A stretch of 61,412 bases of DNA, filler included. It is 2 parts of 2 records of this genome, joined end to end, with 100 filler letters (N's around TTAATTAATTAA, not from the genome) between each part and the next. Parts side by side here need not be neighbours in the genome. Positions count along the whole stretch, not along the records: positions 30,657 to 61,412 come from SRR20825019_1888; 1 more part is not named here. One strand, 5' to 3'. A model generated the notes under the pieces. That model was not told the DNA's origin and made no database searches. It was given only the letters and a program-made list of their open reading frames with translations. The first letter of the stretch is position 1, and the number at the start of each line of letters is the position of its first letter. The position numbers and the translations under genes were made by a program. Shown piece by piece: positions 1 to 61,412 of the stretch.

Positions 1-1804
1 TCGTCAAATACGCATTGATTCCGGAGTGGATCATGTTCTGGAAAAAACCGCCGCCCTGCATACTGTGATCCCGCAGATAAGCCGTCGTGGCCATGATCCG
101 TTTATCTCCCGGCGGGAATAGCTGCAGCGGATAATCCGCGATCAGGGATCCTACCGCACCCGAATCCATCCGCCGCTTGGGTGATGCGGGAATCGCTCCG
201 GGAAAGTCGCGTCCGCTGCGGTCGGGAAACGAATCCTCGATAGTCGCCAGAAATTCCGTGGCCTCGCGGGCGCATTGCTCGGCGAGTTTCGGGTCAGACG
301 GTTTCAATATTTTCGCCGCACATTGCAGCCCCGCCACACCCCAAAAATCGTCCCAATAATAAAAGTCATTCGGCCCCAGATGTTCCGCACTGAATCCCGC
401 GGGTAACAATCCCTCCTCCGCTTTGCCCGTCCCCCGAGGCAGCCGTTTTTTGGTAATCCATCGAGCCCCCTTCGCGATGGCCTTGCGCCAGTCTTCCGGT
501 AACTCCTCGCCCGTCAAAGCGGCAAACCGGTGGTAGATCCAAATGGCTTCGCCGTTGGAATCCCATTCGCCTTCCTGCGAGAGAAAGTAACCGTCGCGAC
601 GCTGCCGTCCCGCAAACTGATCCAGCGCCCGACGGGTGCGTTCCACATCGCCCAGCGTGATCAGCGCATTCAGCATGAAGGCTGCATCACGAAACCAGAA
701 CCGTTTATAGGTGTAAGGTCCCGGGTAGGCATCCCGTGGCGAGTGCAATACGAGATTGGCCGCCGCCTGATCGTAAAGCTTTTGAATCCGGTCATCCGAT
801 ACCGCCACACGCGAGAGAGGGGCCATCGCTTCCTTCCATGACGGCGTGGACTTCAAAACCGGTCGTTTGCTTCGATCAAGCTCATCGTAAATCGGAGCGC
901 GGATCTCCAAAGGCTTCTCCTGCAAATCCGCCATCGGAAAAAATGCCACCGCCGTCGCCATGTTGACCGGACAGGAGATTTGCTGCGGTCCCGCCCGATC
1001 ATGCAGGCGGTGGGAAACATCCCCGTCTTCGTAAGCCGACAATAATAGACGCGAGGGTTGGCGATCAAAATCGACCGGATGTTCACCATTCACCAACCAA
1101 CCGGTGCCTTCCTTCGTCACGTCGATTCGATCAATAAAGCTGACCCCTTCCGGATTATAAGGCCGGAGAGAAACCGCCAGAAACCCCTCCTCCGGAGCCG
1201 CGCCCTCGACGCGAATACAGCAATAAGGCTCCCCGTTTTCCAAACACAGAGTCACCTCACTGCGAATCGATACATCATCCCGGGTCGCGGATGAGCGCAC
1301 GCGCAAATTGTCGTCCAGGTCCAACGTTTGCGCAAAATCCTTGGCCTTTAATCGGGAAGGAAACAGCGGTGCTTTGCCCGGATCTGCCGGCACAAACCAG
1401 AAATCCAACGACCAACCATCAAAGAAAGGGGTCACCAAACCTCGGGGATCCACGATCGGATAGAACGGCACATCGGGGCGTCCCGCTGCCGTCCAATTGC
1501 GATGGGTTAAGTTGATATGACTGAAGGAAAACGCCCGCGGGATAAACGAGACATCCTCGGGGTTGAATTGCCGCTCCACCCAATACGGCCAGACCCAATC
1601 CAGATTATTTTGGATCGCCTTGGTGTTCACCAAACCACGCGCCTGAAAAAGCATCCCCGCCCGCAACAGTTCGATTGGTTCGGCAAATTCGGAAGGTTGG
1701 GAAAATCCCCGTAATTTTCCGAGCACCGCCAGAGGATCAAGAAATCCATAAGCACGCGCCAATCGGGTAACAAGGAAGCGAACCGGCTTTGAGTTAAGTA
1801 ACAT
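1..1804 (-). CDS. Six-hairpin (GH15-like) glycosidase-fold protein, 3' end runs off the window
   Basis: Manual translation from the ATG at 1804 gives MLLNSKPVRFLVTRLARAYGFLDP...WVWPYWVERQF. Sampled downstream motifs include PGPYTYKRFWFRDAAF, GEWDSNG and GLLPAGFSAEHLGPNDFYYWDDFWG, the last confirmed in the same frame. It is absent from the ORF track, presumably because no stop falls in the window. Confidence 0.7.
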   Translation of the reverse strand, partial: MLLNSKPVRFLVTRLARAYGFLDPLAVLGKLRGFSQPSEFAEPIELLRAGMLFQARGLVNTKAIQNNLDWVWPYWVERQFNPEDVSFIPRAFSFSHINLTHRNWTAAGRPDVPFYPIVDPRGLVTPFFDGWSLDFWFVPADPGKAPLFPSRLKAKDFAQTLDLDDNLRVRSSATRDDVSIRSEVTLCLENGEPYCCIRVEGAAPEEGFLAVSLRPYNPEGVSFIDRIDVTKEGTGWLVNGEHPVDFDRQPSRLLLSAYEDGDVSHRLHDRAGPQQISCPVNMATAVAFFPMADLQEKPLEIRAPIYDELDRSKRPVLKSTPSWKEAMAPLSRVAVSDDRIQKLYDQAAANLVLHSPRDAYPGPYTYKRFWFRDAAFMLNALITLGDVERTRRALDQFAGRQRRDGYFLSQEGEWDSNGEAIWIYHRFAALTGEELPEDWRKAIAKGARWITKKRLPRGTGKAEEGLLPAGFSAEHLGPNDFYYWDDFWGVAGLQCAAKILKPSDPKLAEQCAREATEFLATIEDSFPDRSGRDFPGAIPASPKRRMDSGAVGSLIADYPLQLFPPGDKRIMATTAYLRDHSMQGGGFFQNMIHSGINAYLT

Positions 1805-2008
1805 GACTCGAAGCTACTATCTCACATTATCGGACAAAGTGCCACCCATCAGGGCAATACATCTGTCCTGTGTAGCCTCAGAACAGGGTCAAAAACCGCG
1901 TGGTTCGGGTTATCCGCGCACCGGATCCGGCGTTCTCCGATGGATCACCATCCTAATTTTGCAACTGTCGCGCCGTAGCGGGTGATAGGGGGATTGCCGA
2001 CCTTTAGC

Positions 2009-2776
2009 CTACGTGCGATTCCGAGATTCCGGGCTGTTGCGCATCGCATCACGCACCTGGCGTTCGGTCCAATTTTCATGGATCATCATGCGGCGATAGT
2101 TGGCCAGGCCTGCCGGATCAGGCTCACGATTGAGAATATCTTCATAGGCTCGGCGGATGATTCGATCCACCGATTCACCGCGATACTCAGCACTCTCTCG
2201 CAGATGAGTTACCACCATGCGCTCCGACCATCCCTGATCGATCACCAAGCTTCGATAGTAGCGCAATCCCTGTGGATCCACCGGACGACCCAACACTTCC
2301 TGATAGGCTTGAGTAATCATCCGTTCGGGATCCTTAACCGCCACCGGACGGTCAAAATTTCCTGAGCCATGATGACCGCGGCCACTTACTTGCAAGGACG
2401 ATATCCGATCATTCCAAGCGATGCGGGTATCCGGCATCATCCGGTAGTCGAGATTGCTAATATCTTCAGTCACCCGCAAAACCTGTCCTCCCATATTCGG
2501 ATGATCATAGAACAGGACGGTCGCCCCACCAAGCACCCGCACCGATGAAATCTGATCATTCGCGATCATTCCGCCGTCCAGGCGCACGCGTTTCAAATTA
2601 TCCAGACGCTCCCCGAGATAAATCGTCATCGATTCCCCCCGGTAGTTGGCGTCCTCGTAAACAATCACCCTCGGCCCGCGCCGATCAAAATGATCCCGGC
2701 GATCCGAGCCACTGGCCTGCATCGGAAAGAGCGCTGCGAGCCCGAAGGCGGCAGCGAGCAGAGAAATCGTTTTCAT
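2009..2776 (-). CDS. Secreted beta/gamma-crystallin domain protein with two C-terminal DUF4214-like helical repeats
   Basis: Signal peptide MKTISLLAAAFGLAAL; crystallin-like motifs VIVYEDANYRG, NDQISSVRV, WNDRISSL; repeats AYQEVLGRPVDPQGL and AYEDILNREPDPAGL. Confidence 0.65.
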   Translation of the reverse strand: MKTISLLAAAFGLAALFPMQASGSDRRDHFDRRGPRVIVYEDANYRGESMTIYLGERLDNLKRVRLDGGMIANDQISSVRVLGGATVLFYDHPNMGGQVLRVTEDISNLDYRMMPDTRIAWNDRISSLQVSGRGHHGSGNFDRPVAVKDPERMITQAYQEVLGRPVDPQGLRYYRSLVIDQGWSERMVVTHLRESAEYRGESVDRIIRRAYEDILNREPDPAGLANYRRMMIHENWTERQVRDAMRNSPESRNRT

Positions 2777-2842
2777 AACCTTGAGACGCTTCCAATGAGT
2801 CAAAAATTCAACCTATCTTCGTCGCCACCATTCAAAATCAAT

Positions 2843-2865
2843 CACGTCATCTATTAGTTGACGTG
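2843..2865. repeat. Palindrome of the CTAWTAG-core family
   Basis: CACGTCA-T-CTATTAG-T-TGACGTG. Confidence 0.7.
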
Positions 2866-2901
2866 CTGCATCGGAGACGCGGCTTTTTCAAATTAATCCG
2901 T

Positions 2902-4458
2902 TTACACTTCTTCGACCACGTAGTGACAACCCTTACTCACGGGATTAAGCGACGCCGCGTGCACGACCAGCAGGGCGGTTTGCACGGCATTACGCAGCTC
3001 GATCAGATCCTTCGTCACGCGATAAGTGCGATAGAAACTCTGAATCTCCTCACGCAGCTCCAACAAAATGCGGCGAGCCCGGGTAAGGCGTTTCGGCGAA
3101 CGAACAATCCCTGCGTAATTCCACATGGTGCTGCGGAGCAGCTGTAAATCCTGACGCACCAAAGTCGGGTCCACCTCATTGGTCGCGCTGCGCCATGTCT
3201 GCGGATCGGGTAGACGGAAATTCAAGGCCGCAACATCCGCGACATCGGCATGCGCGGTGAATTTCGCGCTCGTCAAACACTCCAACAGCGAAGTGCTCGC
3301 CAATCGATTCGCCCCGTGCAATCCCGTGCAGGCCGTTTCACCGATCGCGTTGAGATGCAGCACATTCGTGCGTCCGTTCAGATCCGTGTGCACGCCGCCG
3401 CAGGAAAAATGGGCGGCAGGCACCACCGGAATACGCTCCTTGGTGATATCCACACCATGCGCCGCACAGCGCGCGGCAATCGAAGGGAAGCGTTCAGTTA
3501 TAAACTCCGGCTTCAGCTCCGACAGATCGAGATAGACACACGGCTCACCACTGGTCGCCAACTCCTGATGAATCGCACGCGCCACAATATCACGCGGCGC
3601 GAGCGAACCGAGCGAATGTTGACCATCCATGAATCGTTCCCCGGCGCTATTGACCAACACCGCCCCTTCACCGCGAAGTGCCTCGGTGATCAGAAATCGC
3701 GGGGCGTTCTTCTTATAAAACGCCGTCGGGTGAAACTGCACATATTCGAGATCGATCAACCTCGCACCGACCCGATAACACATCGCGATCCCGTGGCCCA
3801 CACTGCCGGGCTGGTTCGTGGTGTGCTGAAAAATTTGTCCGAGCCCGCCGGAGGCGAGGATCGTTTTTTTCGCGATAATCGCGTGCACTTCGCCACTTTC
3901 CGTATCGAGCACGTATGCTCCGTAACAAGTGAGCGGTGCATAACGATCGGTCGCGTCTTCACTGTTGTGGGACAACGTGAGTAGATCCACCGCCACCCAA
4001 CCGGAGCGGCGCGTGATGCCCTCCGTCGTATCCACGCGGTTGATGACATTCTCCAAAATCGCATGCCCGGTCGTATCCTTGGAGTGAATGATCCGTCGCG
4101 TGCTGTGTCCGCCTTCACGCGTGAATTCGAGCTCGCCCTTCGCGTCGCGGTCAAAGTCCACCCCGAGTTCGTCGAGCAACAATTCCTTCACCGCCTGCGG
4201 CCCTTCGCGCACCAAATGATCCACGGCGACCGGATTCGCCGTGCAGTCACTCGCCTCAATAATATCCTTCGCCAACTGATCCGGCTCCGACGAATTTTCG
4301 TAAATGATCCCGCCCTGCGCCCAATCGCTGTTCGCGATCAAAGGGCCGTCCAACGACAACAACTCAACCTGCAATCCACTGCGAGCGGCGTGCATCGCAT
4401 AGGCGGAACCGGCGAGCCCGGCTCCGATCACCAAACAATCGGTATGGATGGTTTTCAT
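2902..4458 (-). CDS. nadB: L-aspartate oxidase
   Basis: GAGLAG FAD motif, AQGGI, REGGHS, QFHPT, GLHGANRLASTSLLE; adjacent to nadA and nadC. Confidence 0.95.
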   Translation of the reverse strand: MKTIHTDCLVIGAGLAGSAYAMHAARSGLQVELLSLDGPLIANSDWAQGGIIYENSSEPDQLAKDIIEASDCTANPVAVDHLVREGPQAVKELLLDELGVDFDRDAKGELEFTREGGHSTRRIIHSKDTTGHAILENVINRVDTTEGITRRSGWVAVDLLTLSHNSEDATDRYAPLTCYGAYVLDTESGEVHAIIAKKTILASGGLGQIFQHTTNQPGSVGHGIAMCYRVGARLIDLEYVQFHPTAFYKKNAPRFLITEALRGEGAVLVNSAGERFMDGQHSLGSLAPRDIVARAIHQELATSGEPCVYLDLSELKPEFITERFPSIAARCAAHGVDITKERIPVVPAAHFSCGGVHTDLNGRTNVLHLNAIGETACTGLHGANRLASTSLLECLTSAKFTAHADVADVAALNFRLPDPQTWRSATNEVDPTLVRQDLQLLRSTMWNYAGIVRSPKRLTRARRILLELREEIQSFYRTYRVTKDLIELRNAVQTALLVVHAASLNPVSKGCHYVVEEV

Positions 4459-4515
4459 GGTGTTGCCTTATTGGAGAGTCCACCTCCGCGTCGTCAGTTT
4501 TTGGGCTGGACGACA

Positions 4516-4575
4516 CGGGCGTGGACAAGCCGCGCCCCTACCGATGGACGTAGGGGCGTGCCTTGTGCGCGCCCG
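4516..4575. repeat. Inverted REP doublet (GTAG-type, REPIN-like)
   Basis: CGGGCGTGGACAAGCCGCGCCCCTAC, an 8 nt spacer, then GTAGGGGCGTGCCTTGTGCGCGCCCG; intergenic between nadC and nadB. Confidence 0.7.
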
Positions 4576-4619
4576 GTTTGGAATCATTTTTAGGAATCCC
4601 CTAAACTGATGCACCGGAT

Positions 4620-5465
4620 TCATTTTTTGCGCTTGAGCGGCAGCGTTAAGCTCAGATCAGCCGCCACGGCGGAGTGGGTGAGTGCACCGATGCTAATCAC
4701 ATCGACCCCCGGCAAAGCATAGTCCCGCAACGTCTCATAGCGCACCCCGCCGGAAACTTCAACGACGGCCGCACCCGCAATCGTCGCCACGGCGCTGGCC
4801 ACCTTGGCCGGACTCATGTTATCGAGCAAAATCACTTCCGCACCCGCGCGCACCGCTTCCTTAACCTCGGACAGGGTCTTCGCCTCCACTTCGATTTTCG
4901 CACCATGCGGCGCTTCGGCCCGGCAGAGTTTGACCGCCTTCGTCAGCGAACCGGCTGCCGCGATGTGGTTGTCCTTGATAAGCACGTGTTCGCCCAGCGA
5001 CGCGCGGTGATTGTAACACCCGCCGCAGCGCACCGCGTATTTTTCCAACGCACGCCAACCCGGAGTCGTTTTGCGCGTATCGACGATCCGCACGCCCGTG
5101 CCGACGACAGCGGCCGCATACTTGCGCGATTGAGTGGCCACTCCGGAGAGACGTTGCAGGAAATTCAGAGCGGTGCGCTCAGCGGTGAGCAAAGCCACCG
5201 TCGGCCCTTCGACCCGCAGCACGATTTCGCCCTTCTTCACGCGATCCCCGTCCTTGGCAGTGAACTTCACTTTAAGCGCCGGATCAACCATTGCGAAAAC
5301 CCGCGCCGCCACGTCGAGACCGCAAACCACAATCGGTTCCTTCGCTTCGATATAGGCTTTGGAAGTGTGATCGGGCGAAAAGATCGCGCGACTGGTGACA
5401 TCGCCCAAACCGGCGTCCTCGTCGAGGGCCAGCGCGATCAAATGTTCGGTGCGGGGAGTGAGCAT
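4620..5465 (-). CDS. nadC: Nicotinate-nucleotide pyrophosphorylase (quinolinate phosphoribosyltransferase)
   Basis: ERTALNFLQRLSG, DTRKTTPG, IKDNH, LLDNM and SIGALTHS motifs; ATG at 5465 preferred over the GTG at 5483. Confidence 0.95.
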   Translation of the reverse strand: MLTPRTEHLIALALDEDAGLGDVTSRAIFSPDHTSKAYIEAKEPIVVCGLDVAARVFAMVDPALKVKFTAKDGDRVKKGEIVLRVEGPTVALLTAERTALNFLQRLSGVATQSRKYAAAVVGTGVRIVDTRKTTPGWRALEKYAVRCGGCYNHRASLGEHVLIKDNHIAAAGSLTKAVKLCRAEAPHGAKIEVEAKTLSEVKEAVRAGAEVILLDNMSPAKVASAVATIAGAAVVEVSGGVRYETLRDYALPGVDVISIGALTHSAVAADLSLTLPLKRKK

Positions 5466-5474
5466 GGGAAAAGT

Positions 5475-5499
5475 GAATGTCACTTAATAGGTGACATTC
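5475..5499. repeat. Palindrome of the CTAWTAG-core family just upstream of nadC
   Basis: GAATGTCAC-TTAATAG-GTGACATTC. Confidence 0.7.
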
Positions 5500-5513
5500 G
5501 ATTAGTCTGAATT

Positions 5514-6578
5514 TCAGGAAGGTGGGGTGAGTTCGAACATCCGGTCGATACAGGCGGCAGCGCGGAGGCGCAGATCTTCGTCCAGAGTCACGATCTGATC
5601 GGGACGGGGTGCCTTGAGCGCATCGCGGATTTTTTCGAGCGAGTTGAGCTTCATGTAGGGGCAGAGCCGGCATCCACCGATAAAGTTCTTTTCGGGATCC
5701 TCGACTTCGAGCCGTCCCACCAGCCCGCATTCCGTGAGCATGAGAAAATACGGCGCCTGGGTCGACTTCACGTATTTCATCATCTCGCCCGTGCTGCCGA
5801 CAAAATCGGAAGCGGCCGCCACCTCTTCGGTGCACTCCGGATGCGAGACGACTTTCAATCCCGGGAACTGGGCGCGGGCCTGATCGATCTGGCTCACCTC
5901 AAATTCCTCGTGAACGACACAGGTGCCATCCGAAGAAATGATCTCCTTTTGCACACCTCGTTTCTTCAACTCAGTGCGCACATTGTCGGCCATCAAACGA
6001 TCCGGCACAAACAACACCTGTTTCTGCGGCAGATTGGCGACGATGTCGTAAACATTCCCCGAGGTCACACAGACATCGCACTCGGCCTTCACCTGAGCCG
6101 TGCTATTGATGTAGCACACGACCACCGCCTCGGGATGAAGCGCCTTCAACTTGCGCACATCCTCGCCGGTAATCGAATCGGCCAGCGAGCAACCCGAACC
6201 ACTGTCCGGCACGATGACCGTCGCTTCGGGAGAGAGAATCTTCGCTGTCTCCGCCATGAAAACCACCCCGGCAAACAGAATGGTATCCGCCGTGGATTCC
6301 TTGGCCATCTTGCTCAAGTAATACGAATCGCCCTTGTAATCGCCCACGCCGTAAACGATCTCGGGCTCGACGTAAGAGTGGGTGAGAATGACGGCGTTTT
6401 TCTCCTTCTTTAGACGATTAATCTCGAGCGTGAGCGGAGCAATTTCCCGACAGGTGTCGAGGTTCCAAGTGCGCCCCTTGGGATCGCACTCCACATGCAT
6501 CAATGAGCTCAAGAGACGCTCGGCCTCGGCTTCAATCGCTGGGTCGGTGGCAATCATGATAATATTATTAGGGTTCAC
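5514..6578 (-). CDS. nadA: Quinolinate synthase
   Basis: GVVFMAETAKILSP, GCSLAD, YINS, CVVH, HPEC, CPYMK (Fe-S cysteines); the start may be 6557. Confidence 0.95.
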   Translation of the reverse strand: MNPNNIIMIATDPAIEAEAERLLSSLMHVECDPKGRTWNLDTCREIAPLTLEINRLKKEKNAVILTHSYVEPEIVYGVGDYKGDSYYLSKMAKESTADTILFAGVVFMAETAKILSPEATVIVPDSGSGCSLADSITGEDVRKLKALHPEAVVVCYINSTAQVKAECDVCVTSGNVYDIVANLPQKQVLFVPDRLMADNVRTELKKRGVQKEIISSDGTCVVHEEFEVSQIDQARAQFPGLKVVSHPECTEEVAAASDFVGSTGEMMKYVKSTQAPYFLMLTECGLVGRLEVEDPEKNFIGGCRLCPYMKLNSLEKIRDALKAPRPDQIVTLDEDLRLRAAACIDRMFELTPPS

Positions 6579-6939
6579 CGACGCCCACTTCGCGTTGGGT
6601 CGTGATCTTATTTTGGTCGTCCAATTGCACCACAGTCACGCGATGCGCCGCGATCTCTTCGGGCGTCATCGACACATAGGAAGCGATAATCACGCGATCA
6701 CCGACTTCCACCAGATTAGCCGCCGCGCCGTTGATCTGAATCTGACCGGGTTCGCCGAAAATCACGTAAGTCGTAAAACGTGCGCCGTTGGTGATGTCGT
6801 AGATATCGACCTGTTCAAACTCCAACAGTCCCGCCGCTTGGCAGAGGGCACGGTCGATTGAAACCGAACCTTCGTAATGAAGATCGGCGGTCGTGACCGT
6901 CGCGCGGTGGAGTTTGGTGCGGAGAAATGTTCTATGCAT
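6568..6939 (-). CDS. panD: Aspartate 1-decarboxylase
   Basis: KLHRATVT..LHYEGS self-cleavage site, NGARFTTYVI, INGAAA. Confidence 0.95.
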   Translation of the reverse strand: MHRTFLRTKLHRATVTTADLHYEGSVSIDRALCQAAGLLEFEQVDIYDITNGARFTTYVIFGEPGQIQINGAAANLVEVGDRVIIASYVSMTPEEIAAHRVTVVQLDDQNKITTQREVGVGEP

Positions 6940-7675
6940 GAGCTGGGTTTTCAGAGGCAAAAGCCTGCAAACCGTGCAAAATAAGCCCGGTCTCGACTGC
7001 GGTAAAGAGACTTTGGCATTTTATCTGTGTCACCAAACCGCCGGTGCCGATCACCACCACCGGGCTGCGCCCAAAGGCTTCGGTCTTGGTTTGGGTGATC
7101 AATTCACGGATCGCGCCGACGTGGCCGTGCACGATTCCGCTGCGAATCGCCGATTCAGTATCACGTCCCACAACCTTCGCGGGAGTTCTCAACGCCACTT
7201 CGGGCAACCGCGCCGTGCGCTGATGCAAGACGGCCGCGCTCATCTCCAATCCCGGCATAATCGTGCCGCCGAGCAGAGTGCCATCGCGCGCGAGCAGAGT
7301 GAGGGTCGTCGCCGAACCACAGTCCACCACGATCACATTTTTACGTGGATAGAGTTTTTGAGCCCCCAGCACATTGGCCACGCGATCCACGCCGAGTTCC
7401 GCCGGACGATGATAGGCCAGTTTCAAACCGTGATCAGCAGTCGAGGTCAGCACACTTGTTTCGATGCCAAAGACTTTCCGGACCAGTTTCACCAACCTGT
7501 CGGTTTGAGCAGGCACCACCGAACAAAGCGCCACGCGATCCACTTTGCCCCGGGCGAGTTTCTGTAATTGTAGGGCGGGGTCTCCAGCGATTCGCACTGA
7601 TCGCATGAGCTTCTCATCACGAAAGACACCGGCGAATAACGTCGAGTTGCCCTGATCGAGCACGAGGGTTTTCAC
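6932..7675 (-). CDS. coaX: Type III pantothenate kinase
   Basis: LDQGNS, LGVDR, VDCGSATT, GGTIMPG and GTGG motifs. Confidence 0.9.
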   Translation of the reverse strand: MKTLVLDQGNSTLFAGVFRDEKLMRSVRIAGDPALQLQKLARGKVDRVALCSVVPAQTDRLVKLVRKVFGIETSVLTSTADHGLKLAYHRPAELGVDRVANVLGAQKLYPRKNVIVVDCGSATTLTLLARDGTLLGGTIMPGLEMSAAVLHQRTARLPEVALRTPAKVVGRDTESAIRSGIVHGHVGAIRELITQTKTEAFGRSPVVVIGTGGLVTQIKCQSLFTAVETGLILHGLQAFASENPAHA

Positions 7676-8310
7676 GTGTCATTCCTCCGAATCAATTCGT
7701 CGATGACTGCCGCCAGGGCGGACGCTCCGGTCACGATTCGATTTTCCGTGGGTGCGGTAAACCAACGAAACACGCGCTCCGGACGAGCCTGCATCTCAGT
7801 GAGATCGTTGTGCACGACCGCATCAACCCCGCTCTGGGAAAATTGAGCCCGCACCGCTGCATGGCGTGCGGCTGCATCGGCATCAACGGTGAGTTTGAAG
7901 CCGATCACCTTGATCGCACGCGGAGAAAAGCTCCGTAAATGCGGGAGAATCTTCGGATTGCGCACAAGGTTCAGAGTGAGGTTTTCCTCATCCGAACTCA
8001 GCTTCTCCGTGGCGACCGCAGCCGGGCGGTAATCGGCCACTGCCGCCGCCATGATCACCGCGGCGTAATCACCGACCGCCAATCGCTTTTGTAAGGTGGC
8101 ACGCAGGCCTTCCGCCGAAAAGAACGCCTCTTTCTCCACCTGATCGTCGGGTAGGATCGCGCCCATCCCGTGGAGCAGGGTGACCTCATGTCCGCAATCG
8201 ACCAACGCCGTCGCCAATGCCGTGCCCGTCGCGCCCGTGCTCCCGTTGGAAAGGTAGCGCACCGGATCGATCGGCTCACGGGTGCCTCCGGAAGTGATCA
8301 GCAGTTTCAT
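7672..8310 (-). CDS. coaB: Phosphopantothenate-cysteine ligase (stand-alone CoaB)
   Basis: ITSGGTREPIDPVRYLSN, AAAVADY, NPKIL, IGFK. Confidence 0.85.
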   Translation of the reverse strand: MKLLITSGGTREPIDPVRYLSNGSTGATGTALATALVDCGHEVTLLHGMGAILPDDQVEKEAFFSAEGLRATLQKRLAVGDYAAVIMAAAVADYRPAAVATEKLSSDEENLTLNLVRNPKILPHLRSFSPRAIKVIGFKLTVDADAAARHAAVRAQFSQSGVDAVVHNDLTEMQARPERVFRWFTAPTENRIVTGASALAAVIDELIRRNDT

Positions 8311-8855
8311 GGCTTCGCCAACGCCGCGATAACCCGCGCGGTGATTTCATCGGGCTCGAGTAACCGACCTCCACCTTCCTCACCGCAGGCGTGAGGACCT
8401 TCCACCGGATCGAGGACGTTGATCCCCCAATCGCGTAATTTTTCCAGTGAAGCCTTCGTCGCGGGATGTTCCCACATGCGATGATTCATCGCCGGAGCAA
8501 GCCACCACGGTTTCTGATCGAGCTCCCAAGCGAGAAAGAGGGCCCCCACCGGATCGTCCGATAAACCTGCTGCCAAACGATTCACGGTGTTGGCCGTGGC
8601 GGGGCAGACCAAGGCGAGATCCGCGGCCCGTGCCAGCTCGATATGATCCAAAGCGCGCCCCTCCTCCCACAAATCGGTGAAGACGGAACGACCGCTCAGG
8701 CCTTCGAGCGTGGCTTTGCCGACAAAGCGCAGGGCGGAGGGAGTGACCACCGTTTGCACCGTCACTCCCTTTTGGGTAAGCTGCGAAATCACCGCGCAAG
8801 CTTTGTAGCAGGCGATGGAACCAGTGAGGAGAAAGAGGACGTTACCGTGGGACAT
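8307..8855 (-). CDS. coaC: Phosphopantothenoylcysteine decarboxylase (stand-alone CoaC)
   Basis: TGSIACYKA, HIELAR, PATAN, APAMNHRMW, ACGEEGGGRL. Confidence 0.9.
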   Translation of the reverse strand: MSHGNVLFLLTGSIACYKACAVISQLTQKGVTVQTVVTPSALRFVGKATLEGLSGRSVFTDLWEEGRALDHIELARAADLALVCPATANTVNRLAAGLSDDPVGALFLAWELDQKPWWLAPAMNHRMWEHPATKASLEKLRDWGINVLDPVEGPHACGEEGGGRLLEPDEITARVIAALAKP

Positions 8856-9606
8856 TGTCGATCAAGCGGGTGGAACCGAGACGCACCGCGCCGTAGCGGC
8901 GATCCGATTTATCTTCGATATAATCAACCACGAATCCCGCTTCACGCAACTGCTGTTCCGCCGTATGCGCATCGGGCGCGGATTTGAGAATCGCTGCAAA
9001 TTGCGGGGCAAGGGCGCGTTCTTCGGTCGACAATCGCACATTGCGCGAGCTCATCGCCAGGCCGTCCGCCTCGCGCACGGTGGAACAGGGGATGATTTCA
9101 GTATCGAGAAAAAAGGCGGCCACCATCCCGCGAATCAACTGAAGCTGCTGGTAATCCTTCTCTCCGAAATACGCGCGATCCGCTCCGATGATTTGCAACA
9201 GCTTCATCACCACCGTAAGCACCCCGGTAAAATGTCCGGGCCGATGCGCCCCACACAATTCGCGACTCAGGTCATCCTCTTGAACCGTGTAAGCCGTGCC
9301 GCCCGGATACATCTCCGCGACCGGCGGCATAAATAACACATCGACACCCGCCGCTTCCATTTTCTGCCGATCCGCCTCATCGGTGCGCGGGTAGTTTTCG
9401 AAGTCCGCCGACTCATCGAATTGCGTGGGATTCACAAACAGCGTCGCCACGACCACATCGCAATCGAGTCGCGCCGCCTCAAGCAGTGAGACGTGACCGG
9501 CATGCAGAGCACCCATCGTCGGCACCACCCCGATGATTTTACCGGACGCGAGATAAGTTTCCCGCAGCTTTCGCCAGTCTTCAACGGTATGCACGGTTTT
9601 CATCAT
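8842..9606 (-). CDS. panC: Pantoate-beta-alanine ligase
   Basis: PTMGALHAGH, FVNPTQF, FGEKDYQQ, GLAMSSRN, RLIDN. Confidence 0.95.
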   Translation of the reverse strand: MMKTVHTVEDWRKLRETYLASGKIIGVVPTMGALHAGHVSLLEAARLDCDVVVATLFVNPTQFDESADFENYPRTDEADRQKMEAAGVDVLFMPPVAEMYPGGTAYTVQEDDLSRELCGAHRPGHFTGVLTVVMKLLQIIGADRAYFGEKDYQQLQLIRGMVAAFFLDTEIIPCSTVREADGLAMSSRNVRLSTEERALAPQFAAILKSAPDAHTAEQQLREAGFVVDYIEDKSDRRYGAVRLGSTRLIDNVPR

Positions 9607-9607
9607 C

Positions 9608-10396
9608 TTAAAATGATTCCTTGGGTTGCGGAAAATCGCCCGTATGCACCGCGTGGGCGTAAGCATTCAGACCATCGCCTAATGATTCGTCGCCATGACG
9701 AAAGTGCCGAACAAACCGCGCCGTGAAATCCGGATTCAACCCGAGCAGATCGTGCCACACCAACACCTGCCCATCGCAGCTCACGCCGGCGCCAATCCCG
9801 ATCGTGGGGACCTTGGCTGACGCCGTGACTTCGGCGGCCAATTTCGCCGGGATGCATTCGAGCACGAAAGCAAATACGCCACAGCGTTCAAGCGATGTGG
9901 CGTCGGCCCGCAATATTTCCGCATCGGCCGGGGTTTTAGCCTGCACCTTATAATCGTCCGGCGAACTCACGCTTTGCGGGAGGAGACCGAGATGTCCCAT
10001 CACGGGTATGTTCGATTCGACTAAATGGCGGATCACCTCTTCGTGGCCGCGCACCCCTTCGATTTTCACGGCATCAGCACCGGCTTCGATCAGCGATCTC
10101 GCACATTGAAGCGCATATTCGGTGCCCTGTTGCGCGGATTGATACGGCATATCCGCCACGACAAATTTCCCCGGTTCACCGCTCGCCACCGCCTTCGTGT
10201 GTCGTGCCATCAATTCGGGAGTCGCGCCTCGCGTATTCTCTTCACCGTGCACGACCATCATCACGCTGTCCCCCACGAGCACACAGTCGACCGACGTCTC
10301 CGCGATCAATCGGGCGGAGTCGGCATCATAGGCCGTCACCATGGCGATCTTGCGGCCGGTGGTCTTGGCGTCGGAAAATTCACTAAGTGTCTTCAC
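9608..10396 (-). CDS. panB: 3-methyl-2-oxobutanoate hydroxymethyltransferase
   Basis: MVTAYD, LVGDS, VKIEG, GHLGLLPQS, IGIGAG..CDGQVLV; GTG start at 10396 inferred. Confidence 0.95.
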   Translation of the reverse strand: MKTLSEFSDAKTTGRKIAMVTAYDADSARLIAETSVDCVLVGDSVMMVVHGEENTRGATPELMARHTKAVASGEPGKFVVADMPYQSAQQGTEYALQCARSLIEAGADAVKIEGVRGHEEVIRHLVESNIPVMGHLGLLPQSVSSPDDYKVQAKTPADAEILRADATSLERCGVFAFVLECIPAKLAAEVTASAKVPTIGIGAGVSCDGQVLVWHDLLGLNPDFTARFVRHFRHGDESLGDGLNAYAHAVHTGDFPQPKESF

Positions 10397-10464
10397 GGAA
10401 CAGACCAACCAACGCCAATGACCGGAAACCGCAAGGGCCGCCTGCGTCATCCGACTGATCCGCG

Positions 10465-11538
10465 TCAGGGTTTGCCCAGATAATTCTCCACCTGCAGACG
10501 CCAGAGATCACTTTGGATCTGCTTCAGCATGGAAATGTTGATCTCCTTGCGCAAAGGACTCCGCAACGGCAGCGCGATGGCATAATCGCGCCGTTCGAAA
10601 ACACCGGGAAGGATCTGCAACTTCGGGTGCTTGTGCAGCTCATATTTGAGAATCGGTTCATCATAGACCCCCGCGGCGGCGGTGCCATCGGCGACCGACC
10701 GCATGACGCCATCGATGTCATCGAATGTCACCGTGTGCACTTTCATGCGCTTGAGATAGGTTTCGGCCGCCGAATCCGCCACCGTGGCGACAGTAAACCG
10801 TGGTAAATCCGCCGGTCCCCGCACATCGGTATCGAGCCGGCTGATCGTCAAAGAAGACGCAATCTGCGCGGTAAAACCTGAAATTATAATCACGCTGGTA
10901 AACATCCAGACCAGCGCCACCAGTCGGCCACCGACCGTGCGTGGCGATTTGTCCCCATAACCCACCGTTGTCATCGTGACGGCCGACCACCAGAACGCGG
11001 CACCCAGTCCGTGGGCAGGAGGACCACCAAACTGTTCCGCATTTGCTTTCCGTTCAAACAGCCACACCCCGAAACCAGCCGCGAGCAGGACCACACTGAG
11101 TGCCAAAATCACCTTGAGAAACCCCACGGAAAAAAAAGCTTTCAGAATCACCCACCAACTGTGGGAACTGCCTTTCGGGACGACGATGGCGAACCCTGCG
11201 GTATGATAGGGTTGGCTGAAATCGACCTTTTCCGCCCGTTCCGATGTCACCGTAATCGCAGCGATCGAGGCATCCAGCGAACCGTCCGCGACACTCTCGA
11301 TCAACGTCTCCGGCTCACCCATTTCGCGCCACTCATACTTCAGCTCTAGCTCGCGCGCCACTTCCTCCCAAAGGGTAATCCCGAGTCCGGTCCACGCCCC
11401 ATCTTCGCCTTTCATCGCAAAAGGCGGTGCCTCCCGGGTGCCCACGATCATTGTCTCCCTTTCTGCTGCCAATCCCCCCAGAGCCGATGTCATCGCCAAC
11501 ATCATTCCGCAGAACCAAATACTCAGTTTAGCCTTCAT
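10465..11538 (-). CDS. GluR0-like ligand-gated potassium channel (split family 3 SBP around a 2TM K+ pore)
   Basis: Signal peptide, S1 (APPF...ITVTSERAEKVDFSQPY), TM, pore WWSAVTMTTVGYGD, TM (FTAQIASSLT), S2; start inferred at MKAKLS. Confidence 0.85.
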   Translation of the reverse strand: MKAKLSIWFCGMMLAMTSALGGLAAERETMIVGTREAPPFAMKGEDGAWTGLGITLWEEVARELELKYEWREMGEPETLIESVADGSLDASIAAITVTSERAEKVDFSQPYHTAGFAIVVPKGSSHSWWVILKAFFSVGFLKVILALSVVLLAAGFGVWLFERKANAEQFGGPPAHGLGAAFWWSAVTMTTVGYGDKSPRTVGGRLVALVWMFTSVIIISGFTAQIASSLTISRLDTDVRGPADLPRFTVATVADSAAETYLKRMKVHTVTFDDIDGVMRSVADGTAAAGVYDEPILKYELHKHPKLQILPGVFERRDYAIALPLRSPLRKEINISMLKQIQSDLWRLQVENYLGKP

Positions 11539-11662
11539 GCCCATCTGCATAACAAGCGGCACCCGATTGCACAACCCCACGGAATCCACGCTTTCCCCAA
11601 CAAGTCCGCTGTGTTTGGATATGACACAGCCCCACAACATTTCCCCAGACGAAAACACCCCT

Positions 11663-13279
11663 ATGAAGATCGGTCCATTCATTCTCTCTCTCTCTACCGT
11701 AGTGATCCTCGGCTTCAGCTCAGCCTGTGGTTCCCGGGAAACCCAAGTGGAGAAAGCCACCCGCGAAGGGATCATGATTGTCGGCAATGGTGCGGAACCC
11801 TCCGATCTTGATCCGCAAACGATCACGGGCATTCCCGAGAGAAATGTCGTTGCCACACTCTTTGAAGGCCTTACCCGGGTCGATCCCGAGACCCTCGAAG
11901 CCCGCCCCGGAGTCGCCAAAAGTTGGGACGTCACGCCCGACGGGTTAACCTATACTTTTCACCTGCGCGAGGGCGTCACCTGGTCGGACGGCGAGCCGTT
12001 GGATGCGCATGATTTCCACGCTTCGTGGCGACGGATGCTCGCGCCACAACTGGGTTCCGACAATTCCGATCAACTCTACGATGTCCTCAACGCCGAGGCC
12101 TTTCACAAGGGCAAGATCGATGATTTCAGCGAGGTTGGGTTCCGCGTGATCGATGATCTGACCCTCGAAATCAAACTGAGTCATCCCGCCAGCTTTCTGC
12201 TCAAAACCATGGCCTCACGCACCTGGGTGCCGGTGCCGCTGCATGTTATCGAAAAATTCGGCGATCCACTCATCCCCGGTTCGCCCTGGACCCGGCCCGG
12301 CAACATCGTGGGCAACGGTCCCTTCGTGCTGAAAGAATGGAAACCCAACAGCTTCATCGAAGTGGAGCGCAATCCGAGTTACTGGAATCACGATTCCGTA
12401 AAGCTGAACGGGATCCGATTCATCCCGATGGAAAACCAGCCCGCCGAAGAAGCGGCCTTCCGGTCCGGACAACTCCATAAAACCGAACGCGTGCCCCTGA
12501 CGAAAATCGCCGTCTATCAGCGCGACGCTCCCGAGAAACTGCACATCCATCCGTATTCCGGCGTCTATTATTACAACTTCAACGTCACCCAACCGCCGTT
12601 TGATAACGTGCTCGTGCGACGCGCGCTGGCGATGGCCGTCGACCGCGAAAGTCTGGTCAACAACGTGACCCTCGCCGGTGAAATCCCCGCCTACCATTTC
12701 ACGCCCGAAGGCATCGGCGGTTACGTGAGCCGATCACGCACCAAGCTCGATTTTGACGAGGCGCGACGCCTCTTGGCCGAAGCCGGATATCCCGGCGGAA
12801 AAGGGATGCCGCCGATCACGCTGCTCTACAATACCGCGGAAAATCACCGCGTGATCGCCGAAGCCATCCAGCAAACCTGGAAGCACGAACTCGGCATCGA
12901 CATCAAATTGGAGAATCAGGAATGGAAGGTCTACCTCGACAACATGCAGCACGGTTTCTTCCAGATCTGTCGCGCCGGACTGATCATGGATCCCTACGAC
13001 CCCTCGCAATTTCTCCGCGTGTTTACTTCCGATAACGGTTTCAACCGCACCGGCTGGGCCAATCCCGAATACGACCGGCTCTACGACGAAGTCATGAACA
13101 CGGCCGATGACGCCGTGCGGATGGAACTCATGCAGCAGATGGAAAAAATCCTCACCGAAGCCATGCCCATTCTCCCTGTTTACTATTACACCAACCAATA
13201 CCTGATGGACCCCAGCGTGAAAGGCTGGGCCGACAACCTCCTCGCCCTCGGCCCCTTCGAACGCGTCTGGCTGGAGTGA
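11663..13279 (+). CDS. oppA: Oligopeptide ABC transporter substrate-binding lipoprotein (OppA-like)
   Basis: Lipobox FSSAC, EPSDLDP, LFEGL, YTFHLR..WSDG, NGPF, VRRALAMAVDR; no permease genes adjacent. Confidence 0.85.
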   Translation: MKIGPFILSLSTVVILGFSSACGSRETQVEKATREGIMIVGNGAEPSDLDPQTITGIPERNVVATLFEGLTRVDPETLEARPGVAKSWDVTPDGLTYTFHLREGVTWSDGEPLDAHDFHASWRRMLAPQLGSDNSDQLYDVLNAEAFHKGKIDDFSEVGFRVIDDLTLEIKLSHPASFLLKTMASRTWVPVPLHVIEKFGDPLIPGSPWTRPGNIVGNGPFVLKEWKPNSFIEVERNPSYWNHDSVKLNGIRFIPMENQPAEEAAFRSGQLHKTERVPLTKIAVYQRDAPEKLHIHPYSGVYYYNFNVTQPPFDNVLVRRALAMAVDRESLVNNVTLAGEIPAYHFTPEGIGGYVSRSRTKLDFDEARRLLAEAGYPGGKGMPPITLLYNTAENHRVIAEAIQQTWKHELGIDIKLENQEWKVYLDNMQHGFFQICRAGLIMDPYDPSQFLRVFTSDNGFNRTGWANPEYDRLYDEVMNTADDAVRMELMQQMEKILTEAMPILPVYYYTNQYLMDPSVKGWADNLLALGPFERVWLE

Positions 13280-13288
13280 TCAGGCACC

Positions 13289-13315
13289 AAAAAGCGCGGT
13301 CGATTTGACCGCGCT
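13289..13315 (-). terminator. Intrinsic terminator downstream of the PEP-CTERM gene
   Basis: AAAAAGCGCGGTC-GATTT-GACCGCGCT hairpin with a U-tract on the minus strand. Confidence 0.75.
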
Positions 13316-13355
13316 GGTGAGGGTTTGAGTGGCTCTCGAGGCTTAGTCGCCTGCT

Positions 13356-13982
13356 TTAGACTGCGATCTGACGGCGGCGGCGGAACACGATGGTGAGACC
13401 GAGCGTAGCGAGACCGGCTAGAGCCGCATAGGTGCTTGGCTCGGGCACGGCTGAGACGAGCCCGGACAGAGCAGTGTTGTTGTTAGAGAGCAAAAAGAGA
13501 TCACCGGTAAATGTCTGGATTGCCTGCGAATTGAAACTGCCGTTACCAGTCGTAATATAGCTACCTGACAAAAGGGAAAAGGTATCACCAGCCGTGACTG
13601 ATGTGGTAGCGAAGACAATGAATCCATCATTGACGGTCAGGTCACCGTTGCTGTTGCCATTGTCGTAGAATGTATTGGTGCCTGCCAAGGCCTGCACAGA
13701 ACCACCATTGATTCTGTAGCTCAGGCCGCTATCGAGAGCGACAGTCGTCGTGGTTCCATCCGAAGTCACCCAATTATCAAATACAATGCCGTAGAGTAGG
13801 CCGGAGCTCGTCACTTCAAAGGTTATGGGACTCGCGATATTCAGGGTTCCCTGGCCAGCGACTTGATTAATCGTCCCGCCCACGATGATCTGCGCACTCG
13901 CGGCAACGGACAGGCTCATCAAAACGACGGCCAGTGCGAGCCGTCGTAGGCAAAAAGTGCTCGGGTGGGCGAGGGCAAGCAT
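13356..13982 (-). CDS. PEP-CTERM sorting domain protein
   Basis: Signal peptide, Ser/Thr/Gly/Asn-rich body, C-terminal VPEPSTYAALAGLATLGLTIVFRRRR. Confidence 0.92.
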   Translation of the reverse strand: MLALAHPSTFCLRRLALAVVLMSLSVAASAQIIVGGTINQVAGQGTLNIASPITFEVTSSGLLYGIVFDNWVTSDGTTTTVALDSGLSYRINGGSVQALAGTNTFYDNGNSNGDLTVNDGFIVFATTSVTAGDTFSLLSGSYITTGNGSFNSQAIQTFTGDLFLLSNNNTALSGLVSAVPEPSTYAALAGLATLGLTIVFRRRRQIAV

Positions 13983-14074
13983 ATGAAACCCCTTAAAAAA
14001 GCGCTGGATTTGAGTCAATTTGAAAACCGATGACCTCAACTAGAGTCGATTGATCATTTCTTCTTTGTTACCAC

Positions 14075-14103
14075 AAAAAAGCGCGGTCGTGATGACCGCG
14101 CTT
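14075..14103 (-). terminator. Intrinsic terminator of gnd
   Basis: AAAAAAGCGCGGTC-GTGAT-GACCGCGCTT, about 25 nt after the gnd stop. Confidence 0.8.
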
Positions 14104-14127
14104 GAGAGGGATTAAACTGTCGTTCGA

Positions 14128-15639
14128 TTACATATCGAGCTGAGGACGGGACGCCTCGGGCCAGTCGATGTGGTAGAACTTGCCGCGTTTTTGGTCGACG
14201 CGCTCGTAGGTGTGCGCACCGAAGTAGTCGCGTTGGGCTTGGAGCAGGTTCGCGGGCAGGCGAGCCGAACGGTAGCTGTCGTAGTAGGCGAGTGACGAGC
14301 TGAAGGTCGGGGCAGGCACGCCGCATTCAGCCGCGAGAGCCACCACCTTACGCCAGTTGGCCTGTGCCTTCTGCACGGTCTTGTTGAAATACGGATCGAG
14401 CAAGAGATTCGCGAGCTTGGGGTTGCGGGCGTAGGCTTCGGTAATCTTCTGAAGGAAGGCTGCCCGAATGATGCAACCACCGCGCCAGATCTGGGCGATT
14501 TGGCCGAAATTGAGCTTCCAGTTGTATTCCTTCTGAGCTTCACGCATGAGCTGGAAACCCTGCGCGTAGGAACAGATCTTCGAGCAGTATAGCGCATCGT
14601 GGATGGCTTCGATCAGCTCCTTCTTTTTGGAAGCAGGAACCTTCTTTACCTTCGGACCCTTGAGGAGTTTGGAAGCAGCTACGCGCTCTTCCTTGATGGC
14701 AGAGATGCAGCGGGCAAAGACGGATTCAGCGATGGTTGGAGCAGGCACGCCCATATCGAGCGCGTTGGTCGAGGTCCACTTACCGGTGCCTTTTTGGCCG
14801 GCGGTATCGAGAACGACATCGACGAAGGCCTTCCGCTTGTTGGTCGGATCCTTCTGCTTGAGAATGTCAGCGGTGATTTCGATCAAGAAGCTGTCGAGCG
14901 CGCCGGCATTCCATTCGGTGAAGATCTCGCCCATTTCCTTGGGCTTGATTCCGAGGATACCCTGCATGAGCGCGTAAGCCTCACAGATCATTTGCATGTC
15001 ACCATACTCGATGCCGTTGTGAACCATCTTCACGTAATGACCGGCACCGTTGGCCCCGATATGAGTCGTGCAAGGGACGCCGCCCTTCACAGGTTTGCCG
15101 GGGGCTGCGCCTTCAAGTGGCTTGCCGGTCTTCTTGTCCACCTTGGCCGCGATCGCGTTCCAAATGGGTTTGAGCTCTTTCCAAGCCCCCTTGTCACCGC
15201 CTGGCATGAGGGACGGGCCGAAACGCGCACCCTCTTCGCCACCGGAAACACCGGAGCCCACGAAACGCAGTCCCTTTTCGGCCAGGTCCTTTTCGCGACG
15301 GATCGTATCCGTCCAAAGAGCATTGCCGCCGTCGATGATGATATCGTCCTTATCGAGCAGAGGCACGAGGCCATCGATCACCGCATCCGTGGCGCGACCG
15401 GCTTGCACAAGGATGATCATCTTGCGGGGCTTGGCCAAAGACTGAATGAATTCCTTAACCGTTTTTGTGCCGACCAAGCCACCGGGCGTGTCGGGATTTT
15501 CTGCAACGAACTTGTCGGTCTTCTCGGTCGTGCGGTTAAAAACCGAGATTTTGAAGCCGTGATCGGCGATATTGAGAGCGAGATTTTGGCCCATCACGGC
15601 AAGCCCGATGAGTCCGATGTCTGAGAGTTCTTTAGCCAT
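14128..15639 (-). CDS. gnd: NADP-dependent 6-phosphogluconate dehydrogenase
   Basis: [49 protein letters not shown]. Confidence 0.97.
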
Positions 15640-15743
15640 AGCTACCAGAAGTGGTAGCGGATGTGCGGGCAAAAACCACCTGTTTTTTCAAAACTAGGAA
15701 AGAAACCTCGAAGCGATCGGTGATTCTCGAGTCTAAATCACGC

Positions 15744-16025
15744 TCACCAATTCGAAGTCGTTCCCTTTGACGGGAAGAACGGCGCGATGAAATTGATCGC
15801 GGGGGTCAGGAACTTCGGCTCATTGCGCTCATAGATCCAGTTGAAGCCCAACACGGTCACAATCAGAAAGATCGAGACGCTCAACATGACCTTGTTCATC
15901 TGCGAAATGCTCCGCATCAACACGATGCTGAGGGCAAAGATTGCCACAATGGAGAACATTTTGAGCCAGAATTCCACCGGAACCCGTTCCAATTTCTCCA
16001 TAGTCGTAAGCGCAAATAGGAGCAT
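15744..16025 (-). CDS. Small hypothetical membrane protein
   Basis: Two hydrophobic segments; co-oriented with its neighbours and fills the intergenic gap. Confidence 0.65.
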   Translation of the reverse strand: MLLFALTTMEKLERVPVEFWLKMFSIVAIFALSIVLMRSISQMNKVMLSVSIFLIVTVLGFNWIYERNEPKFLTPAINFIAPFFPSKGTTSNW

Positions 16026-16083
16026 GGTCAGAAAATAGAGTAAAAGGTTCGCAAGACGAGCGGATTAGCAGGATTGGAAATTT

Positions 16084-16530
16084 TCATACTTTTTTTGGAT
16101 TCTCTGCTCCGACACCACGCGTCGCACAATTGATCCATTCGCTGACCCCATCCACATAATGTTCCTTCTTCCAAATCGGCACCCGCGCCTTCACTTCATC
16201 GATCACATAGCAGCAGGCATCGAAAGCACCTCCACGATGCGCGGCCGTCACGCCCACCCAGACCGCGAGATCGCCGATCTGCAGCGATCCGGTGCGGTGC
16301 TCGCAAACAATCGATTCCACGCCGAACTTCCCGCGAGCCTCCTCCAAAATGCGCTGGCCCTCCGTTTCGGCCAGTTCCGGGTAAGCCTCGTAATCGAGCG
16401 CCCGCACCGGCTTGCCCTCGTTGTGATTGCGCACCCAACCCTCAAACGTCACGCAGGCCCCGGCATGAGCGTCGGCGAGAGTCGCTTTCAGTGACTCGAT
16501 GTCGATCGGTTCGGAAACAATCTTGAACAT
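16084..16530 (-). CDS. moaE: Molybdopterin synthase catalytic subunit
   Basis: GACVTFEGWVRNHN, LDYEAY, HRTG, PIWKKE. Confidence 0.95.
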   Translation of the reverse strand: MFKIVSEPIDIESLKATLADAHAGACVTFEGWVRNHNEGKPVRALDYEAYPELAETEGQRILEEARGKFGVESIVCEHRTGSLQIGDLAVWVGVTAAHRGGAFDACCYVIDEVKARVPIWKKEHYVDGVSEWINCATRGVGAENPKKV

Positions 16531-16533
16531 GGC

Positions 16534-16776
16534 TCAACCTCCCGCAACCGGGGGAATAAACACGATCGAGTCACCTGTCTTCAAAACGGCATCGGCCGCG
16601 ACAAACTCGCCGTTGACCGCCGCACGCACGCGATCCGCCGGCAGCGTAAAGGCATGTTTCGCCCGCAGCTCCTCGTAAAGTTCGGTGGGAGTCGTCGCCG
16701 CAGTCTCCAGCTCTTCCTCGTTCGCACCCCGCTGTTCGCGGAGCAGGGCAAAATATTGAATCTGTAGAGTGATCAC
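16534..16776 (-). CDS. moaD: Molybdopterin synthase sulfur carrier
   Basis: YFALLRE, AVN, C-terminal PPVAGG. Confidence 0.95.
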   Translation of the reverse strand: MITLQIQYFALLREQRGANEEELETAATTPTELYEELRAKHAFTLPADRVRAAVNGEFVAADAVLKTGDSIVFIPPVAGG

Positions 16777-17246
16777 GTCGCCTGATAGTCGCTCTTCCCG
16801 CCGGTTTTTTCAACCAGTCGCGTCTCTTTAATCACGATATTTTTGGAAACCGCCTTGCCCATATCGTAGAGCGTCAGGGCAGCGACACTCGCGCCGGTGA
16901 GCGCTTCCATCTCCACGCCGGTTTTCGCGTGGGTCTGCGCACGGCAATGAATTGTCACCTCGCGTCCGTCCTTCGATATTTCGATTTCGATCTGACAATC
17001 ATCCAACGGCAACGGATGACACAGCGGGATCAGACTGCTGGTCTGCTTCGCTCCCATCACTCCGGCGAGAATCGCGGTCTGAAAGATCGGGCCCTTCTTC
17101 GTCGCGATATCACCCTCATGCAACAGAGCGGCCAACGCTTCGGGCAACGCGACCACCGACACCGCATGCGCCGTGCGTTTGGTCACCGCCTTGTCGCCCA
17201 CGTTGACCATGGCAGGCTGTCCTTGAGCATTGAGATGAGAGAGCAT
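16773..17246 (-). CDS. moaC: Cyclic pyranopterin monophosphate synthase
   Basis: LSH..MV, LIPLCHP, TGVEMEAL, KTGGKS. Confidence 0.95.
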   Translation of the reverse strand: MLSHLNAQGQPAMVNVGDKAVTKRTAHAVSVVALPEALAALLHEGDIATKKGPIFQTAILAGVMGAKQTSSLIPLCHPLPLDDCQIEIEISKDGREVTIHCRAQTHAKTGVEMEALTGASVAALTLYDMGKAVSKNIVIKETRLVEKTGGKSDYQAT

Positions 17247-17257
17247 GATGGAATCAC

Positions 17258-18463
17258 TCAAACCCACGGCCAGTAGTTGGCAACCGTTCCGGCAGGAAAC
17301 TCCGACTGTTCCGCCTCGAGTTCCAGAAACCCGTCGGTGCCCACGAGTCCCGCAAAATCACCGGACGTATTCGTCGGCAGGGGACGCGCGACCTGCGAAC
17401 CGTCGCCCCGATCAATCAGCATTACCGGCATGAATCGGGCGAGGGGCGGTTTAAATGTGACCGCTTGCTCCAGCGCCATCGTGCGCGGAGTCGCGCCACC
17501 CAGACCCGCTGCCTGCTTGAGCGCGGGAATCGCATAGCGGTGCAGACACGTGTAAGCCGAAACCGGATTTCCCGGCAGGGCAAAGACCGCGATCTGCCGG
17601 GGACCAATCCCAAACCAAAACGGTTTGCCCGGACGTTGGGCGACCCCGTGAAACACCTTTTTCACTTCGAGCGATTCGAGCACTTCCGGCAGGTAATCAA
17701 ACTTCCCCTTCGATACGCCCCCGGTTAGCAACACCACATCGAATTCCGCGAGAATGTGCCACGCCTGGTGCTCAATCTCATGCTTCATATCGTGCAGGAG
17801 AAACCGTTCGACCAGCGGAAAACCCGCCGCAATCAGCGCAGCCCGCAACGCATAATCATTACTCCGGCGCACCTGATGCGGGGCGACGATCGCATCGACC
17901 TCGACCAACTCATCCCCCGTGCTCACCACCGCGATTTTCGGCTGGCGCGTCACCTGTAACGTCGCGCAACCGCAGCTTGCCGCGACCGCGATTTCACGAC
18001 CCGTTAACGTTGTGCCGGCCTCCACCACCAGCGAGCCGTTCGCATAATCGGAACCCCGCCCATGCACGCTTTGTCCCGGCGCGATCTCGACACCATCGGC
18101 CACGGTCATCGTGTTTTCCTCGCGCGATGTTTCCTCGTAGGGCACCACGCAATCCGCGCCCGCCGGCAACACCGCGCCGGTCATGATCTCGATGCACGCA
18201 TTCGGCTCCGGATTTAATTCCATCGCGCGCATCCCCGCCGCCTGCGTGGCTTGAATCGTAAATGTCCACTGACCTTCTTTGAGATCCGCGGCCCGCAAGG
18301 CGTAACCATCCATCGTCACCCGATCAAACGGAGGCAGATCCCGATCGGTGCGAATCGCCTGTCGAAGGATCCGACCATGCGCTTCCGTCAAGGGACAGCT
18401 TTCGATCGGCCACGACGGCATCCGTTGGAGGATTTCTTTTTCGGCTTCAGCAGGAGTAAGCAT
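17258..18463 (-). CDS. moeA: Molybdopterin molybdotransferase
   Basis: PPFDRVTMDGYA, IMTGAVLP, STGDEL, GGVSKG, PGKP, LPGNPVS. Confidence 0.95.
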   Translation of the reverse strand: MLTPAEAEKEILQRMPSWPIESCPLTEAHGRILRQAIRTDRDLPPFDRVTMDGYALRAADLKEGQWTFTIQATQAAGMRAMELNPEPNACIEIMTGAVLPAGADCVVPYEETSREENTMTVADGVEIAPGQSVHGRGSDYANGSLVVEAGTTLTGREIAVAASCGCATLQVTRQPKIAVVSTGDELVEVDAIVAPHQVRRSNDYALRAALIAAGFPLVERFLLHDMKHEIEHQAWHILAEFDVVLLTGGVSKGKFDYLPEVLESLEVKKVFHGVAQRPGKPFWFGIGPRQIAVFALPGNPVSAYTCLHRYAIPALKQAAGLGGATPRTMALEQAVTFKPPLARFMPVMLIDRGDGSQVARPLPTNTSGDFAGLVGTDGFLELEAEQSEFPAGTVANYWPWV

Positions 18464-18692
18464 GGAACGACAAACGTGATATCCTCAAAGATCAGGGTCA
18501 GCGAAAAAATCAAAGGCCCTCAGACTGCTATCTTCACAGAGAGCAGAGGCTGTCGTGATCCATCGGGTCTCGACGAAAGACCAAGATACCCAGCGTCAAG
18601 ATCAGGCACCGGGCAGCCCACTTTTTCAATCAGCATTACTGACCCCCGCGCGGAGGCTCGGTCCGGGCGTGAGCCATCAACATGTCTGTCAC

Positions 18693-19511
18693 TCAGGGCT
18701 GGGTAGCCGTGATCTCAAATCCGCCACCCTCAGAGCGCAGATAGAGAATTGTTTCCTCCGACTCGGGCGTAGTGAGCTTGTGAGCAGTCATTCCCTTCGA
18801 ACCGAAATAGCTGCCGGGTTCGAGGTCCCGATCGCCGAGGGCGGGAGTGCCCTGGATGACCACGGCCCGGAGTTGGGTCGCATCGGTGCGGAGTTCGCCG
18901 GTGAAGCCGGCCGGAAGTTTGAGCAAGGCACCGTCGGGGGCATCGTCCTGCGGATTGCCCCAGAGGAAGGAGACCGACGGGCCGGGGCCCTCGGTCAGCT
19001 CGATCCATTTGAGGGTGCGGGCGTCGAGCCAGACGAGGTTGGAGGCATCGAGGTTGACGGGGCGTTCGCCGTGGTCGAAGGCCTCGGTGGTAGGCATGAC
19101 GAGATAGGGCCCTTCGTCGATTTCGATGTAGGCCATGGTGGCGGTGCCGACGGCGGAGGTGATGTGGGGTTCGCCGGCAGGCTGGGTCCAGAAAGAGCCG
19201 GAGGGCATCCACAACTCTGTGGCAGTGGGATCGTCGTTGTGGACGAGACCGCTGATCACGACGCCGCGGTAGGTGACGTTGTGGATGTGGGGCGGGGACT
19301 CAAATCCATCAACCGGACGGAATAGAAATCCGGTGGCGGCCGTGCCCTTGCGGTCGCCCCAGAGGGTGCCGGCCTGCGGACTTTGGTCGCCACGGGCAGG
19401 GTTGAGTTTATCAAAAACAACTTCGGAAGTGAAAACGACTTCGGTATTCGAGCCGGCGAAGCTGGCTCCCGCAAAAGCGAAGAACAGTGCGAGACAGGAG
19501 ATGGTTTTCAT
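18693..19511 (-). CDS. Secreted cupin-fold protein (DUF4437-like)
   Basis: Signal peptide, [45 protein letters not shown]. Confidence 0.75.
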
Positions 19512-19558
19512 GGTTGGATAGTGCAGGGCTTTGATTCAGGGAGAAGCGTGAATGATAC

Positions 19559-20545
19559 TCAGATATCGATGACGACCTTGCCCAGGCCCCGGCCGCTGAT
19601 GAGGCGAGCGTAGGCATCGGTGGCCTGGTCGAGGGAATAGCGGTTTTCGTCGAGCACCGGAGTGAGGTCCCCGGCCTCGGCGATGGTGGCGAGGGCCTGA
19701 AGAATGGCGCCATGCTCGGCGCGCCGAACGTGGTGCAGCATGGGGATGAGCATGAAGACCACGTGGAGCGAAAGTCCCTTGAAGTGGGCGACGGAGAGGT
19801 CGAGGTCGACCATCGCGACAGTGGACGCAACGTGACCGTTGAGTTTGGCGGCGTTGAAGGAGTTGGTCATGTTCGCCCCGCCGACGGAATCGAAGACAAT
19901 ATCGAAGCCAGCGCCGCCGGTGTGCTTCTCAACGTAGGATTCGACGGTTTCGGTCTTATAGTTGATGGGGGTAGCGCCGAGGTGTTCGATGAGGGTGAGT
20001 TGGCGTTCGCCTCCGCCGGTCGAATAGACGTCGGCTCCGAAGTGTTTCGCGAGTTGAATGGCGATATGTCCGACGCCGCCGGAGCCGCCATGGACGAGAA
20101 CCTTTTGACCGGCTTTGATCCCGGCGCGTTGCAGGCCTTCGTAGGCAGTGATGGCGACAAGCGGCAAGGCCGCGGCTTCGCGCAAGGAGAGGGTAGCGGG
20201 TTTGCGGGCGATGAGGTCGGCATCGGCGACAATGTAGTCGGCGAGCGTTCCGGGCAGATCGGCGAGACCGCCGGCGCATCCATAGACCTCGTCGCCCACT
20301 TCGTAGTCAGTGACGCCGTCACCAACGGCTTCGACGGTGCCGGCAAAGTCCATGCCAAGCAGGGCGGGTAGGGCGGGTGAAAGTGGCAGGTCGGCACCCA
20401 TATTGCGGATCATGGTGTCGACGGTATTGACGCTGGACGCGGCAATCTTGACCAGAACGTGACCGGGCTTGACCGCAGGCTGGTCGATTTCGGTGGCTTC
20501 GAATACGGCGTTTTCACCGTAGGTGTTGAGGAGCATTGCTTTCAT
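19559..20545 (-). CDS. MDR-family NAD(P)H quinone oxidoreductase / alcohol dehydrogenase-like protein
   Basis: GMDFAGTV, AAALPLV, VHGGSGGVG, GKVVI. Confidence 0.9.
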   Translation of the reverse strand: MKAMLLNTYGENAVFEATEIDQPAVKPGHVLVKIAASSVNTVDTMIRNMGADLPLSPALPALLGMDFAGTVEAVGDGVTDYEVGDEVYGCAGGLADLPGTLADYIVADADLIARKPATLSLREAAALPLVAITAYEGLQRAGIKAGQKVLVHGGSGGVGHIAIQLAKHFGADVYSTGGGERQLTLIEHLGATPINYKTETVESYVEKHTGGAGFDIVFDSVGGANMTNSFNAAKLNGHVASTVAMVDLDLSVAHFKGLSLHVVFMLIPMLHHVRRAEHGAILQALATIAEAGDLTPVLDENRYSLDQATDAYARLISGRGLGKVVIDI

Positions 20546-20760
20546 AGATGAGTGGATGTGAAGAGTTCGTGTTTGAATAACGTTGTGTCATCACCCTCTC
20601 CCCAATGTTGCAGCTTCGCAATCGGCTCTCACGGTAGATTAATAGGATCGTTTGGTATTTTTGAGAGTTTATCGTTCACAGAACTGGTATTTTAACCCGT
20701 AAATCGGTTTAATCTCTTCAATAAACACCGATTTCGATCCATTTAACCTTTATAAATACC

Positions 20761-21615
20761 ATGATAACCGAATCCGCCCGCCAGATTTTTGAGGTCTCCG
20801 TCGAGGAGCTCACCGTATGGGGCAAACGTCCGCACAAACATAACTTCTTCGAGATCGTTTACGTCGAATCCGGTTCGGGATTTCAGTGCATTAATCAGCA
20901 CGAGATCGAATACCAGGAGGGGAATATCTTCCTCCTACCACCATTGGACTGCCACTCGTTTCGGATCACCGAACCGTCGCGGTTTTACTTTGTGCGGTTC
21001 ACCGACCACTACTTCCTGCAGAATGACGGGCCGACCGATTACCAAGCCTGGTTCGATCAGATGGCCTATGTTCTGGCCAACTATAACAAGGTGCCCGGTG
21101 ACATCATCGCCACGAAGCGGGAACGGGAGTTCATCATCAGCAACATCAAATCGATCCACCGCGAATACCTCGCGGCCGACCGCTACTCTGAGGGCATCAT
21201 CACCGGAGTGATGGCTTCCATCCTGAGCATCCTCGCTCGCAGCATTGAGCAGCGCTACGTGGAGCAGGCCAGCGGAGGCGACCACCGTTTTGGCGAGGTG
21301 CTGCGTTACATCAACACCCACATCGGCGACGGGGAGAAATTACGCGCACCACACCTGGCCGCACAGTTCAACATCTCACCTTCCTATTTCTCGGAATATT
21401 TCAAGAAGCAGGCCGGTATGAGTCTGACGGATTACGTGCAAAAATCGAAATTGAAGTTGGTTCAAACCAAGGTCCGACACGCAGACCTGTCGCTGAAGGA
21501 AATCGCCTATCAACTGGGATTCACGGACAGCAGCCACCTCGCAAAAGTATTCAAGAAGGTATACGGGATGACGATCAGCGAGTATAAGAATGGCGGATAT
21601 GCCTGCTGCGCCTAA
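20761..21615 (+). CDS. AraC-family transcriptional regulator
   Basis: Cupin [11 protein letters not shown]-terminal YFSEYFKK...[19 protein letters not shown]; divergent from the MDR gene. Confidence 0.93.
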
Positions 21616-21696
21616 ATCCGACCACACCGATTGATCGTGACCCGCAATTAATTGGGGCTTTGCGAAAAGCAATTCCCTGTGTCTCAGTGCCTGTCC

Positions 21697-22716
21697 ATGT
21701 CTTCCGATCTCCGTGACCAATTCAGTCGTCCGCTGCGCGATTTGCGCATCTCGGTTACGGATCGTTGCAACTTCCGCTGCCCTTATTGCATGCCCAAGGA
21801 AGTCTTCGGGGCGGACCACGCTTTTCTCAAAGATCCGCAACTCGTGAGCCTGCCCGAGCTTGTGCGGATCGTCGGTGCGTTTCGGAAACTCGGCGTCGAG
21901 AAAGTGCGGCTGACCGGAGGCGAGCCGTTGCTCCGCGCCGATCTGCCCGACTTCGTGAAAGCGCTTAAACAGGATCTCGGCATCCCCGATGTCGCGCTCA
22001 CGACCAATGGTTGGCTGCTGGAGAAACACGCGGCGGCGTTGCGCGACGCCGGACTGGATCGGATCAATGTTTCGGTCGATTCACTCGAGGAAACCAAGGC
22101 AGGGCAAATGAACGGCCTCGGTTTCAAAGTGAGCCGTGTGCTCGCGGGGATCGATGCCGCTGCGGAGCAAGGCCTGCCCGTGAAGATCAATTGCGTGGTG
22201 CAAAAAGGCGTCAACGACGACGAGATCCTCAGGCTCTGTGACTATTTCCGCGAACGTGGACACGCCCTGCGCTTCATCGAATTCATGGATGTCGGTAACA
22301 CCAATCACTGGACATCGGATCAGGTCGTGCCCGCCCTCTCGATCATCTCCCAGGTGCATCAGAAATGGCCGATCGAACCCGTCGGCCCCGCCTATCGCGG
22401 TGAAGTCGCCTCGCGCTATCGCTACCTCGATGGGAAAGGCGAGATCGGGATTATCAGTTCTGTCACCGAACCGTTCTGCAAAGACTGCCACCGCGCCCGC
22501 CTCTCCGCCGACGGCCAGCTCTTCACCTGTCTGTTCGCCGCCAAAGGTCACGACGTGCTCGGCACGTTAAGAAACGGCGCGACCGACGAAGCGCTCACCG
22601 ATTTCATCGCCAACATCTGGCGTGGCCGCCACGACCGCTACTCCGACGAACGCGCAGAACTCCTCGCCAAAAAAACACCCCGCGACAAAGTCGAGATGAG
22701 CTACATCGGCGGGTGA
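21697..22716 (+). CDS. moaA: GTP 3',8-cyclase
   Basis: LRISVTDRCNFRCPYCMP radical SAM motif, FCKDCHRARL..CLF, C-terminal MSYIGG. Confidence 0.96.
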   Translation: MSSDLRDQFSRPLRDLRISVTDRCNFRCPYCMPKEVFGADHAFLKDPQLVSLPELVRIVGAFRKLGVEKVRLTGGEPLLRADLPDFVKALKQDLGIPDVALTTNGWLLEKHAAALRDAGLDRINVSVDSLEETKAGQMNGLGFKVSRVLAGIDAAAEQGLPVKINCVVQKGVNDDEILRLCDYFRERGHALRFIEFMDVGNTNHWTSDQVVPALSIISQVHQKWPIEPVGPAYRGEVASRYRYLDGKGEIGIISSVTEPFCKDCHRARLSADGQLFTCLFAAKGHDVLGTLRNGATDEALTDFIANIWRGRHDRYSDERAELLAKKTPRDKVEMSYIGG

Positions 22717-22718
22717 GG

Positions 22719-22985
22719 TCAGACCATTGGCTGGATCTTTTTACCTCGTTTGGCTTTTGCCTTGGGTGTTCCTAACCGCTCGGCGATCCAGACTTTAATC
22801 AGAGACTGCCGAGGCACACCGAGTCTGGAAGATTCGTGATCGAGCTTATCAATCATCCAAACAGGGAAATCTACATTCACTCTCTTTTGATCGTGGCCGG
22901 GGCGGAATGCAGCGGAAAGGTCGAGGTAATCAGTGATATCCACTTCCCCCTCATCAAAAATCTTATCCAAATCTTTAGCTTTCAT
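22719..22985 (-). CDS. brnA: BrnA-type (RHH/CopG) antitoxin
   Basis: LDKIFDEG..DI..YLD, KRVNVDFPVWMI..LD....LGVPRQSLIKVWIAERL; overlaps the toxin stop. Confidence 0.85.
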   Translation of the reverse strand: MKAKDLDKIFDEGEVDITDYLDLSAAFRPGHDQKRVNVDFPVWMIDKLDHESSRLGVPRQSLIKVWIAERLGTPKAKAKRGKKIQPMV

Positions 22986-23235
22986 AGAATTTTATTTCTC
23001 CGGGTCGGGCTCTGCGGACTGAAATCAGCCGGATTCGATTTGCTCTTAGGGTGTAGAAAGCGACCCACAATCTACTCTTGAGCTTAGCGAGCAGAGCAAA
23101 GCGCTCTTCGTCATCAGATCTGGCTGGGAAACCAATAGCGTCCGAGTCCGACCAAAGCTGGTGCGCCACTACAAAATCGATACCATGTTTCACTTGGTTC
23201 GCAGCACTCTTCTTTGAATCGAACTCAAACTCCAT
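22975..23235 (-). CDS. brnT: BrnT-family ribonuclease toxin
   Basis: MEFEFD..KS..N..KHGIDF, EERF, IRLISVRRA..E..Y. Confidence 0.9.
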   Translation of the reverse strand: MEFEFDSKKSAANQVKHGIDFVVAHQLWSDSDAIGFPARSDDEERFALLAKLKSRLWVAFYTLRANRIRLISVRRARPGEIKFYES

Positions 23236-23237
23236 CG

Positions 23238-23254
23238 GGTATAGAAACTATACC
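23238..23254. promoter_or_regulatory. Probable brnTA autoregulatory operator
   Basis: GGTATAG-AAA-CTATACC inverted repeat 2 nt upstream of the brnT ATG. Confidence 0.7.
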
Positions 23255-23300
23255 TAATTACAATATCCGCAAGTCTCAAACACCACACATGCGATTTTGT

Positions 23301-23576
23301 TTATCTCAAAAAAGAAACATTAGTGAAACCGTCAGCAGCGACGGTGATTAAAACTCCGTCTCTTTTTTTATCTTTAGTCCGCCACTCGAACGCATACGGC
23401 ACACCGCCAACTGAAGTCGAAACTGGACCTATGTAGTTTGAAGACTGGAGATCGAAACTAGAACAAACCTTGGTGAAGCGTTCTGCTGCAATAACCTTCG
23501 CTTCTTCATCAGATACTGACCCGCTTCCACAACCCGAAATAACCAACAGAATTGCGCTAAATATTAACGTCTTCAT
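23301..23576 (-). CDS. Hypothetical small lipoprotein
   Basis: MKTLIFSAILLVISGC lipobox; AT-rich codon usage. Confidence 0.7.
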   Translation of the reverse strand: MKTLIFSAILLVISGCGSGSVSDEEAKVIAAERFTKVCSSFDLQSSNYIGPVSTSVGGVPYAFEWRTKDKKRDGVLITVAADGFTNVSFLR

Positions 23577-23724
23577 ATTTATCCGTCATCTATGATCAGA
23601 CAGGATCGCATGGAATTCACAATCACTGTAGATCTCAAATCGAACTCTGATGAAGAAATCGTGCAAATATACGAGTCCCTGAAAGGGCTTATGAGGTAGG
23701 GTTAACTGAGGCCCTTACCTTTCC

Positions 23725-24597
23725 TTACTGATACCGCACGCTGCGGCCGAGGTAGTTGAGCATCCAGATTTCTTTCCAAACGCGATAGCGTCCGGCCTGG
23801 GTGATCTTGCCGAATTCTTCGCGTTCGGCATGCGGATTCAAGAAGCCGAGCTGCGTGTTCAGCGAATCGAGTTCGTGCTGTTGCGCGTTGAGATCGGTCA
23901 GTGGATCCGCGTCAAAGGCGACCAGGGTTTCCCCGGCGATGCGTTTGTGGTGACGTTTCAACAAACCCTGTAAACTGCGCCGCCAGGGACGCCGTTCCAC
24001 CAACCAGTTTTCCGGGTAAAATCCCGCAAAGGGGATGTAGAAATTATCAGTCACGTAGCGTGTGCCATCTGCCGCGATCGAAACCAGTGAGTAACACACC
24101 GAAACCATCCCGGTGGCCGAGGGCAGAAAAGTCACCTGCACCCGCACGCGCGCTTCGGCATCCTGGTAAACGGAACCCCGCAAATAAACGCCGCCGCCAA
24201 TTTCCGCTTTGAGCGCCTGCACCTGCTTGAAGCCCTGGGCGCGCAACCATTCGCGCACTTTCAGCAGACGCGGATGCGTAGGCCATTCCTCGCCGCTTTC
24301 ATTGGCCACGTAACGCGGAAACAAGGGCAATGGGCTCACGCTGAGCGCCTGAATGCCGAGCCAGTTGTAGAGCGTTTCGCCCATAAACCAGATCAATAGA
24401 AACATGACCGTGAGAACCCAATACGGGCGATTGATCAAATCGAAATCCACGCACATATGCGCAAAACCCGTTCCGAAGACGATCCAGCGCAACCAACGCA
24501 CAAAAATCGCGATCACGGGCGAACCCACCCGCAGATTTAATTGCACCAAGACGATCGTGCAAATGATGGCAGCGAGAATGAAATAGGAAGGTTCCAT
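23725..24597 (-). CDS. Hypothetical membrane protein
   Basis: 290 aa with three N-terminal hydrophobic segments, co-oriented downstream of dnaN. Confidence 0.75.
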   Translation of the reverse strand: MEPSYFILAAIICTIVLVQLNLRVGSPVIAIFVRWLRWIVFGTGFAHMCVDFDLINRPYWVLTVMFLLIWFMGETLYNWLGIQALSVSPLPLFPRYVANESGEEWPTHPRLLKVREWLRAQGFKQVQALKAEIGGGVYLRGSVYQDAEARVRVQVTFLPSATGMVSVCYSLVSIAADGTRYVTDNFYIPFAGFYPENWLVERRPWRRSLQGLLKRHHKRIAGETLVAFDADPLTDLNAQQHELDSLNTQLGFLNPHAEREEFGKITQAGRYRVWKEIWMLNYLGRSVRYQ

Positions 24598-24697
24598 GAA
24601 AACGTAGCGACAGGCAGGCAGTGGAAAGTGTGCCGTTAAGGCAACACTGCCTGGTTTGCGAACCGGATAATCTAGCGCAAAAAGGCCAGGCGAGCAA

Positions 24698-25822
24698 TCA
24701 GCTCAGGCGAACAGGCATGATCACGCAGATGAAGCTTTCGAGGGTTTTCAACACACCCGGGCTCACGTCGTCCTTCACTTCGAGAAATACCTCGTCCTTG
24801 TTCAGGGCACGGAGCGGATCGATCACAAATTGCGGGTTAAACGCGACTTGCAGCTCGGGACCGGTGTAGCCGATCGCCATCGATTCGTGGGCTTCACCGA
24901 AATCGGGACTCTGAGCGGTGATTTCGAGAAGGTTGTTCGAAAGCTTAATCTTCACCGAATTTGCCTTTTCACTGCACACGAGGGCGGCGCGATGCACGCA
25001 CTGGAGGAGGAGCTCGCGCTCGAGCTTTATCCGTTGATGCGTCTCTTTGGGAATAACCTGTTGGTAATTCGGATAATTCCCCTCAACCACCTTCGAATAG
25101 AGGTAAATGCTATCGACCAAACCGCTGTCGTCACTGTCGGAAGCGATTTGGAATGCAGCACGGCGTTCGTTGAAGTTGATCTTCAGCTTTTCGCCCTTAT
25201 CGAGCAAACGCAGCAGTTCACTGACCGTTTTCGCCGGGAGGATAATCGCGCCGGAGCTCGCGTCGGGCACTTCCATTTCCTTGGAAACATGGGCAAGACG
25301 GCGTCCATCAGTGGCCACCAGCGTGAGTTTACCTTCGCCGAAATTGAAATACACGCCGTTGAGGATGTAGCGCGTTTCGTCGTTGGATTGGGCGTAAGCA
25401 ACGCTTTTGAGCATCGAGGTGAGTTCGCTTTGCTCGAGGGTGTAGGATTTATCGTCACCGAATTCAGGGAGTGGAGGAAACTCTTCTTTGCCGATTCCCA
25501 TGATCCGGAAATTCGAACCGCCCGAGGTCAGCTTCACCTGATGGTTAGCCGAACCGTCCACTGAGACGTCCACATTGGGCAATTCACGCACGATCCCGGC
25601 CAAACGTTTGACCGGGAGGGTCACGGAGCCGGGTTCCTTAACCTCGGCCTTAATTTGGCAGCGAATGCCCAGATCGAGATTCGTCGTGGTCAGGAAGATT
25701 TGATCCTTCTCAGCTTCGATCAGCACATTGCTCAGAATGGGCATGGTGGCTTTTGAGCCGACAACGTTGAGCACTTGGGAGAGGCCGTTGGCGAAATGAT
25801 CGCGATTGATTTTGAATTTCAT
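24698..25822 (-). CDS. dnaN: DNA polymerase III beta sliding clamp
   Basis: [37 protein letters not shown]. Confidence 0.97.
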
Positions 25823-25854
25823 GGGAAACGAAAGGCGCGGGGCGGACAGAAAAT

Positions 25855-26030
25855 TGAAGAAACTAACAAAGGATAAAAGAATAGATCCTTAAAGAGTTAA
25901 TCTATCCCTATTCATATAGGTGGGGAAAAAGACCAGTAACAAGGCTGTTTCCCTCGATAGATGAGACTTTTTCCAATGTGAAGAACTTCCCATAACTGAA
26001 GAATAAGATGGGGGTTATTCGCAGGCTTCA
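25855..26030. other. Possible replication origin upstream of dnaN
   Basis: AT-rich tract plus degenerate DnaA-box-like 9-mers at 25921, 25977 and 26015. Confidence 0.35.
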
Positions 26031-26058
26031 AGTTGTTGGTGAATTCTTCGGAGGTTGT

Positions 26059-26958
26059 TCACACGGAATTCGGATTCGCTGCGGCGCGCTCCGCCCGGCG
26101 CATTTTGGCGTGGCGAAGCAGTCCGTAGAAAAGATAACCAAGTGTAAGACAGAGTAGGGCAATTTCTTTAAAGACGACGATCAGACCGATGAGGACTAGA
26201 AAGAGGATGAAATTGCCCATTTGGGTCGTCGTCTGCAGATCGATCTTCTTTCCGCTCGGGTAACGCACCTTGCTCACCATCAGAAATGCGATGAGCAACA
26301 TCAGAAAAGGAAGCGATAAAGCCCAGCGGTTAAGCGACTTATCAGCCTCCACGAGTTGCACGAGAAAGAAAACCAATGCGGCGACCGTGCCGGCGGCGGC
26401 AGGCACGGGCAGGCCAATGAAGTCTTTCGTCGTTTCCTTATCATCATCCCGGTGGAGCAACGGATTCGTGATTACGTTGAAACGCGCCAGTCGCATCGCG
26501 GCACAGAGGAGATAGACGAAGCCGACGAACCAACCGACATTGCGAAACCACATGATCCCCTGGGTGGGCGAAATAATGAAAAAGAACATCAGCAGGGCTG
26601 GCGCGATCCCGAAAGAAATCACATCCGCGAGTGAGTCGAACTCCGCTCCAAACAAGGATTCACGTCCTCCCATCCGGGCCAACCGGCCGTCGAGCATGTC
26701 AAAAGCGGCCGCCCCGAGAATAAACCAGACCGCCATGCGATAATGATCCGTGGGGGTGCCATTGAGGTATTCACCATCAAGGGCGGTTTCTGCGAGGCGC
26801 GCCTGGATACAGTTGATCACCGCCATGAAACCACAGAACAGGTTGAGGGCAGTCATCAGGTTGGGCAGAAAGTAAATCCGGCTCGCGTTGGTCACGTGAT
26901 AGGGGTTCTGCGGATCGGATTGATCCGGCGGAGGCGTTTCTTGATCAGCCATGGGCAT
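26059..26958 (-). CDS. pssA: CDP-diacylglycerol-serine O-phosphatidyltransferase
   Basis: LPNLMT, DMLDGRLAR...FGAEFDSLADVISFG, RLARFN, FIGLPVP. Confidence 0.92.
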   Translation of the reverse strand: MPMADQETPPPDQSDPQNPYHVTNASRIYFLPNLMTALNLFCGFMAVINCIQARLAETALDGEYLNGTPTDHYRMAVWFILGAAAFDMLDGRLARMGGRESLFGAEFDSLADVISFGIAPALLMFFFIISPTQGIMWFRNVGWFVGFVYLLCAAMRLARFNVITNPLLHRDDDKETTKDFIGLPVPAAAGTVAALVFFLVQLVEADKSLNRWALSLPFLMLLIAFLMVSKVRYPSGKKIDLQTTTQMGNFILFLVLIGLIVVFKEIALLCLTLGYLFYGLLRHAKMRRAERAAANPNSV

Positions 26959-27315
26959 TTACTTTTTGGTCAGGCTTTCGAGGTATTTCCAAAATTTGGA
27001 ATGTTGCTCGACCAGTTGTTGCTCGGTCACGGGTAGTTTGTTGCGGAGCAGAAAATCTTCGAGCGAATTGCGATGCAGAATGTAGTGAGTGAAGAGCACC
27101 GACTCATCTTTCAATTCGAAATAAAACCGATACTCACCGGCACGCAAACGATAGAACACATGGCCACCGCGATTGAATCGCCCGAGCGGCTCGCGCGGGT
27201 GCTCGAGATCAGAAGGTTTCAGATTGCTGATCGGTTCGAGGAGTTCGAGCTGCAGCAATTTATCGAGTTGATTCAACTCGTGCAGGCTTTGCTCGGAAAA
27301 GGTGACTTGATACAT
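26959..27315 (-). CDS. RelE/ParE-fold protein without adjacent antitoxin
   Basis: MYQVTFSEQS..EL..L, FYRLRAGEYRFYF, ILHR. Confidence 0.65.
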   Translation of the reverse strand: MYQVTFSEQSLHELNQLDKLLQLELLEPISNLKPSDLEHPREPLGRFNRGGHVFYRLRAGEYRFYFELKDESVLFTHYILHRNSLEDFLLRNKLPVTEQQLVEQHSKFWKYLESLTKK

Positions 27316-27414
27316 GTGGGACAGGTGGGTTCGGGCCTTGGTGTAACCGTGAAAGATCGTCGGCGTCTTGGTGTATGTAAACGATAGTTCAACAATTCCA
27401 AAAATCTCTTACCC

Positions 27415-28050
27415 ATGAAAAAGTCTGATTTAACCTCCCTCCTCACGGCGGCAACGCTATTCCTTTCAGTCGGTTTGCTCAACGCTACGGCGGAAGGAAA
27501 TGAAAAGCGATCCGCGAAAGACCGTCCTTCTCCCGAACAACGGGAGGAAATGATGAAACGTGCCGACCTCAATGGCGACGGCCAGATTGATGATGCCGAG
27601 CGCGCCGCCCTCGCCGAGAAACGTCGCGAGAAAATGTCGCAAAACCCTCGCTTCCTCAAACGCGCTGACACCGATCAGGATGGTCAGATCAGTGATGCGG
27701 AGTGGGACGCCGCGCAGGAAAAGTTTCAAAAACCCCGTCACTCCAAAAAACGCCACAGCGCGAAAAAGCGTGAAGAAGCCCGCCATCATCAGCGTGGCGA
27801 CAAGCAGCAAAAACGCGCCTACCTCCTCGGAAAATATGATGCCAACGGCGATATGAAACTCGACGATAGCGAACGCGCGACCATGCGCGCTGCGATGGAA
27901 TCCAAGCATCGTGAAAACATGCAAAAGATGCTGACCCGTCTTAATCAAGTGGATGCCGATCAGGATGGTTTGATCAGCGATTCGGAATGGGATGCCGCCA
28001 AAGCCAGCTTCAAGAAAGGGCATCGCGGACCACGAGGACCTCAGCGCTAA
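27415..28050 (+). CDS. Secreted EF-hand protein
   Basis: Signal peptide; four EF-like loops DLNGDGQID, DTDQDGQIS, DANGDMKLD, DADQDGLIS. Confidence 0.85.
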   Translation: MKKSDLTSLLTAATLFLSVGLLNATAEGNEKRSAKDRPSPEQREEMMKRADLNGDGQIDDAERAALAEKRREKMSQNPRFLKRADTDQDGQISDAEWDAAQEKFQKPRHSKKRHSAKKREEARHHQRGDKQQKRAYLLGKYDANGDMKLDDSERATMRAAMESKHRENMQKMLTRLNQVDADQDGLISDSEWDAAKASFKKGHRGPRGPQR

Positions 28051-28070
28051 TCGTTGGGTTAAACTCTAAA

Positions 28071-28135
28071 CGGGCGCAGGGTCGCGCCCCTCCGCCATTC
28101 GATCGAGGTGGACGCGCAGGTCCCTCTGCGCGGCG
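28071..28135. repeat. Degenerate REP-like hairpin pair
   Basis: CGGGCGCAGGGTCGCGCCCCTCC resembles the left arm at 4516; followed by the hairpin CGCGCAG-GTCCCT-CTGCGCG. Confidence 0.5.
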
Positions 28136-28231
28136 TTCGCACTTCATTGTATTTATTAAAAAAGACGGCGTTGCTTTCGAGCTCGCCGTCTTTCGTGTTT
28201 CCATTCATCGCCAGCAGGCCACACTCGCTGC

Positions 28232-29446
28232 ATGTCGGTAACACTTTCAGATATTCGTAGCGCCCGTCGTCGCATCAACAGTGGCATTATTAAATCGCCC
28301 TGTCCGGAATCCATCCCGCTCTCCGAGATCACGGGGGCAAACATTGTCTGCAAACTCGATAATTTTCAGCGCACCGGATCTTTCAAGGAACGCGGGGCGC
28401 GTAATGCCCTGCTCAAGTTGAGTGCCGCGCAAAAGAAAAATGGCGTGATCGCCGCCAGCGCGGGTAATCATGCCCTCGGTCTCGCTTACCACGGCAAGTT
28501 GCTCGATATTCCGGTGACGGTGGTGATGCCGGATTATGCACCCTTGATTAAAATCACCACCTGCCAACGTCTCGGCGCGACCGTTTTGGTGGAAGGAAAA
28601 GACTTCGTCCAGGCGCGTGCTCTGGCCGATGAGCTTTCGGCCCAAAATGACTACACCTACATTCACGGTTTCGATCACGACGACATCATTGCCGGACAGG
28701 GGACGATGGGTTTGGAGATTCTTGAACAGGTTCCCGATGTGGACGCGATTGTCTGTCCGATCGGCGGCGGCGGTTTGATTGCCGGTCTCTCGTTGGCGGT
28801 GAAATCCGTGCGACCGAAAGTTCGCGTGATCGGCGTCGAAAGTAAGGCGACGGGAAATTTTGCCGCGGCCCTCAAAGCCGGCTGTCCCGTGCTTCAGCCG
28901 CGTCGCCCGACTCTCTGCGATGGACTTGCGACACTGACGGTTGGAGCCAATGCGTTTTCGATCGCCCGCCAACACGTGGACGAGGTCGTCAGTGTGAGCG
29001 AAGATTGGATCGCGCTCGCGATTTTGCGGATGGTTGAGCTCGAAAAGACTGTCGTTGAAGGAGCAGCGGCCGCCCCGCTCGCGGCGATGATGGCCGGCAA
29101 ACTGCCCCAACTCGCGGGCAAAAAAGTCGTGCTCACCATTTGCGGAGGGAACATCGACCCCGCCGTGCTCAGTCGCATCATCGAAAGCGGACTCGTCAAC
29201 GACGGTCGCCTCACGCGATTCCGCGCGCGGATCAGTGATCGTCCCGGTGGCCTCGCACACCTCACCAAGATCATCGCTGATTGCGGTGCGAGCGTGAAAG
29301 ACATCGCTCACGACCGGGCGTTTAGCGGCTCGGATGTGTCCGCCGTCCAAGTCGTCTGCACCGTCGAAACCCGCGACCGCAAACACATCAACGCTCTCCA
29401 TCGCACCCTCAAAAAAAATGGCTTCCCCGTCTCCGTGGCGAAATAA
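28232..29446 (+). CDS. ilvA: Threonine ammonia-lyase with C-terminal ACT domain
   Basis: QRTGSFKERGA PLP lysine, SAGNHA, GGGGL, GGNID, DRPGGL. Confidence 0.93.
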   Translation: MSVTLSDIRSARRRINSGIIKSPCPESIPLSEITGANIVCKLDNFQRTGSFKERGARNALLKLSAAQKKNGVIAASAGNHALGLAYHGKLLDIPVTVVMPDYAPLIKITTCQRLGATVLVEGKDFVQARALADELSAQNDYTYIHGFDHDDIIAGQGTMGLEILEQVPDVDAIVCPIGGGGLIAGLSLAVKSVRPKVRVIGVESKATGNFAAALKAGCPVLQPRRPTLCDGLATLTVGANAFSIARQHVDEVVSVSEDWIALAILRMVELEKTVVEGAAAAPLAAMMAGKLPQLAGKKVVLTICGGNIDPAVLSRIIESGLVNDGRLTRFRARISDRPGGLAHLTKIIADCGASVKDIAHDRAFSGSDVSAVQVVCTVETRDRKHINALHRTLKKNGFPVSVAK

Positions 29447-30425
29447 CATTTGGGGTTTGATCGGCGTCTCGTTTTTGGCGGGTTGCCAAACCGCGCCGGA
29501 AAAATCGTCGCCGCCTTTGGCGGCGGAATCATCCTTGGTCGCTCCGTCTGATCCCATTCGATCGGACGATATCATCATTGTGGACGGGCAATCGTTTCAC
29601 ATCGGCACACGCGTGATTACCTGGAAAGAAAAAGAGGGTTACGATGCCTATAATTTCACGCCCACTGAACTTGCCGGCACTGCCAATCATGGAGCACGAC
29701 GTTTACCCTCCACCGAAGTTAAAGGGGATTGGGTCGATCCCGAAACCCCGTGGGATATGCCATCTCTGCAACGCTACGTGGATCAGTTTGTTCTGCACTA
29801 TGACAGCGAGGGATTCAGTCGCCGTTGTTTCGAGGTGCTGCAACGTCGCGGATTGAGCGCGCATTTTCTTTTGGATCTGGATGGCACCATTTATCAAACG
29901 CTCGATCTGCGTGAGCGCGCTTTTCATGCCCGTGAATCCAACAGTCGCTCCGTCGGTATCGAAATCGCCAATGTGGGCGCCTTTGGTCCGGAGGAACCGG
30001 ACGAATTGAAGGAGTGGTTCATTTCCGACGAGGAAGGGAAACCGGTCCTGAAGATTCCCGCGCAATTGGGTGATCCCCAATTCCATCGGACAGATTACGT
30101 TGCGCGTCCCAATCGAAGCGAAATTGTCACGGGCACGATCAATGGGCGTGATTTACGTCAATACGATTTCACGGCCGAACAATACGCTGCACTGATCAAA
30201 CTCACCGCGGCGCTCCATCGGATTTTCCCCCTGATCACACTCGACCAGCCCCGCGATACGGAAGGAAAGCCGATCCACGAAAAGTTACCCGATGCGGCGT
30301 TGGAGAACTATCAAGGACTGATCGGCCATTACCATTTACAACAAATCAAAATCGATCCCGGCCCCGCCTTCGACTGGGAGCTACTCATCGAAGGCGCCCG
30401 CCACGAATCGAAACACCAAGAGTAA
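29418..30425 (+). CDS. N-acetylmuramoyl-L-alanine amidase (Amidase_2) lipoprotein
   Basis: Lipobox FLAGC, VLHYD, SAHFL, AFHA, SVGIE, IGH...KIDPG; start inferred. Confidence 0.88.
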   Translation: MASPSPWRNNIWGLIGVSFLAGCQTAPEKSSPPLAAESSLVAPSDPIRSDDIIIVDGQSFHIGTRVITWKEKEGYDAYNFTPTELAGTANHGARRLPSTEVKGDWVDPETPWDMPSLQRYVDQFVLHYDSEGFSRRCFEVLQRRGLSAHFLLDLDGTIYQTLDLRERAFHARESNSRSVGIEIANVGAFGPEEPDELKEWFISDEEGKPVLKIPAQLGDPQFHRTDYVARPNRSEIVTGTINGRDLRQYDFTAEQYAALIKLTAALHRIFPLITLDQPRDTEGKPIHEKLPDAALENYQGLIGHYHLQQIKIDPGPAFDWELLIEGARHESKHQE

Positions 30426-30556
30426 CCTATTAGGTTACTTTCGTTTACGGTCATCTGCCGGAAATCAGAGAAAGATTGTAACCCAATAGGTTGGAGATAA
30501 GCACTTTCATGACAGATCTACGCCAGCACCAAGAGTAACCTAATAGGTTACTCTTG
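30414..30556. repeat. Three regularly spaced CTAWTAG-core palindromes at the contig end
   Basis: GTAACC cores at 30422, 30478 and 30535; the last copy has 13-bp perfect arms. Confidence 0.8.
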
Positions 30557-30656
30557 NNNNNNNNNNNNNNNNNNNNNNNNNNNNNNNNNNNNNNNNNNNN
30601 TTAATTAATTAANNNNNNNNNNNNNNNNNNNNNNNNNNNNNNNNNNNNNNNNNNNN
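30557..30656. other. Artificial contig spacer
   Basis: N-run, TTAATTAATTAA (stops in all frames), N-run. Confidence 0.98.
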
Positions 30657-31859
30657 GCCGACGAGCCGACAACCGCGCTCGACGTCTCCATCCAGGCGCA
30701 GATCCTCGAGCTGATGCGCGAGCTGTGCCGGGAGCGATCCGTGGGCATGATTCTGATCACCCACGATATGGGGGTGATCGCCGATGTGACCGACCGGGTC
30801 GCGGTCATGTACCGCTCCCGTCTTGTCGAGGAAGGCCCGACGGAAAAAATTCTGGGAGACCCTGATCACGATTATACCAAGAGCCTGATCAGCGCGGTGC
30901 CACGGCCCGATGTCCGTCTCGCCCGGTTCCCGGTGGTCGAATATATCGAGAGCGCCGGCGACCGGCGGGACAGTATCGATGTCGCGACCCACTGGCTCGG
31001 TGCGGGACGGTCGGAGTCCGGTGGCGAGACGATGCTCCGGGTCGAGGATCTGCATGTTCGCTTCCTGACCAAATTCGCCTTTCTCAAGAAACACCGGATC
31101 TATCTCGACGCGGTTAACCGGGTTTCCTTCGATATCCGGCAAGGCGAGGTATTCGGTCTTGTTGGAGAGAGCGGCAGCGGCAAGTCGACCATCGCCCGGG
31201 CCATAGCGGGGCTCTATAAACCGAGCGGCGGCCACATCCATTTCGCCGGTGCCGACCTCACGGAGGTCAGGACCGAGTCGGAGATGGATCGCTACCGGCG
31301 GCAGATGCAGATGATCTTCCAGGATCCTTTCTCATCGCTGAACCCACGCATGAAGGTGCTGGATATCGTCTCCGAGCCGATCCGTTTCCACGGCCTCGCC
31401 TCAGGCGGTGCGGAGACCCGGCAGATCGTCATGGATCTGCTGGAGCATGTCGGTCTCGGCGCCGAGGCGGCGCGCAGATATCCTCATGAGTTCTCCGGCG
31501 GTCAGCGGCAGCGCATTTCCATTGCCCGCGCACTGGCCACGCGCCCGCGCTTCCTGATCTGCGACGAGCCGACATCCGCACTCGACGTCTCGATCCAGGC
31601 CCAGATTCTGAACCTGCTCAAGGACCTGCAGGCCGAACTCGGGCTCACCATGCTCTTCATCAGTCACGACCTGCCTGTGATCCGGCAGATGTGCGACCGG
31701 GTCGGGGTGATGCGGCACGGCAAGCTGCTGGAGGTGGCGGAGACCGAAACCCTGTTCGAGAAGCCGCAACATGAATACTCACAGCATTTGCTTGACCTGA
31801 TGCCGAAGCTTGGTCTGCTGTCGCACGAGGAGATCGCCGGACTGGAGATGGCTGACTAA
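30657..31859 (+). CDS. Dipeptide/oligopeptide ABC transporter dual ATP-binding protein, 5' truncated
   Basis: Begins in frame at [37 protein letters not shown]. Confidence 0.93.
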
Positions 31860-31955
31860 AGCTTGCGGGCTCCTGGCTCATGGCGTCTGTTGCTTGACAG
31901 AGGCGCGGCGCGGACGCACCTGTTCATGAGATCATTTTGAAAGTCGGGACCGGTC

Positions 31956-32846
31956 ATGTCGGACTATATCGAGCTGAAAAACAGGGGCGTGTTGTCGGTC
32001 AGCGGGCCGGATGCACGGAAATTCCTGCAGGGGCTCATCTCCAACGATGTCGAGAAAGTCACGCCTGAGCGGGCGATCCATGCCGCGTTCCTGACCGCCC
32101 AGGGTAAATACCTCTTCGATTTCATGATTGCCGAGGTCGGCGGCGCACTGTTGCTGGACTGCGAAGCGGACCGGTTGGCCGACTTCCAGAAACGCCTGAA
32201 GCTCTACAAGCTGCGCTCCGACGTCACCGTTGAGGATGTGAGCGCGAAATTCACCGTGCTTGCCATCACCGGGGATGATGTATCCGGCGCACTGGGTATT
32301 GATACCGAAGCCGGAGTGGCGAAGGCAGTTGAAGGCGGCGCGATTTTCACCGACCCGCGCCATGCCGGGCTGGGCGCCCGTGCGATTGTCGGGACGGAAA
32401 ATCTGGCGGATTTCATCGCCGCGTCCAGTCTCACCGAAGGAACGCTGGAGGCATATGACCAAGCCCGCATCAGGCTCGGCGTGCCGGACGGCACCCGGGA
32501 CATGCAGCTTGAGAAAACCATTCTTCTGGAAGCCGGGTTCGATGAGCTGAACGGCGTCGACTGGAAGAAGGGCTGCTATATGGGCCAGGAGCTGACAGCC
32601 CGGACAAAGTACCGCGGTCTGGTGAAGCGGCGGCTGATGCCGGTGCGCATCCTGGACGGAGAGATGCCGGCACCGGGCACGCCGGTGATGCGGGACGAGC
32701 GCGAAGTCGGCGAAATCCGGTCGGGTGCCGGAACCATGGCGCTGGCCATGTTGCGGGTGAACGTCCTCGAGGATCTGGAGCATGCCGTGCTCAGCGCCGG
32801 CGGCAGCACGGTGCTGCCGGTGAAGCCGGACTGGGCGACGTTCTGA
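31956..32846 (+). CDS. ygfZ: Folate-binding Fe-S cluster protein YgfZ
   Basis: GPDARKFLQGL and KGCYMGQELTAR signature. Confidence 0.93.
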   Translation: MSDYIELKNRGVLSVSGPDARKFLQGLISNDVEKVTPERAIHAAFLTAQGKYLFDFMIAEVGGALLLDCEADRLADFQKRLKLYKLRSDVTVEDVSAKFTVLAITGDDVSGALGIDTEAGVAKAVEGGAIFTDPRHAGLGARAIVGTENLADFIAASSLTEGTLEAYDQARIRLGVPDGTRDMQLEKTILLEAGFDELNGVDWKKGCYMGQELTARTKYRGLVKRRLMPVRILDGEMPAPGTPVMRDEREVGEIRSGAGTMALAMLRVNVLEDLEHAVLSAGGSTVLPVKPDWATF

Positions 32847-32943
32847 TCCTGCACTTCTAGCGCGTCAATTCGCGGCGGCGCGGCACCATTAATGTGCCGC
32901 CTGTTCGCTTGTGCGAGATGACCGCCGGGCCTAGCGTGGGCTC

Positions 32944-33876
32944 GTGTCCAAGTTCATTGTTTTCAAACAGTATGTCGCCCGCCTGCCGGCTCCGGTTCGT
33001 GGCGTCCTCCTCATGGCCATTGCCGCGGCGATGTTCGTCTGCATGCACGCGATCATCCGGAATCTCGGTAAGAACGCGGAGCTGCATCCGTTCGAGATTG
33101 CCTTCTTCCGCTCCTTCCTCGGTCTCTTCGTTCTCGCCCCGCTGCTGATCCGACAGCGCTTCCGGCCGCTGCATACAACGAACATGAAGCTGCTTTTCCT
33201 GCGCGGGGCGGTGAATGCGGCGGCGATGCTGATGTTCTTCTACGGCCTCTCGATCACACCGCTGGCTCAGGCGACGGCACTCGGTTTCACCGCACCGCTC
33301 TTCGCCTCCCTGCTGGCAATGCTGTTTCTCGGCGAAGTCGTGCGGCTGCGCCGCTGGATCGCCATTCTGATCGGCTTTGCCGGCACGCTGGTGATCATTC
33401 AACCCGGTGTGGAAGAGGTCGGTCTCGGCCCGATCCTGATTCTCTCGGCGACGGTGGTCTGGTCTTTCGCGCTGATCATCATCAAGTTCCTGACCCGGAC
33501 CGAATCCAGCGTCACCATCACCGTCTATGCATCGATCTTCCTGTCGCCCTTCACGCTCGTCGCCGCCAGCTTCTTCTGGCGCTGGCCGACATTGGAAGAG
33601 GCGGGCTGGCTCTGCCTCATCGCGTTCCTCGGCACCATCGCCCAGACCGCGATGAACCAGTCTCTCAAACTGGCCGACGCCTCGGTCGTATTGCCGATGG
33701 ATTTCAGCAAGATGATCTGGGCGGCCTTTCTCGGCTTTTTCATGTTCGGTGAGCTGCCGGGGCTTTACACCTGGATCGGCGGAGCCATGATCTTCATCAG
33801 CACCACCTATATCGCGGTGCGTGAGTCGCGTCTGAAAAAGCAGGCGGTGCCGTCCAGCGACAAGTCGTCCGGTTGA
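32944..33876 (+). CDS. DMT/EamA family transporter
   Basis: About ten hydrophobic segments, EIAFFR, LFLGE, FGE.P. Confidence 0.9.
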
Positions 33877-33946
33877 CCCGGGACGTCATCCCGCGCATAA
33901 GCAGCCCCAAATTTCGCATTTCATCCACAGGAACGGGTCCCGAAAG

Positions 33947-35533
33947 ATGGCAGCCGATCTCGTCCGCGTTTCCCGCGCTCTTATCTCTGTTTCCGATAAA
34001 ACCGGTCTGATCGAGCTCGGCAAGGCGCTTGCGGCGCACGGCGTCGAGATCCTTTCGACCGGCGGCACCGCGAAGGCGCTGGCCGACGCGGGCGTGCCGG
34101 TGAAAGAGGTCGCGGACCATACCGGCTTCCCGGAAATCATGGACGGCCGGGTGAAGACCCTGCATCCGGCGATCCATGGCGGCCTGCTGGCGCTGCGTGA
34201 CAATGACGAGCATGTCGCGGCGATGGAAAAGCACGAGATCGCGCCGATCGACCTGCTGGTGGTGAACCTCTACCCGTTCGAAAGCACCCTGGCCTCCGGC
34301 GCCGGTTATGACGACTGCGTCGAGAATATCGATATCGGCGGCCCGGCCATGATCCGCGCGGCCTCCAAGAATCACGGCCATGTCGCCACTGTCGTCGATC
34401 CGGAGGATTACGCGGACCTGATCGCCGAGCTGGAAGCGAACAAGGGCGGGACGACCTACGCGCTGCGCCGCAAGCTCGCCTCTGTCGCCTATGCCCGTAC
34501 GGCAGCTTATGACAGCGCCATCTCCACCTGGCTGGCGGGTGAGATCGGCGACACCTATCCGCGCCGCATCACCTTCTCCGGTGCCGCTCCGAAGAGCATG
34601 CGCTATGGCGAGAACCCGCATCAGTCCGCCGCCTATTACAGCAGCGGCGACAAACGCCCCGGCGTCGGCAATGCGGAGCAGATCCAGGGCAAGGAGCTGA
34701 GCTTCAACAATCTGAACGACACGGACGCCGCCTTCGAGCTGGTGGCCGAGTTCGACGCCCAGCCCGCCATCGCCATCATCAAGCACGCCAATCCGTGCGG
34801 CGTCGCGGTCGGTGACGATCTTGTCTCCGCCTACCAGCGTGCCTTCGCCTGCGACACGGTCAGCGCCTTCGGCGGCATCATCGCCGCCAACCGGACGCTG
34901 GACGGCGCCACGGCGGAAGAGATCTCCAAGATCTTCACCGAGGTGATTATCGCGCCGGACGCGGATGAAGACGCCCGCAAGGTGCTGGCGGCGAAAAAGA
35001 ACCTCCGCCTGCTGCTGACCCACGGTATGCCGGACCCGAGCGTTGCTGCACGCACCGTGCGCAATGTTGCCGGTGGTTATCTGGTGCAGGACAAGGATAA
35101 TGGCCGGGTGACGGCTGCCGACCTGAAGGTCGTCACCAAGCGGCAGCCGACCGAGCAGGAACTGGCCGACATGCTGATGGCCTTCCGGGTCTGCAAGCAT
35201 GTGAAGTCGAACGCGATCATCTATGTGAAGAACGGCGCCACGGTCGGCATCGGCGCCGGCCAGATGAGCCGGGTCGACAGCGCCCGCATCGCCGCCTCCA
35301 AGTCCCGCGACATGGCCGAAGCCGCTGGTGCGAGCCAGCCGGGTACTATCGGCTCGGTGGTTGCTTCCGACGCCTTCTTCCCCTTCGCAGACGGGTTGCT
35401 GTCAGCGGCAGAGGCCGGCGCCACGGCGGTGATCCAGCCGGGCGGCTCCATGCGGGATGACGAAGTGATCGCGGCGGCGGACGAAAAGAACCTTGCCATG
35501 GTCATGACCGGGATGCGGCATTTCCGGCATTGA
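33947..35533 (+). CDS. purH: Bifunctional AICAR transformylase / IMP cyclohydrolase
   Basis: [43 protein letters not shown]. Confidence 0.98.
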
Positions 35534-35573
35534 TGGCCGGAGGAGTGTAAGAAAAGGGTGTTGTTGTCTGAGG

Positions 35574-36362
35574 TTAACTGAATTCAATACAAGTATATTG
35601 ATAACCCTGACCTGAAGAGTCGAAGTATTGGCTTTCGATGGCGGAATTATAGGAACTCCATACGGGGCCTATCTCCATCGGAGGTCCACTAGATTCGCCT
35701 TTATCGAAAGCCTGACGGGCATGAGAATTTCGCGGTAGCTCATCCCCGAAATTATAGCTTGTCATAAACGGGGCTGTTTCGCTTTTGGTGGACCAAATAA
35801 TCATTCCATCGCGTGACACGACAAATGCAATAGGACGTGGATTGAGGCTGACGTAGCGTAATGCACTAGCCTGTAATGAACATTCGAAACGAGATCCTAA
35901 ATTTCTTAGAGTTTCCGTGTTCCATTTAGAATATTTAAATTCTTCTCGGATGAGATTGGCGGGCATGAGAAGCCATGCTGCAAAAATGTTGGCTTCGTGT
36001 TCCTGATTGTTTCGAAAATCATTAAGAGAATCTTCTGAATCTTCAAATCTATCGCTTGAATCGCGATGGCACATGAAATGCCCAAGTTCATGTGCATATG
36101 TGAACCGAAGCCGTCTCCTGTTTTGTATCTTTGAATTTAGGGCAATTGTCCAATGTCGATCAGGCTTAGTTCTAACTAAGCAGCCTTCTAGGCTTTCAAA
36201 AGGCTCGTGTATTACAGACAGGCTATCTTGGAATCCGCTTGCTTGAATTGCGCCCTCGATTAGAGCATCAAGATTGATCGGATACGTGTTGGGGCCATGA
36301 TCTTGCCAGAGCTTTGTTAACCGAATGGCCTCTTTTTTAGGGTTTGTCGTCTGACTTCTCAT
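35574..36362 (-). CDS. ImmA/IrrE (CapP-like) zinc metallopeptidase
   Basis: [12 protein letters not shown] (HExxH), [17 protein letters not shown]-like segment, C-terminal [17 protein letters not shown]-like region. Confidence 0.9.
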
Positions 36363-36672
36363 TGAATCCTGACGCTATGCGTTCGAGTGTGCGTTTGTCA
36401 TCTTCTGATAGTTTTCGAAAGCGCCTAAAAAATGCGTCTTCTATATGCTGTTCATTATACTCAGAAAAATCGTCATTAAGTAGAAAATCTGGCGAAACGC
36501 TCAGGCAATTGGCGATTTTTAATAACAGTTCGGCAGACGGTTTAGCGTTCTTTTTGTTCTCAAGCTGCCAAACGTAGGCCTTTGAGCTTCCAATTGCCGC
36601 TGCCAGCTCCTCGAGCGTTTTGTTCTGATCTGTCCGGGCTTTTCTGAGCTTTTCACCAAATTTTTGAGACAT
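36337..36672 (-). CDS. XRE-family HTH repressor (CapH-like)
   Basis: FGEKLRKAR...TLEELAAAIGSSKAYVWQLEN..PSAELL; C-terminal AFFRRFRKLS; overlaps the peptidase start by 26 nt. Confidence 0.92.
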   Translation of the reverse strand: MSQKFGEKLRKARTDQNKTLEELAAAIGSSKAYVWQLENKKNAKPSAELLLKIANCLSVSPDFLLNDDFSEYNEQHIEDAFFRRFRKLSEDDKRTLERIASGFNEKSDDKP

Positions 36673-36698
36673 CGTCCATCTGCATTAAAGGTGGGTGC

Positions 36699-36755
36699 TT
36701 GACAGGAGTATATCGATGGCTATACCTTCTCTCAAGTGTAGTGATGACTACACTT
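36699..36755 (+). promoter_or_regulatory. Sigma70 promoter and palindromic operator for the DUF1508 gene
   Basis: TTGACA at 36699, (GC)TATACC at 36721, then AAGTGTAGT-GATG-ACTACACTT at 36734-36755; AGGAG RBS at 36770. Confidence 0.75.
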
Positions 36756-36782
36756 TTGTAGAGCAAGAAAGGAGTTAAGTAG

Positions 36783-36971
36783 ATGGTTGAATCATGCATC
36801 GGTTCCAATGGCGATAAGTGGGAGATTTACAAAGATAGTGCTGGCGAATGGCGTTGGCGGCGGACGGCCACGAATGGTCGGATTGTTGGAGCATCTGCGG
36901 AGGGCTACGCCAACAAAGCCGACTGCATTGGCAACGCCATTCGTAATGGAATGGGTTGCACGCCCTCTTGA
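36783..36971 (+). CDS. DUF1508 / YegP family protein, single domain
   Basis: WEIYKDSAGEWRWR...NGRIVGASAEGY..KADC pattern; strong RBS 8 nt upstream. Confidence 0.88.
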   Translation: MVESCIGSNGDKWEIYKDSAGEWRWRRTATNGRIVGASAEGYANKADCIGNAIRNGMGCTPS

Positions 36972-37028
36972 TCGGGCTGCAATCGGTGGGGTGCCGTCGG
37001 ATATGGATGAGAAGCGAGCCTGAGAGGA

Positions 37029-38081
37029 CTATGTGTGCCGCAACGCATGCTTCGCAATCTTCGCCATTACCGATGGCAGTCCCGCTTCGCCGATCTTCTC
37101 CACCGGATGCCAGAAACTGTCCGGCGGCCGTGTGCCCGTGGCCCGGCTGCGATAGACTGTCAGCTCCAGATGGAAATGCGTGAAGGTGTGGCGGACCATG
37201 CCCGGCAATTCCGTCCATTGCGCCTTGATCGGGGCTTCGGCGAGGGATTGGTGCAGCGGGTGTTCCGCCTCGCGCCATTCGCTTGACGGGATTTCCACCA
37301 TGCCCCCCAAAAGCCCCGTTTGCGGGCGGCGCCGGAGCAGGATTTCGCCGCGGCCGTTGACGATCCAGAAGGCGACGCCCTTACGGGTCGGCTTCGGCGC
37401 CTTCGTCTTCTTTTTCGGCAAGTCTTCGGCGATCCCGGCGATCCGCCCCGCGCAGGAGGCGCTCCACGGACAGGTCAGGCATTTCGGTTTGCGCGGGGTG
37501 CAGATGGTGGCGCCGAGATCCATCACGGCCTGGGCATAGTCGCCGGGCCTTTTTTGCGGGGTCAGGGCGGCGGAGAGGCGTTTCAGTTCCGGCTTGGCGT
37601 CGGGCAGCGGGATTTCGACCGCGTGCATCCGGGCCATGACCCGTTCGAAATTGCCGTCCACGGGCGTTGCCGGGATATCGAAGGCGATGGCGGCGATGGC
37701 GGCGGCGGTATAGGCACCGATTCCCGGCAGCTCCAGCAGGGCTTCTTCAGTGTCGGGGAAGCGCCCGCCATGAAGATCGCGGACGACGCCGGCGCATTTA
37801 TGCAGATTCCGGGCGCGGGCGTAGTAGCCGAGCCCGGCCCATTCGGCGAGCACGTCTTCCTGTGGCGCATTGGCCAGCGCGACAACGCTCGGCCAGCGCT
37901 CCAGAAACCGCGTGAAATAAGGCCCGACGACAACCACGGTGGTCTGCTGCAGCATGATTTCGCTGAGCCAGACATGGTAGGGATCGGCACGTGTTCCGGG
38001 CTCCGCGCGCCAGGGCAGGCGGCGGCGATGCCGGTCGTACCAGTCGAGCAAAAGGGCGGGCAGGGTTTCAGGCGAGGTCAC
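37029..38081 (-). CDS. mutY: A/G-specific adenine glycosylase
   Basis: WLSEIMLQQT, GLGYYARARNL, LPGIGAYTA, VDGN, C..RKPKC..C.....C, HTFTHF. Confidence 0.97.
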   Translation of the reverse strand: MTSPETLPALLLDWYDRHRRRLPWRAEPGTRADPYHVWLSEIMLQQTTVVVVGPYFTRFLERWPSVVALANAPQEDVLAEWAGLGYYARARNLHKCAGVVRDLHGGRFPDTEEALLELPGIGAYTAAAIAAIAFDIPATPVDGNFERVMARMHAVEIPLPDAKPELKRLSAALTPQKRPGDYAQAVMDLGATICTPRKPKCLTCPWSASCAGRIAGIAEDLPKKKTKAPKPTRKGVAFWIVNGRGEILLRRRPQTGLLGGMVEIPSSEWREAEHPLHQSLAEAPIKAQWTELPGMVRHTFTHFHLELTVYRSRATGTRPPDSFWHPVEKIGEAGLPSVMAKIAKHALRHT

Positions 38082-38147
38082 GTGTGCGTTTTTTCCATTG
38101 GGTCAGGCGCAGGAGCCCTTACATTAGTGCGCAAGGGGAGCGCGGCA

Positions 38148-38687
38148 ATGTCCGAGAAGACGGCAGCAGGGAAAACACTACAACCGGCATCGTGGCGCCG
38201 CCGTATCGGCGGCCTTGCCAGGCTTGCCGCTGTCGCGCCAACGCTCGGCGACAAGGCGCTGCGCCGTCGCGGTTTTGCCGAATCGCGCATTGTCAGCGAC
38301 TGGCCGGCCATCGTCGGCGAGGTGCTGGCCCTGCAATGCGCGCCCGAAAAGCTGGTCTTCGCCAAGGGGACGACCGGAGGCGGCACCCTGCATCTGCGTG
38401 TGGCCGGCGCCGCTGCCCTGGAAATACAGCATCAGATCCCGGTCCTGCTCGAACGCATCAACACTGTTTTCGGCTATTCCGCCATCGCCCGTATCGCCCT
38501 GAAGCAGGGTCCGCTGCCGAAGCGGCGCGAAAGCCTGCGCCCGAAATTGCGACCGCTGAAACCGGAAGAGGTCGCGCGGGTCACGGAAAGCGTCGCGGGG
38601 GTCGAGCGGAGCGATCTGCGGCAGGCGCTGGAAGATCTCGGCAAGGCGGTGACCGCCGCCGGAGCCAAAAAACGGACCTATTCCTGA
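38148..38687 (+). CDS. DUF721 / DciA family protein
   Basis: RRGF....W..IVG, LEIQH....ERIN..FG....I.L.QGP; position between mutY and dsbA is typical of Alphaproteobacteria. Confidence 0.82.
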   Translation: MSEKTAAGKTLQPASWRRRIGGLARLAAVAPTLGDKALRRRGFAESRIVSDWPAIVGEVLALQCAPEKLVFAKGTTGGGTLHLRVAGAAALEIQHQIPVLLERINTVFGYSAIARIALKQGPLPKRRESLRPKLRPLKPEEVARVTESVAGVERSDLRQALEDLGKAVTAAGAKKRTYS

Positions 38688-38766
38688 CATGATTCGGCTG
38701 CAGGCTATAACGGATCGGGCAATGCCTGCCGGAAGGCCCGCCGGTCGGGAGGATGTGTTACGGGGT

Positions 38767-38820
38767 CCAGTTGTTGCGGTTCGCCCAGTTCTTGCGGCTC
38801 GCCCAGTTCTTGCGGCTCGC
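38767..38820 (+). repeat. 18-bp tandem repeat, three copies
   Basis: CCAGTTGTTGCGGTTCGC followed by CCAGTTCTTGCGGCTCGC twice. Confidence 0.9.
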
Positions 38821-38866
38821 AAAGAGTCACATTAATATTTCAACATGTTGTAACAGGAGGCAAATC

Positions 38867-39484
38867 TTGCGCCGTAGAACGCTAAATCTTGTGTTGGGTC
38901 TGGGGTTGATCGCGCCCTTCACCGCCGGGTTGTCCTTTCCGGCCCTGGCCGACGGGGTCGATATGGACGTGGCGACCGCGCCCCGTGTGATCGGCGATCC
39001 CGATGCCAAGATCTCCCTCGTCGAATATTTCTCGATGACCTGCCCGCATTGCGCCCGGTTCCATACCGAAGTGCTGCCGCAGTTGAAGGAAAAATACATC
39101 GATACCGGCAAGGTAAAGCTGGAATTCAAGGATTTCCCGCTCGACCAGTGGGCGCTCCGTGCCTCCGCCATGGCCCGCTGTCTTGAAGGTAAGCGCTATG
39201 TTGGCATGGTCGATCTGCTGATGAAGAAGCAGGCGGACTGGGCACGCGGCGACAACCCGTTCACCGAGCTGGTCAAGTACGCGAAGCTGGCGGGACTTTC
39301 CGAAGAGCGCGTGCAGGAATGCATGACCGACGAGAAGCTGCTGGATTTCATCCTGAACGAGCGGCTGAAGGCGACCAAGGAACACGACATCAAGGCGACC
39401 CCGTCTTTTGTCATGAATGGACGCAAGCTGGACGATGTGTTCAGCTTTGAATCCTTCGAAGAGGTGATCGAGGACGCGCTTTAG
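38867..39484 (+). CDS. DsbA-family thiol-disulfide oxidoreductase
   Basis: AGGAGG RBS then TTG start; EYFSMTCPHCA, FPLD, ATPSF. Confidence 0.9.
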   Translation: MRRRTLNLVLGLGLIAPFTAGLSFPALADGVDMDVATAPRVIGDPDAKISLVEYFSMTCPHCARFHTEVLPQLKEKYIDTGKVKLEFKDFPLDQWALRASAMARCLEGKRYVGMVDLLMKKQADWARGDNPFTELVKYAKLAGLSEERVQECMTDEKLLDFILNERLKATKEHDIKATPSFVMNGRKLDDVFSFESFEEVIEDAL

Positions 39485-39533
39485 GCGCTGTCTGCTGATC
39501 GCGCATTGGGGCCGGGTAAGGAGCGTCTAACGG

Positions 39534-42500
39534 GTGCATCTTTCTAAGCTGCGTCTTTCGGGCTTCAAATCCTTCGTCGATCCGACCGAGCTGTTGATCG
39601 AGGAAGGGATGACGGGCGTTGTCGGGCCGAATGGCTGCGGCAAGTCGAATCTCGTCGAAGCCCTCAGATGGGTGATGGGAGAGACCTCCGCCAAGCAGAT
39701 GCGCGGCGGCGAGATGGACGACGTGATCTTCGGCGGCACGACTGGCCGCCCGGCCCGCAATCTCGCCGAAGTCGGCCTGATGGTGAATAACGAGGACCGC
39801 AAGGCACCGGCGGCCCTCAACGATGCGCCGGAGCTGGAAGTGATCCGGCGCATCGAACGCAACAAGGGCTCCGCCTACCGGGTCAATGGCCGGGAAGTGC
39901 GGGCCCGCGATGTGCAGCTTCTGTTTGCCGATGCCGGCACCGGCGCCCGGTCCGCCGGGCTGGTCAGCCAGGGCCGGATCGGCGCCATCATCAACGCGAA
40001 ACCGTCCGAGCGCCGCATCCTGCTGGAAGAGGCGGCGAATATCCGTGGCCTCTATGCCCGGCGCCGCGAGGCGGAGCTGCGGCTGCGCGCGGCGGAAACC
40101 AATCTCGAACGGCTGGAAGACGTGCTGAAGGCGCTGGAAGGCCAGTTGCACGGGCTGCGTCAGCAGGCCAAGCAGGCCCAGCGCTACCGGACGGTCGCCG
40201 AACAGATGCGCTCGGCCGAATCGGTGTTGCTGCATAGGCGCTGGGAAGCGACCAAGGAAGAACGGGCGGTTGCTGGCAAGGCTCTGGCCGAGGCCGGGGA
40301 CGCGGTTGCTGAAGCGACCCGCAAGGCGGCGGAGGCCGGCACGATCCAGACCGAGACTGCGGCCAGCCTGCCGTCCCTGCGGGAGGATGAGGCAAAGGCG
40401 GCGGCCGAGTTGCAGCGCCTGACCCTGGCCCGGGCCGAACTGGATAACGAGGAACGCCGCATCGTTACCGCGAAGAGCGAGGCGGAATTGCGTCTGCGCC
40501 AGATCGCGGACGATCTTGAGCGCGAGCAATTGCTGTCCGCCGATGCGGAGGAAGCGCTGGAACGGCTGAAGGGCGAGCATGCCGGGATTGCCGCCGCCCG
40601 CGAGGGCGAGGCGGAAGCGCAGGCGGAAGCCGCTGCGGCGCTGACCGAGATCAACCGCGCCGCCGATGCGCTGGAAGTTAAACTCTCCGAAATGACCGAG
40701 CATATCGCGACGACGGAGGCGCGGCGGGCCAGCCTGCAACGTCAGGCCCGGATGGCGCGGGAGCAGGTCGAACGGCTGACCCGGCAGATCGCGGGGCTTG
40801 AGGATGAACGGCAGCGCTTGAAGGACTCGGCGGCGGGGCCGGGGGAAGTCGAGGCGGCGGAACAGGCGGTGACGGAGGCCGAAGCGGCGCTGGAGGCGGC
40901 GCGTGCGGCGGCCGACGGATCGGAAGCTGCCCGAGAAGCCGCATCGGAAGCGGAAAGTGCCGCCCGGGACGCCTTGCAGCAGATCGAAGCCGGGCTGGCG
41001 AAGCTGACGGCGGAGGCGGGTGCACTCGACCAATTGCTGGCCGGTGATGGCGCTGACGGGGATGCGGCGCCGATTCTCGATTCCGTGTCGGCGGAGCCCG
41101 GTTACGAGACCGCGCTCGGTGCGGCGCTGGGGGATGATCTGACGGCACCGCTGGCCGAATCGGGCGGCGATCATGTGCGTTACTGGAACGGGAAGACGGG
41201 GGCGGATTCCGCAAGCTCCCTGCCGGCCGGAAACTCACTACCAGACAGTGTGGAGCCTCTGGCAAAGCGTGTGACGGGACCGGCCGCATTGGCGCGCCGT
41301 CTCGCGGCAACCGGCGTGGTTGCGGATTACGAGACCGCAAAGGCGCTGCAGCCCGCTCTGAGGGACGGCCAGCGTCTGGTCAGCCTGGATGGCGGGTTGT
41401 GTCGCTGGGACGGTTTCGTTGTCGCGCCCGGTGCGCCGAGCAGTGCGACTGTGCGGTTGCAACAGCGCAACCGGCTTGGCGCCCTGCAGGCCGAAATTGC
41501 TGTGGTGGAAAAGGACCGGGCGGGAGCGAGCGAGCGATTCGATGCCGCCCGCACCTCGCAGCGCGAAGCCGTGGAGGCCGAGAAGGCCGCACGCGAAGCT
41601 ATGCGGGCAGCCTTCTCGGAAAGTGAAGTAGCCCGAACCCGGCGCTCCAAACTGGCGGCCCTGCTGGCCGAGATCGACTCGAAGCTCTCCGCCATCGACG
41701 ATACCAAAGCCCGGTACGAGGGTGAGATCGAGGAGGCCGAACAACAGCGGGTGACGGCCGAGGCGGCGGAGGTCGAGCTGGACGATGTCGCCACTCTGCG
41801 GGCCGAGAGCGCCGCACTGCGGCAGGAGCTGGCGGAGACCCGCAACGCGCTGGCGGAAGCCCGAAGCGCCCATGATCATCTGGTGCGGGAGGCGGAAACC
41901 CGGCGCACCCGGCTGTCCGCCATCGAGGGCGAGCTTCGCTCCTGGTCGGACCGGAACGAGCGGGCGGCCTCACGCAAGGAAGAGCTGACCGAACGGCAGA
42001 TCGCGGAACGGACGGATATCGCCCGGCTGGAAGCGCGCCCGGCGGAAATCGAGACCCAGCGCAAGGCTTTGATCGATCAGATCACCCAGTCCGAGACCAA
42101 GCGAAAGCAGGCGGCGGATGTGCTGAGCGAGGCCGAGGCCCGCCAACGCACAGCCGACGATGTGGCGCGTCAGGCGGAACGGGAGCTGGCGGAAGCGCGC
42201 GAGACACATATCCGGGCCGAAGGTGCGCTGGAGCAGATCAATCAGGCGACCAATGCCTTGCGGGAGAGGATCGTCGAGCGTCTGAAATGCCGTCCGGACG
42301 AGATCCTGACGAAGGCCGGGATCGATCCTGAGGGGCCGCTGCCGGACGCGGACGAGGTTAGCAACCGGCTGGAACGGCTGACCCGGGAGCGGGAACGGAT
42401 CGGGGCGGTGAACCTGCGGGCGGAGCAGGAAGTCGAGGAGCTGGAGCAGAGAATCGCCGGCATGGAGAGCGAGCGGGACGACCTGATCCAGGCGATCTCC

Positions 42501-43025
42501 CGGCTGCGCGGCGCGATCCAGACCCTGAACCGGGAAGGCCGGGAGCGGTTGCTCGAATCCTTCGAGCGGGTGAACGCCCATTTCAAGGACCTGTTCAGCC
42601 GGCTGTTCGGCGGTGGGCAGGCGCATCTGAAGATGGTCGAGGATGACGATCCGCTCGATGCCGGGCTGGAAATCATGGCCAGCCCCCCGGGCAAGAAGAT
42701 GCAGGTCATGTCGCTGCTGTCCGGTGGCGAGCAGGCCTTGACCGCGGTGGCCCTGGTTTTCGCGGCATTCCTGACCAATCCGTCGCCGATCTGCGTGCTC
42801 GACGAGGTCGACGCGCCGCTTGACGATACGAATGTGGACCGGTTCTGCACGCTGCTGCAGGAAATCAGCAAGACCACGGGGACTCGGTTTCTGGTGATTA
42901 CCCACCACCGGCTGACCATGGCGCGGATGGACCGGCTGTTCGGAGTCACCATGGCTGAACGGGGTGTCAGCCAGCTCGTTTCCGTCGATTTGGCGGGTGC
43001 GGTGGAGCTTCGCGACGCGGTTTAG
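39534..43025 (+). CDS. smc: Chromosome segregation protein SMC
   Basis: GFKSF, GPNGCGKSN, long coiled coils with hinge, LSGGE, LDEVDAPLD. Confidence 0.97.
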   Translation: MHLSKLRLSGFKSFVDPTELLIEEGMTGVVGPNGCGKSNLVEALRWVMGETSAKQMRGGEMDDVIFGGTTGRPARNLAEVGLMVNNEDRKAPAALNDAPELEVIRRIERNKGSAYRVNGREVRARDVQLLFADAGTGARSAGLVSQGRIGAIINAKPSERRILLEEAANIRGLYARRREAELRLRAAETNLERLEDVLKALEGQLHGLRQQAKQAQRYRTVAEQMRSAESVLLHRRWEATKEERAVAGKALAEAGDAVAEATRKAAEAGTIQTETAASLPSLREDEAKAAAELQRLTLARAELDNEERRIVTAKSEAELRLRQIADDLEREQLLSADAEEALERLKGEHAGIAAAREGEAEAQAEAAAALTEINRAADALEVKLSEMTEHIATTEARRASLQRQARMAREQVERLTRQIAGLEDERQRLKDSAAGPGEVEAAEQAVTEAEAALEAARAAADGSEAAREAASEAESAARDALQQIEAGLAKLTAEAGALDQLLAGDGADGDAAPILDSVSAEPGYETALGAALGDDLTAPLAESGGDHVRYWNGKTGADSASSLPAGNSLPDSVEPLAKRVTGPAALARRLAATGVVADYETAKALQPALRDGQRLVSLDGGLCRWDGFVVAPGAPSSATVRLQQRNRLGALQAEIAVVEKDRAGASERFDAARTSQREAVEAEKAAREAMRAAFSESEVARTRRSKLAALLAEIDSKLSAIDDTKARYEGEIEEAEQQRVTAEAAEVELDDVATLRAESAALRQELAETRNALAEARSAHDHLVREAETRRTRLSAIEGELRSWSDRNERAASRKEELTERQIAERTDIARLEARPAEIETQRKALIDQITQSETKRKQAADVLSEAEARQRTADDVARQAERELAEARETHIRAEGALEQINQATNALRERIVERLKCRPDEILTKAGIDPEGPLPDADEVSNRLERLTRERERIGAVNLRAEQEVEELEQRIAGMESERDDLIQAISRLRGAIQTLNREGRERLLESFERVNAHFKDLFSRLFGGGQAHLKMVEDDDPLDAGLEIMASPPGKKMQVMSLLSGGEQALTAVALVFAAFLTNPSPICVLDEVDAPLDDTNVDRFCTLLQEISKTTGTRFLVITHHRLTMARMDRLFGVTMAERGVSQLVSVDLAGAVELRDAV

Positions 43026-43104
43026 AAGAGCACTTCAACGTCACAATTAGAAAAATATATATAAATCAATATATTAGGCGTGTTTTCGCAGTGCGGCTTC
43101 CGCC

Positions 43105-43133
43105 TTGACAGCGAAAGGACCCCTCCGTATGTT
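43105..43133 (+). promoter_or_regulatory. Sigma70 promoter of the F0 atp operon
   Basis: TTGACA-17 bp-TATGTT, preceded by an AT-rich tract. Confidence 0.7.
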
Positions 43134-43206
43134 TGCGGCGCTTTCGCGGGCCTTGGCTGGCGGAGGTGGGGTACATCAACTGGCTTCGGCCAATCGGGCT
43201 CGCTTC

Positions 43207-43578
43207 ATGACAGGTGATAAGCCTAGCGATCCTCCCTCACTCGACGATCTGGACACCAGATTAAGGCGAGCGCGTGGCGAGGATAAAAATGAAGGCGGTC
43301 CGAAAGGCGGTCGCGGTTCCATGGCTTCCGAGGGTCTCGGAATGGCGATGCGGATCGGGGTGGAGCTGGTTGCCGGAGTCGCTGTTGGCGCCGGTATCGG
43401 GTACTTCTTGGACAGATGGCTTGGGACCGGTCCCTGGCTGCTCATCCTGTTCTTCTTTCTGGGCGCTGCCGGCGGCATGATGAATGTCTACCGCGCTGCG
43501 ACTGGGGAAGGCTTGCAGATGGGCTACCGCCGGTCTTCGACAAACAACCGGCCCGATGATCGGGCCGGCGACGAATAG
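43207..43578 (+). CDS. atpI: ATP synthase protein I (AtpZ/AtpI family)
   Basis: ELVAGV..G..IG..LD.WLGT.PW..LG.A.G..NV. Confidence 0.88.
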   Translation: MTGDKPSDPPSLDDLDTRLRRARGEDKNEGGPKGGRGSMASEGLGMAMRIGVELVAGVAVGAGIGYFLDRWLGTGPWLLILFFFLGAAGGMMNVYRAATGEGLQMGYRRSSTNNRPDDRAGDE

Positions 43579-43589
43579 GGGAACGAGTC

Positions 43590-44324
43590 GTGGCATCACC
43601 GGTCGCACAGTTTGAGCTGAAATCTTACGGCCCCCAGATCGAGGTCGGCGGGATTGATCTCTCCTTCACCAATTCCGCGGCCATGATGGTCGTTGCGATT
43701 GTCGGCATTGTCGGATTCCTGACCCTGTCGATGAGCAGCCGGAAGCTGGTGCCGGGACGCTGGCAGCTGATGGCCGAGCTCTCCTACGAATTCGTCGCCA
43801 ACATGGTGAAAGAGAATGTCGGCAGCGAAGGACGCAAGTACTTCCCCTTCATCTTCTCCCTCTTCATGTTCATTCTGGCCTGTAACCTGTTCGGCATGAT
43901 CCCGTTCCCCGGCATCCACTACACGCCGACGAGCCAGATCATCGTGACCTTTGCCATGGCATTCGTTGTGTTCATCGGCGTCACGCTGATTGCCCTCGCC
44001 CGTCACGGCCTGAAATTCTTCACCTTCTTCTTCCCGTCCGGCGCGCCTGTCTACATGGCGCCGCTGTTGATCCCGATTGAGGTGATTTCCTATTTCGTGC
44101 GTCCGGTCAGCCTCTCCGTTCGTCTGTTCGCGAACATGATGGCCGGCCACACGATGCTGAAGGTGTTCGGCGGTTTTGTCGTCGCTCTCGGTGTCTTTGG
44201 GGTTGCGCCCCTTGCCTTGATTGTGGCACTGACCGCCTTCGAAATCCTGGTGGCGGTGCTCCAGGCCTATGTTTTCACCATTCTCACCTGCCTCTACCTG
44301 CACGATGCGATCCATCTGCACTGA
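43590..44324 (+). CDS. atpB: ATP synthase F0 subunit a
   Basis: PGRWQ, RPVSLSVRLFANMMAGH, LQAYVF. Confidence 0.97.
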   Translation: MASPVAQFELKSYGPQIEVGGIDLSFTNSAAMMVVAIVGIVGFLTLSMSSRKLVPGRWQLMAELSYEFVANMVKENVGSEGRKYFPFIFSLFMFILACNLFGMIPFPGIHYTPTSQIIVTFAMAFVVFIGVTLIALARHGLKFFTFFFPSGAPVYMAPLLIPIEVISYFVRPVSLSVRLFANMMAGHTMLKVFGGFVVALGVFGVAPLALIVALTAFEILVAVLQAYVFTILTCLYLHDAIHLH

Positions 44325-44401
44325 GGCCTGAGGGAACCAGAAACCGGGCCGGATCTCCGGCCTGATATGTGCACTACCTGATCCAAAGGAAGGATTTGAA
44401 C

Positions 44402-44626
44402 ATGGACGTTGAAGCCGCGAAGATGATTGGCGCCGGTATCGCTGTTATTGCCCTTATGGGCGTCGGCGTTGGTATCGGAAATATCTTCTCCACCCTCGTT
44501 GCTTCCATCGCCCGCAACCCGGCGGCGCGTAGCGAAGTCTTCGGCATCGGCATTCTGGGCTTCGCCCTGACCGAAGCCGTGGCGCTCTTCGCGCTGCTGA
44601 TCGCGTTCCTGATCCTGTTCTCCTAA
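44402..44626 (+). CDS. atpE: ATP synthase F0 subunit c
   Basis: GVGVGIG, ARNP, FALTEA. Confidence 0.97.
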
Positions 44627-44714
44627 GACCGGTTCGAGTGAGAGCCGCTGGCCGCGGATGCGGTGCGGCTCTCTCCGGTTTAACGAGAATCCTGGAACGG
44701 AATTGGACAGCGGT

Positions 44715-45308
44715 ATGAAGCGCTTGCTCAGATTTTCGGCTGTGCTCGGTGGCACCAGCGCCCTTGCGCTGATCGCCAATGGAGCCATGGCTGCCAGCGA
44801 AAGTGGCGGCGGCGGTACCTTGCCGCAGCTCGATGTCGGCACGTTTCCGACCCAGATCTTCTGGCTCTTTGTCACGTTCATCGTGCTCTATATCGCGATG
44901 TCAAAGATTGCCATCCCGCGCATCGAGTATGTGCTGGAAGAACGGCATAGCCGGATTGCCGAGGATCTCGACAAGGCAGGGAAGCTCAAGGCGGATGCCG
45001 AAGAGGTTCAGGCCAACTACGAGAAGGCTCTGGCGGATGCCCGTGGCTCTGCCCAGAAGCTGATCGGTAAGACCAAGGACGAAGCTGCCGGCAAGAATGC
45101 GAAAGCAGAGGCGGAAGCCGATGCCGTCGCAGCCAAGCAGGTCAAGGAAGCCGAAGCCCGGATCGATGAAGCCCGCACCGAAGCACTCTCGAACGTCAAG
45201 GACGTGGTGAGCGAGGTTGCTGGTGATGCGGTTGCCAAGCTGATTGGTGTCAAGGTGACCAAGACCGACCTTAACAAGGCGGTCGCACTGGCCATGGAGA
45301 CGAAGTGA
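44715..45308 (+). CDS. ATP synthase F0 subunit b'
   Basis: LPQLD..TFPTQIFWL, TM, then coiled coil. Confidence 0.9.
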   Translation: MKRLLRFSAVLGGTSALALIANGAMAASESGGGGTLPQLDVGTFPTQIFWLFVTFIVLYIAMSKIAIPRIEYVLEERHSRIAEDLDKAGKLKADAEEVQANYEKALADARGSAQKLIGKTKDEAAGKNAKAEAEADAVAAKQVKEAEARIDEARTEALSNVKDVVSEVAGDAVAKLIGVKVTKTDLNKAVALAMETK

Positions 45309-45811
45309 TGGAACATGATCCGACATTACTGGGCCTGGGGGCTTCAGGCTGGGTCGCTGTCGCCTTTATCATTTTCGTCATTGCCGCGATCAAACCGGTC
45401 GTCTCGAAGGTTGGCGGCATGCTGGACGTTAAGTCTGCTGCCATCGGTGCCCAGCTGAAGGAAGCCGAAGCCCTGCGCGAGGAAGCACAGGCTGCTCTGG
45501 CGAACTATCAGCGCCTTCAGCGTGATGCGCTCAAGGAAGCCGAAGAGATTGTTGCTCACGCCAAGGAAGAGGCTGCCCGTATCCGCAAGGACGCGAAAAA
45601 GCATCTGACGGAATCCCTCAAGCGCCGTGAAGAACAGGCCGCCGAGAAAATCGCGCGGGCTGAAGCTCAGGCTCTTCAAGATGTTCGCAATCAGGCCGTT
45701 GAATTGGCTATGGTGGCGACCGGTAACCTTTTGGCCGACAAGATGACGGCCGAGGTGAACGACAAGATCGTCAAGAACGCGGTCGCTGATCTTCCGGCCC
45801 GGCTTCAGTAG
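45305..45811 (+). CDS. atpF: ATP synthase F0 subunit b
   Basis: WVAVAFIIF TM, charged helix, KIARAEAQA. Confidence 0.9.
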   Translation: MMEHDPTLLGLGASGWVAVAFIIFVIAAIKPVVSKVGGMLDVKSAAIGAQLKEAEALREEAQAALANYQRLQRDALKEAEEIVAHAKEEAARIRKDAKKHLTESLKRREEQAAEKIARAEAQALQDVRNQAVELAMVATGNLLADKMTAEVNDKIVKNAVADLPARLQ

Positions 45812-45847
45812 AGCCCAGATCGCTTAAACGAACATATAACGTTTCGA

Positions 45848-45873
45848 AAGACCCCGCTTTGGCGGGGTTTTTT
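45848..45873 (+). terminator. Intrinsic terminator of the atp F0 operon
   Basis: ACCCCGC-TTTG-GCGGGGT followed by a T-run. Confidence 0.85.
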
Positions 45874-46060
45874 GTTGCCAAATTTATGTAAATTAACCGG
45901 GAATTGGCTGCTCTTTACATCAAACCGTCATTTGCCCTCGGTAGCGGCCGGAATTAACTCTCAAACATTCATAACGCTGTGGCGGCCTGGTGCCGTCATA
46001 ACCCGTCTTCAGGCCCGGATCCTGTTGCAGGTGTGGAACCCGTTACAAGTGTAAGAGAGT

Positions 46061-47908
46061 GTGATGTCGGACATTGCCTTCGAACAGCAGGATGTCGGGA
46101 TGGAGACGGAGCCGCGCGAGTCCTCCTCGGGTCTCGGCTCCCGTATCAGCACGAAGCTGGTTCTGTCGGCCGCCGTGATGACGGCTCTGGTCTTCGCCGG
46201 ATTTCTGGCCGCTATCTATATCGTCGTTTCGATGGTCGCAGAGAGAGAGGACCAGCGCGCGGCCTTGCTCCGGGCGATGAACCAGGACCTCCGGTCGCAG
46301 GTGATGATCCTGCAGCAGAACTATTTCCAGATCCCGCAAAGGCTTGAAGTAAACCCTTCAGCGGAGCTGAAGAGCTGGGCCGCCCAAAATGGCGCGACGG
46401 AGGTTCTGCATTCAGGCCGCGATGCCATCGTTGCCCGATACAAACAGCGCAAACAGCGCCGGGATCTCCAGAAGGAAGCGAAGTTCGTTGTCGAGGATGT
46501 GGATGGCGGCGCCGCCATCTCCTTCGGCGTGTTCGAAGGTGGCGAATATAGTGAATCGGTGACTGAGCTGATCATCCCCGGTGTCGATGCCGACGCGGCC
46601 AACCGGAAGATCGCCGACCTCTTCAACGCGGCCAGCCTCGAGCAGCGTCTGGCAATCGTGAAAGGGGAGTTGGCGGACGAAGCATTGGCGGCGGAGCAAA
46701 TCCGCAACGCGATCGTGCAGGAGAATGAAAAGATCCTGGCCAAGGAAGATGAATTGCAGGTTTTTGCGGCGCAGGCCCGGGGACTGCTGGCGATCATGGC
46801 TGGTGCCGGAACCTTGCTCGCCATCGCGGCTGCCTATGCATCAAGCCGGATCATCGTTACCCGGCCGCTTGAGCGGGTGACGCAAGCGATCAGGGCCGTG
46901 TCTGCAATGGAGCCGGTGACGGTCCCCTATCTTGAACGCAAGGATGAGATTGGCACGATCGCGCGCCGTGTCGGGCAGTTCCAGTCGGTGCTGGATGAAA
47001 ATGCCCTGCTGCAGGAGCGGACAAGTGCGGCACATGATGCGCAGGCGCAGGAAGTCGAGCGCCGCGAGCTGATCCTGAAATCCTTCGAGAAGGAGATCGG
47101 CCAGATCCTCGCCGAGGTCGCGGACGCGACACAGCGGATGGAAGACGTTACCCGGACGATGAAGGATTCGGTTTCCGGCGCGGCCGGAAGCGCGGAGAAA
47201 GCCCGCTCGGCATCAAGCACGGCGGCTGCCGGTGCGGGCGGTGTGTCCGACGCGGCGGCTTCTCTCGACCGCTCCATATCGGACCTCGGGCTGGTTATCC
47301 AGGCTGCGGCGGAATCATCCGCGCTGGCCTCCCAACGGGCGGAGAGCACGACCGAGACCGTGGGGCAACTGACGGCACTGGCAGGCGAGGTGGGGGGCTT
47401 TGCCGACATCATCAGCTCGGTTGCCCATCAGACGAACCTGCTGGCCATGAATGCCACCATCGAGGCAGCCCGGGCCGGTGAAATGGGGCGCGGCTTCGCG
47501 GTGGTTGCCGGTGAGGTGAAATCGCTTGCCGGACAAACCGAAGACGCAGCTTTGCAGATTTCGCGTCAGGTCGCCGAAATGCGGTCCGTCATCGACGCCG
47601 CGGTGTCTGCCATCGGCGAGGCGATCGAGAGCGTGGCATCGATTGATCGGAATACCCAGGATGCGGTTTCCGCCATGACCGCCCAGACGGAAGCAACGCG
47701 GGAGATCGCGAGCAGTGCCGACGGTGCGGCGGCGGCAAGCAACGAGGTCAATTCCGGTATTGCCAGCCTTGCTGAAGCGACGGTGCAGAGCGAGGAAGCG
47801 GCGCGGGAGGTCGATGCGACGGCCGATGCCATGAGTGCCCTCAGCCGCCGTCTGCGCATGCTCAGTACGAGTTTCTTCCAGGATATCCGGGTGGCGCCCG
47901 CCGAGTAG
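46061..47908 (+). CDS. Methyl-accepting chemotaxis protein
   Basis: Two TMs, HAMP (RKDEIG), QTNLLAMNATIEAARAGEMGRGFAVVAGEVK. Confidence 0.95.
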   Translation: MMSDIAFEQQDVGMETEPRESSSGLGSRISTKLVLSAAVMTALVFAGFLAAIYIVVSMVAEREDQRAALLRAMNQDLRSQVMILQQNYFQIPQRLEVNPSAELKSWAAQNGATEVLHSGRDAIVARYKQRKQRRDLQKEAKFVVEDVDGGAAISFGVFEGGEYSESVTELIIPGVDADAANRKIADLFNAASLEQRLAIVKGELADEALAAEQIRNAIVQENEKILAKEDELQVFAAQARGLLAIMAGAGTLLAIAAAYASSRIIVTRPLERVTQAIRAVSAMEPVTVPYLERKDEIGTIARRVGQFQSVLDENALLQERTSAAHDAQAQEVERRELILKSFEKEIGQILAEVADATQRMEDVTRTMKDSVSGAAGSAEKARSASSTAAAGAGGVSDAAASLDRSISDLGLVIQAAAESSALASQRAESTTETVGQLTALAGEVGGFADIISSVAHQTNLLAMNATIEAARAGEMGRGFAVVAGEVKSLAGQTEDAALQISRQVAEMRSVIDAAVSAIGEAIESVASIDRNTQDAVSAMTAQTEATREIASSADGAAAASNEVNSGIASLAEATVQSEEAAREVDATADAMSALSRRLRMLSTSFFQDIRVAPAE

Positions 47909-47921
47909 GCGAGCGCCAGGA

Positions 47922-49937
47922 TCAGAGCATGTTGCGGGGGATCGATTCTTCGAAATCTTTATCGAAGATCAGCTCGCCTGCCTCATAGGCTTCGATCCGG
48001 CCGGTGACATGGAAATGCGTCTTATCGCCGGTCAGCGTGCAATAGGTCTCCGTGCTGACATTCCAGTCGCCTCGGGACAGGCCCTGACTCCAGTGGGTCT
48101 CCATTCGGGCGCTGAGCGGATCGCCCGGCTGGATTGAATAGGTCTCCCGGGCGACATGGTCCGCCGTCAGATCGATCTCGACAATCCGGTCAGAGCCGAA
48201 ATCATCCAGGATCGAGATGCTCTGCCGGCCGGTCTCCGCATCGGTCGTGATTGTCCGCGTGTTCCTCGCGGGCCTCAGGACATCCTTCTGCAGCGGGGGA
48301 GCCGCCTCTGCTTCGGCAAAGGGTGTGTAGGGGCAATCGGTACCGTCCGTGGGACGCAGGGGCAGGGAGAGGCTGCTGCTGCCTTCCTGGAGGGTGATTG
48401 TCGCGGCTTCCGGTGCCGGCCAGATCATCGGCCAGTAGTTGGTCGACAGGGCGACCCGTACCCGGTGGCCCGGAGGCATGGCATAGGCAATATCGTCCAG
48501 CCGGAGAGACACGCGATAGCGTTTGCCGGGCGAAAGCGCTTCCGGATGCTCGTGGCTGTCCCGGTGGGTCAAGTTCAGCACGCCGTAGGTGATCCGGGTC
48601 GCCGATCCGTCCGGCGCGATGTCGTTCAGCCGGGCGATCAGGTGCGCGACCGGTTTGTCCGATGAGATCTCAAGATCGAGCACTGGCGCGCCAAGGATCT
48701 CCATCCGGCCGTCCAGCGGCGCGGTTTCGAAACAGACGGAGCCCGCATCGTCCACCCGCTGATCCGTCGGTCCTTCCGGGCCGAGCCAGATCATGCAGTA
48801 TTCCCCGCCTGCCTGACCGACCGTCTCGGGGGAGCGTATCAGCGTTTCGGCGCTGCTACCCGGTGCGTCCTTCAGGCGGCCGTCCTGCAAATAGAAGCGC
48901 GTGGCTTCGACGTTCGGGCTTGGCCAGCTCTGCTCGCCGAGCCAGCGTCCGTCGCGGGTCTTGTAAGCGGCTTTCGGCGGCACGGAGTTCTGCATATAGA
49001 CCCGGAACGCCGGGTCCTGTTCGACACCGCGATCGATCCCCTTCAGCCAGTGATCCCACCAGCGTAAGGACTCCTGCAGGAAACCGATGGCCGGGCCGGG
49101 CACGGCGAAATGCGGATATTTATGCAGCCAGGGGCCGACAATTCCCCGGACGAAGCCCGGCAGATTCTCCAGCATGCGCGGCACCGCGTTGCTGTAGGCA
49201 TCGGACCAGCCGCCAACGGCCAGCACCGGGACGGTCATGCGGGAATAATCCTCGCAGACCGAGCCATGCTTCCAGAATGCGTCGCGGGTCTGGTGGTGTA
49301 GCCAGTTGGCGATCAGCAGCGGCTCGGCCTCGAGCCGTTTCAACCAGGTCTCGCGCCAGCTCTCGCCAACCAGTGCCGGGTCCGGCGGCCGCGAGGAATA
49401 GGACAGCATGGTCGAGGACCAGCCCATATTCTCGTTTAGCATTGCCCCGCCCTTGTAGTGGATGTCGTCCGCATAGCGGTCATCCGTAGAGCAGATGGTG
49501 ATCACGGCCTTCAAGGCCTCGGGCTGGCGGTAGGCCACCTGCAACCCGTTGAAGCCGCCCCAGGAGATGCCGATCATGCCGACGGCGCCGGAGCACCAGG
49601 GCTGGCTGGTGATCCAGTCGATCACCTCCAGTGCATCATCCTGTTCCTGGGCCAGATATTCGTCTTCCATGATGCCGTCGGACTCACCATTGCCGCGCAT
49701 GTCTACGCGGATCGCGGCATAGCCGTGGCCGGCGAAATAGGGATGGGTCAGGGCATCGCGGGCCGATGTTCCGTCGCGCTTGCGATAGGGAAGATATTCG
49801 AGGATCGCCGGGACCGGGGCGTTCTCGGCCCCTTCCGGAAGCCAGATCCGGGCGGCCACGCGGCAGCCGTCGCTGAGGGTAATCCAGCAGTTCTCGATTT
49901 CCCGCACGGCATGCGGAAATTGTCCGACAGTTTGCAT
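47922..49937 (-). CDS. CocE/NonD family serine hydrolase (peptidase S15)
   Basis: EYLPYRKRD, DMRGNGES.G, GISWGGF nucleophile, GPWLH. Confidence 0.92.
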   Translation of the reverse strand: MQTVGQFPHAVREIENCWITLSDGCRVAARIWLPEGAENAPVPAILEYLPYRKRDGTSARDALTHPYFAGHGYAAIRVDMRGNGESDGIMEDEYLAQEQDDALEVIDWITSQPWCSGAVGMIGISWGGFNGLQVAYRQPEALKAVITICSTDDRYADDIHYKGGAMLNENMGWSSTMLSYSSRPPDPALVGESWRETWLKRLEAEPLLIANWLHHQTRDAFWKHGSVCEDYSRMTVPVLAVGGWSDAYSNAVPRMLENLPGFVRGIVGPWLHKYPHFAVPGPAIGFLQESLRWWDHWLKGIDRGVEQDPAFRVYMQNSVPPKAAYKTRDGRWLGEQSWPSPNVEATRFYLQDGRLKDAPGSSAETLIRSPETVGQAGGEYCMIWLGPEGPTDQRVDDAGSVCFETAPLDGRMEILGAPVLDLEISSDKPVAHLIARLNDIAPDGSATRITYGVLNLTHRDSHEHPEALSPGKRYRVSLRLDDIAYAMPPGHRVRVALSTNYWPMIWPAPEAATITLQEGSSSLSLPLRPTDGTDCPYTPFAEAEAAPPLQKDVLRPARNTRTITTDAETGRQSISILDDFGSDRIVEIDLTADHVARETYSIQPGDPLSARMETHWSQGLSRGDWNVSTETYCTLTGDKTHFHVTGRIEAYEAGELIFDKDFEESIPRNML

Positions 49938-49959
49938 TGAGGCTCCAGGCGCCTTCGGT

Positions 49960-51624
49960 TTAGTGGTCCGCTGCTTTCAGAACCCGGCCCTGCTTCGCCA
50001 GCTCGGCCCGTTCGGCCAGCAGCTTGTCGAGCCAGTCCGGATCCATTTCCGGCACGGAGGACAGCAGCAGGTCGGTATAATCGTGATGCGGCGGCTTGAA
50101 CATTTCCGTCTTCGAGCCGTGCTCCACGACCTTGCCCTGCAGCATCACCACAACCTCGTCCGCGATGGCGCGCACCGTCGCAAGATCATGGGTGATGAAC
50201 ATGTAGGACAGATCGAGCTCGTCCTGCAGGCGTTGCAGCAGCTTCAGGATCTCTTCGGCAACAAGCTGGTCGAGCGCGGAAGTGACCTCGTCGCAGATGA
50301 TCAGCTGCGGCTCGGCCGCAAGGGCGCGGGCGATACAGATCCGCTGCTTCTGGCCACCCGAAAGTTCCGTCGACAGCCGGTCGATATAATCGTCCGGCTC
50401 CAGCTCAATCAGGGACAGCAGCTCGCGCACTCGATCTTCCAGCTGCTTGCCGCTCAGCCCGAGATAGAAAGCGACCGGCCGGCCGATGATGTCCCGGATG
50501 CGCTGGCGCGGGTTAAGCGCGGTGTCTGGCATCTGGTAGATCATCTGCATGCGGCGGAGCTGGCTCTTGTCGCGCTGTTTGTAGCTGAGGGGCAGGATCT
50601 CGCCGTTATAGCTGACGCTGCCGGACGAGGCCGGCAACAGACCGGTGATGACCCGGGCAAGCGTGCTCTTGCCTGAGCCGGATTCCCCGACGACCGCAAC
50701 CGTCCGCTTCTTGTGAATATCGACGGACACGCCATGCAGGACCGGCACGTCGCCATAGCTTGCCGTGACGTTGTCGACCCGGAGCAACGGCTCTTCGCCG
50801 ACCGGATTGGCCATCTCCTCGCTCTTGAAGCTGCGCACCGCCAGAAGGTTCTGCGTATAGGCTTCCTTCGGGTCGGCCAGCATGGAGCGGGTTTCGCCCT
50901 CCTCGACCAGATTTCCGTGCCGCAGCACCATGATCCGGTCTGCCATCTGGGCGACGACGGCGAGATCGTGGGTGATGTAGATGGCGGCCGTATCGAAGGC
51001 TTCGACGGCATCGCGGATCGCGGCCAGGACCTCGATCTGGGTGGTCACGTCGAGTGCCGTTGTCGGCTCGTCGAAGATGATCAGGTCCGGTTTGCAGGAC
51101 ATCGCCATGGCGGTCATGGCGCGTTGTAGCTGCCCGCCGGAAACCTGGTGCGGATAGCGCAGACCGATCCCGTCCGGATCGGGCAATTGCAGCCGGGCGA
51201 AAAGCTCGCGGGCTTCTTCCTGAGAGGTGGATTTGTCCGACAGGCCGTGCTGCACCGGCGCTTCGGTAAACTGGTCGATCAGCCGGTGCGCCGGGTTAAA
51301 GGCGGCTGCCGCACTCTGCGCGACATAGGCGATGCGGGATCCCCAGATATGCCGCTTTTCTGAGTCTTCCATCGCCGCCAGATCCATGCCGTCGAACTGG
51401 ATCTCGCCGCCGGTGATCCGGCAGCCGTCGCGGGCGTAGCCCATGGCGGCGAGGCCGATGGTGGATTTACCGGCCCCGGATTCGCCGATCAGGCCGAGAA
51501 CCTCGCCCTTGCGCAGGTCGAGATCGACCCCGTGCACGATTTCCTGCCAGCTATCGCCGCTCATGCCCTCGATACGCAATCCGCGGATACGAAGGAGAAT
51601 GTTTTGGTCGCTTTGCTCGCTCAT
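49960..51624 (-). CDS. Peptide/nickel ABC transporter dual ATP-binding protein
   Basis: Two Walker A motifs ([18 protein letters not shown]) and two SGGQ signatures. Confidence 0.95.
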   Translation of the reverse strand: MSEQSDQNILLRIRGLRIEGMSGDSWQEIVHGVDLDLRKGEVLGLIGESGAGKSTIGLAAMGYARDGCRITGGEIQFDGMDLAAMEDSEKRHIWGSRIAYVAQSAAAAFNPAHRLIDQFTEAPVQHGLSDKSTSQEEARELFARLQLPDPDGIGLRYPHQVSGGQLQRAMTAMAMSCKPDLIIFDEPTTALDVTTQIEVLAAIRDAVEAFDTAAIYITHDLAVVAQMADRIMVLRHGNLVEEGETRSMLADPKEAYTQNLLAVRSFKSEEMANPVGEEPLLRVDNVTASYGDVPVLHGVSVDIHKKRTVAVVGESGSGKSTLARVITGLLPASSGSVSYNGEILPLSYKQRDKSQLRRMQMIYQMPDTALNPRQRIRDIIGRPVAFYLGLSGKQLEDRVRELLSLIELEPDDYIDRLSTELSGGQKQRICIARALAAEPQLIICDEVTSALDQLVAEEILKLLQRLQDELDLSYMFITHDLATVRAIADEVVVMLQGKVVEHGSKTEMFKPPHHDYTDLLLSSVPEMDPDWLDKLLAERAELAKQGRVLKAADH

Positions 51625-52448
51625 TCTTTCAATCCGCTTGCCTTGTGGAGGAACCAGTCGACGACGAAATTCACCGCGACGGTCAGCAGCGCAATGGCTG
51701 CCGCCGGTACCAGAGGCGTGATGTCGCCGAAGGTCATGAGGGTGGCGTTATCACGCACCATGCTGCCCCAGTCGGCGGTCGGCGGCTGAATGCCGAGGCC
51801 AAGGAAGCTGAGGGCGCTGATGAACAGGAACACGAAGCAGAAGCGCAGGCCGAATTCCGCCACCAGCGGGGGCAGGGCATTCGGCAGCACTTCGCGGCTC
51901 ATGATCCACCACAGGCCTTCACCGCGCAGACGGGCCGCCTCGACGTAATCCATGACCACGACACCCATCGCAACCGCGCGGGCCAGACGGAACACACGGG
52001 TCGATTCAAGGACGGCGATGACCAGAACCATGTTCATGATCGAGGTGCCGACGATGGTGAGCACGAGAAGACCGAAGATCAGGGCCGGGATGGCCATCAG
52101 AACATCGACGATCCGGGACAGAAGCTGATCGACCCAGCCGGAGATGGCAGCGGCAAGAAAGCCGGTGACCGAGCCGAGCAGAAAAGCGAGGCCGGTTGTC
52201 AGGAAGGCGATCCCGATGGTGTTTCGCGCGCCGTAGATCAGCCGGGTCAGCATGTCCCGGCCGAGACTGTCGGTGCCGAGGATGAATTCCTCGCCCCAGA
52301 GCTCGAATTCCGCGCCGACGATTTCCGTTTCGCCATAAGGCGTCAGCACCGGCGCGAAGATGGCGACGAAGGCGTAGCCGAGAATGACGACGATGCCAAA
52401 CTTGGCGCTCCATGGCGCGCTGGCCAGTAGTTTGAGGGTGGCGTTCAT
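51621..52448 (-). CDS. Peptide ABC transporter permease (DppC-like)
   Basis: LGTDSLGRD, YVEAARLRG, LSFLGLG..PP..WG. Confidence 0.93.
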   Translation of the reverse strand: MNATLKLLASAPWSAKFGIVVILGYAFVAIFAPVLTPYGETEIVGAEFELWGEEFILGTDSLGRDMLTRLIYGARNTIGIAFLTTGLAFLLGSVTGFLAAAISGWVDQLLSRIVDVLMAIPALIFGLLVLTIVGTSIMNMVLVIAVLESTRVFRLARAVAMGVVVMDYVEAARLRGEGLWWIMSREVLPNALPPLVAEFGLRFCFVFLFISALSFLGLGIQPPTADWGSMVRDNATLMTFGDITPLVPAAAIALLTVAVNFVVDWFLHKASGLKE

Positions 52449-52461
52449 TGGACTTCCTCCC

Positions 52462-53418
52462 TCAACGCGGATGCAGCAGGCGCGGGTTTGTCAGAATCGA
52501 CAGAATGTCCGCGAGCAGGTTGAGTAAGACGTATGTGCCGGCAAAGATCATGGCGGATGCCTGCACCACGGGCAGATCGCGCTTCGAGACCGAATCGACC
52601 ATGAGCTGGCCCAGGCCCGGATAGACGAACACCACCTCGACCACCACGACGCCGACGATCAGATAGGCGAGGTTGATGACGACGACATTGATGATCGGTG
52701 CGAGAGCGTTCGGCAGGGCATGCTTGACGATGACCCGTGCCTTGCTGAGACCTTTCAGGTTCGCCATCTCGATATAGGGGCTGGCGAGCAGGTTGATGAT
52801 CGCCGCCCGTGTCATCCGCATCATGTGTGCGACAACGACGAGGGTGAGCGTCAGGGCCGGCAGCAGGACCTTGTAGACCTTCTCCCAGAAGGGGGTCGTG
52901 TCGCTGATATTGGCGATGGAGGGGAAGATCGGGAAGGTCACCGAAAGCAGGAAGATCAGGATATAGGCAACAAAGAATTCGGGAAACGAAATGGAGCTCA
53001 GCGTCACTACGTTGACCGCACGATCGTAGAAGGAGTGGCGGTACAGCGCGGCCAGGACCCCGAGCGTCAGAGCGAGCGGTACGGATATCGCGGCAGCGGT
53101 AACAGCAAGGAACAGGGTGTTACCGAAGCGCAGGCCGATCAGCTCGGATATCTCGCGCTTGTTTGCAAGGGAGCGGCCCATATCGCCCTGGAGCATGCCC
53201 CAGAGCCAGTCGAAATACCGTATGTGGGCAGGAACATCGAGGCCGAGTTCAGCGCGGAACGCGGCAACAGTCTCTGGTGTGGCGCTCTGGCCGAGAATTT
53301 CTTCCGCGATATCGCCTGGAAGAAGTTCGATTCCGAGAAAAATAATGAGCGAAACAATGAAAAGCGTAAGGAAGCCCAGCGCAAAGCGCTGGGCAACCAT
53401 TTTCAGGATTTGTGTCAT
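52462..53418 (-). CDS. Peptide ABC transporter permease (DppB-like)
   Basis: LPGD, GDMGRS, KHALPNA, VEVVF.YPGLG, RDLPVVQ. Confidence 0.93.
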   Translation of the reverse strand: MTQILKMVAQRFALGFLTLFIVSLIIFLGIELLPGDIAEEILGQSATPETVAAFRAELGLDVPAHIRYFDWLWGMLQGDMGRSLANKREISELIGLRFGNTLFLAVTAAAISVPLALTLGVLAALYRHSFYDRAVNVVTLSSISFPEFFVAYILIFLLSVTFPIFPSIANISDTTPFWEKVYKVLLPALTLTLVVVAHMMRMTRAAIINLLASPYIEMANLKGLSKARVIVKHALPNALAPIINVVVINLAYLIVGVVVVEVVFVYPGLGQLMVDSVSKRDLPVVQASAMIFAGTYVLLNLLADILSILTNPRLLHPR

Positions 53419-53432
53419 GCGGGTGACCTCCT

Positions 53433-55016
53433 TCAGGCGAAGGACCACCGTTCCGCAAATTTACAGCCGTCGATTTCCCAGTTACCGGCCATCTGCTCGG
53501 ACGGCACGATCTTGTCGGATGCGGCGAACACATAGTTGGCGAACATCGGGACGACAACGCCACCGTCATTGCTGACGATTTCCTGCATCTCGTAATACAT
53601 GGTCCGGCGCTTGTCGCTGTCGAGCTCGGCGCGGGCCGCGAGGAGCAGCTCGTTGAACCGGTCATGTTTCCAGAACGTGTCGTTCCAGTCCGCACCGGCG
53701 GCATAAGCCGTGGTGAACATCCAGTCTTCGGTCGGACGGCCGCCCCAATAGCAGGCGCACCAGCCCTTTTTCATCCAGACGTTCGACCAGTAGCCGTCAT
53801 TCGGCTCGCGCACGACTTCGATATCGATGCCAGCCTTGGCCGCATGCTCCTTGTAGAGCACGGCCGCATCGACGGCGCCCGGGAAGGCCGCGTCGGCGGC
53901 GGAAAGCTGGATCGTCGTGCCTTCCATGCCGGCTTTCTTGAAGTGGAACTTCGCCTTGTCCGGATCGTACATCCGCTGGGCAAGATCGCCCGCGTGATAC
54001 TGGTTGGTCGGGCTGATCGGATGGTCGTTACCGACAACGCCATGGCCGCGCAGGATCTTCTTCACCAGCTCTTCGCGGTCGAGAGAATATTTCAGTGCCA
54101 GACGCAGGTCGTTCTTGTCGAACGGTGCCGTGTCGGTGCGCATCGGCATGGTGTAGTGCTTGTAGCCCACCGTCTCCATGACGTTGATGCCCTTCGATCG
54201 CTTCAGAAGGTGCACCGTCTTCAGGTCGGCCCGGTCCATCATGTCGATTTCACCGGTGGTCAGAGCGTTCTGACGGGCGGCGAGGTCGATGATGGTGATC
54301 AGCTCGACGGAGTCGAAATGGCCACGGTCGGACTTGAAGTAGTTCTTGTTCTTGGTCGCTTTCATGCGCACGCCCGGCTCGTAGCTCTCGAGCACGTACG
54401 GGCCGGTGCCGATGCCTTCGGTCGGGTCGATCTTGCCGTTTTTGGCCGGCTTGATGGCGATATGATAATCGCTGATCACATACGGGAAATCGGCATTACC
54501 GGCCTTGAGTTCGATAATGACTTCGTTCTTGCCGTCGGACTTCATCGATGCGACCTGCGTCAGCAGGGATTTCGCCGCGGACTTGGTGTCTTCGCCCATG
54601 TGATATTCGATGGAGGCGATCACGTCGGAGGCTTCAAGGGTCTTGCCGTTGTGGAATTCGACATCCTTGCGCAGCTTGAAGGACCAGACCTTGGCGTCCG
54701 GGGAGGCTTCCCAGCTTTCCGCCAGTTCCGGCTGTACGGCGCCGGTATGGTCGACTTCGCCGAGATGGTTGAACAGGGTGTAGTCGAGGGACAGCGAGAA
54801 GCCGTTCTCCCAGGTCGCCGGGTCGAGCGAATCTGTGGTCGAACCGTGCGCGATACCGGCCCGCAAATGGCCGCCCTTTTTGGCTGCGTAGGCTTTTTTA
54901 CCCAGCAATGTTGAAGTGGATGCGGCTGTCACACCGAGTGCTGCGGTGCCGCCAAGAAAACCTCGACGGGAAACGCCGGCACCCAGTGCTGACGCGAGCT
55001 TGTTGTTCGATTTCAT
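53433..55016 (-). CDS. Peptide ABC transporter substrate-binding protein, Tat-exported
   Basis: SRRGFL twin-arginine motif, PELAESWE, FHNG, GTGPY. Confidence 0.93.
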   Translation of the reverse strand: MKSNNKLASALGAGVSRRGFLGGTAALGVTAASTSTLLGKKAYAAKKGGHLRAGIAHGSTTDSLDPATWENGFSLSLDYTLFNHLGEVDHTGAVQPELAESWEASPDAKVWSFKLRKDVEFHNGKTLEASDVIASIEYHMGEDTKSAAKSLLTQVASMKSDGKNEVIIELKAGNADFPYVISDYHIAIKPAKNGKIDPTEGIGTGPYVLESYEPGVRMKATKNKNYFKSDRGHFDSVELITIIDLAARQNALTTGEIDMMDRADLKTVHLLKRSKGINVMETVGYKHYTMPMRTDTAPFDKNDLRLALKYSLDREELVKKILRGHGVVGNDHPISPTNQYHAGDLAQRMYDPDKAKFHFKKAGMEGTTIQLSAADAAFPGAVDAAVLYKEHAAKAGIDIEVVREPNDGYWSNVWMKKGWCACYWGGRPTEDWMFTTAYAAGADWNDTFWKHDRFNELLLAARAELDSDKRRTMYYEMQEIVSNDGGVVVPMFANYVFAASDKIVPSEQMAGNWEIDGCKFAERWSFA

Positions 55017-55252
55017 TAGAGCCTCCTGTTTTGCCAAACCTGTGCGCCGATTATTGTTCTTGCTTTGTTAGGCGCTTATCCGATTGATCGGATGAACTTG
55101 AATACGAGGACGCAATAGTACGGGATACCGAATTTAAATCAACATGGTCCGGTGGGGATTGTGGGCGCTGGCGTGATTTACGCCCTGCAAATCGGTGGCG
55201 ATCAGGTGGTGCCATGCTATATGCAGGGCGCGTCTTACATGGATTGAACTGA

Positions 55253-57085
55253 ATGGCCAAAAAATCGGACCGGACAAAAATCAGGATCACGGATGAAGCC
55301 AGTCTGTCGCTGCTGCGGCGCGTGGTTCGGGATCTTGTCAGGCCTTATACGGGACGATTGATCCTCGCGGTCATCTGCATGGTGCTGGTCGCCGGCGCGA
55401 CCGCCGCATCGGCCTGGCTGATGGACCCGATGGTGAACAAGATTTTCATCGAAAAGGATCTGTCGGTGCTCTGGCTGGTCGCCGGTGCCGTGGTTGCGAC
55501 CTTCTTCGTAAAGAGCGTTGCGACCTATGTGCAGGAAGTGCTCGTCGGCTATGTCGGCCAGCGGGTGGTCGCTGATACCCAGGCCCGGCTCTACCGGCAT
55601 CTGATTCATCTTGATCTCGGCCTGTTCCAGGACCGGCACAGCGGCACTCTGATCTCGCACTTCACCTTCGACATAAACGCCATGCGCAATGCGGTGGCGA
55701 ATGCTCTGGTTGGCCTTGGACGGGACACCCTCTCCGTCATCTTCCTCGTCGCGGTGATGTTTTATCAGGAGTGGATGCTGGCCTGCATCACCTTCGTCGT
55801 CGCCCCGCTCTCGGCCTATCCGATCCGGCAGCTCGGCAAGCGGATGCGCCGGGTCTCGGCCGACACGCAGATAGAAATGGGCGCGATGACCACCCTGCTG
55901 ACCCAGGGGTTCCAGGGCATCCGGATGATCAAGTCCTTTGGCCTGGAGGAAAATGAGACCGGCCGGATTCAGGGACTGGTGGAACGGATCTTCCGGCTGA
56001 ACTACCGGGGTGTCCGGGTCAAGGCAGCCCCGCAGCCGATCATCGATTTTCTCGGCGGGGTCGCCGTTGCGGCGGTGATCGCCTATGGCGGCGCGCGGGT
56101 GATTGAGGGGCACACGTCCCCGGGCGCCTTTTTCTCGTTCATTGCCGCGACCCTGATGGCCTATCAGCCGTTGCGGGCACTGGGCAAGATCAACACCAAT
56201 CTCCAGGAAGGTCTCGCTGCCGCCCAGAGGATTTTCGCACTGCTTGACCAGGAGCCGAGGATCAAGAATGCACCGGGAGCAAAGCCACTGCCCCGGGCCG
56301 CCGGAGCGGTAAAGTTCGACGCTGTCCGGTTTACCTATGGCGCGGCGGCACCGGTTGAAGGTGGCGTGGCGCCGGATGCCGCCCTCAATGGTGTCAGTTT
56401 CGAGGCGCCGGCCGGCAAGGTCACGGCGCTGGTAGGACCTTCGGGCGCGGGCAAGAGCACGGTCTTGTCGATGATCCCCCGCTTCTACGATCCGGCGGGC
56501 GGGAGCGTTCAGGTCAACGGCCTCGATATCCGGACCGTGACCATTGACAGTGTCCGCGAAGCGCTTGCCATTGTCAGTCAGGATGTCGTGCTGTTCGACG
56601 ATTCCGTCATCAACAATATCCGTTTCGGCCGGCTCGACGCGAGCGATGAGGAAGTGCGGGCCGCGGCCCGTGCGGCGGCGGCGGATGATTTCATCGTGGC
56701 ATTGCCGAATGGTTATGAAACCGTGATTGGCGAGCAGGGCACGAAGCTCTCCGGCGGGCAGCGTCAGCGGCTGGCGATTGCCCGGGCCATTCTGAAGGAT
56801 GCGCCGATCCTGCTGCTGGACGAGGCCACCAGCGCGCTGGATACCGAGTCCGAGCGGCAGATCCAGAATGCGCTGAAGGTTCTGATGAAAGGGCGGACAA
56901 CCATCGTCATTGCCCATCGGCTTTCGACCATTCAGCACGCGGACGTGATCCATGTTTTTGATGGCGGGCGTGTGGTTGAAAGCGGGACCCACGCTGCACT
57001 CATCGGTGATGCCGGTCTCTATGCGCATCTGCACGCACTGCAATTCGGGCCGGGCGATGCGGCGCACAAAGAAAGCCCTGTCTAG
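55253..57085 (+). CDS. msbA: Lipid A export ABC transporter (MsbA-like)
   Basis: TM domain fused to an ABC domain (GPSGAGKS, LSGGQRQR, LDEATSALD); lipid A acyltransferase nearby. Confidence 0.8.
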   Translation: MAKKSDRTKIRITDEASLSLLRRVVRDLVRPYTGRLILAVICMVLVAGATAASAWLMDPMVNKIFIEKDLSVLWLVAGAVVATFFVKSVATYVQEVLVGYVGQRVVADTQARLYRHLIHLDLGLFQDRHSGTLISHFTFDINAMRNAVANALVGLGRDTLSVIFLVAVMFYQEWMLACITFVVAPLSAYPIRQLGKRMRRVSADTQIEMGAMTTLLTQGFQGIRMIKSFGLEENETGRIQGLVERIFRLNYRGVRVKAAPQPIIDFLGGVAVAAVIAYGGARVIEGHTSPGAFFSFIAATLMAYQPLRALGKINTNLQEGLAAAQRIFALLDQEPRIKNAPGAKPLPRAAGAVKFDAVRFTYGAAAPVEGGVAPDAALNGVSFEAPAGKVTALVGPSGAGKSTVLSMIPRFYDPAGGSVQVNGLDIRTVTIDSVREALAIVSQDVVLFDDSVINNIRFGRLDASDEEVRAAARAAAADDFIVALPNGYETVIGEQGTKLSGGQRQRLAIARAILKDAPILLLDEATSALDTESERQIQNALKVLMKGRTTIVIAHRLSTIQHADVIHVFDGGRVVESGTHAALIGDAGLYAHLHALQFGPGDAAHKESPV

Positions 57086-57140
57086 CCGGATCGGTATTTC
57101 GAAAATTTAACGAATTTTTAGCTGTATTTACCCCAGTGTA

Positions 57141-57170
57141 GGTCAATTGATCGTTGGTCAATTGATCATT
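57141..57170 (+). repeat. 15-bp direct repeat in the promoter region of the SBP gene
   Basis: GGTCAATTGATCGTT GGTCAATTGATCATT. Confidence 0.8.
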
Positions 57171-57221
57171 GCACAGCGCCGGCTGTTTGCGGGCGCTTGT
57201 CAATTTACAAGGGGATCAAGA

Positions 57222-58193
57222 ATGAGACGCCTATTCCTCATTTGGTTTCCGGCGCTTGTTTTCATTCTTGCTGTTGGCGGCCGGACACACTCAGTGCACG
57301 CAGCTCAACCGGTTATCGGAGCCACGAAGACCGCGATACTGTTCTGGCTCGCCGATGAGCTCGGCTATATCAAATCAGCGGGTTTCGAGGCCAGGATGTA
57401 CCAGTCCGGAACCCTGACGACCCGGGATCTCGTGGACGGCAAGATCCAGTTCGCGACCGGATCGCATGTGGCATTTGTGGCGAGCGCCCTGAAATCTCCC
57501 GATCTGCGCATCGTCAGCACGCTCTCCACGTCCCGGACGGCCAAGCTCGTCGGACGCAGGGATCAGCTCGATCAGAGCGTGGCATCCCTTGCCGGGAAAA
57601 ACGTGGGGATCACGCGATCCAGTATCGGCGAATATTTTCTTGCGAGTTTTCTCGCCCTTAACGGCATGCGTCTGTCCGACCTCAATATTGTTGATCTGAA
57701 GCCGGGCGATATCGTTACGGGGCTTGCAAACGGAGATCTGGCCGCCGGGCTGACATGGGAGCCGTATGTCTATCAGGCACGGGAAGCTCTCGGCGATCTG
57801 GCTCTCGGTTATCCCGGGCAGGAGGGGCAGTATTATTACTTCCTGCTGGTTGGCCGCGACGGCTGGCTGTCCGGGAACAGTGCCAGGACGGCCGACCTCA
57901 TGCGGGCCCTTCTGAAGGCGGAGGAGTTCGCGCAGACCAATCCGGACCGGGCCAGGAAAATGATCACGAAGAAGTACGGGCTGGACCCGGCATTCGTTGA
58001 TTATCTGTGGCCGGAGCACAGTCTTACGGTCGCGTTGCCCCAGGACCTGGTGCGGCTGATGGAAGAGGCTGTAATCTGGCGCGCCGAGGCGCAAGGGGGC
58101 ATGCCGGGCGGCGGGTTGCCGAACATGCTTGGCTTTCTGCATAGCGCACCTCTGCGTTCTGTCTCTCCGGAAGCTGTCGGGGTCTTCGAGTGA
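57222..58193 (+). CDS. Substrate-binding protein, NitT/TauT/SsuA-like
   Basis: Signal peptide, LAGKNVG, G.L.A..TWEP, RALLKA; no permease adjacent. Confidence 0.8.
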   Translation: MRRLFLIWFPALVFILAVGGRTHSVHAAQPVIGATKTAILFWLADELGYIKSAGFEARMYQSGTLTTRDLVDGKIQFATGSHVAFVASALKSPDLRIVSTLSTSRTAKLVGRRDQLDQSVASLAGKNVGITRSSIGEYFLASFLALNGMRLSDLNIVDLKPGDIVTGLANGDLAAGLTWEPYVYQAREALGDLALGYPGQEGQYYYFLLVGRDGWLSGNSARTADLMRALLKAEEFAQTNPDRARKMITKKYGLDPAFVDYLWPEHSLTVALPQDLVRLMEEAVIWRAEAQGGMPGGGLPNMLGFLHSAPLRSVSPEAVGVFE

Positions 58194-58220
58194 CCTGGGC
58201 GCACAGATAGAGACGGTCAG

Positions 58221-60137
58221 ATGATCCGGAGACAGTCTCTTATCGCCATTGTGGTTTCGATGTTCCTGCTGACACTGGCAGGTGCGGTGGCCGTATGGTC
58301 GTTTCTCGCAATTCACCGGACGTCCGAGCAGCTTGGCGAAATCTCCGAGCTCGAGCAGTCGGTGCTTGCCCTGAAGGATATTGCAGGAGAGTACGATCGC
58401 CGGTTTGACGACAGATTTGCGCATCAATGGGACGCTATAGAAGTCAAAGCCATGTCATTCGTGGAGAGTCTGGACAAGGGCGATTTGCTTGATGCCGGTA
58501 TCCATTCGGAGCTTACGCGGCGGCTTGAACAAATCGGTGCCCTTTTCCAGCGGTTGCGGGCATTGCCCGGGGCGCACGAGGATAACCATTCAGTACGCAT
58601 CTATATTCGAAGCCGGATCAATAGCAACGCGGATGCCATCACCGGGCGGATGGAGAAGAACAAGCGCTTGCTTCGCTCCGAGCAGGGAACGGCAGAAGCC
58701 GCGACCTTCGCCGCCGTGTTGTTTTGTATTGTCATTGCCGCCGGTAATATATGCCTTTTCTATGGCTGGATCATGCTTCCTATCCTCTCCGCCTTCGAAG
58801 CGCTGCGGGAAGAGGCGGGCCGGATCGGTAAAGGTGACCTGCAGGCTCCCGTCGTCATTCCCAAAGGCGGCGAGATCGGGCTGCTGTTCCAGTCTCTCGA
58901 CGGCATGCGCGCGGCTCTGGAAGAGTTGACCCGGGACCTTGAGACGAAACGCGCGGGTGCCGAAGCCGCGGCCAAGGCCAAAACCGAGTTCCTCGCCAAT
59001 ATGAGCCATGAGCTCCGCACGCCCCTTAATGCCGTTATCGGTTACGCGGACCTGTTGCTGGATCTGGATGGCAGGAATGATGCCGCTGAAAAGCACCGGA
59101 CATATGTCCAGGGGATCGGCGGGTCGAGCCGGCATCTTCTGGCCCTGATCAATGATGTTCTCGATTTCGCCAAGATAGACTCGGACAAGCTCACGATTAA
59201 TCTGGAGCGGTTCGATTTCCGTTCCGAAATAGAGAGCCTGGACGCCGCTTTTCACGATAAGGCGCTGGAGAACAAGGTCAGGCTCGTCATCGACAGTGAA
59301 AACGCACCGCGACTCATCGAAAGCGATCAGATGCGGGTACGCCAGATTCTCTACAATCTGGTGGGCAACGCGGTGAAATTCACCCGGGATGGCACCGTCC
59401 GGATATCTGTCACCAGGGAAAGCCTCGACGGGCGCCGGTCATTGCTTGGCATTCGGATCGAGGATGAGGGGATCGGGGTTGAGCCGAAGCGCCTGGCTCA
59501 GATTTTCAACCCCTTCGATCAGGCGGACAATTCGATTTCACGCCGCTTCGGCGGGACGGGGTTGGGGCTTCCGATTACCAAACGTCTTGCGGAAGCGCTG
59601 GGCGGCGGCGTGTCCGTCATCAGTGTGCCCGGAAAAGGCTCCCGGTTTATCGCAACGATCGAGGTCGAGGATTATTCGGACCTGTTGGAGGGAACGCCGG
59701 CGGTGGCTGCGGCAAAGCCCGCCGAAAGTGCGGTCGCATATGGTTTTCATGTGCTGGTCGCCGATGACGCGATGATCAACCGTGAAGTCCTCAGCGAGCT
59801 TCTGAAACGCTTCGGATGCACGGTGGACCTTGCCGAGAATGGCGCCGAGGCCGTGGAGAAGGCGCAAACCGGGTCCTATGACCTGATCATGCTCGATGTG
59901 CATATGCCGGTGATGGACGGTGTGGAAGCGGCCCGGCAGATCCGTGCGCAGGATGTGCAGCGGGACAAGCCCGCGTGTATCTTTGCCTGGACTGCGGATG
60001 TGCTGCAGCCCGGATCGCTCAAGGTCGGGCCGGGAGGCTGGAATGGTGTCGTCTTGAAGCCAGTCTCGAAAGACGATCTGGAAAGGCTTCTTATGACAGT
60101 CGCCAGGGAGATGCAGGCCTGGCGCGGCGCGTCTTAA
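58221..60137 (+). CDS. Hybrid sensor histidine kinase / receiver
   Basis: Two TMs, HAMP, FLANMSHELRTPLN, NLVGNAVKFT, GGTGLGL, receiver DLIMLDVHMPVMDG. Confidence 0.95.
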   Translation: MIRRQSLIAIVVSMFLLTLAGAVAVWSFLAIHRTSEQLGEISELEQSVLALKDIAGEYDRRFDDRFAHQWDAIEVKAMSFVESLDKGDLLDAGIHSELTRRLEQIGALFQRLRALPGAHEDNHSVRIYIRSRINSNADAITGRMEKNKRLLRSEQGTAEAATFAAVLFCIVIAAGNICLFYGWIMLPILSAFEALREEAGRIGKGDLQAPVVIPKGGEIGLLFQSLDGMRAALEELTRDLETKRAGAEAAAKAKTEFLANMSHELRTPLNAVIGYADLLLDLDGRNDAAEKHRTYVQGIGGSSRHLLALINDVLDFAKIDSDKLTINLERFDFRSEIESLDAAFHDKALENKVRLVIDSENAPRLIESDQMRVRQILYNLVGNAVKFTRDGTVRISVTRESLDGRRSLLGIRIEDEGIGVEPKRLAQIFNPFDQADNSISRRFGGTGLGLPITKRLAEALGGGVSVISVPGKGSRFIATIEVEDYSDLLEGTPAVAAAKPAESAVAYGFHVLVADDAMINREVLSELLKRFGCTVDLAENGAEAVEKAQTGSYDLIMLDVHMPVMDGVEAARQIRAQDVQRDKPACIFAWTADVLQPGSLKVGPGGWNGVVLKPVSKDDLERLLMTVAREMQAWRGAS

Positions 60138-61018
60138 TCCGGCCAGCGCCGGTGTACCCAGAACCATTCCGACGGCCGCTCACGGACCCAGTCCTCTATC
60201 ATGCTGGTCGCCGTCTGGGTCAGAAGGCGCACGGCCTCTTTCCGGTCGGTTGTGTCCGGCTTTGTCAGTGGCGGGTAGATCGTTGCCCGGAACCGGGCAC
60301 CGGGCAGCCGCTCGACCCGGGTCGGATAGATATCGCAATCGAGCATCTGGGCGAATTCGGCAAAGGCGCTGGGTGTCATGGCCTTCCGTCCGAAGAAAGT
60401 GGCGGGGATGCCTTCCCGCAATTTCTGATCGATCAGCAGGGCAACGGACCGGTTCTGCTTCAGGATTTTCAGCAGCTCCCGCGCGGCTCGCGGCCCCTTG
60501 GCGACCAGTTGCACGTCCGGGTGCGGCCTCCGGGCTTCGAACAGGTCGCTCATATAGGGATTGTTCGGCCTCCGGAATACCGGGTTCACCGGAAGCCCCC
60601 TGAGAGCCGATGCAATCGGCAGGACCTCCCAGTTCGCCATATGGGCGGAGAAGAAGACGGCGGGGCGCGGATTGGCCGCTATGTCTTCAAGCAACTCCCC
60701 GCCATGAACTTCAAGGCGTGTGTCGGCCTCGGCCTTTATGGTGTCGTGGTGCGGGTATTCGGCGGCGGTGCGGCCGAGATTATCCCACATGCCCCGCAGA
60801 ATGCCGGCGATCTCGCCGGGGGCTTTCTCCGGAAAAGCACGCTCCAGATTGGTGCGGGCGGTACGGTGTGCGGGCAGCAACGGCCCCACGATCTGCAGCA
60901 CTTTTCCGCCGATCCAGGAAGAAACCGTGAGCGGCAGTTGGCGGATCACGAAAAGCAGCCCACCCACAAGGGCGGCTTCGGCGCGGAAACGGAGTGTCTT
61001 TAGCGGATGATTTGTCAC
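60134..61018 (-). CDS. lpxL: Lipid A biosynthesis acyltransferase (LpxL/HtrB family)
   Basis: NL..AFP, SAHMANWE, LIDQ, FFG, P.EWFWVHRRW. Confidence 0.88.
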   Translation of the reverse strand: MTNHPLKTLRFRAEAALVGGLLFVIRQLPLTVSSWIGGKVLQIVGPLLPAHRTARTNLERAFPEKAPGEIAGILRGMWDNLGRTAAEYPHHDTIKAEADTRLEVHGGELLEDIAANPRPAVFFSAHMANWEVLPIASALRGLPVNPVFRRPNNPYMSDLFEARRPHPDVQLVAKGPRAARELLKILKQNRSVALLIDQKLREGIPATFFGRKAMTPSAFAEFAQMLDCDIYPTRVERLPGARFRATIYPPLTKPDTTDRKEAVRLLTQTATSMIEDWVRERPSEWFWVHRRWPD

Positions 61019-61110
61019 GCAGCCCTAGTAGCCCAAGCCCGGTGCCGGTGCCAGCCAAATTCGGGCGTGGAAGAGAGGGGAAGCCATGGACAGGCTTCCC
61101 CTGCTTGTCG

Positions 61111-61412
61111 TTACTCGGCTGCTTGAGCCAGGTGATCGACGATTTCACCCCGGCCCGGATAATTGTTCGCCAGCACGAAATCGAGAGCCTTCAGGATGGC
61201 CGCGAAATCCGGGCGGGCGAACGGCATGGTCTGGATGCTGGCGAAATAGAGCTCGCCATTCGGCCGGACAAGAAACAGGCCCGGCTCGACGAACAGCTTC
61301 GGCTCTTCGATACCGACCGAGGTCTTGCCGCGTCCGGAGGAGATATACAGGCCCCATTCCCGCGCCTTGTCGAGAGTCAGGCCATAACCGAGTGTCAGGT
61401 TCTCCAGTTTCC
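61111..61412 (-). CDS. Peroxiredoxin-like AhpC/TSA family protein, 5' end outside the window
   Basis: Manual translation: ...AREWGLYISSGRGKTSVGIEEP..FVEPGLFLVRP..LYF..IQTMPFARP...YPGRG, stop at 61111. Confidence 0.75.
   Translation of the reverse strand, partial: KLENLTLGYGLTLDKAREWGLYISSGRGKTSVGIEEPKLFVEPGLFLVRPNGELYFASIQTMPFARPDFAAILKALDFVLANNYPGRGEIVDHLAQAAE

Follow-up and report, generated by a model that had tools for sequence, protein, structure and literature searches.

The window analysed here, a stretch of 61,412 nucleotides with filler included, harbours a low-GC islet at 35534–37028, lodged between the stop codons of two convergent gene calls, purH (33947–35533, plus strand) and mutY (37029–38081, minus strand). 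The islet is 1,495 nt long and both of its flanks are housekeeping genes. Its GC content of 0.41–0.48, against 0.60–0.67 in the flanks, agrees with the preliminary description of an AT-rich islet between these genes. It accommodates three genes: a repressor and a peptidase on the minus strand and a single divergent gene on the plus strand. These are real genes and not chance ORFs: 199 metagenome stretches yielded relatives at 60–76% identity, and the two structure predictions are of high confidence. Eight sequencing runs contain half or more of the words sampled, and none of them is listed as an RNA run.

The purH–mutY junction is characterized by a changing content. In a congener of ∼90% nucleotide identity the alignment runs to 35540 and resumes at 37036. 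Across ten congeners, the junction is empty (6–19 nt) in five and holds other cargo in the remaining five, a distribution that identifies the site as an insertion hotspot. The other occupants are likewise small, with one to three genes each, and show no integrase among the ORFs listed; the two-gene cassette of the congener G136, the only one of them scanned against profiles, returned no PADLOC or Pfam match. Gene calls within the islet reveal no integrase, as had been claimed, and no excisionase, replication or structural gene. No tRNA gene is present across 30000–42000, and direct repeats or target duplications flanking the islet ends were not seen by eye. The hotspot appears to gather small cassettes between two convergent stop codons without an integrase.

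The repressor gene (36337–36672, minus strand) specifies an XRE protein of 111 aa. It lies upstream of the peptidase gene, overlaps it by 26 nt, and both are transcribed away from the third gene. The protein matches the PADLOC capH profile at 8.6e-25 over profile positions 3–102 of 103, and Pfam HTH_3 at 3.3e-12. Its N-terminal HTH aligns with PDB 7t5u (4.1e-13; YVWQLEN here against YLWELEN) and contains W35, the anchor residue in described CapH proteins. The tail aligns with the dimerization domain of PDB 7t5w at 1.5e-4 (HIEDAFFRRFRKL here against HLDDAFFRGYKNL), with the DAFFR motif in register. The site proposed earlier for CapH cleavage, F81-F82-R83 (residues counted by hand from the translation), is upheld by this alignment: the E. 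coli CapH cleavage site, mapped by Edman degradation, is reported as F82|R83 (10.1101/2022.04.27.489752), and the candidate F82|R83 motif here sits in the C-terminal dimerization helix.

The peptidase gene (35574–36362, minus strand) encodes a 262-aa zinc metallopeptidase of CapP type, with matches to the PADLOC capP profile (3.2e-49, profile positions 9–215 of 242), to Pfam Peptidase_M78 (3.8e-19) and, by phmmer, to PDB 7t5t (2.4e-19, HELGH aligned). Peptidase, HTH and GAF-like domains follow one another in the architecture. The predicted model (pLDDT 90.4) finds its best Foldseek match in 7t5t (E 6.7e-18, TMq 0.76, 274 columns), and IrrE/PprI are the runner-up structures. HELGH occupies residues 91–95, and H91, E92, H95 and the distal glutamate E121 are invariant across 27 aligned CapP sequences. 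One column departs from the described enzymes: where the cysteine switch of Thauera reads SFQCSD, the sequence here reads RFEDSE, with Asp108 in place of the Cys and a loop of equal length. Asp is found at this column in all five members of this CapP's clade, suggesting that auto-inhibition could differ here or be absent. The internal cysteine-switch loop has been found in 33% of CBASS CapP proteins and hence is not strictly defining. By profile, predicted fold and candidate cleavage motif the regulator pair is CapH/CapP-like, and the comparison with PADLOC, 7T5T, 7T5U and 7T5W confirms the earlier assignment, down to the 111-aa repressor overlapping an HExxH metallopeptidase.

CapH and CapP are known from the CBASS loci of E. 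coli MS115-1 and Thauera sp. K11 (10.1101/2022.04.27.489752; 10.64898/2026.05.16.725639). Going by the published accounts, the likeness to these systems extends to the overlap of capH with capP and the divergence of the pair from its cargo, to the three-domain CapP fold with HExxH and a distal Glu, and to a CapH in which an HTH with W35 is joined by a dimerization helix whose DAFF|R motif has identical residue numbers. Differences are also evident: CapP measures 262 aa here as opposed to about 290 aa, carries Asp at the position of the switch Cys, and in a structural alignment is only 23% identical to 7T5T. A CBASS was considered and rejected, as CD-NTase and effector genes are absent. The sole gene faced by the pair is, as first described, the one for a 62-aa DUF1508 protein, and mutY comes next.

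This third gene (36783–36971, plus strand) is preceded by AAAGGAG ∼8 nt before its ATG, the strong ribosome-binding site noted in the preliminary description, and a terminator scan detected no terminator-like site 3' of it at this locus. Pfam, PDB and the predicted model all place the product as a single-domain DUF1508/UPF0339 protein; the Pfam match (PF07411, YegP family) has an E-value of 6.6e-8 and 32.8 bits against a cut-off of 22. The sequence matches PDB 3bid, 2k7i and 6q2z, and the model (pLDDT 95.7), made of four strands and one helix, superposes on 6q2z with Z 6.9 and rmsd 2.1 over 50 residues and on 3bid with Z 5.7. The fold is therefore held in common with HVO_2922 (6Q2Z), NMB1088 (3BID) and Atu0232 (2K7I), from which the protein is distinguished by an extra N-terminal strand, a WRWRRTA motif and three cysteines (C5, C48 and C59); it belongs to what is here called the WRWRR subfamily. 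YegP/DUF1508 proteins are widespread and several structures have been solved, none with an assigned function; single-domain members have been reported as homodimers. A search of the UPF0339 literature gave nothing relevant. In fold searches with the monomer only DUF1508 structures rose above noise; the inhibitory subunit of methane monooxygenase, immunity proteins and an anti-Cas protein, at Z 4–5.6, were dismissed as noise level. The protein has no match among the PADLOC defence-system models, a result that does not bear out the defence half of the earlier 'stress or defence module'.

The capH and DUF1508 genes are served by predicted back-to-back promoters. The inferred DUF1508 promoter, TTGACA-16 nt-TATACC (36699–36727, plus strand), has a weak −10, TATACC, which was missed by the promoter scan and read by eye. 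It is overlapped by putative operator 1, the conserved palindrome GTATA-N10-TATAC. On the minus strand a promoter-like site scan predicts the capH promoter, TTGAGA-17-TATACT, from 36735 to 36707. Putative operator 2, an inverted repeat forming the perfect palindrome AAGTGTAGT-GATG-ACTACACTT (36734–36755), lies just downstream of the DUF1508 promoter. Eleven loci were aligned over this region, four with DUF1508 and seven with two DUF3892 genes: TTGACA is invariant and both palindromes are conserved in 11/11. Operator 2 is kept as AAGTRTAG...CTAYACTT in every one, with either cargo, and similarity drops 3' of it, before the cargo genes. Seven of the eight closest CapP relatives (61–62% identity, Rhodobacteraceae) face a DUF3892 pair and share the promoter and operators with this locus. 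To judge from the alignment, this is a swap of cargo directly behind a conserved CapH promoter and its putative operators.

The same region bears on a reading in which an ImmR/ImmA-type immunity module has outlived a decayed prophage or integrative element, the DUF1508 gene being an incidental neighbour. XRE and M78 pairs are reported to control many mobile elements (10.1101/2022.04.27.489752), and the islet is foreign DNA. Nevertheless, an islet of 1,495 nt that lacks integrase and excisionase genes as well as any replication or structural gene sits poorly with such an origin; the best profile and fold matches are to CapP and CapH, and these take in the GAF-like domain as well as the tail of CapH; in relatives, swapped small cargo stands behind the same promoter and putative operator; and the cassettes at the purH–mutY site of congeners are equally small and integrase-less among the ORFs listed. 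This origin is very improbable. A broader parallel extends to ImmR/ImmA and to DdrO/IrrE (PprI) of Deinococcus, where a damage-activated M78 peptidase cleaves an XRE repressor; those pairs govern regulons or element induction through unlinked or differently arranged genes, whereas a single adjacent cargo gene is present here.

Further defence genes after DUF1508 at every homologous locus would have marked the islet as a deletion remnant in the terms of the preliminary description. Four of the five distinct CapH/CapP–DUF1508 loci have no gene directly after DUF1508: this locus, L056, L052 and plasmid pDFL14-10. The lone DUF1508 gene is thus not a one-off deletion product. The fifth, L008 (the same element as L051), carries a Tle1-like hydrolase gene after DUF1508, as does L049, where an HTH–M78 fusion is the regulator. 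These hydrolases match PF09994 at 4.6e-64 and 2.6e-62, start ∼90 nt after DUF1508 and are 54% identical to each other, which indicates that the DUF1508–Tle1 pair is old. They provide the ground for a remnant hypothesis, in which DUF1508 was originally the accessory of an effector, such as a Tle1-like alpha/beta hydrolase, and the small gene left behind is useless alone. Such a loss is improbable at this locus: besides the recurrence of lone copies, the space between the stop codons of DUF1508 and mutY amounts to just 57 nt; a tblastn search of the whole stretch yields no Tle1-like trace (best E 1.8); the DUF1508 reading frame is unbroken and its product retains each of the 13 residues that are invariant across 53 WRWRR-subfamily sequences; and the subfamily occurs in solitary form on small plasmids and in housekeeping contexts. 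In our view DUF1508 is unlikely to be just one part of an effector that is absent here. The Tle1-like proteins themselves gave no PADLOC match, and a literature search on DUF2235 as an anti-phage family found only T6SS work. A predicted complex of the L008 DUF1508 protein with its Tle1-like hydrolase scored 0.00 in a run without controls and bears neither way.

The CapH/CapP and DUF1508 pairing is rare. In a sample of 401 Alphaproteobacteria genomes, CapP adjoins DUF1508 solely in G001, the reference genome on which the search was centred and whose class determined the choice of Alphaproteobacteria. The association of DUF1508 with M78 peptidases is wider. Among 78 metagenome loci, 6 of the 19 three-cysteine DUF1508 genes with at least 1.5 kb of upstream sequence are preceded by a divergent M78 ORF, as opposed to 0 of the 30 other DUF1508 genes (Fisher p 0.002, the loci not being independent). 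The switches facing three-cysteine genes comprise CapH/CapP at three loci, an HTH–M78 fusion at three and a short XRE plus M78 pair at one, and the fusion regulators resemble PD-Lambda-2_B.

Outside these arrangements the WRWRR subfamily is found as the lone cargo gene on 36 plasmid records, mostly of 3.5–7 kb with five to seven genes. The plasmids are small, enterobacterial and mostly mobilizable or cryptic; their copies show ∼70% identity, are shorter (51 aa) and are assigned at the level of the WRWRR subfamily. The DUF1508 domain occurs in 27 phage records, 26 of which are mycobacteriophages, and the closest CapP relatives lie on plasmid or conjugative-element contigs, adjoined by ORFs that appear relaxase- and ArdC-like by eye, without a profile scan. 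Tandem DUF1508 has moreover been suggested to resemble the sPC4/Whirly ssDNA binders (PMC12065111). These observations favour a variant in which the switch operates as described and its cargo counters defence or modulates DNA transactions, for instance by protecting or masking ssDNA or by inhibiting a host nuclease, in the service of mobile elements and not of host defence or stress. The variant is nonetheless unlikely. The subfamily is also present in plainly chromosomal housekeeping contexts, adjoining a UPF0047 gene, between two ribonucleotide reductase genes and after a gene that, judged by eye, encodes malate synthase G. The protein matches no known anti-defence family, and no PC4/Whirly chain rose above noise in the fold search, where the query was a monomer whereas the proposed likeness concerns a dimer.

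The claim that the pairing is undescribed is too sweeping. The exact combination of CapH/CapP with DUF1508 appears in no main text searched, supplementary tables being places where it could be listed. Two neighbouring arrangements are already in print. Small-DUF cargo behind CapH/CapP, namely DUF3892 and DUF2188, was listed by Lau et al. 2022 (10.1101/2022.04.27.489752), whose Fig. 6F legend names a 'DUF3892 system' of Sulfitobacter sp. CW3 together with DUF2188 systems. By their published description, these systems resemble the present one in that CapH/CapP faces small uncharacterized proteins alone, and differ in having other cargo and two or more genes as opposed to one. A YegP homologue was reported to follow CapK/CapS in 57 of 443 loci (EMBO J 2026, PMC13373217), whose authors leave immunity or a general stress response undecided. 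According to that report, a repressor system activated by ssDNA or DNA damage adjoins a YegP (DUF1508) homologue there too, a likeness drawn at the level of the family; the sensor is unrelated, a kinase with a STAS repressor in contrast to the peptidase and XRE repressor found here.

The locus is probably a CapH/CapP-type cassette of three genes that is complete in itself and arrived by horizontal transfer. Sequence and structure comparison is the basis for the regulator families, the cleavage motif, the promoters and operators, the cargo swap, the recurrence of lone DUF1508 and the insertion at a hotspot; ssDNA activation, cleavage and induction are carried over by analogy from the systems published for E. 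coli and Thauera. In the undamaged cell, CapH dimers would sit on the two palindromic operators overlapping the back-to-back promoters, keeping both capH–capP and the divergent DUF1508 gene repressed. When DNA is damaged or a phage replicates, ssDNA would arise, which by analogy may bind CapP between the peptidase and GAF-like domains and open the active site. CapP would then cut CapH at F82|R83, in the first helix of the dimerization domain, DNA binding would be lost and the 62-aa protein would presumably be produced.

What the protein does once made is a matter for more guarded proposals. It is possible, if rather doubtful, that the cargo acts alone as a small homodimer, like other single-domain DUF1508 proteins, and as part of the damage response binds either single-stranded nucleic acid or a protein involved in DNA processing, to the benefit of the element or the host. 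Tentatively, and less likely so than not, the three-cysteine WRWRR DUF1508 might be an autonomous ssDNA/DNA-damage effector, placed more than once, in separate events, under the control of four or more unrelated switches (CapH/CapP, the HTH–M78 fusion, short XRE plus M78 and the published CapK/CapS) and also carried bare on small plasmids; the present cassette, inserted without an integrase at the purH–mutY hotspot, would then be the minimal mobile form of an unrecognized one-protein stress, immunity or counter-immunity function. Should the cargo be only a general stress protein, the locus would be one more ordinary case of CapH/CapP regulation. The links between the cargo and several damage switches of unrelated kinds point experiments towards the ssDNA/DNA-damage condition, and with a single sensor, a single repressor and a 62-aa output packed into 1.5 kb the cassette offers a minimal system for learning the role of DUF1508. 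L056 is another low-GC three-gene islet, in a chromosome with a GC content of 0.60–0.66, and a hairpin, read by eye, follows its DUF1508 gene.

The DNA between the convergent genes purH (33947-35533, plus strand) and mutY (37029-38081, minus strand), both taken from the ORF list and confirmed with Pfam, agrees exactly with the preliminary description when judged by the ORF list and a composition profile. From the stop codon of purH to that of mutY extend 1,495 nt of low-GC DNA (0.41–0.48 against 0.60–0.67 in the flanks) that harbour three ORFs. The minus strand encodes a 262-aa peptidase (35574-36362; Pfam Peptidase_M78, 3.8e-19) and, overlapping it by 26 nt, a 111-aa XRE protein (36337-36672; HTH_3, 3.3e-12). 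The divergent plus-strand gene (36783-36971), before which AAAGGAG stands, specifies a 62-aa DUF1508 protein (Pfam DUF1508, 6.6e-8; 32.8 bits against a cut-off of 22). The islet is probably a CapH/CapP-type, damage-derepressed cassette with DUF1508 as its sole cargo.

Sequence and model comparisons assign the two regulators to the CapH/CapP kind. The PADLOC profiles for capP (3.2e-49) and capH (8.6e-25) left the RmrA and PD-Lambda-2 models far behind. Among solved structures searched by sequence, the peptidase matched Thauera CapP first (7T5T, 2.4e-19) and IrrE next, the repressor matched the HTH domain of E. coli CapH first (7T5U, 4.1e-13), and the repressor tail matched the CapH dimerisation domain 7T5W. 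A model of the peptidase built on 27 CapP sequences (pLDDT 90.4) again placed 7T5T on top in Foldseek (E 6.7e-18, TMq 0.76), followed by IrrE/PprI; since the alignment spans 274 columns, the protein does have the GAF-like C-terminal domain, even if it falls about 30 residues short of E. coli CapP. Set beside these rankings, the reading of the islet as what is left of an ImmR/ImmA-controlled element after decay is very improbable; none of the islet ORFs encodes an integrase. Lau et al. (2022; 10.1101/2022.04.27.489752) placed the CapH cut after F82, before R83, and found the R83A mutant to stay intact. The F81-F82-R83 match named in the preliminary description is real, residue for residue, because HIEDAFFRRFRKL of the window CapH aligns with HLDDAFFRGYKNL of 7T5W. 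W35, the residue that according to a 2026 preprint anchors CapH to the GAF domain (Calloji et al., 10.64898/2026.05.16.725639), is present as well.

The cysteine of the Thauera CapP switch (SFQCSD) is replaced: in the sequence match to 7T5T it aligns with Asp108 (RFEDSE) of the window protein, encoded at 36039-36041 on the minus strand. By eye, all five members of the window's CapP clade carry Asp in this column of the CapP alignment A3 (FEDSE versus F.C..), and many of the other 22 aligned proteins carry Cys. Asp108 is no bar to membership of CapP, because just a third of the CapP proteins from CBASS loci possess the switch loop (Lau et al. 2022); it may mean that auto-inhibition takes another form, and the switch may exist here in an aspartate version.

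The 110-nt region between capH and the DUF1508 gene contains a perfect palindrome, AAGTGTAGT-GATG-ACTACACTT (36734-36755; inverted-repeat search), and a promoter-like site on the minus strand, TTGAGA-17-TATACT (promoter scan); a putative plus-strand promoter, TTGACA-16-TATACC, was read by eye. In an alignment of the window with three other DUF1508 loci and seven DUF3892 loci, TTGACA is invariant and all 11 keep a pair of related palindromes (roughly AAGTRTAGYG...CRCTAYACTT), the similarity fading beyond the second palindrome, before the cargo gene. The first palindrome overlaps the plus-strand spacer and −10 and also the minus-strand −10, and the second lies directly downstream of the plus-strand promoter. 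This layout is as expected for a repressor, presumably CapH, that silences its own operon together with the cargo. By analogy with characterised systems, ssDNA would activate CapP, the activated protease would cut CapH, and loss of CapH would induce DUF1508.

The closest CapP relatives comprise eight loci at 61–62% identity, all from Rhodobacteraceae or a Roseibium MAG. Two DUF3892 genes face CapH/CapP in seven of them, the same architecture given for Sulfitobacter sp. CW3 in the available text of Lau et al. (2022). The eighth, L008, faces a DUF1508 gene whose product is 73% identical to that of the window and which is followed after about 90 nt by a Tle1-like alpha/beta hydrolase gene and then by RmrT/RmrA. 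L008 shows the gene order from which the islet would have come if it were a deletion remnant of a DUF1508 plus Tle1-like operon, an alternative reading. A metagenome scan with a DUF1508 alignment, from which 80 of 199 relatives were analysed, yielded CapH/CapP adjoining DUF1508 in three loci. One of the three, L051, is the L008 element again. In the plasmid-like L052, a 419-nt gap separates DUF1508 from an Abi_2-like gene of lower GC. The third, L056, is another low-GC islet of three genes, lodged in a chromosome of GC 0.60–0.66 between a periplasmic-binding-protein gene and a branched-chain amino-acid permease gene; starting inside capP and reaching almost to the DUF1508 stop, it is about 66% identical to the window in nucleotides. 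On plasmid pDFL14-10 of Sulfitobacter sp. DFL14, a shortened ImmA/IrrE gene and an HTH gene for 111 aa stand divergent from a DUF1508 gene, and the PLSDB gene table, which is incomplete, places its next entry 1.3 kb away. DUF1508 is thus the sole cargo in four of the five distinct CapH/CapP–DUF1508 loci. The preliminary description took it as the mark of a deletion remnant that homologous loci always carry further genes; they do not, and such an origin is unlikely. On pDFL14-10 (L201 8073-9171) the ImmA/IrrE product has only 179 aa, and a recombinase gene beside a Tn3 transposase overlaps its gene; the switch may be disabled there.

The pairing is rare. A sample of 401 genomes from the class Alphaproteobacteria contained about 30 CapP loci of full length and 33 genomes with DUF1508; the two coincided only in the genome on which the search was centred. 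The 29 CapP loci elsewhere face nucleotidyltransferase-like, DUF2188-like and further genes (by eye).

The cargo is one of a strongly conserved subfamily of single-domain proteins (WRWRRTA.NG.IVG...EGY.NK.DC..NA.RNG) with 13 columns invariant across 53 sequences, and of a subtype with three cysteines (C5, C48, C59). An HMM from the CapP alignment detected a divergent M78 ORF within 1 kb upstream of DUF1508 in seven of the 80 metagenome loci: the three with CapH/CapP, three HTH-M78 fusions of 373–381 aa (PADLOC PD-Lambda-2_B, 2.6e-28) and one short XRE plus M78 pair. The cargo is of the three-cysteine subtype in every one of the seven. Where the upstream sequence extends for 1.5 kb or more, a divergent M78 ORF accompanies 6 of 19 three-cysteine genes versus none of 30 others (Fisher p 0.002, with kinship reducing the loci to three or four independent events). 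The fusions, with a small upstream ORF, lie at L049 151-1959, L050 3362-5189 and L053 3370-5189; L049 also has a Tle1-like hydrolase, and L053 adjoins BrxL beside a large ORF taken by eye for PglZ. L066 (67-1543) couples this cargo to yet another type of switch, a short XRE and a 196-aa M78 protein without the GAF-like domain, divergent from a lone three-cysteine DUF1508. On a conjugative Pseudomonas tremae plasmid, near the replication gene, a 382-aa HTH-M78 fusion, a DUF4411/PIN gene and a 51-aa DUF1508 gene share one strand (L202 2078-4106).

In the available text on CapK/CapS, a third, unrelated, ssDNA-activated switch, a YegP homologue follows the pair in 57 of 443 loci, its role left open by the authors (EMBO J 2026, PMC13373217). 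The association of YegP homologues with a damage switch, one with another sensor, is therefore already published, as are the regulators, their logic and the tie to small DUF cargo. The suggestion that the pairing was undescribed falls for small-DUF cargo and YegP–switch links in general; the exact CapH/CapP–DUF1508 combination was not found in the main texts searched and may be listed in supplementary tables.

WRWRR proteins are also the solitary cargo of 3.5–7 kb plasmids from Klebsiella, E. coli, Salmonella and others (36 records, among them a 4,936-bp E. coli plasmid, L199, a 3,944-bp Klebsiella plasmid, L200, and 34 more). These copies, members of the WRWRR subfamily, are shorter (51 aa) and about 70% identical. 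On small ColE1-like Enterobacteriaceae plasmids DUF1508 is one of only five to seven genes. A more distant DUF1508 domain (43–46% identity) forms the N-terminal part of a 193-aa protein whose gene directly follows lysin B in PLot-type mycobacteriophages, as in Helpful (gp42; L204 2510-3091). Such homes suit a role in the service of mobile elements, with the cargo as anti-defence protein or DNA-transaction modulator, a rather doubtful alternative that is compatible with the same switch; WRWRR genes also occupy housekeeping contexts, as between the large- and small-subunit ribonucleotide reductase genes on one strand of L042 (3881-7111). Taken together, the switch links, the published CapK/CapS association and the solitary contexts argue that the small DUF1508 protein is able to act unaided and that ssDNA or damage is what calls for its activity. 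The cassette offers a minimal handle on DUF1508 function. The model of the DUF1508 protein (four strands and one helix, pLDDT 95.7) best matches HVO_2922 (6Q2Z, Z 6.9) and NMB1088 (3BID, Z 5.7), the remaining fold-search matches being at noise level. Repeated wiring to ssDNA sensors, published reports that single DUF1508 domains form dimers and the likening of tandem domains to sPC4/Whirly (PMC12065111), a likeness that the fold search with the monomer model did not recover, prompt the weak guess of a small homodimer that acts autonomously and binds either ssDNA or a DNA-processing protein.

The purH–mutY junction was compared by a MutY search of the class, which led to a genome with a 95% identical MutY and, through the relatives of that genome, to ten congeners at 83–95%. 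The two genes nearly abut in five (6–19 nt between stops) and are separated by other inserts, of at least three unrelated small types, in the remaining five. The junction is therefore an insertion hotspot for small cassettes, without integrase or tRNA: a tRNA scan found no tRNA gene within 6 kb of the islet, and no repeats were seen flanking it. Congeners G408 (L165) and G409 (L167) carry a three-gene insert with a LemA-like ORF (by eye), and G412 (L168) a single low-GC gene of 396 aa. The insert of G136 (L135 7157-8976) includes a minus-strand two-gene cassette (282 and 278 aa; 7177-8861) that had no Pfam or PADLOC match; with its minus-strand relative in G414 (L166 331-1943; 263 and 274 aa), likewise of low GC (0.27–0.5), it is a candidate unknown system.
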